NCBI GenBank assembly: GCA_043228905.1
Contig: JBHGNT010000013.1
Span: 11,656,001-11,720,000, forward strand
Length of the DNA stretch: 64,000 nucleotides
Source of the DNA: Azolla caroliniana
Lineage: Eukaryota > Plantae > Polypodiophyta
Reading direction: 5' to 3'
Numbering within the stretch: the first letter of the stretch is position 1; each line of letters starts with the position of its first letter. The position numbers and the translations under genes were made by a program. The notes beneath the pieces were generated by a model. That model saw nothing but the letters and a program-made list of their open reading frames with translations. It had not been told where the DNA came from and did no database searches. Positions 1 through 64,000 of the stretch are shown one piece after another.

Positions 1-94
1 TTCTTCTTTTCCCTTCTCTCAAAAACTCCATCATCCTTCTTGACATTGCCTCCATGAGATATTCGCCATCCATCTTCGTCCTCCCCTGCTGCTC

Positions 95-112
95 TTCACG
101 TCGGGTTCACCA
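95..112 (-). promoter_or_regulatory. Primer-binding site (tRNA-Trp) of a minus-strand LTR retrotransposon running off the window start
   Basis: The + strand TTCACGTCGGGTTCACCA matches the 3' end of plant cytosolic tRNA-Trp (from recall). It lies 5 nt from an LTR terminus. Confidence 0.75.
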
Positions 113-117
113 AATGA

Positions 118-763
118 TGTCGCGAAGATTCGCGCGTGCGTGTGCTACTCAAGCGACCACCGGGGTCTTGGACTGGGGAGGACGTTCGCGGAATTATCGA
201 CGCTAGATGACGATCAATGTAAGATTAAATGAAAATGGTTTACTTGAGAAGAAGAAAAATTGTACACTTGAGAAGTAGAAAAATATGAAGAAGATAAAGA
301 CAAATTTTATATTGATGATAATGGTGTTGGTGATATCACATATTGAGCCCCCCTTACACAAGCCCAACTAGAGGCTTTTATAGGTCTTTCCATGCTTGTG
401 ACATGCACAAAACCATTGGCTAAAACCATGGTTTTGTGCACACGGTTTTGCTTATGTCATGCACAAACCATGGGTTTAAAACCATGGTTTTGTGCACATG
501 GTTTTCTATGGTTGTTTCGTCTATAATTTGTATATGAAAAGGAAATACATAAAATTTATACTATATGATAGTTGTCCTAGTGGTAAGGCAATTATCTTGT
601 ATCTTAGAGGTGCAAGGTTCAAACCTTGCTTGCACCCCTCTGAATGAACTCAAGTGCCACTAGGCCTTAGGAGGCTTATTTACTAAGTTTATGTGCAATG
701 TTGCACATCCTTGGTTTATTCGTCTCACTCGGTTTCACACCGTAGCCGAAAATCGTCACGACA
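118..763 (-). mobile_element. 5' LTR of a tRNA-Trp-primed LTR retrotransposon
   Basis: Termini TGTCGCGA...TCACGACA with an adjacent PBS. About 445-763 is an inverted, close copy of 53011-53330. Confidence 0.7.
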
Positions 764-830
764 ACGTGGACTCCAGAATGCGAGTTGAAGCGGATTTCGG
801 ATACAGTCTAAAACCGACCCGACTTGAGCT

Positions 831-1197
831 TGAGGGGGCGTGTTGAGAATCAAGCTCAACTTGGTCTAGTGTGTGAACTCACCTTGAGAGTGAAGAGACA
901 CTCCAACGGTCAAGATTCACCATTATGTCACCACTTTGTATTCTAGCATTTAGTATGAGTCATAGAATCATATTCTATGACACATAACTTATGAGCTTTC
1001 ACATTCCCCATGCTCCATGAGCCTAGTAGTTAATGAAGAGAGAGGGTGACTACATAAAGCACTCTCCTCCCACCTTGTAAAATGTTGAGTCTTTCTCCTT
1101 TGCTAATATACTTTTAACCTTGCGTATACTCTGTCTCTCTCTCTGTCTCTATCTCTATCTCACACACACACACAGTTCACACCTATTCCGCTTCACA
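831..1197 (+). mobile_element. Probable PPT plus 3' LTR remnant
   Basis: Purine tract TGAGGGGGCG followed by TGTTGAGAATC, and a CT/CA-rich U5-like stretch. The right end is uncertain. Confidence 0.4.
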
Positions 1198-1246
1198 AGA
1201 ATCTATCTCTTGATTCTTTATAGAGATGACACCACTCATCCGATAC

Positions 1247-3285
1247 TGTCAGGGATAGTACTAGAGGCAAGGAGAATTAGTACTAAAGATAGAGGAGAAG
1301 AATGAGGATTAGTACTCAAAAGGGAAAGAGTGTGTGAGAATCACGAGAGGGGAAGAGAGAGAGAGAGAGAGAGAGAGAATGATGACAACAAGAAGGATAT
1401 TATTATATAAAGAAGAATACAAGAACAACTAGGAAGCTTAAGACTGGCATTGAACCGAATTGGTTCTAAATAATGCCATGTGCCTTTATTTATAGTACTG
1501 TCAGGAGTACTCCTGAAGTATGGCTTCAACCCATGTAACACAAGGTCATGGGTTCAAATCCTTTTGGAGCCATACCATGCCATATCATGACACTATCCCC
1601 CCCTTTAAAAGACGAGTGTTGTCTTTGATTGAGGACCAGGTTTGTCTAGATAATGATGATGGAAGTCCTGATAGGGTTCTAGAATAGTGATGTCCTGATA
1701 GGGTTCTAGAATAGTGAAGTCCTGATAGGGTTCTAGAATACGATTGGGAATAGTGATGTCCTGATAGGGTTCTAGAAGAGAAATATGAAATATAGGATGT
1801 ATCCGTAGTTGTGGAGGTAGCTCAAGGTGAAAAGTGACATCATTAATTTTTCCGTTAATACAGAACGGCCCTAATAGTCAATAATCCAATTTGTCACATG
1901 GTCGAGTAGTTTTTATGTGTCGTCGTAATAGTCATACACGATCTCCAATATCAAAACTGGATAGAATTCGATGATGATCCGCATAATCTTTTTGTGTTTG
2001 TTGGGCTTGATGTAGGTGGGTAGATAGTTCTGCCTGAATTTTTCGTAGCCGCTCCAAATGATTCTCTACACTAGGATTTGTGGGTAACTCATGAGTTTCT
2101 AATACACACTAGCGAGGATGATGGCATGTATAAGCATAGAATGGTGTAACCTTAGTAGAGGAGTGGATAAAATTATTATAAGCAAATTCAGCCAAATGCA
2201 GAATATTTGCCCAATCATCTGGTTGATAGCTTAGAGAACACCAACGATATAGTTCCAACGTTTGATTTGTACGTTCTGCTTGTCCATCTGTTTGGGGATG
2301 ATAGCCGGATGAGAGGTTGTAGGTGACCTTGAGCATTTTGAAGAGATGCTTCCAAAATATAGAGACGAATTGTGGTCCACGATCATTGATGATACTATTG
2401 GGAAGACCATGATGCCGAAATACTTCACGCATAACAATTCCTGTAGTTTCTTCACTAGTGATTTCTTTAGTACAGGGCAAGAAATGTGTCATCTTAGTAT
2501 ACCGATCAACCACTGGTAAGATCGCTTTGAAGCCCTTCGAATCCGGAAGATCTGTGATAAAATCTACAGAAATAGATTGCCATGGATTGCTGGGGATGGG
2601 TAATGGCTCCAATAAACCATATGGATGATGTTTGGGCATCTTCATTTTGCAACATGTATCACATATCCGAACGCAGTCTTCGACAAATCTTCGCATATGC
2701 AACCACCAAAATGATCATTGTACTAAATCCAACAGGTTAGTACTGCTAAAATGTCCAATTTTGTATGTGTCATGACAATTTTGAACTACTCGAAGACGAC
2801 ATGGACCATTGGGAACATACAAAAGTTTCTTAAAGAAGAGTAATCCATCATGACATTCGAATTGTCGATAATCCATACCTGGTTATTGTGAATGAGAACA
2901 GGATGCCTGAGAGGAATCAATTTGATCTAGAATAACTTGAGCGAAAACATTTGTCTTCAAATCTTCACGTATGGTATCAATAAGGCGGGAATCTAATGGG
3001 GTGTCAAACCAACGTTGCTTGGAGTTGTGTCGGACCCAGGATTACTTGCTTTTGATTATCAAATGTCGGATCACTAGGACGAGGTGCTAGATACGAGTGT
3101 TGTGATAATGCATCTGCCTTCCCTTGTTGCTTACCTGGACGATATGTAATCTTGAAGTCGAAACAAGTGAGGAATTGGGCCCACCAAGGTTGTCGTCTAT
3201 TTAATACACGAGCATTCTAGAAGTAGGCAAGATTCTTGTGATCACTAAATACAATGGCTTGATGAGGAGATCCTTCAAGTACATT
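1247..3285 (-). mobile_element. Truncated Ty3/Gypsy element: RNaseH-integrase fragment, PPT and 3' LTR (1247-1592)
   Basis: ORF 2109-2702 has integrase motifs (PWQSISVDFITDLP, DRGPQF, YHPQTDGQAER). PPT AAAGGGGGGGATAG precedes an LTR with TGTCA...TGACA termini. Stops and frameshifts present. Confidence 0.85.
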
Positions 3286-3309
3286 TGAAATCAATGAATT
3301 GGTTCAAAC

Positions 3310-3314
<5 letters not shown>

Positions 3315-3349
<35 letters not shown>

Positions 3350-4685
3350 ATTATCGTCTTTGGAGGTCAAATATGACCAATGAGACCAAAAATATTACAT
3401 TTCACGTGATACGTGTGAAAGTGAGTAGTGACTATTGATGTTCAAGAACTTTACCAATGAATGTTGCAATTGAGATTGCACACTATGGTTGTAAGAGGGA
3501 TTTATGCAAGGATTGGGCTCAGTCGAAGAGATGCAGAAAGCATGGTCGAATATGATCAATGGCAGAGCATTGTATCAAAGTGTGATACTCAGACTCGCAA
3601 ACTTATTTAGGGAAAACTGTGCATAGCCGACCACTCTCATCACTTGTGCCCCAACGCCCTATCTCACATCGCAATGCATGTGAGCTAAGTTGCATGGAAG
3701 CAATGGTTCGAATGGCACATAATAGTATGGGCTCTAACATGTATCGATGTGTACGATTTCCCCGCTCCGCAAAGAATATGGTTTTGTATTAGGTGCAACA
3801 CGTGTAGTATAATGTGAGAAGCGTGAGCCTCCACATTTGTCCCATGTCATGATATATTGGCGTTGCAAAAAGGCCTCATTTACAGAGGAATCTAATGATG
3901 CATCATCATGAAGCAAGTGTCTCACATCCCATCTACCAAACCATTTTTCTATATCATGCATCCAACCGGAACACAAAATTTTGGATCTTTTTGCTTGCTT
4001 CCCACGCAATTCTAGGAAGTCGATGTGAGGGACTTTTTTGAACCTTAAGCATGTATTCAACAACCCTTTCCATGGCCATGATCTCAATTGGAAGCAATCC
4101 CGTCTCAAGGAGGAGGAGGGTGTAGAGCGTTTGTTTCTTAACTTGTAGAAACTTTGTAAGAAAATGTTTTTGGACATTTTCAAACTCTTTCCACATAGAT
4201 TTAGGGATGCTACCACCCCATACTTCCACCCCATAGAGAAGAACCAGTGTCACCAAAGTTTCGAAAAGATATTTCTTGAGGACCCAACACTTAATATCTC
4301 CAAGATTGCATGTGTTCTCAAATGAATAGTATGCTCGTTTACCCGCCTCTAAGCGGCGTGTAGCACATTCATTCCATCTATGATTTGAAGGAACTTCAAG
4401 GCCAAGATATTTGAAGCTTTCCACACATTCAAGTGGCTCATTGTTGTACATAATGCATGGTTTATCTCTTTTTTGGCACTTCACAATCATAATCTTCGTT
4501 TTAGAGCTATTGACACTTAATTTAGTATGCATGCAAATGTTTTCCAATGCCTTCATAAGCTTTTGTACATCTCCTAAATTATTTGCAAAAAGCACTACAT
4601 CATCTGCATATAGCAAAAGCATAATCACAACATTCCCAATGACAACTTCTTCAACACATTCTTCCTTTGCAAACTTGGTAACCAT
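3315..4685 (-). mobile_element. 5'-truncated non-LTR retrotransposon (LINE): RT plus C-terminal Cys/His region
   Basis: ORF 3954-4685 has LLYADD and FKYLG RT motifs. A broken frame downstream reads SHALRCEIGRW..RLC..ESEYH..C. A (TC)n tract lies near the 3' end. Confidence 0.85.
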
Positions 4686-4714
4686 TTCAATTCATCAATG
4701 CATAGACCAAATAG

Positions 4715-6960
4715 TGTTGGTGAGAGACAGACAGACAGACAGAGTTGAAAGGAAAGTATTATATTGCACTATAAGATGGATTACAAAGAGTAGGCAACAA
4801 GGAGCTCTAGAATGGTGTTGAACCAATTTGGTTTTGGGATGATTAATAGATCCCTATTTATAAGTCCCTATAGAGTATTCTAGAAGGTTCTAGAAGGTTC
4901 TAGAATATATAGAACACTTAGAATATTCTAGGACATTCTAGAATATCCTTAGAGTATTCTAGAAGGTTCTAAAATATAGAACATTCTAGAATATTCTAGG
5001 ACATTCTAGAATGTAGAGTAATCTAGAATATTCTATATATTCTAAAAACTATACATATAAACATATCATTACAATGGTTAAGGATTTGACACGTATATAA
5101 CAAAGTTGTGGGTTCAAATCTGTTCGAGGCATCATGACACTATCCCCCTTCTTCGACGGCAGATATCATGAGTCATATGGTTCGTACAAGGACCTGGTTT
5201 ACGAGGATATTGGCGATGAAATGTGGTGACCATGTCCGTGGCAATGACAAGATTTGCTGCAGGTTCCCAAGTTCGATCATTGGGTGTATAGACTAACCAA
5301 TCAACCAAGTAATACAACTTGTTGTGCACGATTTTAGAATCGAGAATGGCAACAACCTCAAATTCGGGTCCTTCCAAGAACTCAATAGGTGGTGGGGGAG
5401 TTGTAAGATGACCTGGAATTGAACTTGTGGTCTAAGGTTCCAAAAGGGATACATGAAACACCAGATGAAGACGCATGTGTGGAGGGAGGCCAAGATGAAA
5501 TGCAACATCACTTATCTTACCAATGATCAAGTACGGGCCAAAGCGTTGGTAATCCAATTTACCGCAAGGCCTAGTGGTCTTAATGTTGTTTTGGAGAAGC
5601 CATACACGAGATCCGCAAGCCTCTTGTGTGTAACTTTAGCATCATGCAAATTGTGGAGAATGGTAGCATGAATTTCTTGGAGGCGACTAAGAAGATCGTT
5701 AGCAACAGGGTTGGTAGGAACTTATGGATGCACATTCATTGTCCAACGATGATGACAACCCATATTTGCAAAAAAAGGGGAATATCCCGTAGAAGAATGG
5801 ACTGAGTTGTTGTAAGCTAATTCAGCCAAGTGCAAAAAATCAACCCAATTATCTTGTTGGTAGTTGATGAAACAACGAAGATATTGCTCCAAAGTCTGGT
5901 TGGTACACACGATTTGGCCATTAGTCTCGAGATGATAGCCCAAAGAAAGCTTAGCTGAAATTCAGAGCAATTTGAACATGTGCTTCCAAAACTTTGAGAT
6001 GAATTGTGGACCACGATCACTAACAATATCATCCCGAAGGCCATGATGCTTGAATACCTCCCACATAACTAGATCGATTGCCTCTTGACTAGTAATGGAC
6101 TTTGTACATGGCAAGAAATGTGCCATTTTGGTAAGTCGATCGACCACCATGAGAATTGCATCAAAACCTTTCGAAACTGGGAGATCGATAATGAAATCCA
6201 AGGATATAGACTTCCAAGGATTTTCCGGAATGGGAAGTGGCCGATGCTCTAGAAATGTATTGGCCTTCACCTTATCAAAGACGTTTGAGAACTCTTTGTA
6301 TTTCTTTGGTAGTTTGATGTCCGGCTCATGTAAGATGGATGATGGAGTTGCTACTATTGTGAATACGAACATGTCCTTGTTCCCCCCTTCCTCACGTAAC
6401 CAACATAGAGAGATGGTCGATAACTTATGGGATCCAGTATCAAATGTCAGAGATTTGAGGGATGCGAGCTTTGTTCTTTTTTCCTAGGTTTCCTCAATTG
6501 TTCTTTTCATCAAATCAATCTTTGGGTTATGGAGTTTAAACCAAGGGAGACCTAGAACTAATCGGTGTATCAGACTACATATAATGTTGAAAGAGATTAT
6601 GCTTGCCAAATCGCCAAGAACTACACGAATTGGCTCGGACTCCTCGACTATATCACCTGATGTTATGGGACAGCCATCGATGACTCCTATGGCTACTGGG
6701 TTCGGGAGCTTATTCAAGAGGATGTTTTGTGTCAATGCAAACTCACGATCCATGAAACAAGAGTTGGCTCTAGAATCTAGGAGGGCAGAGGCTAAGACTC
6801 GATATCATGTAGATGTGGTAAGCTCGACTTGTGCAGAAAAAACCCTACTAACATGTGCACTTTCTAGACGTCAAGTAGGGTTGTCATGTGCACTTTCTTG
6901 GTATACTTGACGTCTAGGCTTATATGGATAATTCACAACTATATTTCTTGGACCGCCATA
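4715..6960 (-). mobile_element. Internally deleted Ty3/Gypsy chromovirus: protease, integrase, chromodomain, PPT and 3' LTR (to 5139)
   Basis: Protease LLDSRANSCFMD at ~6750-6790, integrase ORFs 5722-6372, chromodomain EFEVVAILDS..YYLVDW..RTWEP (5132-5377), then PPT and TGTCATGAT. Confidence 0.85.
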
Positions 6961-8710
6961 CTGGGAAGTCGATTCCGACTTTTGTTGCTTCCAATCCTCA
7001 ATCGTCTTGTCTTCCAAGAAGACTATGTCAAGAATCCTCACTACTTTCTTATCGACTAACTCTCATAGCTTGTAGCCGAACTCGTCCTCTGAGTATCCCA
7101 TAAATATGCATGGTTTCGACTTGTTGTCGAGCTTCGACCTCTGATCCATAGCCACATGCATATACACCTGACATTTGAACACCTGCAGGTGTCGGTAGGA
7201 GACATCCTTGCCTGTCCACTCCCTCTGTGGGACATCACCTTTCAATGGCACTGAGGGAGACCTATTGATCAGATAAACAATTGTATACATTGCCTCAGCC
7301 CAATATGATTTTGGCAACTTAGCATGCGACAACATGCTTCTCACTCTCTCCATAATCGTTTGATTCATCCTCTTTGCAAGCCCATTCAACTCAGGGGTCT
7401 TCGACACTATGTATTCGATTTGAATACCTTGGGTTTTGCAGTATTCCTCGAATTGCCCTCTATATTCGCCACCATTGTCTATTCGGACAGCCTTCAACTT
7501 CCAGCCCAACTCTCTTTTGGGCATTGCTTGGAACTCCTTGAAGAACGACAATACTTGGTCCTTCGACTTTAGTACGAAAACACGCAACTTCCGACTCTAA
7601 TCATCAATGAACGTCACGAAGTATTGTCCACCTCGATGCGATGGTGCATGTACATAACACACATCCGTATGTACTAGTTCCAACGACACCTCTCTTCTTC
7701 TCGGTGGTCTTGAGTGGAATTTTGCTCTGTTCTACTTTCTGACTAAGCAGTCGACACACTTCTCCAAGAGCACTCCTTTCACTTATGGGAGAAGTTCCTC
7801 ATCGGCTAGGATATGCATTCCCTTGTCACTCATGTGGCCTAGTCTCTTAAGCCATAACTCTCCACTCGAGTCGGCAACCACGTTCACTTCCGACTAGCAT
7901 GATCAGGCATGCATCATATACAGTGTGCCCTCTTTCTGTGATCGGGCCACTATGAGGTTTCCTCGGTAGAACTTCCACTTGACGTTTCGAAAACTACCAT
8001 TGTAGCCTTCATCATCCAATCTTCCAGTCGATATCAAATTCAGTCTAATATCGGGGACATGTCAAACTTCCCTCAGAGTCAGACGACAACCTGTCGATGT
8101 CATTAGGCTTACACTTCCAATGTTGGCTATCTTGCACTCACCATTATCTCCCATCTTTACATAGCCATGATCATTGGTTGTGTAAGTCGAGAAACACTCT
8201 CTCGACGGAGTTATGTGGGAAGATGCACTTGAGTCAATTACCAAGGTACATTCTTCACTTGCAAGATTTGTGCTTGCCTGCTCACATATGAACAAGATCT
8301 CCTCTGCACTCGTAGCTATGACTGATATGCCCCTTTTCATCAAGAATCTTCCTAGGTTTGACATTATTACAGATACTCTTGTCCTTCTTGAGGAGCCAGT
8401 AGTCCTTTTGGAAGTGTCTAGGATTTCCACAATAAAAGCATGTCAGCTTGCCTCTGGACTTGGATCTGGCTTGGGATTTGTCCCTTCTTTGTGGACTTCT
8501 TTCCCGATTCCTTCCTCTGTCAGTATGTTGAGTTAGGTTTGACTCCGACTGGGACAAGACACCCTTGTCATTCCTTCTAGTCTCCTCGTTCAAGATGCTT
8601 GTCTTTACCACTTGTAGAGACAAGTTCTCTTCTTGACACGAGGTGTTGAGAGTCACCACCAGATTCTCCCAGTTGTCTGGCAGGGTACACAATAGTAGGA
8701 TGGTCATTCA
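6960..8710 (-). mobile_element. Degenerate Ty1/Copia fragment (gag, protease, integrase)
   Basis: LLCTLPDNW gag motif, degenerate zinc knuckle CFYCGNPRH, VIDSSAS protease, DNGGEY/ELNGLA integrase (7063-7587). Confidence 0.85.
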
Positions 8711-9048
8711 AACTCTAATACCCCCGTGGGTATTTCTGCTCGGTCTATGGGCTCATACAGTTCTTTAACTATGAGAAGGTCTTAAATCTTTATCTTCCAG
8801 TCTGCATAGTTCTGAGAGTTTAGAACTACCATAGCTAGGAAGCCACTCACACATGTGAAGAATAACGCGGAATATAGCTCGGCCACAACCGAGTCTTGAA
8901 CACTTCTCCTTGAGAATCAAACACAAAAATGGGAAGTAGGGAGTGAACGTACGTACACACACAAGTCGATAGAGAGGACACAAGATGTTTACGTGGAAAA
9001 CTCTGAATGGAAAAACTACGGGAGCCCACTGACTCCGAACTATCACTA

Positions 9049-10040
9049 AACTCAAAGGTACAGTCAGAGACTCGGAGGCAACAACCTCGAGCTCTGTTTC
9101 ATCGCCAAGCAGCGGTTACAATAGAATATCACTTTGTATCTCCTCTCTCGCTCTCTTTGTCACTATACAACAATATGACAACTCTATCCTATATAAAGTG
9201 ATTGCCCTAAGTCATATTTATACTTATATGAACTTAGGGCTATTTACAAATATAGCCTCAATAGGCTTACTCAACACATTTACAAGTATGTCTTCTCTTC
9301 CCGCTCTCACCGGGTCCATCCGATCCAGTTTCCGGATCTCTTCCGGTTCTCACCAGGCCCTCTTTATTCATAACTGGATCCCATCCGGAGGGACCGATTT
9401 CCCAACAATCTCCCCCTTCACTCCGGCATGGGATGTCTCGTCAACCCAATCCGCTTTCGGCACGCGTCCAGCTTGTCGGTCGTCAACACCTTGGTTAGTA
9501 TATCCGACTTGTTCTCCTCTGTGTGGATCTTCGTCAGCACGAACTCGAAGGTACAGTCAGAGACTCGGAGGCAACAACCTCGAGCTCTGTTTCATCGCCA
9601 AGCAGCGGTTACAATAGAATATCACTCTATATCTCCTCTCTTGCTCTCTTTGTCACTATACAACAATATGACAACTCTATCCTATATAAAGTGATTGCCC
9701 TAAGTCATATTTATACTTATATGAACTTAGGGCTATTTACAAATATAGCCTCAATAGGCTTACTCAACACATTTACAAGTATGTCTTCTCTTCCCGCTCT
9801 CACCGGGTCCATCCGATCCGGTTTCCGGATCTCTTCCGGTTCTCACCAGGCCCTCTTTATTCATAACTGGATCCCATCCGGAGGGACCGATTTCCCAACA
9901 ATCTCCCCCTTCACTCCGGCATGGGATGTCTCGTCAGCCCAATCCGCTTTCGACACGCGTCCAGCTTGTCGGTCGTCAACACCTTGGTTAGTATATCCGA
10001 CTTGTTCTCCTCTGTGTGGATCTTCGTCAACACGAACTCT
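9049..10040. repeat. 493-bp tandem duplication of RNaseH end, PPT and partial 3' LTR
   Basis: Sequence at 9061 recurs at 9554, and 9401 at 9894. AACTC microhomology at the junction. Confidence 0.85.
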
Positions 10041-13000
10041 TGATCTTCTACTCTCTCCCGGATCCAGTGGTACCTCCGTTGGATATGTTTCATCCGGGAA
10101 TGGTAGGCCGCGTTCTTTGCAAGGTGCATGGCACTTTGAGTGTCGCAGTAGAGCCGGTATTCCTCCTGTTGGATCCCTAGCTCTCCGATGAAGTCCTTCA
10201 TCCAAATTATCTCCTTGTCAGCTTCTACAACTGCCATGTACTCCGCTCCGCCTCCGTGGTTGATAACGCAACCATCTTCTGTAGCCTCGTCTGCCACGAA
10301 ACAACTGCCCCTACATAAGTCATGACATATATCCGGATGTAGACCGGTTGTTATCCACATTAGCTGACATATCCGAATCCATCAATCCGTCAAGTTGGGG
10401 ATTACCGGAGCTGAACCGGAGGCACATACTCGTGGTGCCTTTCAAATACTTGAGTATCCACTTGACCGCGGTCCAGTGCTCTCTTCTGGGATTGCTCATG
10501 AACTGGCTTACCATTCTAACTGCATATCCGATATCCGGCCGGGTACATACCATCGCATACATCAAGATTCTGACGATAGAGGCATATGGTATCGTCATCA
10601 TATCCGTCTTCTCGGCCTTTGTCCGCAGACTTTGTTTTCTGGATAGCTTGCAGTTTTTCGGAAGTGTCGATCCGACCGGCTTCGCCTCCGACATGTTGAA
10701 CCGTTGAAGCACCTTTGTCACGTACTTCTCCTGTGACAACCACAACAGTTTCTTCGACCGGTCTCGGATGATGTGCATTCCCAATATCTATCTTGCCGGA
10801 CCCAAGTCTTTCATTGAGAAGGTTCAGTTCAGAGCCTTCTTCAGCATCCGAATCTTGCCTTGGTCTCGTCCGACGATCAACATATCATCCAAATATAGGA
10901 GAAGTATCAAGAAGTCTCCTTCGCCAAATTTCTTCCCAAACATGCAGTGATCAGCCTGCGTCTTGTGGTACCCTTGGTCGGTCATGAAGGAGTCAAACTT
11001 CCGGTACCATTGCCGGGGAACATGCTTCAATCCGTACAAGCTCTTCTTCAGCCAGCACACCAGGTGCTCCTTCCATTTCTTCTCAAATCCTTCTAGTTGA
11101 TGCATGTAGATCTCTTCTTCGAGGTCACCATGTAGGAATGTCGTCTTCACGTCCAATTGCTCTACCTCGAGGTCCATGCTTGTTGTTATGCTCAATACCG
11201 TCCGGATGGATGTCATCTTTACTACCAGGGCAAAGATCTCATCGAAGTTCACTCCTTTCTTCTGCTGGAAGCCCTTCAACACGATCTAGGCTTTGTACCT
11301 TGGTGGATTTCCGGCGTCGCCTAGTTTCAGCTTGTACACCCACTTGTTCTAGAGTGCTCTCTTCCCTTTCAGCAACTCCGTCAGTTCGTATGTGTGGTTC
11401 ACATGCAGGGAATCCATCTCGTCCTGCATGGCACTAAACCACTTGCGGAGGTGGGTGTCTCTCTTTGCTTCTTCGAAGCTTTCCGGCTCCCCCTCATCGA
11501 TTAGCAACACATGATCTGCATTAGAAAATCTCTAGGGGGCTCTTCTCTCTCGGAGAGGATATCTCCATCCTTGGCTTCTAACTACCGGTTCCTCTGTTTG
11601 TTCCGAATCCGAATCCGATTCGGGATCTTGTCTGGTTCCGGTGTCTTCTTCTTCTTCTTCAGTCGGTTCAGTTTCTTGTCCGTATCCGGCCGGTTCGTTG
11701 AGTGTCATCCGTTTGCCGGCCAACATCCGGTTTTCAACCGGGTAGGTCCTTGTGTCCTCAAACCGGTTTTCATTGGATGATCTGGAGTTCATCACCTTCT
11801 TCTCCGACTCCCAGTTCGCAATGGTCCTATCTTCCATGAAGACTATGTCCTGACTCTGGAACACCTTCTTGTCGACCAGATCCCACACCTAGTAACCGAA
11901 CTCATCATCACCGTATCCAAGGAATATGGATGGCCTAGACTTTGGATCCAGCTTTGCTCTCTTGTCCTTCGTCACATGCACGTATGAGAGACACCGGAAC
12001 ACCTTCAGATGGAGGTAAGATACATCTTTACCGGTCCATACTTTCTAGGTGAGTCTCCTCCCAAGGGTACTGAGGGTGATCTGTTTATCACGTAGGTCGT
12101 AGTCGTCAGCGCCTCAGCCCAAAATGTCTTGGGTAACTTGGCATGTGTGAGCATACTCCGGACTCTCTCCATTATGGTCCGGTTCATCCTTTCGGCCAGC
12201 CCGTTCAATTCCGGCGTCTTCGGCACGATGAATTCGAACCAGATTCCCTTCGACCTACAACACTCCTCGAACTGCCCCCGGTATTCTCCTCCGTTGTCCG
12301 CTCGAACCGCCTTCAGCTTCTGGCCGGTTTCTCTTTCCACTCTCATGGAGCTCCTTGAAGACGAATAGCACCTAATCTTTGTCTTCAACGGTGAGACCCA
12401 CAACTTCCGGTTGTGGTCATCTATGAACGTCATGAAGTACTGTGATCCAACATGTGATTTCATGTCCACTTGACACACATCAGTATGCACCAGCTCCAGT
12501 GGTGCATTCCATCTCATCGGCGATCTTGACCGGAAGGAGGTTCGGTTTTGCTTGCCGGCTAAGCAATCGGTGCACTTCCTAGGTTGCACGTCCTTCACCG
12601 GAATGAGATTGTCTTCGACAAGTCTCTTCATCCCCTTCTGACTCATGTGACACAACCTCTTGTGCCACAACTCACCAACAGTGTCGGATGCTACGTTCAC
12701 TTCTTCCCGGCATATCCGAGCATGCATCAGATATAACGTGTTGATATTCCGGGCTCGAACCACTATTAGGCTCCCTTTTCTGAACTTCATGACTCCGTTC
12801 CGGATGTTACCCATATAGTCTTCATCATTTAGTCGACCGGATGATATCCGGTTCAGTCGAACCTCCGGAACGTGTTGGGCATCCTTCAACAGCAACTTGC
12901 ATCCGGTTGATGTCGTCAACAACACATCTCCTATGCCAACAATTCGGCATGTACCTTCATTCCCCATCCGAACACAACCGTGATCTCCGGCTGTGTAGGA

Positions 13001-14181
13001 TGAGAAGCATCTTTGGTCCGGTGTCAAGTGGAACGACGCTCCGGAATCGACAACCCACGTTGTCTCGTCGCCGACAAGGTTTAACTCATTCTCCTCGATA
13101 ATGAGCATCAGTTCCTTTTCACTTGTCGCTCCTTTCTGATCCGGGCCTCGCCGATCCGAACCATTTCGGTCTAAACTCTTCTTCGAATCGGTTGTGCCCA
13201 TTTCTTTCTCTTTCCGGAAATGCCGACAGTTCTTCTGGAAGTGTCTCGGCTTCCTACAATAGAAGCACTTGAGCCTCCCCCTTGACTTTGACCTCGTCCC
13301 CAATTTTTCCCGGTTTTGGGGACTCTGATACCGGCCTCTTCCCCGGTTGTGGTCATCTTCCGTGACCAAGGCCTTCAGATCGGTTCCGGACTCTTGGTCC
13401 TTCTAGCGAGCTTCTTCATCTAGCAAGCTTGACTTTACCCTTGCTAGGGACAACTGTTTTCCTTCCGGCCCGGCATTGCCCAACGTGACAACTAACGTCT
13501 CCCAGCTATCTGGGAGGGAACCAAGCAGGAGCAATGCGAGTACCTCATCGGTGAGAGGTACTTCCAACGAGGTTGCTTGGTGTATTAGCCCCTGGAAGGC
13601 ATTCATGTGCTCCGCCATACTGGAGCCGTCTTAGTACCAGAGCCTCACTAGCTTCCGGAACACCGAAACCCGATTAACGGCATTCTTGTTCTGGAACATG
13701 ATGTTGATCTTCTCCTAGAGTTCATGAGCCTTGCTCTCTTCATTAAAGTTGTTTTACAGGCTCATGTCGATGAAGCACCGGATGTATGTCGTCGTCTTCA
13801 TGTGCATCACCTCCCACACTGTGGCATCAATCTTATTTGGTCTCTTGTCCCCGAACTAAACCGGAAACCAAAGATCTTTAACCACTAGCATATCCCTCAT
13901 CTTCGACTTCCACACTAAGTAGTTGGAGCCGGTGAGCTTGAACATGCCGCCGAACGATTCTTCCATTTGTCGTGTTGTTCGCTCTGATACCAATTCGTGG
14001 AGAATAATGCGGAATATAGCTCGGCCACTACCGAGTCTTGAACACTTCTCCTTGAGAATCAAACACAGAAATGGGAAGTAGGGAGTGAACGTACGTACAC
14101 ACGCAAGTTGATAGAGAGGACAAATGATGTTTACGTGGAAAACCCTGAATGGGAAAAACCACGGGAGTCCACAGACTCCGA

Positions 14182-15081
14182 TGTCGTGATGTTTTCGACA
14201 CATAGTACGAAACCACCCTCAAAAGAGAATAAAATAGTAGTCCAAATAAACTAATGTTGTTAAATCAACTATAGTAATAAATGAAAGGATAAAAAGTTAG
14301 AAGCGGTTTTCAAAAGTAGACAAAAGTAGAGAAAAAGATAGGAAAAGAAAAGCTAGTCGTGGATATGAGGAGCAAGGTCGAGTAAAAAGCTCGTAATTTC
14401 CTCGTCGAATGTCCAAATTAGAAAAGGAAAGATGCATAAGAAAGCTAACAAAAATATCTTTTTAAGAGTAGCTTGCATGTTAGATTTGACGTTATGGAAC
14501 AGAAATAGTGATAAAAAGAAAGGTCGACTCATATAGAGAAACTTTTGGGAAAAAGAAAGAAAGAAAGGAAGTAAGCAATCCTAAACCTATAAACTAGAGC
14601 TTATTTTAAGAAGAATGGAGGGAGGGGATTTGAAGAAGAAAAGATTTATGTTTCCTCTCTCATACTCTTATACCCTAAAAGAGGATAGAAAAAAAATCAT
14701 GTAACGAAATAGATCCATTATAGTGATGATTTGGTAATAAAAAGCTTTCCATGTTTCCTCTCTCATGATCTCTTTCTTTAAACTCTTCATATGTATAAGT
14801 AAAATTAAATGTTATTCATGCTTGCTTACTCTAAGACTTCTTACTCATAAGAATAATTATGTATTATTCAATCTCGCATAATCTCCTACTCGAAGATTTG
14901 CTTATGCATACATGTAATTAACTATTGTTCGATCTCTTATACTACCAATTTACTCTTATTAGAGGGAAATCTCTCGTCTTTAAGCTTAAAGTGCATTAAG
15001 CGTTAAGCCCTAAATCCTTCCGGTCCAGAACCTCGGCGGTTCTGCCTCACGATCTGCACTTATTGGCGGATTTTCACGACA
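14182..15081. mobile_element. 900-bp solo LTR inserted into the Copia 5' LTR
   Basis: Termini TGTCGTGA...TCACGACA and 4-bp TSD CCGA (14178-14181, 15082-15085). The empty site GACTCCGAACTATCAC is seen in the 3' LTR. Confidence 0.85.
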
Positions 15082-15498
15082 CCGAACTATCACTATATGA
15101 GAAAGGTACAATCAGAGACTCACAGGCAACGACCTCGAGCTCTGTTTCTTCGCCAAGCGGCGGTTACAACGGAATATCACTCTGTATCTCCTCTCTCGCT
15201 CTCTCTGTCACTATACAACAATATGAAAACTTTATACTATATAAAGTGATTGCCCTAAGTCATATTTATACTTATATGAACTTAGGGCTATTTACAAATA
15301 TAGCCTCAATAGGCTTACTCAACACATTTACAAGTATGTCTTCTCTTCCGGCTCTCACCGGGTCCATCCGATCCAGTTTCCGGATCTCTTCTGGTTCTCA
15401 CCGAGCCCTCTTTATTCATAATCGGATCCCATTTGGAGGGACCGATTTCCGAACAACACCTCCTTCCACCTTTCACCTACATTCTGATACCATACCAG

Positions 15499-16143
15499 TG
15501 TAATACACAATAACGCAGAAACAGAATACATAGTTTTACGTGGAAACCCTATTCGGGGAAAACCATGGGAACAGCGATCCACTATACAATGGAGAATATG
15601 AAGAAGACAGTATAAAAAAACTCTCTTTGCATAGAGTGTATAAGCCACACAGGGCTCTAGGCGTCTAAGCTCACACAGTTATGGTGTTGCTCTCTCTATC
15701 ACACACTCTCTCTTCTCTCTGCACTCTGCACTCTCAGCTACTACACAACTCTACACTATGTTAACCTGAAGTGTATTTATACTTATACACCTTATGTTCT
15801 ATTCACAAATTTAGTCCCTACTACTCTCACTTCTATTATTATACTAATAATAATAGCAGTTAATCAGTCGACTGATCGATTGGTCGATTCGACTAGCCGA
15901 CACCTGTGTCGACTGTCCAGTCGACTCGACTAGTCGGTCGTGTCTTCGACTTGGATCACTTACTATGTTGTCGACTCTTCATGTCGACTTTCTCTCAGTC
16001 GACTCTCCATGACATCGATGGTCGTCTCTCCGCCCGACTAGTCGGCTACTCCTTGTCTTCAAGTGTCGGCTCTCAGCCCGACCAATCGACTATTCCTTGT
16101 CTTCGACTGTTAGCTATCCCATAGGAGGGGCATATTCCTAACA
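15499..16143. mobile_element. Probable LTR (TG...CA) next to a PBS-like CTGATACCA and a Copia GAG-pre-integrase fragment (16144-16330)
   Basis: TGTAATAC...CCTAACA termini with a GTCGAC-rich segment. The right neighbour translates to LWHG*LGHMSQAGL. No TSD. Confidence 0.45.
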
Positions 16144-16332
16144 CCGTGAACGTAGCCGAATTGACTGACCCGAACCTATGGCATGGCTGACTCGGTCATA
16201 TGTCACAAGCCGGACTGGACCGGCTAATGGCGGTCGGCTACATTCTTATACTCTTGGCGAAGACGGACTTTTGCGAGCATTGTCGCTACCAGAAACAGTC
16301 CCGAAGTCCGCACTCCTTCCATTATGAGACGG

Positions 16333-17935
16333 TGTCGTGAAGGATTCCAACCATGTGCTCGTTCGCCAGAATCCGAAGACCAATCCGGATATGATACATG
16401 TCTGGGTCGCGCTCCAACAAGGTTATCCGGATCCGGATCATCCCTTCCCTCTTTACCAGCTCAGGACTGCACACCAGCGAAGTTATCGAAAAACGTTCCA
16501 AATAATCTCTCTTCGCTTTCGGCTCCTTGGTTTGAGACCCCGGGGGTCCCGCCCCGTTTCAACACATACGGAAATTTGCGACATCTTTGGTAAACCCAAC
16601 GTGAAAGGGGGGTCGGCAAAGGAGTTCGAAATGAGAGGAAGCGAGCTTGCGGAGGCAATGGCGGTAGTCGTCGACCATCTAGTGAATGCGCGTGAGAGCA
16701 TAGGTAGCCTCAATAGGGCCATAGAAATGATAGTCGGCACGATAGGCCGATTCAACGGAAAGGACATGACAAGCTACTTGGCAGCCAACCGGACCGGAAT
16801 GATAATGTTGGACATATCGGAGAACATACGGCTATCTGGATTTCCGTGAGTAGTGACACCAACCATCCACGCAGAGGTGCTCGAGATTCAAGCTAATTGC
16901 TAAAATTGATCGGAGCTTGAGGAGCGACTCCTCGAGAGATACGGCTTCGACGACTCGCTCCTATTGTCGAAGAAAGAGTTCATGGATTGGCTTGAGGGCG
17001 CCAACAAATGGAATACATCGGTGCTTCTTCAGGAGTTTGAGAAGCAATTCACGTGGCTCTCGACACTGGACCGGACCATGCTTGATACTAGCAAGGTCCT
17101 CTTGTTTATCAAGTCGGTTGATCCCCTCGATCAGGAAAAGATGGGTCTCTTGTTGGAGACGAATGAGGGACTCACAGCCGATTGGGCCATGGTCAAGAGA
17201 GTTTGCATCAGTTTTGACAAACGACAGGAATGGAATGAGACGGGGTTGTCAACAACTGGCCTGACTATCAGGAATAGGTTGGAGGAAATTCTAACTCGGT
17301 TGGAGGAAACAAGAAGGTGGCTTGAGTCGGGGCCGGTTCCAACCAACGTGGTTGACGGACCATCCGGGGGCGCACCTTTGGAGGAGCTCACAAAGATGAT
17401 GTGCGATCTCTAGATCACGCAAGCCCGGAGAGATGGTGGGGGTTAGTCGTGTGACCAGAGGCCTCTGAATTACCAAAGGTGCATGTGGTGGGATGTCGTC
17501 GATCACATCCAGAGAGAGTGCACCGATTTTGCCGAAGCATTCAAGAGCAATGTCGACTAGGCTCAACCGGCTCACAGGATAAGACGAAGTTCTCGAGCTT
17601 CCATCTAAGCTCGGAGATCGAGAAGACAACAAACCTGTGAAAGATCTTAGAGGAGTGAATCCTCGATGGTCCAGTGGAACTCACGCTGCGGGAAGTGTTA
17701 GGAATAGTGAACACAGAGTTCTACAACGGCATCATTGACCTCGTGAAGAGGAAGTGGCTCTTGACGGAGCCAGAACCAGAGAAGTTAGCCGAGGTGAAGG
17801 CGGCCCACGTCAAGGAGGTGGCAATGGAAGAAGAATGTCTGGATAGTCACTACATGAAGCCACACTAGGCAAGGGCGACAATGGAGACCCCAGTCCAGAT
17901 CAGGGATGTAAGGGAGTCAGTGGTGGCACTAATCT
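16333..17935 (+). mobile_element. 5' LTR (16333-16583), tRNA-Trp-like PBS and decayed gag-like region of an LTR retrotransposon
   Basis: TGTCGTGA...TTGCGACA termini, then TCTT-TGGTAAACCCAACGTGA. Broken ORFs include GRFNGKDMTSYL and RCMWW. Confidence 0.7.
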
Positions 17936-20900
17936 TCAATCTGACCGATTCAGACAAGCCGACCCGAATGACTAGCCAAATCAGGCTAGATACCGATTTT
18001 ACTTCTGCCTACTCGGCCATACGTCGATTGACTTGTAATTATAACTTTAGATTAAATTGTAATCTAGGTTTATGGGGGAGATAACCCCATATCATTGTAT
18101 GTAGAAAGAGTAGTCCTTTTACGGGGGAGTTTGTTGGCATAAAAGGCCGACTCCTTCCACTTTGTATCCTAGTGTGAACACGTCCCCTAGTTAGGGCTTG
18201 AGCATATAAGCTCAACCCTAACATTGTAATGACTCTCTTTGAATCTTCTTGAGTCTTGGAGTGTAAGAGTTATAGAGAGAGAAATAACAAAGCTTTCATT
18301 AAAGCTTCGACCTTGATCAATCTTTTGTCGTTCTTCTCATTTCAGTTTCTGTGTTGTTTGTTGTACATCATACAATAGGTCCTCACACACACACATACTT
18401 CCATACGTTCTTCCGCATAGTCGTACAGGAGGCAAAAGTTCTTGCTTCATACGACCAAACTCTTCTTCTCATCCGTCCACATACGTGGAGGCAGCAAGTT
18501 ACATTTCATTGTTGAACATATCTTCCACCTAGATCTCTATTATAAGCAACATTTCATTCTTGAACAAGTTGTAGTTATCAAGAGGAGTTCCAATTAGAAT
18601 GCAAACTTATTCTTAAAATGTGTTCAAGCATTACCTCTACCTCTTTCAAATCTTCCTTGACCAAAGTAAAATGTATTACTTTTGGTCTATTATAGTCCAT
18701 ATGATTGAAGGTGAACACTATTTCCAATCATATGAAGCACTCTTGTTTGTGGATTTCTTGGAATTCCACAAAAGATTCCAACGCACCACCATGTATGCTA
18801 CGCAAGGATGACACGCACAAATCAAGAAATAGTCCAAATTTGGTCCCATGGGTCAATATTGGCCTCTCTATGGACGCTAAAAATATCTATCCATCTATCT
18901 ATCTAGTAGCAATATCTTGTAGAATGGAGAAAATAAATAGATAGTTCTTTAACAAGAAATAAGCATAATAAATTTTATATCATTTTTTATGTTCAATTTC
19001 ACTCAATAATTTCTCTTGTGGTAATCTCTATTTGTATTTCTCTCATACTCCTTGTGCTTATACACTATGGTTGTCTACTGCATGCATGACATGTGGCATG
19101 ACGCTTATAAAACTTAGCTTAGTACAAATTTAATATATATTACATTTATAGCCAATGGCACTAAAACAAAAAAACCTTTGGTTGGATGCAAACCCACCTT
19201 TCTTTATGTTTATATGTTTTATTCAACAAACATGACCAACATAGAAGCATGTTGTAATGAGTCCAAACCCCTTGTCATTAAGAAAGCGATGTATTAAACC
19301 CCTATTTCTATTTTTTAGACAAGCGGTATGCTCTATTAAGGCACAAGTTGCATTGCCAAGCAATACCAATTGCGCATAACCTGCTAGATGTATTACAAGG
19401 TAGTGCCAATTGCACACATAATTCTCTGTGCTACCAAAAATATAAATCCTTTCTTCATTTTAAGTAAAATTACAATTGATGAAAACCTTATATGCAAACC
19501 TAATCAAGCAAAGACCTCAATGGATTTACTAATACAACAGGTTTTGCAAATGATTGCTCTTGTGGCAATTCCCCAATTCCAAAGCCTACTTCTTGAATAC
19601 TATATGACAATGAGAAATGGTTTTGCAGCCTATGGCATGTAGTAAAGAAGCCATTGTTAACTGTATAAACCATTTCTAGATTAGAATGAGTATTATGTGA
19701 AACCGAAAAACCATAGAAAGGTCAAAGTAATGACAAAATTGAATGACAAGAAGAGTGGATTATGAACCATTTCTCGATTATAAAGAGTAGTTTATGTGAA
19801 ACCTAAAAACCATAGAAATAACAAAATTGCACAACAAGAATACAACATGGAATTGGGACCATAATGTTGATCAATGCTTTCACAAAGGATCTTCCCAATG
19901 AAGTAAGAGAGGAGCATGTGTGGCCATGATATGGAAGGCATACCTTCAACAATATGTTTTGGATAAAAATAGCTTATGTCTTCAAATACTGACTTATTCA
20001 ATCTAACGTTAAAATAATAGCATTACTTGCTGAGGCACAATGCAAGGGTTATATAGTAGATATAAATATTAAGAGAAAAACTAAAACCATCACCAAACAT
20101 ATACTCCGATTTGCATGTATAAATTGCTTGTATTACATTGGTTTGCATGTATATGTTGCTCGCATTACATTCCACACAAGCTCCTCAGTTTACCAAATAT
20201 AAAGATTCAAACTAGGCTACTTTGCATACGATGATGGACTATGCCACACAAATAAGCTCTACTTACATTGGTTTCGAGAAGTGCCAAGAGAAATTCTTCC
20301 CGTTCACATAATCAAGAAAACCACAAGGACCATGTTCCTACAGAACAAGTTCTGGATGTTCGACACATTCCCTAACTATGCTAACTATAGAACAAATTAC
20401 ATGTAGTATGACGAGAAAATCTCGAGAATTTACAAAGACAAACAGCACTACTTATGTTTTTAAAGAGCTCGGGTAGAGCTTCAACTTCACTTCCTGTGAT
20501 TGGCACAAAAATAAGAGATCGTATTTCCTGCAAAAAAATTCTAACGAATTCAATCCTAGTCATAGAAAAAATAGGATTTGAGAAGATACACACAACTTCT
20601 CTTTGTGATAATTTAGGGAAAATGGAACACCACATGAACATAAGTCCATCCAAATAGTTCCCATGTCTGAAATGATCATACAGTATAATCAAAATGAAAT
20701 CCTGTTTTCAATTTATTTTTTCTTTGCTTACAGAAAAAACATTAGAATTGGCCATGGTGTTTCCACCAAAGATCTGAAGCGAACAGATCAACCAACCTTC
20801 TTTCTCTCTCGTGTGGAATCTAAAACTCAACTGTGTCCTTCAATATATGCAACATGAAAATGGAAATATTTTGATTACATTCAAAAGTGTCGATACAAAT

Positions 20901-21089
20901 AATTAACCGCATGAAGCTTTACTGTTGAATCATGCTTTTTTCCTTCTTCATTAACTGAAAAGAAAAGGAAGAATTCCCTTACACGACTGCATGAGATTTG
21001 GGGGCGTACGTTTCTGTTCTGTTTCGATTAGGGTTATGGTGGCAGATATGGGGCCCCCTTCTGTTCTGTTAAAATATGTCTGATTGGCA

Positions 21090-21970
21090 TTGCCTCGACA
21101 AAAGACAGACATGTATACGAAGGTACCCTACCTTATGTGAGATATGCCTTTCTCTACGACTACCCAAATTAGCAAAGCACAAGTTAAAAAAGGTTTCCTA
21201 AAGTAGAAACCTTGAATGTTCTCATCTAAACCTCTCACCTATGGCAATCCACAACCATTTGAACCGAACCGAACCGTTTAAACCGTTAAGCCGGTGTCCT
21301 CTTCTATCTGAATATGTCATCGCCTCAACAAAAACACAGACATACATACGAAGTGCACTATCTGATGTGATGTGAGATATGCCTTTCTCCAAGTCTACCC
21401 AAATTAGGAGGTCACAAGTTAAAAAAAGGTATCCTAAAATAGAAACTATGAATGTTCTCGTCCCAACCTAGCACCTATAGCAATCCAAACCAAACCAAAC
21501 CGTGAAACTACACCTTAAGAGCTTAATGTTTTAAACAGTTTGGTTCGATTCATGTTCAGGTTTTTTTAACATTTCAGTTCAGTTAGATGGTTTAAGGCTT
21601 CACCTTGATTATTTTTTTCTTAAATGTTTTTCTAAATAACCGTTTCTTTTTTAAGCCTAATTTTGACATTTTAGGGAAAATTATAAATTTTTTAATTAAA
21701 AATTTGAAATATTGAAAGATTTACCATTTTAAATTTGAAATTTGAAATTTGACCTAACTTGAAAATCGAAACCGAATTACGAAACTACGGTTTTAATGGT
21801 TTGAAAATCTCTAAATCCGTTTGGTTTGAGTTTGGGTTTTTTTTAACGGTTCAGTTTGAACTGTTTTGGTTTAAATTGTTTCATGGTTCGGTTTAAGTTT
21901 CAATTCCTTTTTAATATTCGGTTTTAAAAAGTTTGAGTTTGACACCCTCAAACTTAACCAAACTGTTGTT
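21090..21970. repeat. Diverged ~170-bp direct repeat plus AAACCG/CGGTT-rich subterminal-like remnant (probable hAT/MITE)
   Basis: 21090-21255 resembles 21320-21490. GAACCGAACCG and GGTTCGGTTT arrays resemble the ends of the hAT element at 48765. Confidence 0.45.
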
Positions 21971-21994
21971 GATTGCTACTCACCTACCTATTCA

Positions 21995-22054
<60 letters not shown>

Positions 22055-25000
22055 TATATAAATATGTATGTATGTATGCGTGTATGTATTAGATTAGATT
22101 AGATTAGATAGTAAAATTAATGAACGTTGTGATGATTTTATACCTTTTCGAATTCTATGCATTGTGTTGAGGTTCGTTAGCCCTTTGGCACATTCGCACT
22201 GACTATCATATGTCTAGATCATGAGAGGTTATGATGAGTGCATACTGGAGCATATGATATATGGAAAACCTCTCAAAGACCAACATCAACCAAACACACC
22301 TCTCTTTTCAAGCAATCTGCTTGCCGACTTATCCACACTTCTGTCTGAGATGAATAAATAACTGAAATGTGAAAGATGATATGTGGAGAGAATGAACTTC
22401 AAGATTTGGCATAGCCTTCATAAATCACTCGATATTTGTCTATCATGAGTCTTTACTCTTGTTTGTCTTATTACCATAGCATGTTCTTACTCAAGACAGA
22501 TTATGTGAGATGCAACTCAAAAATCTTGTTTGTGAATATAGGCTATAGCCTAGGGGTTATAACTTACAAGACGATGGGTTCGCAAGATGGACTAGTTATT
22601 TAACACGTTTTATTGTGAGTAGGCATCATTATCATCAATGGAAGCACCCAAGGTTCTACACTTCTATAGAGAAAAGTTATCTTCTTCACTATTGGTCACT
22701 TAATTCTTGGTGCGACGGAAACAATTATAGGCATATATATGACAAAACTGCATACAATAATATAATATTTTATATGTATAGATATAGATATATATAATGG
22801 CTTATTGAAATATATCTTTGGTTGGAGTCTAATAGTGTGGCACAATGTTTACCATCATGATGTTTTGTTCACCCTCAAGTCCCAATGAAACAATGTGTAC
22901 CCCACTTCCATCACAACTATTGTTTTTTCTCCACGTGCCTTCACAAAGCAATCAAGCATCTTGGTTATTTATTTGTTTTTTTACCTATATTCTCTTTCTA
23001 AACTCATTTTGCTGACAATTTGTGTGTCTTCTCTCTAGAATAGAACAAGGATCACATCTACATGATCAATTATTGTTGCCAACTATATCATCTCTTCAAC
23101 GATTCATGTTAGATTTCTCGAAATTACGTTGAGGATTGCATCCTTACGATCACTTTGTATTGATGGTAATCTTTGTGTAGTAAAAGATAATGTATGCCAT
23201 AAGTTATAACCTTGCTAGTTCTAATTACAATGACCGTAAAAGGCACCAACCTCTGAGAGAGGATAGAGAGTCGTGAACGATCTGACCACCTAATTTGATT
23301 CAAAATTTGACAATTTGCTTGCATCTCTTTAAGGTAGGTCACAATTTTCTTAACAAAAGCAGACTTAGACTCGATTAGAAAGTTTAGAGTGAATTTGTGA
23401 TTACATTTGTTCCTATCTCTAGATTATTGTTGATGCTTAGGTTGTTCATTTTCTAGATAGATTTCTTTAAGGGAGGCTGTGTATGTGAGTTTCTTCTAGA
23501 AGAAAGCGTTGTCAAGTCTTAAGTGTACCAAGCCAAATGATCGGGTTTAAATTCTCTTTGATGTTTGTGAGTGCCTTTGTGGCATCTTTAAAGTTTTTGC
23601 GACAACGTGCTCACTAAAGTTGTGACAGTAGTAAGTAATAGCCAACCTTCAAGGCTAGATAAAGCTGTAAAGATCATGTTGAGGGGAAGTTGACTTACAA
23701 GATTGATGGACAAGTGAATTCCTAAAATCAATATAAGAGGGAGCAAGGCCGCTTTTTGGTAGGTAGAATTTTTAAATAATCTTTTGCCTTAAAAACTCAA
23801 GAACTAAATCACTTGACGCAATTAAATACATTTCAATGCTCCAAACAACATTGTATTCCAGCCGAAATCTTCCTACAAAAATAATGTCCTCATCGAGGAA
23901 CTCTAAGCCTAGCACAATATGTATGTATATTTTAAAACCGTTTGCATTTAAGGACCATTGCTACTTGACCCATGATTTTGCATGAAGAACTACCTATATT
24001 TTGAGACTCCTGACATAACCTATGCTTAAGCCAGGAAAAAATAGAGGGCAAACAAATATCATACTAACATTTCTCAATTGAAGCTAAAAAATGTATAGCA
24101 AGCAGTGAAATCCGCAAACTATGGTGAGGTCACCTTTATTTGCATTATCCTCAAAAAGAAAGGTAAATGGATAAGATAATTACCACAAGTATGCAATGAG
24201 CCATGTGCAACTTTGAGGAATATGTAATCTACAAAACAATCTCATCAAAACTGCAAAAGGTTTCGCAAGTTTAACGCCTCTACAATGTACGTGATGTAAT
24301 GAATTTCCATTGGAGTAGATTGTCTTTTAGAATGTTCATATCAATTACTAAACCGAAAATGTCATCATTACCCTCCCCCCCTTCTTCAACATCTCTCATG
24401 GGTAATATTTAATGGGCCCACCTTTTGCATCTTTCAAGCTATTACTCTATGTCCTTGGTAAAAAAGTGCACATATATGTATAACATATGTACATCATATT
24501 TCAATATTTTTTGCAATTTCATTCTTCCACAAATCTATCAATCAATCAATCGAAGAGATGCAATAGCTATATATAATGTAAGCCAATGTTGAGATTGTGA
24601 TGAATGCTAATCTGCATTCCAATTGCAATAACATATAATAATTTATGACAAGAATTGTCATTATGATTAGTGGCAACGATAAATACTTAAGCATAGTGTC
24701 TAATGCTAATGACTACAATTACTTTGTTAACCACCGTATTTACACTCTCAATGCTCTAATCAACATAATTGGTGCTAGCCTAGCAAAGTAATTACTTAGA
24801 TATGCATGTTCTCTGATTACATCTCTCCAAGTGAGGATTGGTAGATCATAACCCACTCTTAATTAGGCACCCTACACCAAATTTAATAGCCGCATTTAGT
24901 AATCTATTCTTCTCATCGTCATGATAGTTAAAATTTCAAACACAATTTGTTATATCTAACCATTATATGATAGTATTTACTTGGCCTTAAAATTCAAGAA

Positions 25001-26334
25001 ATTTACCAATAAGTAAACATATAACTAAATTATGCACAATCTACATATAGCTACCAATCCAAACACCATAGTAATGTCATTGCATGCATAGGAACAATAA
25101 ATAATGACACTCAATAGACCTCATTCTTCTTTTAAAAAAATTCAAGAAATGAACACCAACCTCAAGGAGGAAAATCATACACGAGTAAATAACCAATATT
25201 TAAAAAGTAAAAAGAATGATAAGAAAGATGAAGATCTAGATCATGATGCTAATGTGTGGGTGTGTGTAAAATAACTCTAAAGTCACATAAAGAACCTATT
25301 TCCAAAGGACTTTCAAGGTCTAGACGACAAATTCATGGTGTACAAAATAGTACGCCTCCCGTTATGGTGAAGAATCCAACAAAACAAGAACGCTCTGGGT
25401 TCGGAAAATGGCACACAAAGCCTATAGAAGACATAACCAACATATGAACGTCACATCTTTGAAACAGTAGCAAAGACAAGGCAAAGGCGAAAGTTTGCAT
25501 GAGGCATGTTTACGAGGATCGGCTACCTAATTTATGACAATAATAAAAATGTGTGGGGAAGAAGAAACAACAAGTGTTTCCCATGCGGGGAGGGGTCGAA
25601 ATGTACATGAAAGGTTTTTTTGAAAGGGGGAGGAGCGAGTTTCTCATGCTTTTATTTTGTTATCATTGCTTGCAAGCACTCACTTATTATGGTTTCGGCA
25701 ATCGGGATCTATTGGTTTTTAAACACGAGAGGCAATTAGGCATTTTTATACATGTGGGAAACAGCTCTCTCACGTTCTGTTCTTTTCCATCTCGCGTACC
25801 TCCCACCATCCAATGTTAGGAACAATTAAGAGGCATCATGCCAATGACCAGCCGAGATACCGAGCACTTTTATTTATCGCGAGGAGGAGCGAGGGCCAAC
25901 AACAAACAAAGGTTGCGTGGAGACAATAAAATACATGTAGCAAGCTATATCGGCTGGCCGAGGACGGAGGAGGAGGAGGGGGCTTTAGGCCGTCCACAGG
26001 ATCAGATTCGATAAGCCGATCAGTTCGGGGTGGACAGAAGGATCAGTTGTGGGACTTGTAACATTGGCCCGTTCGTGTTCGTGTCAGGGGCATGACCGGA
26101 CAGGCGTGCGGAAGATGGATGGATATGTGGGTCCTCATCAGGTGCGAAGTGCTTCTCGACCCCCATAGAGAGACATACACACGCACACATGACCATGGAC
26201 ATGGATGGACACACATGACCAGAGGACCGGTTGACCGTGCGTGAGCATGACCATGACCATGACCGGGATGAGTGATGTAAGTACATAAAGAGATGGGAAA
26301 TGAGCAAGCAGAGCATGGATGGAAGGGAAGAGTT

Positions 26335-27933
26335 TTAAGGGCGGTTGCACATGAAGTGCTGGTAGACACGGCAGCGGAAGACTTTGCGGTGGGCGTGGGA
26401 GACGAAGCCGGGCATAACCATGAACTCGACGGTGGGGACGGCGGTGACGGAGCAGCGCGCGCAGCTGCCGATGGGCGGCACCGCCACCGGCTCCACGTAG
26501 AGCGGGTCCACGGGCTGGCCCCTCCCCACCCTCACGATGGTGGCCGGCGGGTTGGTCGCCGCTGCCAGCCGGTGCAGCAGGAAGGCCCATTTGGCCGCCC
26601 TCAGGAACGAGTCCATGAACCGGTCCCTCTGCGCCGCCGAGCGGAAGGCCAGCGCCGCCTCCGGCAGCAGCGCCAGCACCTCCTCGCTCTTCGCCGCCGC
26701 GTACGCGTGGAACGCCGCCTCGTACGTCGCCGAGTGCGCCCGCAGCGCCTCCGCCGGTTCCACCGCCTTCATCCGCACGTACTCCTGCAGCCGCGCCGCC
26801 GCCCTCGCCGCCGCGTCGAAGATGTGCGTCAGCCCGCTGTCGTCGAAGCTGTCGTTCTCGAAGCACCGGAACAGGGCGCTGTTGATCCGCGCCTCCAGGG
26901 CATAGCTGGCATGCACCCTGCGCAGGAAGATCGTGCTCGGCTCCATCTCCATCAGCGTGTTGATCAGCGAGTAGCCCGCCCTCACGATCTGCTGCATGTA
27001 TATCCTGCAGAAGATGTTGATCTCCCAGCGGCACCGCAGCAGCGCCGCCCCGAACATCATGGCCAGGCGATCCGCTGCCTCCGTCTCGATCGGAGGTGGA
27101 GGTGGAGATGGAGACACTCTCGGGGAAGCAGCAGACTTCCAGGAGTCCTCATCATCCCCCTCTCGATTGACTTGCTTGCCAGATTTTAACGGCGGTGGGA
27201 GCGCTTTTAGGTCTGCTGAATCGGTGGCCATGGCGCTCATCCGTTCCACCATTTCGTGTTCTTGCATCGCAACGGCCTGCTGCTGCTCCATGAGCCATTC
27301 CCACATGTCGCTAGTGTCCTGCGACTCCATGAGAGCTTCCTGCTGTGCCTTGGCTTGCTCCAGGAGCTCAGCGGCACCGAGGCCACTGAGGCGCGGGAGC
27401 GATGTCGCCCCTACCACAGATTCCTTGGTCTTGGACCAGCAAGTAAATATACCTGTGATGAGCCCGATCGCGCTCCGCCGCTTCGCATACATGACATGGT
27501 CGCCGCCGCCGTGTAAAGAAGACAGCGCCACTGTGTGGCACTGAGATGAGGCGATGCTGCCCAATGTCTGGATGGTGGCTCGAGGAGGAGGAGCACGGAC
27601 ATGGCTCATACCTCCGTCGCTGGCCGAGCGGCTCATGTGTTTGGACGCAGAGGTACTGGCGATGGCGTTTGCTAGGGGAAGCGAAGAAGGCGCGCGGCGC
27701 GCGGCGGAGGTCGCAGTGGTGCCATCGCGACGCCATCTGTCAGGGCCAGGGCCAGGGCCAGGGCCAGACTTGGCGGCGAGGAGGACCTCACGGGCGGCGA
27801 GATCAAGGTGCTGGTGGAAGCTACGGGGAGGGCTGCGGGGGCCGCCGCCTTTGCCATAGCTGTGCACGTGAATGGACTGATGATCCGAGGGGGCGTCAGG
27901 ATCGTGGCGGCGGGATGGTCTGTGCGCCGCCAT
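26335..27933 (-). CDS. GIL1/IRK-interacting protein (IRKI)-like plant protein, intronless
   Basis: 532-aa GC-rich ORF. C-terminal motifs ALEA..LF..FEND.F, FLRAAK.AFLLH.LA, I.RV..G..DP.Y.E, VEFMVMPGF..CRVY. CT-rich 5' leader. Confidence 0.8.
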   Translation of the reverse strand: MAAHRPSRRHDPDAPSDHQSIHVHSYGKGGGPRSPPRSFHQHLDLAAREVLLAAKSGPGPGPGPDRWRRDGTTATSAARRAPSSLPLANAIASTSASKHMSRSASDGGMSHVRAPPPRATIQTLGSIASSQCHTVALSSLHGGGDHVMYAKRRSAIGLITGIFTCWSKTKESVVGATSLPRLSGLGAAELLEQAKAQQEALMESQDTSDMWEWLMEQQQAVAMQEHEMVERMSAMATDSADLKALPPPLKSGKQVNREGDDEDSWKSAASPRVSPSPPPPPIETEAADRLAMMFGAALLRCRWEINIFCRIYMQQIVRAGYSLINTLMEMEPSTIFLRRVHASYALEARINSALFRCFENDSFDDSGLTHIFDAAARAAARLQEYVRMKAVEPAEALRAHSATYEAAFHAYAAAKSEEVLALLPEAALAFRSAAQRDRFMDSFLRAAKWAFLLHRLAAATNPPATIVRVGRGQPVDPLYVEPVAVPPIGSCARCSVTAVPTVEFMVMPGFVSHAHRKVFRCRVYQHFMCNRP

Positions 27934-28324
27934 GTAAATGGCGCAATGGCGGGGCGAGAGATATGGATGGATGAGAGTGAGAAGCGCCGGGACACACAGA
28001 AGAGGAGGGGGGGAGGAGGGTAGATCAGATTAGCTAAAAGGCTATAAAAGCTGTATAGGCTGTATGTAGCAGCTGCTGCTAGTTTGGGGGGCGGCGGAAA
28101 GAGATGATGAGTGAGGAGGAAGAGGAGGAGGAGGAGGATGTTTGTTGGTTAAGAAGGAAGAAGAAATAAGGAAGAAGAAGAGAGACAAAGACACAGAAAG
28201 AGAGAGAGAGAGAGAGAGATGGACACGGTCATTATGATGGGACAAGACGAGACTGGATTGGACGGGACGGGACGGGACCGACTGGAAAGAGAGAGAGAAG
28301 AAGAAAAAGGAACCAAAACGAAGG

Positions 28325-28363
<39 letters not shown>

Positions 28364-31300
28364 AGTTAAGGTGGTGGTTAAGATTCAAGAACCCTCCTTT
28401 TTTTAAGGAGCACTGCCAAATAAATGGTGGAAGGTCCATAGATTAGATTAAGCCACCACCGCTAAGAGAAGATGTCTGTGTGTTGTTTTGCCTTCTTCTC
28501 TCCTACTACTTACTTAGTACTTACCATTTTTATATGTGGGTTACTATAGTCAGTCCCTCTCAAAATTCCTTTTCTCTTTTTGCATGAGAGTCATATCCAA
28601 TTGTGATTATATATGTATGTATGTATGTATGTGAAGGGAGTACTTGCCTTGAATCATGGAATGTGTTGGTCTCTCAAAAAACCCTTGGTCTTTGCATGAA
28701 AACCATTCCCCATCGTGAAGAGATGGATTGGCTCTCCCAACGTCATTGATCCCTTTGCATCCCTCCCACACAACAAACAACATACATACATACATACATA
28801 CATACATACATAATCCATACAGCAAAATAAACTACCCAACCGTGTTCAGAAGTTACATAACCTGTAATGGAACTTTTATTGTTTGCATTGATTTTAATTG
28901 ATACATTCCTTTAGCAATGACTTTGTTCCCCCTTATCACGCCCTCCCGGCTTCCTTTAAGTATTGTTTTCATACTAGAATCTTCCCCTGATAATTGCATG
29001 CTTGAGGCTACCAACAATATGTCCATAAAGAATTATGGATGTCATATCTAGATGTCGATCTCCTCAAAGAATCACCTTGAGCATGAACAAAACTTGTGAT
29101 AATGATGTCCATATGCATCGGGCTCGATATGATAATAATGTCTCTTGTCACAAGTATGTCTATGGATCATTACTCCAATGACAATATTCATGGGTGCTTT
29201 CAGAATGCCACTTTCTTAAACCGTACATGCATGATTTGTCAACGAACGTAGTTGTAATGAGCTTTTACAATTTTGCATAATCAAGCCATTTGGCATTAGC
29301 CACTATATGTATGACAAATTAAAAACCTAGGTAGTAGTTTCAACTCTTCATAGTTTTTGTATAATCAAGTACAAGCACAAAAAATATATGTATATAAATC
29401 CTTTTACCTACTTCATTCACACTTGTGGACAATGCTGGTGTGTAATACACAAACATCCATTCTGGTCTCACTATGTAATATGTTTTACCTTCTTATGTTT
29501 ACATTACCAAAGGTTGTGAATCGTGATTCTATAAACATAGATAAGAGTGGACATTTCAAAGTCCACTTGGTAGGTCCTCCCTCAAGATCTTTGTAGATTA
29601 AACTTGTAAATATTCTTGTAAATCCATAACAAAGGATATGCCTTTGGGAAGAAAAAACATCATTATGTTTTGGGGAATTGGATGTACATTCAAGAAATCT
29701 ATGAAACCTTGAATTCTTCTCAATTTTAGGGATGATCTAGATTTGCGCAAATTCATGAGGGAAGAGTCGGGATCCCTCTTAGGGGTATTCGTCTAGATTA
29801 GACGTCGTCTTCATTTCAAGTGTTTCAGTACTTTGTATTGCTGTTATATGTTTCTCGCTCAAGAAATTGATTGATTTTGACTATTACAATCCATAACGAT
29901 TGGACCGATAGATGATTAAAACACCTCTACAAAGAGTACATACAAAGAAGTCATTGCGAGCTAGACGACTCGAGAGAGAAGCAACAAATCATTGCTTAAT
30001 ATAGGAGGAGAAATAGCGGTACAAATCATTAAACATTAGAAATCATTACATGGATGAGGAAGAGAGAAAATGGAAATAGAAATATTCCTAAATTTCAACA
30101 CAAACTAAATACAACATTAATTTCCACGAACCCTAGCTGCAGTAGTGCTTTCGGACCTCGGTCTATATATGATGTCTACCAACACTTTCCTCCTAGAACA
30201 ATGGGAGTGAGAAACTAATCATGGATAGAAGTCTCTAGGGAGAGAGGAGTAGCAAACCAATAAATGATAAACAAATCATTACATGAAAGAGAGGGGAGAG
30301 AAAGGTACAAGTCTTAAATAACTAAAATCGTTTACATAGATATTAAAGCAAGCAAAACACCCAACAAAGATAATCCATGTTTTCTCTCCAAGAGAATTAG
30401 CTAAGTACATAGACTAATGGCATGGTATGGATAAAAACGACTTTATTATTTCACTTTCCATAAACCCAATGCGAACTCATGTTAACTAACACCGAAATAA
30501 CACTTTTCACCTAAAGAATTACACATGCACTTTCCTCGAACTAAGGTTTGAAAACATTACCATCACCATAGGTGATGCTAACCAATGTAGTTCGTTAACT
30601 TTGTAGCTTTGTCATGTCAAATTATGTAATAAATGCATGATCTAAAAGGTCGATAACCTTTATATTTTACTTAACATATATGTGGCTGTCATGCTTGTTA
30701 AGCTACACTGTCCACGTCATTGTTGTTTCTAATATTTTTATTTCAAAATGCTTGGTAAAGTTGGCTATCGTTGTCCATCGATCCATGGTTATCATCTAAA
30801 GATAGAGAAAGTGCAACTCCGCCACTTGTTACTGAGGGCTTGCTTTATGAACACCCACACAAGGATAATTGAAAACGGGGATCTTGTGACTACACTAGGT
30901 CTATACAGTTGAGAGCATTGGACATCGTCAACATTGTTGAAGGTCGATATCCAAATCTTACATCCATTTGTTTATCTTTGATATTTCAACCACCATTTGT
31001 CTATGCCTTGTCTTTCTATGTACATGATTAGGTGTCCATGGAACCAGGTAACAACATGCATAGTAGTAGAAAGCCCAATGTCTTTCTCCTAATATTGATA
31101 TGGAAGCATGCATCATTGCCATCAAATTCCACTTTGAGTTATGTTGTCTTCTAAATTGTTGCCTTGGGAATAAAAAAATATCATTGCAAATTGCATTGCC
31201 AATCCTAAAGAGGCGAGGCGATGACTTCATAACCATGCATATTAAACAAGCTTTCCATAAAATAACTCTAATCGATAATAATATTTGAAATCAATTTCTC

Positions 31301-32262
31301 AAAATCCTTGATGACCAATTTCCTTCATTTTTTCTAGCTTTCTCAAAACATCTCAAAGTTTTATCTATAATTTCTATCCTTTCATGCACAAAAGTTTAAC
31401 TCGAAGAACAATTGAGTAATAATAATGATGATAACATCACAATATTCTATATATGTGTTACATTAGACAAACTTATACACAAAATACTTTTAACAAAAAT
31501 TGCTCATGCTCCATGGGCTTGCAAATGCGGTTGATGGCTTTTTTAGTGTTCCATAATAGTGGAGTGTGCACATGCCTAATCGAGATCCTATTGTCTAAAT
31601 AAATGGAATGTTTTTAGTGGGGCATGCTCATATTAATTGATGAACGCGTTGTTAATTGCTTAGAACATATATTGTGTTCGAGTAAAAACATCTTTAAACA
31701 AGATCGTTATACATCATATGCGAGATTTTACACATATCCCCACAAATGATTCCTACATATCCATTAGTGCACATCTAAAACTCAAGTATATAAACATGGT
31801 GGTGTAGCGATAAAGGTTTGTGGTTTGCAACATTAAGATCATCGCTTGATCAATGTGCATGATGTTAATTTTGTTATAAATGCCATTCATATATTTAGTT
31901 GCGCTTTTACGATATTGGCGCTGGTCTTTTTAAGGAGTGAAAATGATAGCATCGAAGGTGATGCATAGGGAACTAGGATGGGACTTTCATGAGCTTGAGT
32001 TTGACATTTTTCCCCACAACAAGGCGAAGTGAAAACAATAGCATGGCCTAGTAAATCCGCAATAAGGCAACAAAAAAAGACGATGCGTGTGGGTGGTCCT
32101 TCCCTAGGAGAATTTAGTGACCCCTTAGATATGTACAAAAGATATTGTGGAAAATGTAAGATGGAAAGTGAAAAGACAAAAAAGATACATATACCATGTT
32201 GGAACTAGGGAATGAAAAAGTAGGAAATAAAAAAATGGTATGACAAAGCTTAATAGGAAAAT

Positions 32263-32343
32263 CGACAGCTGCAGGATTCGAACCTGCGAGGGCGAACCCA
32301 TTTGATTTCGAGTCAAACGCCTTAACCACTCGGCCAAACTGTC
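32263..32343 (-). tRNA. tRNA-Ser(CGA)
   Basis: GACAGTT/AGCTGTC acceptor stem, A box TGGCCGAGTGG, anticodon arm TTTGA-CTCGAAA-TCAAA, long variable arm, GGTTCGAATCC B box, TTTT downstream. Confidence 0.95.
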
Positions 32344-33851
32344 TTATTTAATGTAAAACACTCAATTTATATATAATATATATTTTAGATACACTACAAT
32401 TTCTATGAATATAATGGGGCTAGCAAATTGCAATGAATGTGGCACCTACCAAATCCAAAAGTCACCAACAAATAGTGGACTCTCAAGAGGAAGAAATTTT
32501 GAGTTGTCAATACTTTCAAATACCTTGGAATCAACAAACTTGGTCAACACATTGGACACTTGCTTAACCAGGATAATGGAATTTGACACAAGCTAGTGCA
32601 ATGAGTTTGGGAACACATGCCACTTGAGCCGAACTGAACGATGGAAATGATAATGCATTCATGTGTAAAGCTAGCTTTGCTACATGGAAATGTGGTTTGG
32701 GGGGATATATCAATGAGCTTATGGAATTCCAAACGAGAAAAATGTAAAATAAAATTTGGTACTACTATTAGGGGTTAGAGGCCACATACAAATCCATACT
32801 CTAAAATGCTTTAAAAATGAGGAAGGGGGCCAATGGACTTTTATACCCTTCATAGAGGTTTACAAATACGCATTGAAAGTGAGTACAATGCCTCAAATTC
32901 ATCTCCCTCAAAGTTGATGCCATATGAGAAATTGGATTGCTTACAAGTTACAATATGAAAACAACAAAATGAATAGAGTTTCAGCCAATGGCGTCCAAGT
33001 CATCAAACTACAGGATGGCATGTTGAGGAATATTTGGATTTGCACACAACGGGATGCGAGAACAAGATAACCCTTCACATGAAATGGGGAATAACCCCAA
33101 CATAGATCTATGTTCTAGTACTTTCCACCTACATTAATATGAAGGTATGTTTGTTGATTCCCAAAACCACATTTGGACACAAAATGTCCAAGACTAGGGC
33201 AAGACACCATTGTTATGCACATGTCACCCCATAAAAAAATCAAAATTAAGATCTGACAAAAAATTGGATGGAAGTATTTTAGACATTGCAAGGAGCCCAA
33301 GAACTCAACATTTGCTCTAACTCTAATCTATGGATTGCTTTGGATTGAGTAAAAATTGAAATTTTTTGAGAAGCTACATGCAATTTGGATATATTTGGAA
33401 TTTGCATTTAATATACTATGGCTAATTGTGCGATAGAGGAAATTCGTCAATTATCAAATGGATGTGAAACAATAAACCAATGAAGTTCAAGTGGAAGATT
33501 GAAGAAAAAATTTGTCAATTTGAAAGGATTTAGCTACATTGGAGAAATTTAATGTGTATGTCAAATGCAATATTTCTTGTTAAAGAATTAGATATATTAG
33601 AGAATATAATTTTGCAAATGGCTAATAGATATTGTATGGATTGAAGAGTTAGCTACTTGTAACAAAACGTGATGTGTTCAAAAAACATTAAAGATGGTAG
33701 AACCTTAATTATTTCTATTGTTTAACTTCTCTAGTTGTACTAGCAAGCTATTGCAAAAACCAATTCTCTTTTGGTCTCATATGGTTGTGAGGTTTATATT
33801 GTTTAGCCAACCCCCTAATTTTCCATTGGCATTTTTGTGGCTTTATGGTAT

Positions 33852-35436
33852 TGTGGTGTGCATGTGCTCCTTTGTGCCACCCTTTTAGCTCATCCTTTTT
33901 AGGATGCACATACCCAAGTTGACCCACCCTTTTAGCACACCCTTTTTAGCCAAGCCAACCCAAATGGGTTCCGTTGTATCAACTATAAATTGATTAAGAA
34001 GTAAGAAGCTAAATAGGTTGGTTTTGATCTCTTATGTGCATTTCACATATTGGTGGAGATGACGGGCACCAGCCCCCACATCCAAGCATCCACCTCTTCC
34101 GCTTCGTAGGTAGCATCGCCCTCGCCACCGTCACTGACACTCTTGTTAGTCTCTTGTAGTAGTATCTCTTCCATTAGCACCACCTTAGTTCACTAGTTAG
34201 GCCTCCCGACATCCATCGCTTCCTCCATCCAAGTCTTTTTTTAGCGATCACCATCTATACCTCTCTAGCACACAAGCCCACTACACCTTCACCTTAGACA
34301 CTCTCACTTTCTCACACCACTTTATGTCTTGCCCCACCAACTCTTCCCCCTCACCTTAGGTTGCCCACTAACTTCTTGTCCCATGAGTTTCTCCGATCCC
34401 CCTCCTACACGATAGCCCTCCTGTCCCCTACCTCAGCCAAGTCCAGGTGGCCCTTAGTCCACAAGAGTGATTGATCTTTCTTTGCCAAATGATCTTTTCC
34501 CTGATCCCCCTCTGACACGATAACCCTCTTGTCCCCCACCTTAGCCAAGTCCAGGTGGCCCTCAATCCACAAGAGCGATTGATCTTCGCCGCCATATGAT
34601 CTTTCCTCGATCCCCCTCCAACACGATAGCCCTCTTGTCCCCCACCTTAGCCAAGTCCAGGTATGATCTTTCCTCGATCCCCCTCCAACACGATAGCCCT
34701 CTTGTCCCCCACCTTAGCCAAGTCCAGGTGGCCCTCAGTCCACAAGAGCGATTGATCTTCGCCGCCATATGATCTTTCTTCGATCCACCTCCGACACGAT
34801 AGCCCTCCTATTCCCCACCTCAGCAAAGTCCAGGTGGCCCTCAGTCCACAAGAGTGATTGATCTCTATTCGCCAATTGATAGCTCGTTTTTCGTCACTAG
34901 CCCCATCCAACTATCAAGGCCAACAGTTCCACAGGGATGTCCTCAACGTCGTTGCAACTCAACTACGTGTCCGTAGATGTTTACATCCCCACGCCATCTT
35001 CACCAAACACCTCAACAAGACCCTCAAACATGAGATGGCTGCATAAATCAACCCTTTTCGAGCACTCTATGGGCGTAACCCTCGCCTCACACTAGAATCA
35101 TCCATGGATTTCCATTTGAAACTTGCCATCAGATGCTCCCCCTCCTTCGACAAGCCATTGTTCTTGTTCTTGTTCTTGTTCATGTATCTGTCCTGTTCTT
35201 GTTCATGCCCCTCAATCTCTTGTTTCTCGCAGGGGGGAAATGTGGTGTGCATGTGTTCCTTTGTGCCACCCTTTTAGCTCACCCTTTTTAGGATGCATGT
35301 ACCCAAGTTGACCCACCCTTTTAGCACACCCTTTTTAGCCAAGCCAACCCAAATGGGTTCCGTTGTATCAACTATAAATTGATTAAGAAGTAAGAAGCTA
35401 AGTAGGCTGGTTTTGATCTCTTATGTGCATTTCACA
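33852..35436 (+). mobile_element. TRIM-like non-autonomous LTR element
   Basis: 196-bp near-identical LTRs at 33852-34047 and 35241-35436 (TG..CA). PBS TGGTGGAGATG (tRNA-Ala-like), PPT AGGGGGGAAA, non-coding interior with tandem repeats at 34390-34865. Confidence 0.85.
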
Positions 35437-35592
35437 ATATAATAGGTGCAATTTTTTTTGAGTGTTCTTGCAAACCAAATTATCCCACAAACTACTTTCC
35501 AACATTGTTGAGCTTGCAAGGAGGTGGTTGCGCTTCCCAAAACTATAGAGGCATTACCTCTACACTATGACAAGGGTCACCATTATGGGAGT

Positions 35593-38500
35593 TGTTAATT
35601 GCTATACATGATGGTTCAAATTTCCCTATATACATAATGGTTCAAGTTGGGCGTTGTGAGTTTGCCCCACATGACATGAGGAGTTGGTGTTGTGCAAGGT
35701 GGTCTACCTTTCTTCCTCATCTTCTTCTTGTCACATATCTTTGTTGTTTGTTGTACACATCTTACCTTGCAGGTCCTCCTCCTCCTCCTCCTCCTCCTCA
35801 TCATCATCATCTGTTGCCCACCATCATATCTCCAACAAGTGGTATCAAAGCGACCTTGTTGTCCAGCAACAACGAAAAGCAGAAAATACTGAGAAAGGAA
35901 GCTATCCGGATGAAAGAAAAGACCAAGCTAGTAAAATCTACTTTCCAGAAAATGGTGACACGGTCCAACACAAATGTGGAATTTCAGAAGTTTGATGGAA
36001 AGAACTTCTCCCTTTGGAAAGAGATGATGCATGATGTACTCATCATCCGATGTCAAATCAAGGTTATACGACACAACAACAAACCAACCTCGATGACATC
36101 AAAAGAATGGCGTTCACTGGACGAGATATCCAGGTCAACCATTCAAATGCATCTGGCCAAGAACATCTATTTCAACATGTCAAAGGAGACGATTGCATTC
36201 TCTTTGTGGGAAAACCTACAGGAGGTTTACAAGAAGAAATCCTCCTCATCAAAGATGATACTGATTTGACAATTATTCAACATGAAGATGAGAGAGACAC
36301 ATCCAACAACCTCCCACATCAACACCTTCTGTTGGGTGTTATCTAAACTCTCCTCCCAAGGGATCAAATTCGAAGAAGAAGTTAACGCCCTTGCCCTCCT
36401 TTCGAGCCTACCGGCAAGTTGGGAGGTATTTTGCATGACTTTTGCCAATAGTTGTTTGAATCTAAATCTAGATGAGACGATCGGTCAAGTCCTCATCGAG
36501 GATATTCGGCAAAAATCAATGAGACTCACTATTGATGAGTCGGTAGAAGCCCACCACTCAACCGAGTCGATCGGGTGATCCAGTCGATCAAGAGAACTGG
36601 TCGAAACTCCAGTCGACCAAGAAAGAGGGGAAACCGACACTGGTCGAAGTCGAGGAATAGTCGATCAAGTGATTTCTGCACCCACTATAGAAATGCTGGT
36701 CACAATGTTTCCGACAACTAGTCAATCAAGAGGAAGGAGAACGATCGATGATTCGAGCAGAAGTTAGGACGATCCGACTCAAAACGTTCTCCAATTGGCA
36801 ACCAAATCAATGTTGGTGACTCCCGATCAAGAGAAATCCTCTCTCTAGAGGACTCAATGATCAGAGAAGTCCTCCACAGTGCGCAAGACGTACAAACGTG
36901 ACTACTAGACTTTGGTGCCACCTTTCACGTGACCCCAAATATAGAATGGCTTTCAAACTATTCGGCCGGAGTTAACGACACAGTCTGATTAGGCAACATG
37001 TAGGAGTGTGCAGTTGATGGGATCAGAGAGGTTCCCATCCAATTGCCAAATGGCAATACTATCACCCTACACCAAGTTCGACATGTACTCACACTAAAGA
37101 GGAGTCTGGTCTCCATCGGCATGTTAGTCGAAGCCGAGTACAAAACAATTCTCAATGAGTCATCATGGATGATCAGCCGAGGGAATATGAAAATTAGATG
37201 TGGATACAAGTACAATAACTTGTATCGGTTGATGGCGATCAGTTCAGAAGGGGCCGTGAACATAGTCGAATTGCGGGACTCAAACCTATGGCATGGCAGA
37301 CTAGGCCATATGTCTCAAGCCGGACTAGACCGGTTGATGGCGATTAGCTACATCCTGAAGCTCTAGACAAAGACAGACTTCTGTGAGTATTGTCATTACG
37401 GGAAATACACTGGAAGTCTGCACTCTCTCCATTACGAGACAATACAACAGCCACTAGAGCTCATACATATAGATATATGTGGGCCTATGCCCGAGCAATC
37501 ACTAGTAGGCTCCTGGTACTTCATCACATTCGTTGATGACTGTACTCAGAAAGTTTGGGCCTATTCAATTAGGTCGAAAGACGAAGCACTCGAAGTCTTC
37601 ACCCGGTGATTAGCCGAAATGGAGAACCAATCAGGATACAAAGTGAAGACACTTCGATCCGACAATGGAGGCGAATATACCTCGTGAGTTTACAAGCAGT
37701 ACCTATCTAACAAAGGGATTCGGCACCAAAATATCGTTCCTTACACACCCATGCAGAATGGCATGGTGGAACGGATCAACCGAACGATCCAGGAGAGGGT
37801 GACAACAATGCTCCAACACTCCCGACTAAAGCTGGAATTCTGGGCCGAAGCATTGTAGACGGCAATCTACCTGATAAATTTATCGCCGTCCAAAACAATC
37901 AGGCTCAAAGTGCCACAGGCACTATGGTCAGGCAAGTAGCCGACCTATAACAGGTTCCGTATATTTGGATGCAAAGCCTATGCATTGATCCCCAGGGAGA
38001 AAAGGACCAAGTTGGTGCCCCATGCAACAAAGTGCATATTCTTTGATTATGGAACCAATGGGGAATTCGACCACAAGCTATGGGATCCCGAGAACCGGAA
38101 ATTGATCCGGAGTAGTGACGTGGTCTTCAATGAAGACTCAATTCTCTCTAAATGGAACTAGCTGAAAATATTCGGCAAAAAGGTTTCCTTCGAAATTGAC
38201 AGAGATGTTGTAGAAGGACCAACCCACCGGCCTGAATCGGAAACTCGACAAAAAATTGAAGAAAACTAAGACAACGATCCCTTTGCCGAATCCGAGTTGG
38301 CAAGAGGTCCACTAGTCGAAATAGATTCGACCAAGAGATGGACAAGAGGTGAAAGAGACAGAGTCAAAATGACAAACTCACCCAAATAGGCCAAGGTACC
38401 GAAAGGTCGCACAGAACCGACCAAGGCACCAACCAATCCGTCAATCAATCCTGAAGAAGGGGAAGATGACTCAACATCGTCAAAATCCTATTGTAGGGGC

Positions 38501-39060
38501 GAATCATCTAGAAGGACTCCTGAGGACAATTCAAGAAATATCAATCAACCAACAAAGATGATCGAAGAATCCGAACCGAACACATCGGCACTCAAGAGAT
38601 CTGGACGAGTTCGAAGGCCGACAGAGTTCTATCAACTGGGCCTTGACTATATCAATTGCATGGATGCAGGAGAACCAAGCTCTTATGAGGAAGCTATAGT
38701 CGTGCCGGATGCTGACACATAGCGACAAGCCATGAAATCCTAAATGGACTCAATTCATCAAAATCAAACATCAGAGCTGGTCGAATTACTAGTTGGAAGG
38801 AAGCCACTACCTTGCAAATGGGTCTTCAGTTACAAATATGTATCTGACTCAGAGAAGCCCAAATACAAAGCTTGGCTCATCGCAAAGGGATTCAAACAAG
38901 AACATGGGGTCGACTACGACGAGATATTCTCACCAATAGTCAAGGTGACCACCCTTTGACTTCTACTTGGGGTCGTGGCGACTGAAGACCTAGAGCTCGA
39001 GTAGCTGGACGTCAAGATGACATTCCTACACGAAGATATGGAAGAAGACATCTACATGTC
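35593..39060 (+). mobile_element. 3'-truncated degenerate Ty1/Copia: 5' LTR 35593-35837, PBS-Met, gag-pol
   Basis: PBS TGGTATCAAAGC at 35840. Motifs KFDGKNFSLWK, LLSSLPASW, LWHGRLGH, SDNGGEY and RT start KWVF..KGFKQEHGVDY. Confidence 0.85.
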
Positions 39061-39269
39061 TTCTTTCAACTAGCAAGGGTTGCCCCATGGTTTTTAAAAC
39101 ACCATAGTGTTACCATAGTTATCAGATCTCGAATCACATCTCATATGTCTAGAGGGGTAAAGACGTGAGATGGTTTCTTGGTAAAGTTCTTACAATAAAA
39201 ATTTCAAGCATTCATTTTGCTTGCGTATTTTTTGAACCTCCTTATTTATATTGCATACCCACAGATTGC

Positions 39270-42200
39270 CTCATGGAACAAGTTTTGAACGTTGTTGGAG
39301 CGATCTCTCTGACCGATACCTCTCAACTCCAATCCGCATCTCGCACACAAGCTGAGATCACTATGAGCAATTGCTCATTACTACCTTGAATCAATTGGCG
39401 GAAATGAGGCAGGCCGATATGGCATTGGAAAAGAAATCCCAAGAATTGACTATTGAGTCCAAGAAAGAAGGTGAACCTTCTTTCGTAGTAACGCCATTCA
39501 AGGGAGATAAAAAAGAGAGAACCGAGGAGGCCATTAGCACTTGGCTTGGTCGTTGGGAGTCTCACTTTAAGCTCCACCCCAAGCTCGATGCTGTAAAAAT
39601 TGGTTATGTCGGTCGTGAGTTAGGTGGCTGAGCTGCTGCTTGGTGGCGTGGCCTAAGGACTGCAAAGAACTTACCCACAACTTGGGAAGGTTTCGTTGAT
39701 GTTTTTAAGAAACAATTTTTGCAGCCACCTTCTCAAGCTGAACAAGCATAACACTTGCTCACGTTGTCGAGTAAGCCATTTACCTCGCTCGAGGATTATG
39801 TGCATCATGCTCGGACCTAGATCCAAAAATCGGGACTTACGGGTGAGAAATGGTTCATTGCTTGCTTTTTGAATGGTATTCCTAATGGGGATTACCATTG
39901 GATTGTCCATGACAAGGATCCCACAACTTTCAAGAAGCCATCAACATTGTACTTCGGTACCATAGGACTTCCAAGAAAGACCACAATAAACCTAAGTTCG
40001 CCAAAACTCCGAATGTCAAGTTCATTGGGAAACGTAACCAATCTAGTGACACTCTTGACTGCGACTCCAAGAAACTGAACCTCTTCTGTGCATATTGCAA
40101 GAACGAGGCCACACAAAGGATACTTGTCGTCGTCTTGAGTGGAAGTCAATGAACACCCCTCCTCAAGACAAATCTACGAGTCACACAGGTGAGTCTTTTG
40201 ATGTTGTTGAAGTTCATACCAACCACTTAGGTTCATGTGAATGCACTTTTCCTTCACATTTACTTGGACCTAATGATTTACTCCGAGCAGTCGGGTATAT
40301 CAATGGAACACAAGCACATTTCTTGTTTGATTCCGGTAGTTCTCACAATTTTTTTAATCATCACTTTGTGTAGCAAATGGAACTCCACATAAACACAAGT
40401 GATCATATCTATCAAGTTCACATGGCAAATGGAAGTGTTCAATACATCAGTGGCATTGTTTGTCAATTGCCAATTCAAATAGATACCTATTTGGAGAAGC
40501 TAGACTTTCATGTTATGAAACTACAATTTGTAGATGTCATTTTAGGATACCCTTGGATTTTTAATAAAGACCCTTCTTTGTCCATTGATTGGGTTAATCA
40601 CTCAATCACATTTGAACTTAATAATTGTAAATTTTTTAATCAATGTTCCAAACTTCCTTCTCGTTCACTTGTGTCTTCTAAATTTTTAAGTGAGTATTCT
40701 CGTTGATTAATTTATTCGTGTGTAATTGATCCCGCGCTTCAATTTTATTATTTTAATATTGATGGCACACAATTACCACATTATGAACAATGATTACTCA
40801 ACTCTATTTTAGACGATTTTCAAGACGTGTTTCCTAACGAATTGCCGCTTACGTTACCACCAAAACGTAATGTGGACAATCAAATTGAACTCATCCCCGG
40901 TGTGGCTCCTGTGAGCATTCCACCTTACCTACAAGTAGTTGATTAGAAGAGGATGAGATTGCTAAACAACTTAAGGAATACTTCAGTATGAACCACATTA
41001 GGTATAGTGAATCACCTTAGGGTGCGTCGTTCTATTAGTCAAGAAGAAGGAAGGTTCATGGCGAATGTGTATCAATTATCACCGTTTGAATAAAATGACA
41101 ATTAAAAATGCATATCCGTTACCTCGTGCCGATGATTTGATTGATCGTTTGCATGGGGCCCAATATTTTACGAAAATTGACTTACGAACTAGTTATCATC
41201 AGATTCGCATTGCCGAGGATGATATTCTTAAAACCGCTTTTCGTACCTGTTATTCCCATTATGAGTTTTTAGTCATGCCTTTCGGGTTGACTAATGCTCC
41301 AACCACATTCCAACAAGCGATGAATGATGTATTCTGAGATCAACTCGGTGATTTTGTTGTCGTCTTCTTGGATTATATTTTGATAAATAGCCATACCTTG
41401 AAAGATCATGTTCAACATGTTTGATTTGTTTTGCAAAAGTTGCGTGACAACCCTTTCTATGCAAAACATTCAAAGTGTGATTTCTTCCAAAAATCTATTG
41501 TGTACCTAGGTCATTTAATTATGGAAAATGGCTTTGAAATTAAACCTTCTCGTATTGGAAAGGTTAAACTTTGGCCCATTTCTCGTAATATTCGTGAACT
41601 GCGATCATTCTTAGGGTTTGTTGGATTTTTACGAAAATCAATTCGTAATTATCCCAAATTTGACTACGCCATTAACTGACCTTTTAAAAGGTCATCCACG
41701 TAAGTCAGTCAAACCAATTGCATGGAATGAATAACTTGACAAATCATTTGAGACACTCAAAGAGCATGGCTCCCACTCTTCTATTACCGGACCCTTCTAA
41801 GCCTTTCTCAATCGAAACCGATTCTAGTGATTATGCTATTGGTGTTGTTCTTTATCAGGGCGGCCACCCTTAGATTGCTTTTGAAAGTAAGAAGCTTGAT
41901 GCTGCTCAATCTCAATATTCGGTTCAAGAGAAAGAGTTGTTTGTAGTAATACATGCACTTAAAACATGGAGGCACTATCTCTATGGAAATAAATTTGTGG
42001 TTACACCAGATCGTCAATCATTGAAGTATTTTTGTGACCAACCAAATCTTGTTGGTCGTAAAGGCTGTTGGGTTGACCTTATGCAATATTTTGATTTTTC
42101 CATACGGTGTCGCACGGGTTCTATGAACACAGTCGCAAATGCTCTTAGTCACATTAAAGAAGTTAACATGCTTAGCTTCACAGAAATAAAATATGATATT

Positions 42201-45200
42201 TTAGATCACCTTCGAGGGAAATACCTTGATGACAGTTATTTCTCAAAATACTAGACTAAAGCCGAATCTGGTTTAGATGCCGTTACTAGCACCCTACCCT
42301 TGAAGACGACCTTTCACATTACAAACGGTTTGCTCTACCATAGTGGAAAGGTATGTGTTCCAGATTTACCAAATGTAAAATAGAAAATTCTTCATGAATG
42401 TCGTGATGCACCATCTGCTGGTCATCCTGGAATACAATGCACACTCGTTCTCATCTCGAGTACTTTTTTCTGGCCTAAGATGCACTCTGACGTGCATAAA
42501 TATGTAACTAAATGCTTACAATGTTAGATTAATAAGTCGGAACGACTTAAAGTTGTTGGTCTTTTACATCCCTTAGATATTCCCAACAACAAATGGGAAA
42601 GTATCTCGATGGATTTTATTGTTAGTGTACTTCGTACACAAAGGGGTCATGATGCCATTTGGGTTGTCGTTGACAGACTAACAAAATTGGATAGATTTAT
42701 TCCTAACTAAACCATGGTAACCGCTCAACAATTGGCTTATCAATTTGTTGATGAGTTATTTCGTTTTTATGGATTACTGATGGATATTGTTAGTGATCGA
42801 GATTCCAAGTTTACTAGTGACTTTTGGACTCAAGTCTTTAAGAAAGTAGAAACTACGTTGAGCATGAGTTCAGTAGATCATCCTCAATTTGATGGACAAA
42901 CTAAACGAGTTAATCAAATTATTGAGGACATGCTTCGAGCTTATGTAGCAAAAACCCCTTCTAAGTGGGACCAATACCTTCCTATCTTAGAATTTTCCTA
43001 TAATAGCTCTAAACATACATACATCCATTAGATATAATCCTTTTATGTTGATGTCTGATTTTCAGCCACGTGCCCCAGTCGATGTCATGATTCATCGTGA
43101 TACATTAGACAATACATGCAATTTTGTGCAAGGCAAGAACCAAATGTTGCATATTGACAAAGAAAATGTCAAGACAACTCAAGATTGTGCTCGATTTTAT
43201 GTTGTTCATGAGAGACATCCTCATGCATTTACTATTGGTCAAAAAGTTTTTTTGCGTGTCCCTACAGACTCTACGCCATTGTCTACAGGCAAGTGCGCTA
43301 AGTTAGCCCCACGATATTGTGGCCCATTTGAAATCCTTAAGCGAGTTGGGTCATCTGCTTATCACCTTGCCTTACCCCATAATGTTGGTATTCATCCTGT
43401 TTTTCACGTAAGTCGTCTAAAACCATTTTTAGGCTCTAGTGATAACACCATCACAATCCAAGATCTTGTAACATTAGAGGATTTTTCTTACAAACCTCAT
43501 GTTCTTGAACAAATTCTTGATTCTCATACTAAACGTTTACGTTCTAAAGAGATTCGGCTTTTCAAGATCAAATGGATGGATAAACCTATTGATGATGCCA
43601 CATGGGAATGTGAGCATACTCTTAAGGCACAATTTCCTCACTTTATATTGCAAGAGTGCAATCTTTTTAAGTAGGCGAGTATGTTATGTACGTATAACGT
43701 TGGTGAGGGTGGGTCCCTAATATTTGCATTAGTGAAGGGTATGTTCACTAATGTTAAAAAGGAGGCTAATGGGATTGGATAGAAGGAATGATAGGTGCAT
43801 GCAACTATCATGATTTGGGCAACCAATGAATGGAGAGCCTTTTAGAAAGGCACATCTATTCAAGGGGCCTAGGAAAAGGTATAAATATGAGGCTTAGCTA
43901 CCCTCATAAGCACATTACGTCGAAAGGCTGCTATCTTAGATATCGGTGGTGTGGGCTAGGCTTTCGTCTCGACAATCGTATTTATCTTTTCCAAGGTATT
44001 ACTAATTAGTCATCCTAATGTTACCCCGTACGAGATGTACGGAGAGTCAATGTGATGAGCGAGGGTCAAATGTTATCATGATGATTGTTGTGTGTGTGTA
44101 GGGGGCATAAATGTAATTGTGAGTCGATACGTATGTGAACACATGCACACGTGTGTGCATGTGGATGGATACGAGGAGGTGTGAGTGAGTGTCCAGTATG
44201 AATGCTCTTGGGGGCTTACACCCCTTTGTATCTACCCCCTCTTATACTATTTAACCCCCCCTTATGGGGAATGAATGAAGGAAGGATCATTTTTCTCTCT
44301 CAATCTCTCTCTCTCTCTCTTGTCATCTCTCTCTCTCTCTCTCTCCCCCTCAATGTTGAATCCCCTTGGGAGGGGGGTGGAGCCATTCTAGGCACCACCC
44401 CCCACCCCACAATGCTTCTCAATGATTCTCAACATCTTCATCTCGATCTCTCTCACCATCATACCATTCATCATCTTCACTATTACACAATGCCTATCTT
44501 TATCATCAATCATCATCATTATCATAAATATTAACCCTAACCCTAAAACCTATAACACCTTTTGGCGACCCCCCTTTGGAGACGAAGTTGAAGGTTAATA
44601 CGTGGTAGAGACAACAATGACGAAATGTCCGATAATGGTAAAGATGATGTGCAAGAAATCAAATCAATGATGTGTTGCAAATGGTGGTCACGGGATACTA
44701 AACGAAGTCGAGGAATGAGAAATGGTGTTGACGATTTGCGTGTAGTTGATCGCAAAAGAAAGACGAACAAAAGTTTCTGATCTATGGGTTAGCAATGGAA
44801 GTGCAAAGGAGAGAGAGACCCAACCATCACAAACCGTATCTTCCAAAGATGAGAGTGCATTTCTATCCACATATGTCCGGTCAGACATGGCCAGAAAGAC
44901 AAACGACCGGAGGGCCGAATGATGACCAAAACCAAACGGGCATGGATGGGCTGGATAGAGACAACGCTTGAATGAAGCATTGATGGCTGGACGAGATTCG
45001 ATAGACATGAATCGGACAAACGACCAGAGACTCGTTAGACAGGGCCCACAAAGATGGAACAAAGATGGAAAAGGCAATGAAGAAAGTGAAAGAAATGCCA
45101 AAAACAACTGACGAAAACGTAAGGACAAAGGCCAGAATGGCTGGATAGTGGGCGAGAGTGGCCGGAGTGACCGGATAGCAGCCGAAGTGACCGGAGTGGA

Positions 45201-47013
45201 TGGACAACAGTTCGAGCGGCCAAAGTGGCTGGACAACAGTTGGAGCGGTCGGATAGGCCAAGAGTGGTTGGACAGGAGCCGAAGAGCCGAAATGACCGGA
45301 GAGCGGCCGGACAGGACGGCAGTCGAACATCATCCGTATGGCGACGACCTAATAAAGCAGCCGGAGTAGCCAGGTTGGGGTGGCTAGACAACCAACGGCC
45401 AGAGCGGTGGCCGAATAGCGACGACCGGATGCCACGTACAAAGAAAGGGGCGTCGGCCTTACAATAGCCCGATAGTGGCAGTAACCGAATTGCGGCTAGA
45501 GCAGCGGTCGGACAGAGACACGCCGAACAGATAGAGGAACTGGGGACCGGATGGACAGGCACCGAGTAGCGACAGCGGAACAATGATACAGAGACGGAGA
45601 CGACGAAAACAAACACAACAGACAAACAGACATAAATCTTCTCATCACCATTGCCATCGCCACCGTCAACATACAAGCACAGAAGATGATCACGATGAAT
45701 ATCAGGAAGAAGGCAGAGGAGGACGAGGAAGAGAAAGAGACAAGGACAAAAGCGAAGGTTGAGATAGACAAGCACTACTAGAAAAGGATTAGGAAGAGGA
45801 GATGAAGAAAGAACAAGAAAATCCAGAAAATAAGAAGAAACAGAGACGGGAGAAAGAACGATAAGAAGAAGAGACAAGGAAAACAACCTAAAGAAAAACA
45901 GTAAACAATAAGAGGAAGAAGAGAGGGAAATAGAAAAAGAAAACATAGGGGCATGTGAAGAATTTCGGAAACATGAGTGTACATCAACAAATTTCATAAA
46001 CATAAGGGTACAATATAAAATTTTAAAAACAAGAGGGCACCACTAGAATTTTGAAAATCCCCAAGACTACTCACACACACTCAAAACAAAGGAAGAACAC
46101 ACATACATACGACATGATTTTGGACCCATGACGAAGTTCGTAAGCCGACAGAACGAGAATGTTTTTGTCGCGGACGATTTGCTGACCGACAAAGATGTTC
46201 GAGTCAAGCATTCCGATCGAGGGTGTCGATCATTGAAAGGACCGATGGAAGTTCCGGTCGAAGAAATATCATCATCAAGGCATGTGGGATCGACGTGCAA
46301 GGCACTTTCCCACGGGCGTGCCATATTGTGTTACCCCGTACGAGATGTACGGAGAGTCAATGTGATGAGCGAGGGTTAAATGTTATCATGATGATTGTTG
46401 TGTGTGTGTAGGGGGCATAAATGTAATTGTGAGTCGATATGTATGTGAACACATGCACACGTGTGTGCATGTGGATGGATACGAGGAGGTGTGAGTGAGT
46501 GTCCAGTATGAATGCTCTTGGGGGCTTACACCCCTTTGTATCTACCCCCTCTTATACTATTTAACCCCTTATGGGGAATGAATGAAGGAAGGATCATTTT
46601 TCTCTCTCAATCTCTCTCTCTCTCTTGTCATCTCTCTCTCTCTCTCTCTCCCCCTCAACGTTGAATCCCCTTGGGAGGGGGGTGGAGCCATTCTAGGCAC
46701 CACCCCCCACCTCACAATGCTTCTCAATGATTCTCAACATCTTCATCTCGATCTCTCTCACCATCATACCATTCATCATCTTCACTATTACACAATGCCT
46801 ATCTTTATCATCAATCATCATCATTATCATAAATATTAACCCTAACCCTAAAACCTATAACACCTAATATCCGACGGTATGGGACGTCGGTGGTAGGTTG
46901 GCTATGTCTAGATCATAGCTCAGGGGTGGTCGGGTGGAACGGGTTTTTCCATCCAATCTATTTTCCTTCTTTTACTTTACTTTGGTCTATTGATTAGTAA
47001 TAGACTCTTAACA
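39270..47013 (+). mobile_element. Degenerate Ty3/Gypsy chromovirus: gag-PR-RT-RH-INT-chromo; 3' LTR 43682-47013 split by an insertion
   Basis: [55 protein letters not shown] and IKW..DDATWE chromodomain. Confidence 0.9.
44019..46862 (+). mobile_element. Non-autonomous LTR element (LARD/TRIM-like) nested in the Gypsy LTR
   Basis: Near-identical LTRs at 44019-44557 and 46329-46862, perfect 5-bp TSD CCTAA, PBS-like TGGCGACCCC at 44563, and no gag/pol motifs inside. Confidence 0.9.
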
Positions 47014-48200
47014 AATGTGGGCTAAGAAATCCTTAGCTAAATCATCGGAATGAAGTTGGTGCCGAATAGTATCAAGAAGGCTTGAATCAAGTGGCATGGC
47101 ATAAATTGTTGTTGCATGTAGCCTTGATGGTCCAAGAAGAATCTGCTTTTGATTGTCGAAGGCCGGATCTCCAAGTCGAAGTGCCAGATATGAATATCCA
47201 GACAAAGCATCTGCTTTCCCTTGTTGTTTTCCTGGGGGAAAAATGATATTGAAATCGAAACAAGTTAGAAATTGGGCCCACCAATCTTGTCGCCTATTTA
47301 ACACTCGAGTTGTTTGAAAATATGTACGATTTTTGTGATCACTATAAATGATGATCTGATGAGGTGATCCTTCTAAGAAATGTCACCATTGCTCGAAAGA
47401 GTAGACCACATCTAGTAACTCCTTGTCATGCACCTCATAGTTTATCTTCGTAGTAGTAAATTTTCTCGAGTGAAACATGACTGGATGGGACTGCTCATCC
47501 TCGCTTGGTTGTGAATCGTGATAGGATACTCCCCAATGTGAAGACTAATGCATTTGCCTCAATGTTAAATGGATTTTCGGGATCAATATGAGCTAGGATA
47601 GGAACTTATGTGAATGCCTCTTTCAATTGAGTAAATGCCTTGTCCGCTTCGATAGTCCAAACAAATGGGTGAGGGGCAACACAATGCTTGAATAATTACG
47701 TATGAATTTGCGATAGAAGTTGGCAAACCCGAGGAAACATTGGACGTCTCGAACTGAACATGGGCCATTCTAATATTGTTTGGACTTTTGTTGGATCCAT
47801 GAAAATACCCTTGGATGAAATAGTGTATCCCTATAGTTCAACTTGTTTGTAGTCAAAACTGCACTTCTCAAGTTTGGCATAAAGACCATACTTTCTTAAG
47901 CGTTCAAGTAATTTTCGCACATGTATATCATGCTCCTCGTGTGTTTTAGAGTAAATCAACAGATCATCTAAGTAGATGATGAGAAAGATATCCAAGAAAT
48001 CACAAAAAATATCATTCGCCATATGTTGAAAAACTGCAGGTGCATTTGTGAGCCCAAAAGGCATGAATGTATACTCAAAAAGACCATACGGAGTATGAAA
48101 TGTAGTTTTCCACTCATCTCCTGGTCGAATTCAAACAAGATTATATGCATCCCTTAGATCAATTTTGGTAAAATTCTTTGGCCCACCAATGCGCTCACAA
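47014..48200 (-). mobile_element. Ty3/Gypsy RT-RNaseH fragment
   Basis: [47 protein letters not shown]. Confidence 0.85.
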
Positions 48201-48764
48201 GTACTGCCACAACCCACATACAGGAGCCTGATTGTACTAAGAACGAGCATACTAGCATCACTCATGAGGATAGTGCAATAAAAACCACCGATGAAGGGGA
48301 GCACGATGGTCTTAAGAATGAGGTGATTATCACCAACCAGGAGAAGTTCACCATGAGTACTACTACAACCCACATACAAGAGCCTAATTGTACTGAGAAC
48401 GAGCATACTAACTGTTGTCCGCCGGAATAGTAATCGATGGACAAGAGCGCAGTAGAATAATATTGTAACGCATGTAAACGGTTCACGCGGGAAGCGTGAA
48501 TGGCTAAAAGACCCTGCATATATAAAGGGCAGAAAACCCCCGATAGAGGTAGTGTGTAATTTTTGAATGTAAAAGGCGTATCTTAATAGAGTTCTATCTT
48601 CTCTGATATCTATGCGTATCTGTGGTTAATCTACTAAGTGTCTGTAATCCTTAAGAGCGTAGGCATGAGTAACGGTGTGTGCGCTAGCCCACTTTCTAAG
48701 GAGCTCGGTTGTAGCCGTCTCCCTGATACGCTGCTAGGATATGAGAGGTATCCCACTAAGTATT

Positions 48765-51700
48765 TAGGGATCGACAACGGTTCGGTTTAGGCTTAGCCGG
48801 TTTGGCCTTATCCAAGCCAAACTGGCTAAGCCTAAACCGTTTAGGGGTTTTCAAACCTGAACCGAACCAAACCAAACCGATCCCTAAACCGGTTTAGGGT
48901 AAACTGGTTTGGGATAAACCGGTTTATGAACCGGCTTGGTAAATAGCTTGTAAACCGGTTTGTGAACTTCATTACACAATTCTATTACAATTTATCATTG
49001 AACTTCATAACACAAATTATCATTGAACAATCCCCCTCCAATATGTTCCAAATGTAGAATGGTTACAAGGCTTAGAGAAAAACAACAAGAAAACATAAAA
49101 TGTGAAATGCAAGGCAAATTTAACTAATAGATAATTAAAGAAAAACAACGAGAAAAATTTGACTATTCCAAAAATGTTAACTATTCCAATAATTGATCGT
49201 CATAATTGTCCCAAGTCATAATATTCCAAAAAAATCACTTATCCAAGTATAAGTATTCAATAACATCATCCTTGGCAATAATCTCTTCTAAATTGATATC
49301 TAAAGTATCATATGCATCATTAATATCTTCAGGAATTGGAATATTAACACTATCAAGTAGATCTATCCAAGATCGTATGCACATCTTGGCCTTGAAAGTG
49401 CATGAATGCAACTGTTGCCTATCGCCAAAGTTATCACGAGCTTCGGAGTTAGCTTCCTTTGAAGGCACTGATGAAGCTGGAATGGCCAAATAATCGCATG
49501 CCATTTTATACATCCTTGGAAAAATGGATCTGTTTCAAATCAGAAAAAAAGATACTATCAAAATGTGTTCATTAATTACCAACAATAACAAATTTGTTTA
49601 ATACAACATGATGCAATATAGCTTGAAACCTATTGGTAGACCACCAATGTAGAGGGTCTACGGAACTCTTCACTCGTGGAACCTTCAAGAAACCTTCAAT
49701 TTCTGTCCGAGCTGATGATTCATGAGATTTGTCATTGTTCATATCCCAAATATCCAAAAAATCAAACGGAGATCCTTCACATGCATCTTCGGATAGAGAA
49801 TCTTCAACATTAGGATCATGATATTGGGTTGTCAAAAAACTTTGCACCAATTCTATATCGAGGTCTCTCTCAATTGGATTAGGTGGTTTTGGAATTCTAC
49901 ACTCAAACAAAAGACACTATTAGTAAGAAAGAAAGATTAAAAAGGGGGAATTTTCAGTTAAAAACATTAGTACCTCGGGTCAACAAACATTGCGATTCGA
50001 GATGGAATAGATTTCAGGGATTCTTGGTACTTGATTAGATATTGTAAGCATTTGTTACTAGCCTCTTGTTGCACTTGAAGAGTAATCTTCTCGGAGGATG
50101 AATCAACTGAGTTCATATCCATAGAAATATATTTATTACAATGTGCTAATAAGTTGTTGAATGCAAGCGCGGCTATTGAGAGGGTCGGATACTTTGACCC
50201 ACTCAAGTAATTACAAATTTTATCAGGCACAAGCAACCATTGTTCCATACTTTGTATATGATTCCAATCTTCTATGGAGAGTGTATGGTTCACAAACTCA
50301 TTAACAATGACATTGTCACTTGTGGTACAAATCAAGACATCTCTTAATTTTAGGGATTGTTGATACATTATTAGGGTTGAATTCCATCTAGTAATGCAAT
50401 CTACACATGGTGGTTCATGTTCTCCATTCTCATGCATGGTTTTTGAATATTTTTTAAATATAGCTCTACTCACTTTACTTGTGCGTATAGAATGTAATGT
50501 CTTCCCTAACTTCATAGTAGGAGTAATAACTTCTAATGCAGACTTTACACCTAGTTGATATGTATGCACCATGCATCTTAACATATGTGATGATTGTAAA
50601 ATGTCTTGTCCATGATGACAAAGTAATAACCTAGCTAATTCTTTTGATGCAACTAGAGATTCACTAGCATCGTCAGAAGTTGTAGATAGAAGACGTGAAG
50701 AGATATTAAATGATTTTAGACGGGAGAATAAAGCTTTTCCGACACGTTTTCCTACCCCATCTCCCGGAAAGACATCTAGGAAGTCTAAAAGCACACTAGT
50801 CGGCTTAGTAGACTCGAAACAAACAAAATGTAAAGTCACGGGATAAAATCCTTTCAAACAGTTGTTTGTCCACCCATCAAATGTTATAGCATATCTAAAA
50901 TTTTGTGAGGACAAATAAGTAATAACTAAATGGCGAAGAACAACATACATTCGTAACACTAATCTCTTAAGTGTACGAGATGATTTAAGTTGATAAGTGG
51001 GCAAGACTTCATGCATTAATCTCTTAAAACTAGAAGACTCAATATGTGCATGAGGTAGCATTGATGTGACTATGTATCTAACAACAATACTATCAAACTT
51101 CTTCTCTAGAGTACAAGATATAGTTAATATAGATGAAGTAGCATCTATGTTACTTTGGACAAGAACATTGCTAGAAGTTTGTGGTTGTGATGTGCTATTA
51201 ATATTATGCTTATCTAATAAATGCTTGGCGATAGAACCTGTAGATGTAGAGCTTGCCCACATCAAGTGACAATAGGCACATCAATGCTTATATGCATCTC
51301 CGTCCTTAATGCAGATCATGTGTTGCTCGGTCCATGAAGTTCTTTTTCTTGCCTTTGTTTTGCCTCTAGGGGCTGATATTGATGTTACCTCTTCCATATC
51401 AATGTATGTTATTGTACCTATAAAATTTTGGTTATAAAAGATAATGAATTCTTTTGAAATGTCCTACTCTAATCATGAGTTATTACATTGTGCCACATTG
51501 TGGCTCAATTTGTCTATATCATTTTTCATATATGTGCATAATTATATTGTGAATCTTACTTCATATCTGTCTACATTGTAGATTGTAGTGACAAATTACA
51601 ATGATTGTGGGTATTACTTCATATGAGCCTTGAGGTAAAGTAATTTTAAATTGCCTATAGTCTGTAATATCATTATTCATATATGTGCATAATTATATTG

Positions 51701-51848
51701 TGAAATTATGTGAATCTTGTATGCTTTGTAAAATAGATGGAATAAAGCACTTTGTAGGCTTGGAAGTTGGGAGTTGGGGCTGCACGATGCATGCAGGCGG
51801 CAACAACAGGTCGTCGTCTTCCACTTTGTAGTATCTACTATGCAGCAA

Positions 51849-51910
<62 letters not shown>

Positions 51911-52408
51911 TGCGCGCGTGCGTCTGTGTCGATGGACTGGTCATTGTCTGTGTCGAGAGTCCTATTACCTAAGTCCGAGTCGTCTGTCTGTGTTGAGCAA
52001 TGAGACTCGAGAGACTAAAGTCTTATTACCTAATTAGTAATACCTAAGTCATCACTTTGGAGTCTATGTGTACACAGTACACTCAGCACTATAGACAATA
52101 GACTCATGACTCGTGACCACTGACTACTAGTTAGAACTTAGACTCTTGACTAATTAGAAGTTAGAACATATACTTTAGTAATAAACTGTAGTTACTAGTA
52201 ATTACTAATTAAATCACTTAAACGGCTTAGTCGGCTTGAGCCGGCTCAAGCCGGTTTGGCGAGGCTCAAGCCAAGCCGAGCCGAGCTCAAACCGTTAAGG
52301 CAAGCTCAAGCCTAAACCGAGCCGAGCCGAGCCGCTAAGCCACTAAGACGTTTTCAAGCCAGCTAAGCCAAACGGTTTCGGCTTGAGCCGAGCCGTTGCC
52401 GATCCCTA
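48765..52408 (-). mobile_element. Complete hAT DNA transposon, 3644 bp
   Basis: TIRs TAGGGATCGACAACGGTTCGG and TAGGGATCGGCAACGGCTCGG, perfect 8-bp TSD TAAGTATT (48757-48764, 52409-52416), AAACCG/GAGCC subterminal repeats. Confidence 0.95.
49235..51400 (-). pseudogene. hAT transposase, multi-exon, probably disrupted
   Basis: BED-like STGSIAKHL..KH, ITFDGWT, RCMVH, TRWNST, DPR and C-terminal dimerisation PLHWW/DYLAIPASSVPSKE. Apparent stop near the BED finger at ~51283. Confidence 0.85.
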
Positions 52409-53010
52409 TAAGTATTACGCATAGACGCTACCATTCGTTGTCACACAGTCACTTTGAGGTCTAGGTCGAAGGACTGACCGTAGACTGTGTTCCTAATTGG
52501 TAACACTTTTGGCACGCTTGGTGATCTGTGTCTTCTCACAGACAAACAACAATGAATGGATGTTTAGCCGCAGACGCCCCAGAGAACCAACATGACAAGA
52601 CCGGCCAATCACAAGGTCCATCACACACCAGGCAAAGGAATGCGCATGGCAAAAGCCTCACCTCAGTAACCTCAATACTACCTGTCGGGACCACAAAGAT
52701 GATTTCTCGCTCTCCAAATACCTCGGCGATACACGGGAAGCGCGCTCACCACAAAAGCACTGTGGTCTTTCCCTGCCCGTTGTAGAACCCAGCATGGCCT
52801 TGCTTATCCTCGCTTCAATGGCGAAATTGACGCCGCTACCCGCATCCGACTGTTCCTCAGTGTTTGGAATGCAAACCATGATCGGAATACAGTTTCCTAA
52901 GCTATGCTCGGCCACAACCGAGACGTCGGATCAATCACAGAAAACAGGGATGTGGGGAGATGTATCTACGCACGAAACAGTAAAGAACAGAGTGCACAGG
53001 ATGTTAACGT

Positions 53011-53330
53011 TGTCGTGACGATTTTCGGCCACGGTGTGAAACCGAGTGAGACGAATAAACCAAGGATGTGCAACATTGTACATGCACTTAGCAAATAAAC
53101 CTAAGGCCTAGTGGCACTTGAGTTCATACAGAGGGGCGCAAGTAAGGGTTGAACCTTGCACCTCTAAGATACAAGATAATTGCCTTACCACTAGGACAAC
53201 TATCATATAGTGTAAATTTTATGTATTTACTTTTCATATATGAATTATAGATGAAACAACCATTAGAAAACCATGTGCACAAAACCATGGTTCTAAACCC
53301 ATGGTTTGTGCATGACATAAGCAAAACCGT
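53011..53330 (+). mobile_element. 5' part of an LTR of the same family as 118-763, interrupted at 53330
   Basis: Begins TGTCGTGACG and is the reverse complement of ~445-763. Confidence 0.75.
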
Positions 53331-53992
53331 TGTCGTAGTGTATTCCACACACTACGTGGAAAACCATAAAATAATATATCCGATTTTAGATACATATAAA
53401 TAGATAAATAAAATATAAAAGAATTTATCACGTGCATAGGGCAAGATTCAAACCATGCACCTCCATGTAGATAAACCCCAACTTTACCATTGTATTAACT
53501 TATCTTTAGTGTTATAAATATAGATTTAATACATATAAGACCTTTATTTACACATACCTTTATTAAAAGGTAAAAATCATGTATTCTTTAGAGTGTGAAT
53601 ATTTTATTTACACGTGCCATTAAAAGTGACTCATGCACATCTAGCGTGTGTGAAAGTGTTTTTTGAATTCAAACCATTGAACACTAGATGGATATAAAGT
53701 ATGGATAATTCACATTTGGAGGATAAGAACACGAACTAAGACCTTAGGGAAGAAGTCAAAAGTAAAAGTACGAGACCAAGAGAAAAGTAAAAAGAGAAAA
53801 CGCAGACTATAAAAAACAGTAAAAATAGAATGGTCATAACTCCCTCGTTGTTTATCCAAATATCACGTTTAAATATGGATTAGAAAGCTTGTAAAAAGAG
53901 CTTTCTATAGCTTTTTAAATCGCTTAATTTGGATATCGGATGAGGGAGATATGACGATTAGAAGGTCGATGTGTCATAGCTAAAAATAGGGA
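53331..53992 (+). mobile_element. Probable LTR (starts TGTCGTAG), split by the DNA transposon and resuming at ~63298-63553
   Basis: TG start exactly where the previous LTR homology breaks. A TATA-like TTATAAAAG lies in the resumed part. The continuity is inferred. Confidence 0.5.
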
Positions 53993-54350
53993 AACACGTT
54001 CGCGTTCACAAGTGGAAGGATCGCGCATAAATGGAAGGATAAGGGAAATTTTAGGGGTTTTTCAATGATTTTACAAAACACATTGATACCAGTATCATAC
54101 AAGTTCAAACATACTATGAAAAAGGTTAAAAATCCACTATTTTCGTGATTTAGAAGTAACTAAAAAAAGACGAATTTCAAAAACATACATTCTCAATTTA
54201 TATCACAAACTTTACAACCAATGTTATTTTATAAGAAACGATTTTTGGGAAATCATAAGAATTCAAAACACATGATTTTATATTACTCGATTTGTTACAA
54301 GCGGAATGTAGTTACACTTAATAGCCAAATATACATTCATGATCACTCCT

Positions 54351-57131
54351 TTACGGAGAATCACTACTATAACTAATATACAATGACGATTCCTCCTCAT
54401 CATCCTCGGATGTACCAATCAGTGCATTATCTTCGTCATAAACCAAATGGTTTGACTCTAGATTATATGTAGCAGATCTCGTTTGCCTTTGACTCGAGCC
54501 ACCTTGTAGACCTGGTAATTTTTCTTTTATTATATCTATTGTTGACTTCCTTAATCGTCCGGCTTTTGTAAGTGTGAAGTCGTACACGATGATATCCACA
54601 TCAGAGATATCAAGGGTCGAGGTGTTACGAATGTTTCGCTTCCTCTTCCTACCTCCCCTTCTTGTTTGGCATTCAATCATCTCCAATGTATACTTACCTG
54701 TAAAAGCATTTGCACTTCTAGTGTTGTACCAATGAACATTTATAGACTTGATCGTGTTATCTATTTCATGCATTAGCACTTCTAGAATTTTACCAACCCA
54801 AAATTGGTGGCCATGTGAGTTCTCATCAGCCGGCGTTGCAATCAACATCCCCGCGGTGAGCTCTTGCAAATTTCCTTGCCATCTAGCTTCGGCTGCTTTG
54901 GTCATCCTTGGTCCCACATAAATGTCTCTTTGTTGTGGATGGACCAAGCTGTCATTAATCGCATTTACTAGTCGCTCCGGACTTCTATTTACGCGATCAT
55001 GTTGCAGCGACCATGTGAATGGCGTTTCCAAATTCCAATTATCAACAGATACACAATTGTCTATAATTTCTTTCTGATCACTATAAAATACATCCCACCA
55101 TGACGTGTCTTGTTGTGCGGCATATTTCTTGGCGGCCTCAATATGTTTTCTTTTTTCTTCTAAGGCTTGGAGCCATGACCGTTTTTGTTCTAATACTAAG
55201 TCGCTCTGCAACTGTCCTTTCTTCTCAATTGGCATTTGCTTAGCTCCATGGACAATTGTACTCGGCATACAAAGTAATAACTGGCAACCACCTTCAGGTT
55301 CCCATGTTGTAGAAGATGAATATTGTTTAGCATACAAAAGTGTAGAACCACTTATTCCATTTTTCTTTATCAAAAAAATGTGATTGAAACTTATATTGTT
55401 TAACTGAGCAAGCACTTTAACATTCCCACCACCTCCATCTAATATATATCTCTTAAAGTCATATACCTCCTTCAAGTGTAACACTTTTGGGCGTGGTGTA
55501 TATGCATCACAAATGACATCAAATAGTTTAGGTAAAGTGAAAGCATCATGCCGAGACAACTGTCTGGAGAATGTGCTAAACATCTGATCTATATGGTCAT
55601 GTGTGTGGCCAACCAAAAGGAAATTGACTTTCACTTTCCTAAACAATTCTAGGTTGACCAACATACTTAGATAGCCAAATACAGTTGAATTTTTGTTCTC
55701 TCTAGCAGTATTATCCAATTGAATGTATAGAACAGGGGGGAAAGGTTGTCCCCAAGACATCAAAACTCGGTGAATCACTGTAACTGTTAGGTTAGGGTCA
55801 TTGTGAACATTGGGGTAAGTAATGAAGACGTGAGGTCGAACAGACCTATTATAAGCCAAGCATCCCACCAAGTGCATTTGAACAAGGCACTCATCATTGA
55901 CATCTTTGGGGAGCCTCCGCATATGCGGCAAGCATGTCTTCTTCTGGTCCATGCCATCTATCATTAAGCACATGTATTGTTCAGGCCTCTTCAAACACTT
56001 CTCTCTATGATGCATCGCCTTCCTTCGTTCTAAGGATTGTGCCTCGCGATGCTCTTGTAGTAACTTCTTACTCGTATCCTTTTCCATTGATGTCTTTGCA
56101 CCTTTAGCCAAACTTTTAAGATTTGCACAAATGGAGCAATAACCCATACGTACTTTACGAGGAATAATAACATTTGAAAACCGAGCTCTCCATAATCTTG
56201 TGAATTGGCTATAGGTGATAGACTTATTACGTGAGCCCAGCATTTCAGATCGATAGACATCATAAACTTCCCGACGGGTATAATTATCAGAAAGATGCAT
56301 CCTACCTGTAGTGGGCATTACTTCACAATTTAACTGAAAGTAAGTTTTCATCCAGCCAATAGCTAGTCTTCCAATTGCACCTTTCATACTTGGAACCTCT
56401 TTACAATTGAGCATCTGATCCCCGCTAAGTAGACGTTGTTGTACTCTATGTAGCCGCATGTTACTAACACATAACACAATTTTGAATGCAACTCTACATA
56501 TCTGTTGCGCATGGAAGATATAATACTCGAATGATACTTTGATCCCCGTACATTTGTCAGATACTAGTTGCATATGTGATCCGAGGTAAGTGTCTTGCTC
56601 ATCACCGGTCATCGAAAAATAGTATCGCCTTAATTCTCGCAACTTTGATTTTCCAATCATAGACATACAACCACGGGCACAACATATTTTGTTGACATCA
56701 AATCCAATCTGTTTATCTGATGTCACCAAGCTAAATCTAGCCAGACGAATTCTTCGTGGGATTCTTCTAATATGCATAGGGCTCCCAGATTTCTCTTCCT
56801 GCATAGAGGTTGGTGTAACCTTGTTACAGTCTAATTCTCTGTTCTGACCATCGCCAATGTTATTCAATGTTTCCTGGGCACTTCCTTCATTCCCGGTATC
56901 TTTATTAATATCGTATTCTTCAATAGAGAACTCTTCACATGTGTCATTATTTGCATTCCCTGTAGATGAGCTCAGACAATATTCTTCGATAGAATATGGT
57001 GAGTCGGTCGAAAGACAATATTCTTCAATCGAATATGGTGACTCTGTTGATAAACAATACTCTTCAGTAGAAAACGATGTGTCTGATGACAAACAATATT
57101 CTTCAATCGAGAACGGTGAATCTTCACTCAT
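54351..57131 (-). CDS. Putative DDD transposase (Sola1-like), 926 aa
   Basis: Intact ORF inside the TIRs. Acidic triad-like motifs CLMIDGMD, LYIQLDNTARENKN and FLLVGHTHDHID, with upstream Cys/His clusters (CCARGC, CSIC..H). Confidence 0.75.
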   Translation of the reverse strand: MSEDSPFSIEEYCLSSDTSFSTEEYCLSTESPYSIEEYCLSTDSPYSIEEYCLSSSTGNANNDTCEEFSIEEYDINKDTGNEGSAQETLNNIGDGQNRELDCNKVTPTSMQEEKSGSPMHIRRIPRRIRLARFSLVTSDKQIGFDVNKICCARGCMSMIGKSKLRELRRYYFSMTGDEQDTYLGSHMQLVSDKCTGIKVSFEYYIFHAQQICRVAFKIVLCVSNMRLHRVQQRLLSGDQMLNCKEVPSMKGAIGRLAIGWMKTYFQLNCEVMPTTGRMHLSDNYTRREVYDVYRSEMLGSRNKSITYSQFTRLWRARFSNVIIPRKVRMGYCSICANLKSLAKGAKTSMEKDTSKKLLQEHREAQSLERRKAMHHREKCLKRPEQYMCLMIDGMDQKKTCLPHMRRLPKDVNDECLVQMHLVGCLAYNRSVRPHVFITYPNVHNDPNLTVTVIHRVLMSWGQPFPPVLYIQLDNTARENKNSTVFGYLSMLVNLELFRKVKVNFLLVGHTHDHIDQMFSTFSRQLSRHDAFTLPKLFDVICDAYTPRPKVLHLKEVYDFKRYILDGGGGNVKVLAQLNNISFNHIFLIKKNGISGSTLLYAKQYSSSTTWEPEGGCQLLLCMPSTIVHGAKQMPIEKKGQLQSDLVLEQKRSWLQALEEKRKHIEAAKKYAAQQDTSWWDVFYSDQKEIIDNCVSVDNWNLETPFTWSLQHDRVNRSPERLVNAINDSLVHPQQRDIYVGPRMTKAAEARWQGNLQELTAGMLIATPADENSHGHQFWVGKILEVLMHEIDNTIKSINVHWYNTRSANAFTGKYTLEMIECQTRRGGRKRKRNIRNTSTLDISDVDIIVYDFTLTKAGRLRKSTIDIIKEKLPGLQGGSSQRQTRSATYNLESNHLVYDEDNALIGTSEDDEEESSLYISYSSDSP

Positions 57132-57767
57132 GGCTTAAGGTCTAGATAGGGCTCTCTAAGTTATACTCCTCTCTAACCATATACTCCTCCCTAAACATAA
57201 ACTTCTCTCTAAACAAAAGCCAAATCAATAGAATGTCTATATTATGTAATATTCTATTAAAATACAATACATCTAAAAATTATTTTTAATAAAGTAATTT
57301 AACTTAAATTATCAATCATTATATAAACGAGATCTAAATGATGTTAAATCAAGTAAAATATAAAACTAATCATTAACAAGCCTTGAATATGTTGGATTAA
57401 TGTTAAAATCATTGGCTAATTAATGACACCCATTTTGATATAGAACGTCTCACTCATTGATTCTTTAAGGCTCACCATTTTAATTATTAGACTTATCAAT
57501 CATTGAGAGTCATAAAAGTTTTTGCTTTTAGTAATCAATCATTGGTACATTCATGAACCTCTATCATTGTCTCCTTCATAACCTTTGAAGTGATTGTAGG
57601 TTGTTATGAGTATAAAAGATTGATCAATATATTAGTTTGACTTTGTAATCATTAATACAATCATAAGTTACTATAGTTAATGTGACTATGGTTACAAACT
57701 AACTATCCTCAAAGTTACCAACATTGGTTAAGATGACTATGGTTACTTTAACCATGGGTTCAATCCC

Positions 57768-57775
57768 TATAAATA
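57768..57775 (+). promoter_or_regulatory. TATA box of the methyltransferase gene
   Basis: CCCTATAAATAGG lies ~160 bp upstream of the ATG at 57927 and is followed by a 9-bp-repeat leader. Confidence 0.6.
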
Positions 57776-57801
57776 GGAAGACCTCATCATATTTCACTCA
57801 C

Positions 57802-57873
57802 CAGAGCGTACAGAGCGTACAGAGCACTCAGAGCACACAGAGCACACAGAGCACACAGAGCACACAGAGCACT
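57802..57873 (+). repeat. 8 x 9-bp tandem repeat (CAGAGCACA consensus) in the predicted 5' UTR
   Basis: Read directly from the sequence. Confidence 0.85.
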
Positions 57874-57926
57874 CAAGGCACAAAGCACGAAAGCGCGATC
57901 TCCGCCTCCACACAAAACGATCAACC

Positions 57927-60900
57927 ATGTCTTCCAAGAGAGTCGAGCGCGAGGAGTCCAGGTAGGCCTCTGACACTGTGGACATTTTTGTAAATATGTT
58001 TCGTTTCCCGAAAAACTCGATACGGCGTATCGAGTTCATGTATACAATACAAATATTTAAACACGAACTCGATACGGCGTATCGAGTTCGTGTGTAAATA
58101 ATTGTATTGTATACACGAACTCGATACGCCGTATCGAGTTCGTGTTTAAAGTATAGGTTTTAAACACGAACTCGATACGGCGTATCGAGTTCGTGTTTAA
58201 AACCTATAATTTAAACACGAACTCGATACGGCGTATCGAGTTCGTGTTTAAAACGTATACTTTAAACACGAACTCGATACGGCGTATCGAGTTCGTGGTT
58301 AAAACTTACCTTTTAAACACGAACTCGATACGGCGTATCGAGTTCGTGTTTAAAACTTACCTTTTAAACACGAACTCGATACGCCGTATCGAGTTCGTGT
58401 TTAAAGTATAGGTTTTAAACATGAACTCGATACGGCGTATCGAGTTCGTGTTTAAAAGGTTTAGTGTTAAACACGAACTCGATACGGCGTATCGAGTTCG
58501 TGTTTAAAACCTATACTTTAAACACGAACTCGATACGGCGTATCGAGTTCGTGTTTAAAGTATAGGTTTTAAACACGAACTCGATACGGCGTATCGAGTT
58601 CGTGTTTAAAGTGTAGCCTTTGAGAGAGAAAAATCGTTTAAGGGGTGGAAATGTTATCAAATTGTCTGTCAAAATCAGTCTTTTTATGTTGAGTTTACTT
58701 ACTTCTAAACAAATACAAGCTCTAATTATAGGTGATTTTTGACCTACTTTGGCTTAAAATAGTAGAAAATGATCTACAAATTGCATTCACTATGGCAAAT
58801 TCTCATCAATATAGGTTTAGAATCTATATAAGTCATATCTACTATTTAAAAGAATATATAACCCGTTTTACTTATTACGATATATATTTTCTAGGTTGAA
58901 TAGCCATGCCTACAATAGATTTTTGAATATGTTACTGCTCCTAGAAACTGTTCTTCATTATAATAACAACTTCAATCTACGTAACTGTCTAACTTATGTT
59001 TTTGCATATACTTTCTTAAATAGGTCGTTTGAGAATCTGTCAGACCGACCCGTGAAGAAAATTAAGCTTCGCATACAAGGTTCTCCAATCGAAGCCCAGA
59101 CCAAGGTAACTCCGGAGTCCATAAAGAGAGGAAAAAAGCTTCTATTTAACGAAGAGACAAAATCTCAGCCCCATAGTGATGTAAGCCAAAAGAAAATTGT
59201 CGCCGCTACTGGAGGCGAAGACCTTCCTGACCGAGATCTAACGGACAAGGAATGGTGTATGCAATATATCGACTCAAAGAAAAAAGTCGTATTGTATACA
59301 GCAAAGAAGAAGGGTGAGGGGCAGCTAGGAAAAGAAACTCCATTTATGTATGGCCGAATTCTACGATTTGACTACGAAGATGCAGATTCGGCCAACATAC
59401 TGGTAATGATAGAGTGCTCCAAGGGGGTACGCAAAGTGTTCCTTTCAGAAGACCTTTTAGTAAAGGAATCTTGTGGGCCTGAAGTGTTCAAAAAAGCACT
59501 TGATAACTCACAAAACCTGATTGTTACCTTGAGGCCTTATATACAAGGCCATGTAACTCTACGAGATGAAGAGCCCTCCCACTTGAAGGCCACTAAAAAG
59601 GTATCCAAAGTCCAGTCAAGACCAGCCAAGAAGAAGACAACGAAAATGTCGGATACGGATTCGACAAGTGACAATGAAGAAGAGGATAATAAGGGGACGC
59701 CAGGAGCCGAGCTGGCCTCGGGTGTTTTGTCATCCGAGCAGAATAAAATAAGAAGAGAGTTAATGCAACGGAAGCTGGTCAGGAAAGGCCAAGTATTTAA
59801 TTTGCCTATAACACACATCCATCGGCCCCCTATTGATGAAAAAACAGGTCGAAGACCACTTGAGATTAGAGAGCCTCATCGCATGCATGTTCAAAATCTC
59901 AAGAAAAAAATGAAAATTAATCCTCATGCCACAGTGGTGCCTTTTATTGTTATGGTGGATCCTGAAGAATGTGAAACCATTGAAGATTTTGATATCAGAA
60001 AGCATGATCAATATAATTATTTTGTCATTGGTGGATCGCATTCAGCAGAGGCACGTCGACAACTTGTCAGAGAACATCCAACCACTTTCTTCTTCAAGTA
60101 TGCCGAGTGCAAAATATATGTTGGGCTCACAACCGAAGAGGCTAAACTGTTGGCATGGGACCATAATAATGATAATGACTATAGGCAGAAAATGTCGTCT
60201 ATTGAGCGAATCCGGTTCTTCCACCACGAGTATTTAGATGTGAAACAAAAGTTTGGTGTGAAGTTACATCCAGGCCTTCGACGTCAATGTCTTCATGAAG
60301 TCGGCATTGTGGTAGATGATAATGTTAGGTCCGATGGTCTTCGAAAGTATGAATCTTGGTTTCAATTGGCGTTTAGAGATGGAGAAGTATGGGACCTCCA
60401 AGATCAAATCTTCTCAATGTGGGAGAATAAGGAGGTAAAGGGTCAACGACAAAAGAAATGTAGGGTTGACCCTCAACTAGAAATAAAGTCACAAGCCGCC
60501 AAGAGAATTGACTTGACAATTGAAGAAGCGGCAGACGACATGAAGCTGTCTCTATGGAGAGCGATGCAAGGTATTAAGGACGAGTACTCTGCGTTGATAC
60601 CACTGCCAAGGGTTGTGGCGAAAGATTTAAGCCTTGAAGAAATGGTCACCGAGTTCAATAAGTAAGTCTTTCAAATACTGAAATTGTAGTCTATCTGGTG
60701 TAATTCAAAGTTCTAATCTTGATTTCTAATTTTACAGTCATAAGGTGTACATGAAGATCCAAGAAGTAATGATGAAACAACTTGGATGTATAACTTGGGA
60801 ACAAGTGACCGAGGATTATCCTCTAACGTCTTCGTATAAGGCGTTATCAGAGTATTTTATTGCATTCAAGGATTGGGTTAGTATTGATATTTTTTCATTA

Positions 60901-62249
60901 CCCTTTCATCATATGTAGAGGTTGCGTAATAATACCTGATGTCCTATTGCTTCTATTAGAAACCGTGTCGAGGCAAGAAACAAGGAGAAGTTAAGGATAT
61001 ACACGATTTCCCTACATCCTTCCTTGCACATCTCGAGCGAGCTAGAAAAGAAAAGGATCGTCGCTTAGTCAAGGCGTACGAAATGGAGGAAGATGGCTCG
61101 TTTAAAAAATTTAGCCACAAGAAAGATATAACGAGAGATCTTTACTACAATGTGGTTTGCGGTGATGTCATCGACTTGATCCAGAAGGTGCCAAAGAAGG
61201 AATATACGCTAATGATTGAGGATATTCCTTACGGATTTCGAATGGCTGGGTCATCATACGACGATGAACCGTTTAGGTTTAAACAATTGGAGAAGATGGT
61301 CAAGGATTTCGCTGAGCTAACGACCGCATCCTTGTGGCGAATAGTTGTCTTTCATAGTATGGACCAAGGGTACTCGGTAGCTCAAGCTTTGAGATCTCGT
61401 TGCCATGGCATCGAGAACCTTGCATGGTAAGGATTATTTATAGGTGTCTTTCATTATATTGCAATTCTTAAGGTTGTTGAATCTATTTTTAACTCGATGA
61501 ATTATTTTTTATAGGATCAAGACCAATGTAAATAGAGGGCCAACTTTTCGGTTCGTTAATGCCATTGAATACATAACGGTTGGCTACTTCGATGAAATTA
61601 AAAAACAGAGAATCAAAGAGCATTCTAATGAAGTGGGAGGTTCAAATCTGTTGGTATATCCAGCAGTGACTCGGAAATTGCGACATGTCACCACGACAGA
61701 ACGGGGACTTGTCAACCCATACCAAAAACCTCAACGACTTATGATGCGCTTGATCGAGATGTTTTCTGTCGAAGGAGACTGGATATTAGATCTCTTTTCT
61801 GGCACAGGTATTCCTCGAACTAGGGTAACGATCTTGAGATAACCAATCCCTTTTTTTTCGTTTGACAACTAAATCTTCTTGTTACTTACATCACAGGAAC
61901 TACGTCAGCATGTGCATTGAAGCTGTTTAGGAATACAGTTGCATTGGAGAAGGACGAGGACCAAGTTATATTTATTAATATGCGGATTAAGGCTTTGTGG
62001 GAGTGCCCAGACCAGGATGAGGAGGTCGGTGCAAAGAACCTCGCCAATACAGAAAGGTTTCAACCCGCTTCGCGAGAGCCTATTCCTCCGTTAGCCGGCG
62101 AACCGGGAGAGCTAATAGAGCTTGATGATGAGCTTATAGAAGATATTTCGTTGGCCCGGCTAACAGGGGAAACCAATGCACGTATAGCCGAAGACAGTTC
62201 TACACAAGATGATGAAGAAAATGACGTAGATGAATTGATTGCTATGTAA
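57927..62249 (+). CDS. ParB-like domain plus beta-class N6-adenine/N4-cytosine DNA methyltransferase, 6 exons, 974 aa
   Basis: Exons 57927-57961, 59024-60661, 60738-60876, 60960-61426, 61515-61807, 61897-62249. All introns are GT-AG, phases are consistent, total 2925 nt with no internal stops. Motifs: CGD..LMIEDIPYG (IV), W.K..EYI, PYQKP..L..RLIEMFS.EGD.ILDLFSGTGTT..A (X/I). Confidence 0.85.
58014..58610. repeat. Array of 12 palindromes TTTAAACACGAACTCGATACG-[G/C]-CGTATCGAGTTCGTGTTTAAA, period 51-52 bp
   Basis: Centres at 58025, 58077, 58129, 58180, 58231, 58282, 58333, 58384, 58435, 58487, 58538 and 58589. Confidence 0.95.
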
Positions 62250-63553
62250 TAGACTCTATAAAGAATATGACACTGACGATTTGTTAAGATTTCACATTAT
62301 TAATACAAATTTTGGGTTTTACCTAGTGGATTCTATTCTTTATAATCATCTATATGTTTCAATTTTATTTTTATATACCTCATTAGTAGATTTATGATAT
62401 TGGTTTCACCGCGTGCATAGCTGACTACCAAACTTATGGAGAAACATGAACTAGCTTAAAAGGAGGCTGATTTTGGTCCAAGCTAACCTTAACAGAACAT
62501 GGCCCTATAATTATTGCCATGACTGTCCATGTTGTTATTATGGATCTTTGTCTTATATTGTTAAAACAGGTCTAGTTTCTATTCCATTGCTGCTTAGATT
62601 GTGTAGTGTCTTGATAATGGTTCCAGTTGCGTTATCGTTCGGAGTTTGATCTTGTGTGAATCACCTAAGCAATAGAGTAGATCAATTTTAAATATAGGTA
62701 TGAAAGCCTAATAGGTTTGTTATTTCCACGACATTATCCTAAAGTTCACTGCCTTACATTGTGCACAATTATATACACATATGGTTTGATCCCATATGAA
62801 CAAACTGAGGAATAGATTAGATCAACTTTTAATATAAGTATTGAATACTTTAATAAGTTAGTTATTCCAATCACTTATCCTAATGTGCACTATCCTACAT
62901 TTTCGACAATTACATACATGCACGTATGGGTCAAAGTATAAATTATATCTCATTTTATTAGTATGGATACAAGTACACCTCATAATTTTGTAAAACCTAC
63001 CTAATTAATATAAGTCTTTAAGTTAGTGTTTCCCTTGTCGCACAATAGTGCCATATTGAGCCATAGTTGAACTTTATTTAGATACATTAACTTATCAACA
63101 TGTCTAAACTTGCATGATTTCTAATGATCTCCACTCGTAGATCTATCATGTATTTTTATATTTGCAAATTCTTATCAAGTTGAGGAACATGTGATACTAG
63201 TGCATCCAATTATTGTAGAGAGGGTGTATTTGCTTCGTTTTAAGAAGATTCTACAAGTGGAATGCGCAATCCTTCCACTTGTGAACGCGAACGTGTTGGG
63301 AGATAAAAACCTTCTAAAAATAGCATGAACGTGGATAAGAAGAGGAAGGTTATAAAAGAAGAAGTGATATTAGTGAGGAGGGAGGCTAAGAGTGAAGGCC
63401 AAAGAGTGGATGAGGAGTGTTAGGAAGAAGTGTCTTTGTGGAAGAGGAAGTGTCTTAGAAGAGGAAGGTCTTTGGTTTTAGTTCAATGTGGAGTTTGTCT
63501 CCTTTGTATTCTCTTGATGTTGGAATATCAGAACATTCTTATTTCTTGCTCGC

Positions 63554-63686
63554 TGTCAGGAACTCTATTAAGGCAGAGAAGGAATTAGTACTAAAAGAAG
63601 GATTAGTACTATTGTTGGGGAATAGTACTAAGACAGAGAAGGATTAGTACTATGAGAGGTGTCGAACTTTGAGAGAAGGAATGAGT

Positions 63687-63744
<58 letters not shown>

Positions 63745-64000
63745 TGATGCGAAAGATATATGTATTATATGACGGAAGATATACAACAGTAGTTAGAAGG
63801 CTTAAGACTGGCGTTGAACCGATTTGGTTCGAACTAATGCCTTGCGCCTCCTTTTATAGTGTCTTCAGGAATACTCCTGAAGTTTCTAGAATGTTCCAGA
63901 GAAATCTGGAATATACATCAATTTCCTAATAAAACCTAAATGAAAATAATATCCTTCAAATTACAACTCATAACCTAATGGTAAAGTCTCGACCCGTGTA
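63554..64000 (-). mobile_element. Gypsy LTR related to 1247-1592, running off the window end
   Basis: TGTCAGG terminus and shared GAATTAGTACTAAA, (GA)n and GCTTAAGACTGGC.TTGAACCG blocks. Confidence 0.75.

Follow-up and report, generated by a model that had tools for sequence, protein, structure and literature searches.

An intact transposon of Azolla caroliniana carries a gene for a putative DNA methyltransferase joined to a ParB-like domain

A prokaryote-type DNA methyltransferase gene interrupted by introns in a fern raises two questions, namely whose gene it is and whether an enzyme with the catalytic motif D-I-P-Y could still transfer methyl groups to DNA. Such a gene was originally predicted at 60960-62249 of a stretch of 64,000 nucleotides from Azolla caroliniana (the window). 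Functional N6-methyladenine (6mA) or N4-methylcytosine (4mC) in land-plant DNA is still disputed, and to our knowledge no land-plant enzyme for either mark is known besides the sperm-specific 4mC enzymes of Marchantia. Judged by its sequence, the window gene adds a land-plant member to a class of transposon accessory genes that has been recognised only recently, and its non-canonical motif IV is found throughout its clade.

The transposon and its six-exon gene

The region 53993-63297 is an intact transposon with terminal inverted repeats (TIRs), 9305 bp from TIR to TIR, and the ParB-like/methyltransferase gene is its cargo (Table 1). The DUF7869 transposase on the minus strand and the ParB-methyltransferase gene on the plus strand are divergently arranged between the same TIRs. 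PF25273 (DUF7869) was the sole Pfam match of the transposase ORF, and nothing relevant on DUF7869 was found in the literature. A target duplication of 4 bp would be compatible with Sola1 and Sola2 elements, which serves as a lead only. The same gene pair, again on opposite strands, recurs in eight other loci, among them L001, L003, L005, L007, L008, L010 and L011, and in L011 the ParB-methyltransferase is encoded beside DUF7869 by a single intronless ORF of 789 aa. Because of the TIRs, the GGGA duplication and this recurring pair, the gene is regarded as transposon cargo and not as a host gene. The original prediction of a horizontally acquired gene with introns thus stands as to the prokaryote-type enzyme and the conserved introns, but not as to an isolated host gene, against which speak the 36-bp TIRs, GGGA, DUF7869 and the multi-copy family.

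Table 1. Coordinates of the transposon features in the window
Feature	Position	Strand	Evidence
Target-site duplication GGGA, left copy	53989..53992		read from sequence
Left terminal inverted repeat, 36 bp	53993..54028		35/36 bases match reverse complement of 63262-63297
Transposase ORF, 926 aa	54351..57131	-	Pfam PF25273 DUF7869, E 1.8e-51
Inferred exon 1 (ATG + 11 codons + AG), 35 nt	57927..57961	+	sequence; L010 counterpart
Inferred intron 1, holds palindrome array	57962-59023	+	L010 donor/acceptor phase
Palindrome array, twelve ~51-bp units, one 23-bp palindrome (core TCGATAC) per unit	58014..58624		inside inferred intron 1
Exon 2, N-terminal region with ParB/Srx-like domain at 59799-60236	59024..60661	+	open frame; 30 homologues
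Exon 3 (linker)	60738..60876	+	conserved in seven loci; junctions match annotated Ceratopteris model P0017
Exon 4, methyltransferase first half, motif IV D-I-P-Y at 61221-61232	60960..61426	+	open frame; relatives aligned
Exon 5, target-recognition region, NPYQKP, start of motif I (DLFSGT)	61515..61807	+	PF01555
Exon 6, end of motif I (G-TT), acidic residue of motif II (ALEKD), acidic tail, stop 62247-62249	61897..62249	+	intronless relatives
Four downstream introns, all GT..AG	60662-60737, 60877-60959, 61427-61514, 61808-61896	+	sequence
Right terminal inverted repeat, 36 bp	63262..63297		pairs with 53993-54028
Target-site duplication GGGA, right copy	63298..63301		read from sequence

The gene runs from 57927 to 62249 in six exons, and by exon arithmetic its 2925 nt of exon correspond to about 974 codons. 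The 60960-62249 interval correctly holds the methyltransferase exons 4-6, but it is the 3' half of this longer gene and not a gene standing alone. A TATA-like box, TATAAATA, lies at 57769-57776 upstream of the inferred exon 1, and L010 likewise has a 35-nt exon (encoding MSSK...) followed by a GTAGG donor, with the acceptor in equal phase. Short tandem repeats of 9 bp and 18 bp (CAGAGCACA-like) were seen at 57793-57885, downstream of this box and ahead of the inferred start codon, and L001 has a similar repeat in the equivalent position (3567-3668).

The intervals 60960-61427, 61516-61806 and 61899-62249 translate as open frames. The last bases of exon 5, GAT CTC TTT TCT GGC ACA G, adjoin GT, exon 6 opens with GA ACT ACG directly after AG, and the split codon is GGA, so that GT-AG splicing from 61807 to 61897 gives DLFSGT-G-TTSACA, which is the motif I that had been expected from this junction. 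Intronless relatives (P0103, P0110, P0123 and P0162) run without a break across the 61807/61897 junction, and the first two junctions of the annotated Ceratopteris model agree with those of the window gene. In seven diverged copies all four downstream introns occupy the same codon positions and keep GT and AG, while their lengths range between 68 and 110 nt (with a single one of ~420 nt), stops occur in every frame and the intron sequences cannot be aligned. The comparison strongly argues that the introns are real, conserved and of the spliceosomal type, in agreement with the original prediction. No run recorded as RNA contained the stretch, and two possible RNA runs had none of it, which is no evidence of silence. 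One DNA-like run contained 23% of the sampled words; since its contigs are unspliced and read through introns 1, 2 and 4, this run was considered to be DNA.

Several further features were observed in and around the element. Four 39-bp tandem repeats at 56937-57123, in the 5' coding part of the transposase on the minus strand, encode a repeated 13-residue peptide near the N-terminus. Positions 3-83 of L007 encode 27 residues equal to exon 3 of the window gene, for which the main copy of L007 is only 65% identical; a second, closer element copy thus seems to abut the main one. A GA microsatellite (63671-63756) lies immediately beyond the right end of the element. Far from it, a GC-rich island (0.63 vs ~0.38 around) at 26001-28000 of the window contains long overlapping ORFs on both strands (26138-27933).

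Identity of the methyltransferase domain and its motif IV

Exon 5 alone matched PF01555 (N6_N4_Mtase) in Pfam with 31.0 bits (E 3.2e-7; gathering score 26.7), as the original prediction had anticipated, and the PF01555 scores of relatives reached 65.7 bits. Exons 4 and 6, searched singly, gave no Pfam or PDB match. In per-exon searches of solved structures by single sequence and by profile, exon 5 found RsrI, MboIIA, DpnA and CcrM below the threshold (E 0.17-1.6). Because these searches gave sub-threshold matches at best, contiguous natural relatives were used, so that the whole-domain profile and fold evidence comes from the relatives' sequences, and the window's own gene was searched exon by exon. 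On Ginkgo Gb_37443, exons 4, 5 and 6 line up one behind the other with residues 350-446, 448-546 and 548-666, with E values of 5e-23, 2.5e-20 and 1.5e-12, respectively.

A profile of the domains of nine contiguous relatives (intronless or annotated) matched the solved N6-adenine enzymes M1.HpyAVI/DpnA (5.9e-15), CcrM (5.4e-12), MboIIA (1.1e-11), M.BceJIV (3e-11) and RsrI (1e-9), and more weakly the N4 enzymes rotifer N4CMT (3.7e-6) and PvuII (8.5e-4). The predicted structure of the Ginkgo domain (P0061:345-600; pLDDT 79, pTM 0.80) has a beta-class Rossmann-like fold and matched CcrM first (E 4.7e-16, TM 0.71), then RsrI, MboIIA and M.BceJIV. The motifs follow the permuted beta order of IV-VIII, target-recognition region, X and I-III: exon 4 carries motif IV, exon 5 has NPYQKP and DLFSGT, and exon 6 has G-TT and LEKD; motif IV had been correctly placed before motif I. 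The SAM-binding positions are present, motif I as F-x-G-x-G across the junction and the acidic residue of motif II as an invariant E in LEKD. These matches support the assignment of the domain, already predicted as such, to the prokaryote-type, beta-order DNA amino-methyltransferases (PF01555) and not to the C5 enzymes.

Motif IV is encoded by GAT ATT CCT TAC and reads D-I-P-Y, as had been reported. It departs from the canonical (D/N/S)-P-P-(Y/F/W) in having I in place of the first P, and retains the D, the second P and the Y. In the nine-relative profile the D-x-P-Y-G of the relatives aligns on the D-P-P-Y of CcrM, MboIIA and M.BceJIV, and in the predicted structure of the Ginkgo domain motif IV lies at the end of strand 28-34. 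The exon 4 profile was searched against 1.84 billion representatives and found only 165 proteins at E ≤ 0.001, of which 118 could be scored at motif IV. DIPY was read in 53 of these 118 representatives, followed by DIPH, DAPY, DVPY, NIPY, DLPR and DFPY with 5-8 each, and DPPY in none. D-[IAVFL]-P-[YH] is the hallmark of the whole streptophyte clade and DIPY no local oddity. We know of no characterised enzyme with D-I-P-Y. The window gene has E just before the motif (61218-61220, IEDIPY) where the seven other aligned copies have A (IADIPY); its other invariant residues are intact.

The ParB-like domain, the palindrome array and the family

The residues encoded at 59799-60236 gave an AlphaFold model (pLDDT 81) with a ParB/sulfiredoxin-like fold. 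The first 45 Foldseek matches of the model were nearly all ParB, Srx, PadC, Noc, KorB and SbnI (best E 1.3e-3, TM 0.51). At the sequence level the similarity to ParB is weak, with no ParBc Pfam match, the only signals being DUF6551 (E 0.0026-0.09) and sulfiredoxin (E ~1). Membership of the N-terminal domain in the ParB/Srx superfamily is supported by the modelled fold. Both domains lie within one uninterrupted ORF in P0162.

Besides the array in the inferred intron 1 of the window gene, arrays with a period of 51 bp are found at the equivalent place in L001 (4503-4640) and L008 (4165-4854), with the common core TCGAT(A/G)C, while L010 (3857-3999) has a 72-bp repeat only, with palindrome arms as in the other arrays. 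The outer arms of the palindromes differ between element lineages and the core is common to them, a pattern that would fit co-evolution with a binding protein.

When the upstream 589-aa ORF was used as query, about 30 homologues were found, including Ceratopteris and Ginkgo gene models, and the contigs encoding them carry all five coding blocks in unchanged order. Named members of the family come from Chara braunii, the liverwort Riccia, the lycophyte Diphasiastrum, the ferns Adiantum and Ceratopteris, and Ginkgo, with at least 12 gene models in Chara alone; all the named members that the searches returned are streptophytes. Eight copies with only 51-88% identity over exon 4 share DIPYGFR without change, and NPYQKPQRL, DLFS-T, TT-ACALK and LEKD are likewise invariant across copies. 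The exons of the window gene encode protein that is 87-96% identical to that of L004, but no alignment of their introns is possible. The comparisons of the window gene with L004 and L010 gave a pN/pS of 0.04-0.09 with a pS of 0.70-0.85; these are raw ratios, the Jukes-Cantor dS being not computable because synonymous sites are saturated. From these ratios the gene is evidently under strong purifying selection.

Degenerate copies also exist. In L002 (12122-13232; Ceratopteris richardii MU262555.1) each of exons 4, 5 and 6 contains a frameshift, exon 5 with a stop in addition, and the annotated Ceratopteris protein KP509_1Z236600 stops at the first break of this decayed copy. Public gene models of the family are often partial; in Ginkgo, the model Gb_10123 (P0029) skips the motif IV exon, and Gb_37443 (P0061) has it, with DIPH. 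The relatives P0103, P0110 and P0123 (416-446 aa, on contigs of ~2-4.6 kb) consist of an uninterrupted methyltransferase domain and acidic tail without the ParB-like part, and in one subgroup of them D-L-P-R replaces D-I-P-Y.

In a word-indexed search, the methyltransferase region of Ginkgo retrieved only Ginkgo paralogues and a few weak prokaryotic matches. One of the latter, P0188, was rejected as a relative; it sits in a bacterial SNF2/Fic/ResIII island. The intronless P0162 as query retrieved Chara paralogues only, and no Ectocarpus or other algal protein. Using tblastn against 50,697 phage records, P0162 gave 301 weak matches (24-29% identity among the matches listed, E 1e-5 to 1e-3) to its methyltransferase part only, and no match to the ParB-methyltransferase fusion. 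Since these matches are weak, confined to the methyltransferase part and without the fusion, a phage donor is not shown. No paper on the ParB-methyltransferase family in land plants was found in the literature, nor a relevant one on ferns with PF01555.

Possible function and relation to known systems

We consider it fairly probable that the six-exon fusion of a ParB/Srx-like domain and a beta-class DNA amino-methyltransferase is an accessory gene of the intact 9.3-kb TIR transposon, whose product is active, directed to the element itself and likelier specific for N6. The enzyme would retain its activity, the ParB-like domain could conceivably direct it to the phased array of palindromes within intron 1 of the same element, and element DNA would be modified, at adenine N6 more likely than at cytosine N4. 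Methylation might then mark the transposon, which could serve to regulate its own transposition or expression, or to evade silencing by the host. Any mark written would more likely serve a function of the transposon than one of the plant genome. Adenine N6 is preferred over cytosine N4 because motif IV has D, P-x-Q-K-P is present as in RsrI and CcrM, and N6 enzymes outrank N4 enzymes in the searches. More tentative is the wider proposal of a transposon lineage, known from stoneworts, ferns and Ginkgo among others, in which a ParB-like clamp would settle on the phased palindromes of the element that encodes it and an active D-hydrophobic-P-Y methyltransferase would write 6mA (or 4mC) on that element.

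An active enzyme might instead write 4mC, as Marchantia MpDN4MT1 and rotifer N4CMT do. Both specificities exist among beta-class enzymes, PvuII and N4CMT were also significant in the fold and profile searches, and the palindrome core is CG-rich (TCGATACGGCGTATCGA). This product is possible but doubtful, for motif IV begins with D and not with S, the motif of MpDN4MT1 being TSPPY (Marchantia paper). Moreover, P-x-Q-K-P precedes motif I as in RsrI, CcrM, M1.HpyAVI and M.BceJIV, and every N6-adenine enzyme ranked above the N4 enzymes in both the profile and the fold searches.

It would be a different matter if the change from DPPY to D-I-P-Y had abolished methyl transfer and left the domain to serve only for the binding of SAM or DNA within a transposon accessory protein. 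The lack of DPPY among the scored clade representatives and the failure of exon 4 alone to be recognised in Pfam and PDB searches would agree with such a loss, and inactive paralogues of related enzymes have altered motif IV, e.g. METTL14 with EPPL. We nevertheless regard it as unlikely. The catalytic D, the aromatic Y/H, motif I, the acidic residue of motif II and NPYQKP are all kept under a pN/pS of 0.04-0.09, and a pseudoenzyme is not expected to retain all SAM-binding and catalytic positions across synonymous-saturated divergence. In addition, the first proline of DPPY contributes its main-chain carbonyl, and isoleucine supplies one too.

That the gene belongs to the host, having been domesticated after a single horizontal transfer to write a non-canonical mark genome-wide, is highly improbable. 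Old and conserved introns, strong selection and a family spread across streptophytes would suit a host gene, but the window copy is flanked by 36-bp TIRs and a 4-bp target duplication and adjoins an intact transposase, the transposase/methyltransferase pair is found in many diverged copies and species (Chara with at least 12 gene models), and degenerate copies occur (L002). A substrate of RNA or protein is the least probable alternative: METTL3-METTL14 is among the fold matches (E ~1e-8), but DNA enzymes match far better, the fusion partner has a predicted DNA-binding ParB fold and an array of DNA palindromes travels with the gene.

On the preferred reading of a self-targeting accessory methyltransferase, the family provides a well-conserved candidate writer, which occurs in ferns, a lycophyte, liverworts and Ginkgo and is the transposon's and not the host's. 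The candidate targeting domain and the candidate target array share one element, which allows concrete experiments, and the clade is defined by a catalytic motif outside the DPPY/SPPY rule. Were this reading true, land plants would have a transposon-autonomous epigenetic mark in the form of self-targeting methylation.

The ParB-methyltransferase architecture was described in 2025 from an Ectocarpus Sola1 element as well as from red and green algae (PMC12477816; bioRxiv 10.1101/2025.02.11.637652), and this algal class of transposon accessory proteins is now extended to land plants. Sola1-1_Ec32 of Ectocarpus encodes, on the strand opposite to the transposase, a 1104-aa protein with ParB-like and N4/N6 DNA methyltransferase domains (Dinatale et al. 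2025, PMC12477816), and its authors proposed that the accessory protein binds and modifies its own element. Here too a ParB-like domain is followed by a methyltransferase in one long protein (~974 aa) encoded opposite to the transposase, a likeness of architecture as described; the Ectocarpus element is 21.5 kb long and from a brown alga, whereas the present one measures 9.3 kb and is from a land plant. Red-algal Plavaka elements with PAG2 and PAG3 also carry PF01555 and ParB-like domains, with inverted-repeat tandem arrays beside the ParB gene (Petroll et al. 2025, bioRxiv 10.1101/2025.02.11.637652). The combination of a PF01555 methyltransferase, a ParB-like domain and palindromic arrays near the ParB gene is common to both systems, but in the EnSpm/Plavaka elements the domains occur in two genes, as methyltransferase-SET and ParB-2OG oxygenase, and in the DUF7869 element in one protein.

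With the bacterial enzymes M1.HpyAVI/DpnA, CcrM, MboIIA, RsrI and M.BceJIV, the domain shares the fold, the order IV...X-I-II-III, P-x-Q-K-P, F-x-G-x-G-T and the D and Y of motif IV. The identity is ~17-22%, however, and the bacterial motif is D-P-P-Y where the fern gene has D-I-P-Y. The bacterial enzymes act in restriction-modification or the cell cycle, whereas the fern domain belongs to transposon cargo with introns, a ParB-like fusion and an acidic tail. MpDN4MT1a/b and N4CMT are likewise PF01555 beta-class enzymes of bacterial origin that gained introns in a eukaryote; unlike the DIPY gene, they have (T)SPPY, are host genes, and their extra domains are absent (Marchantia) or other. With its TSPPY, MpDN4MT1 is accordingly placed in a different clade. 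In the profile search, the similarity to the solved N4CMT fell nine orders of magnitude below that to N6-adenine enzymes.

A fusion of a chlorophyte-type Dam with a ParB-type HTH has been described, for which ancestry from a phage ParB-terminase locus was proposed (Iyer et al. 2016, PMC4738411). It resembles the present fusion in joining a ParB-related module to a DNA adenine methyltransferase in green-lineage eukaryotes, but its methyltransferase is of the EcoKI/TaqI-like group 2 and the one described here of the PF01555 beta class. Because the methyltransferase groups differ, the two fusions appear to be independent.
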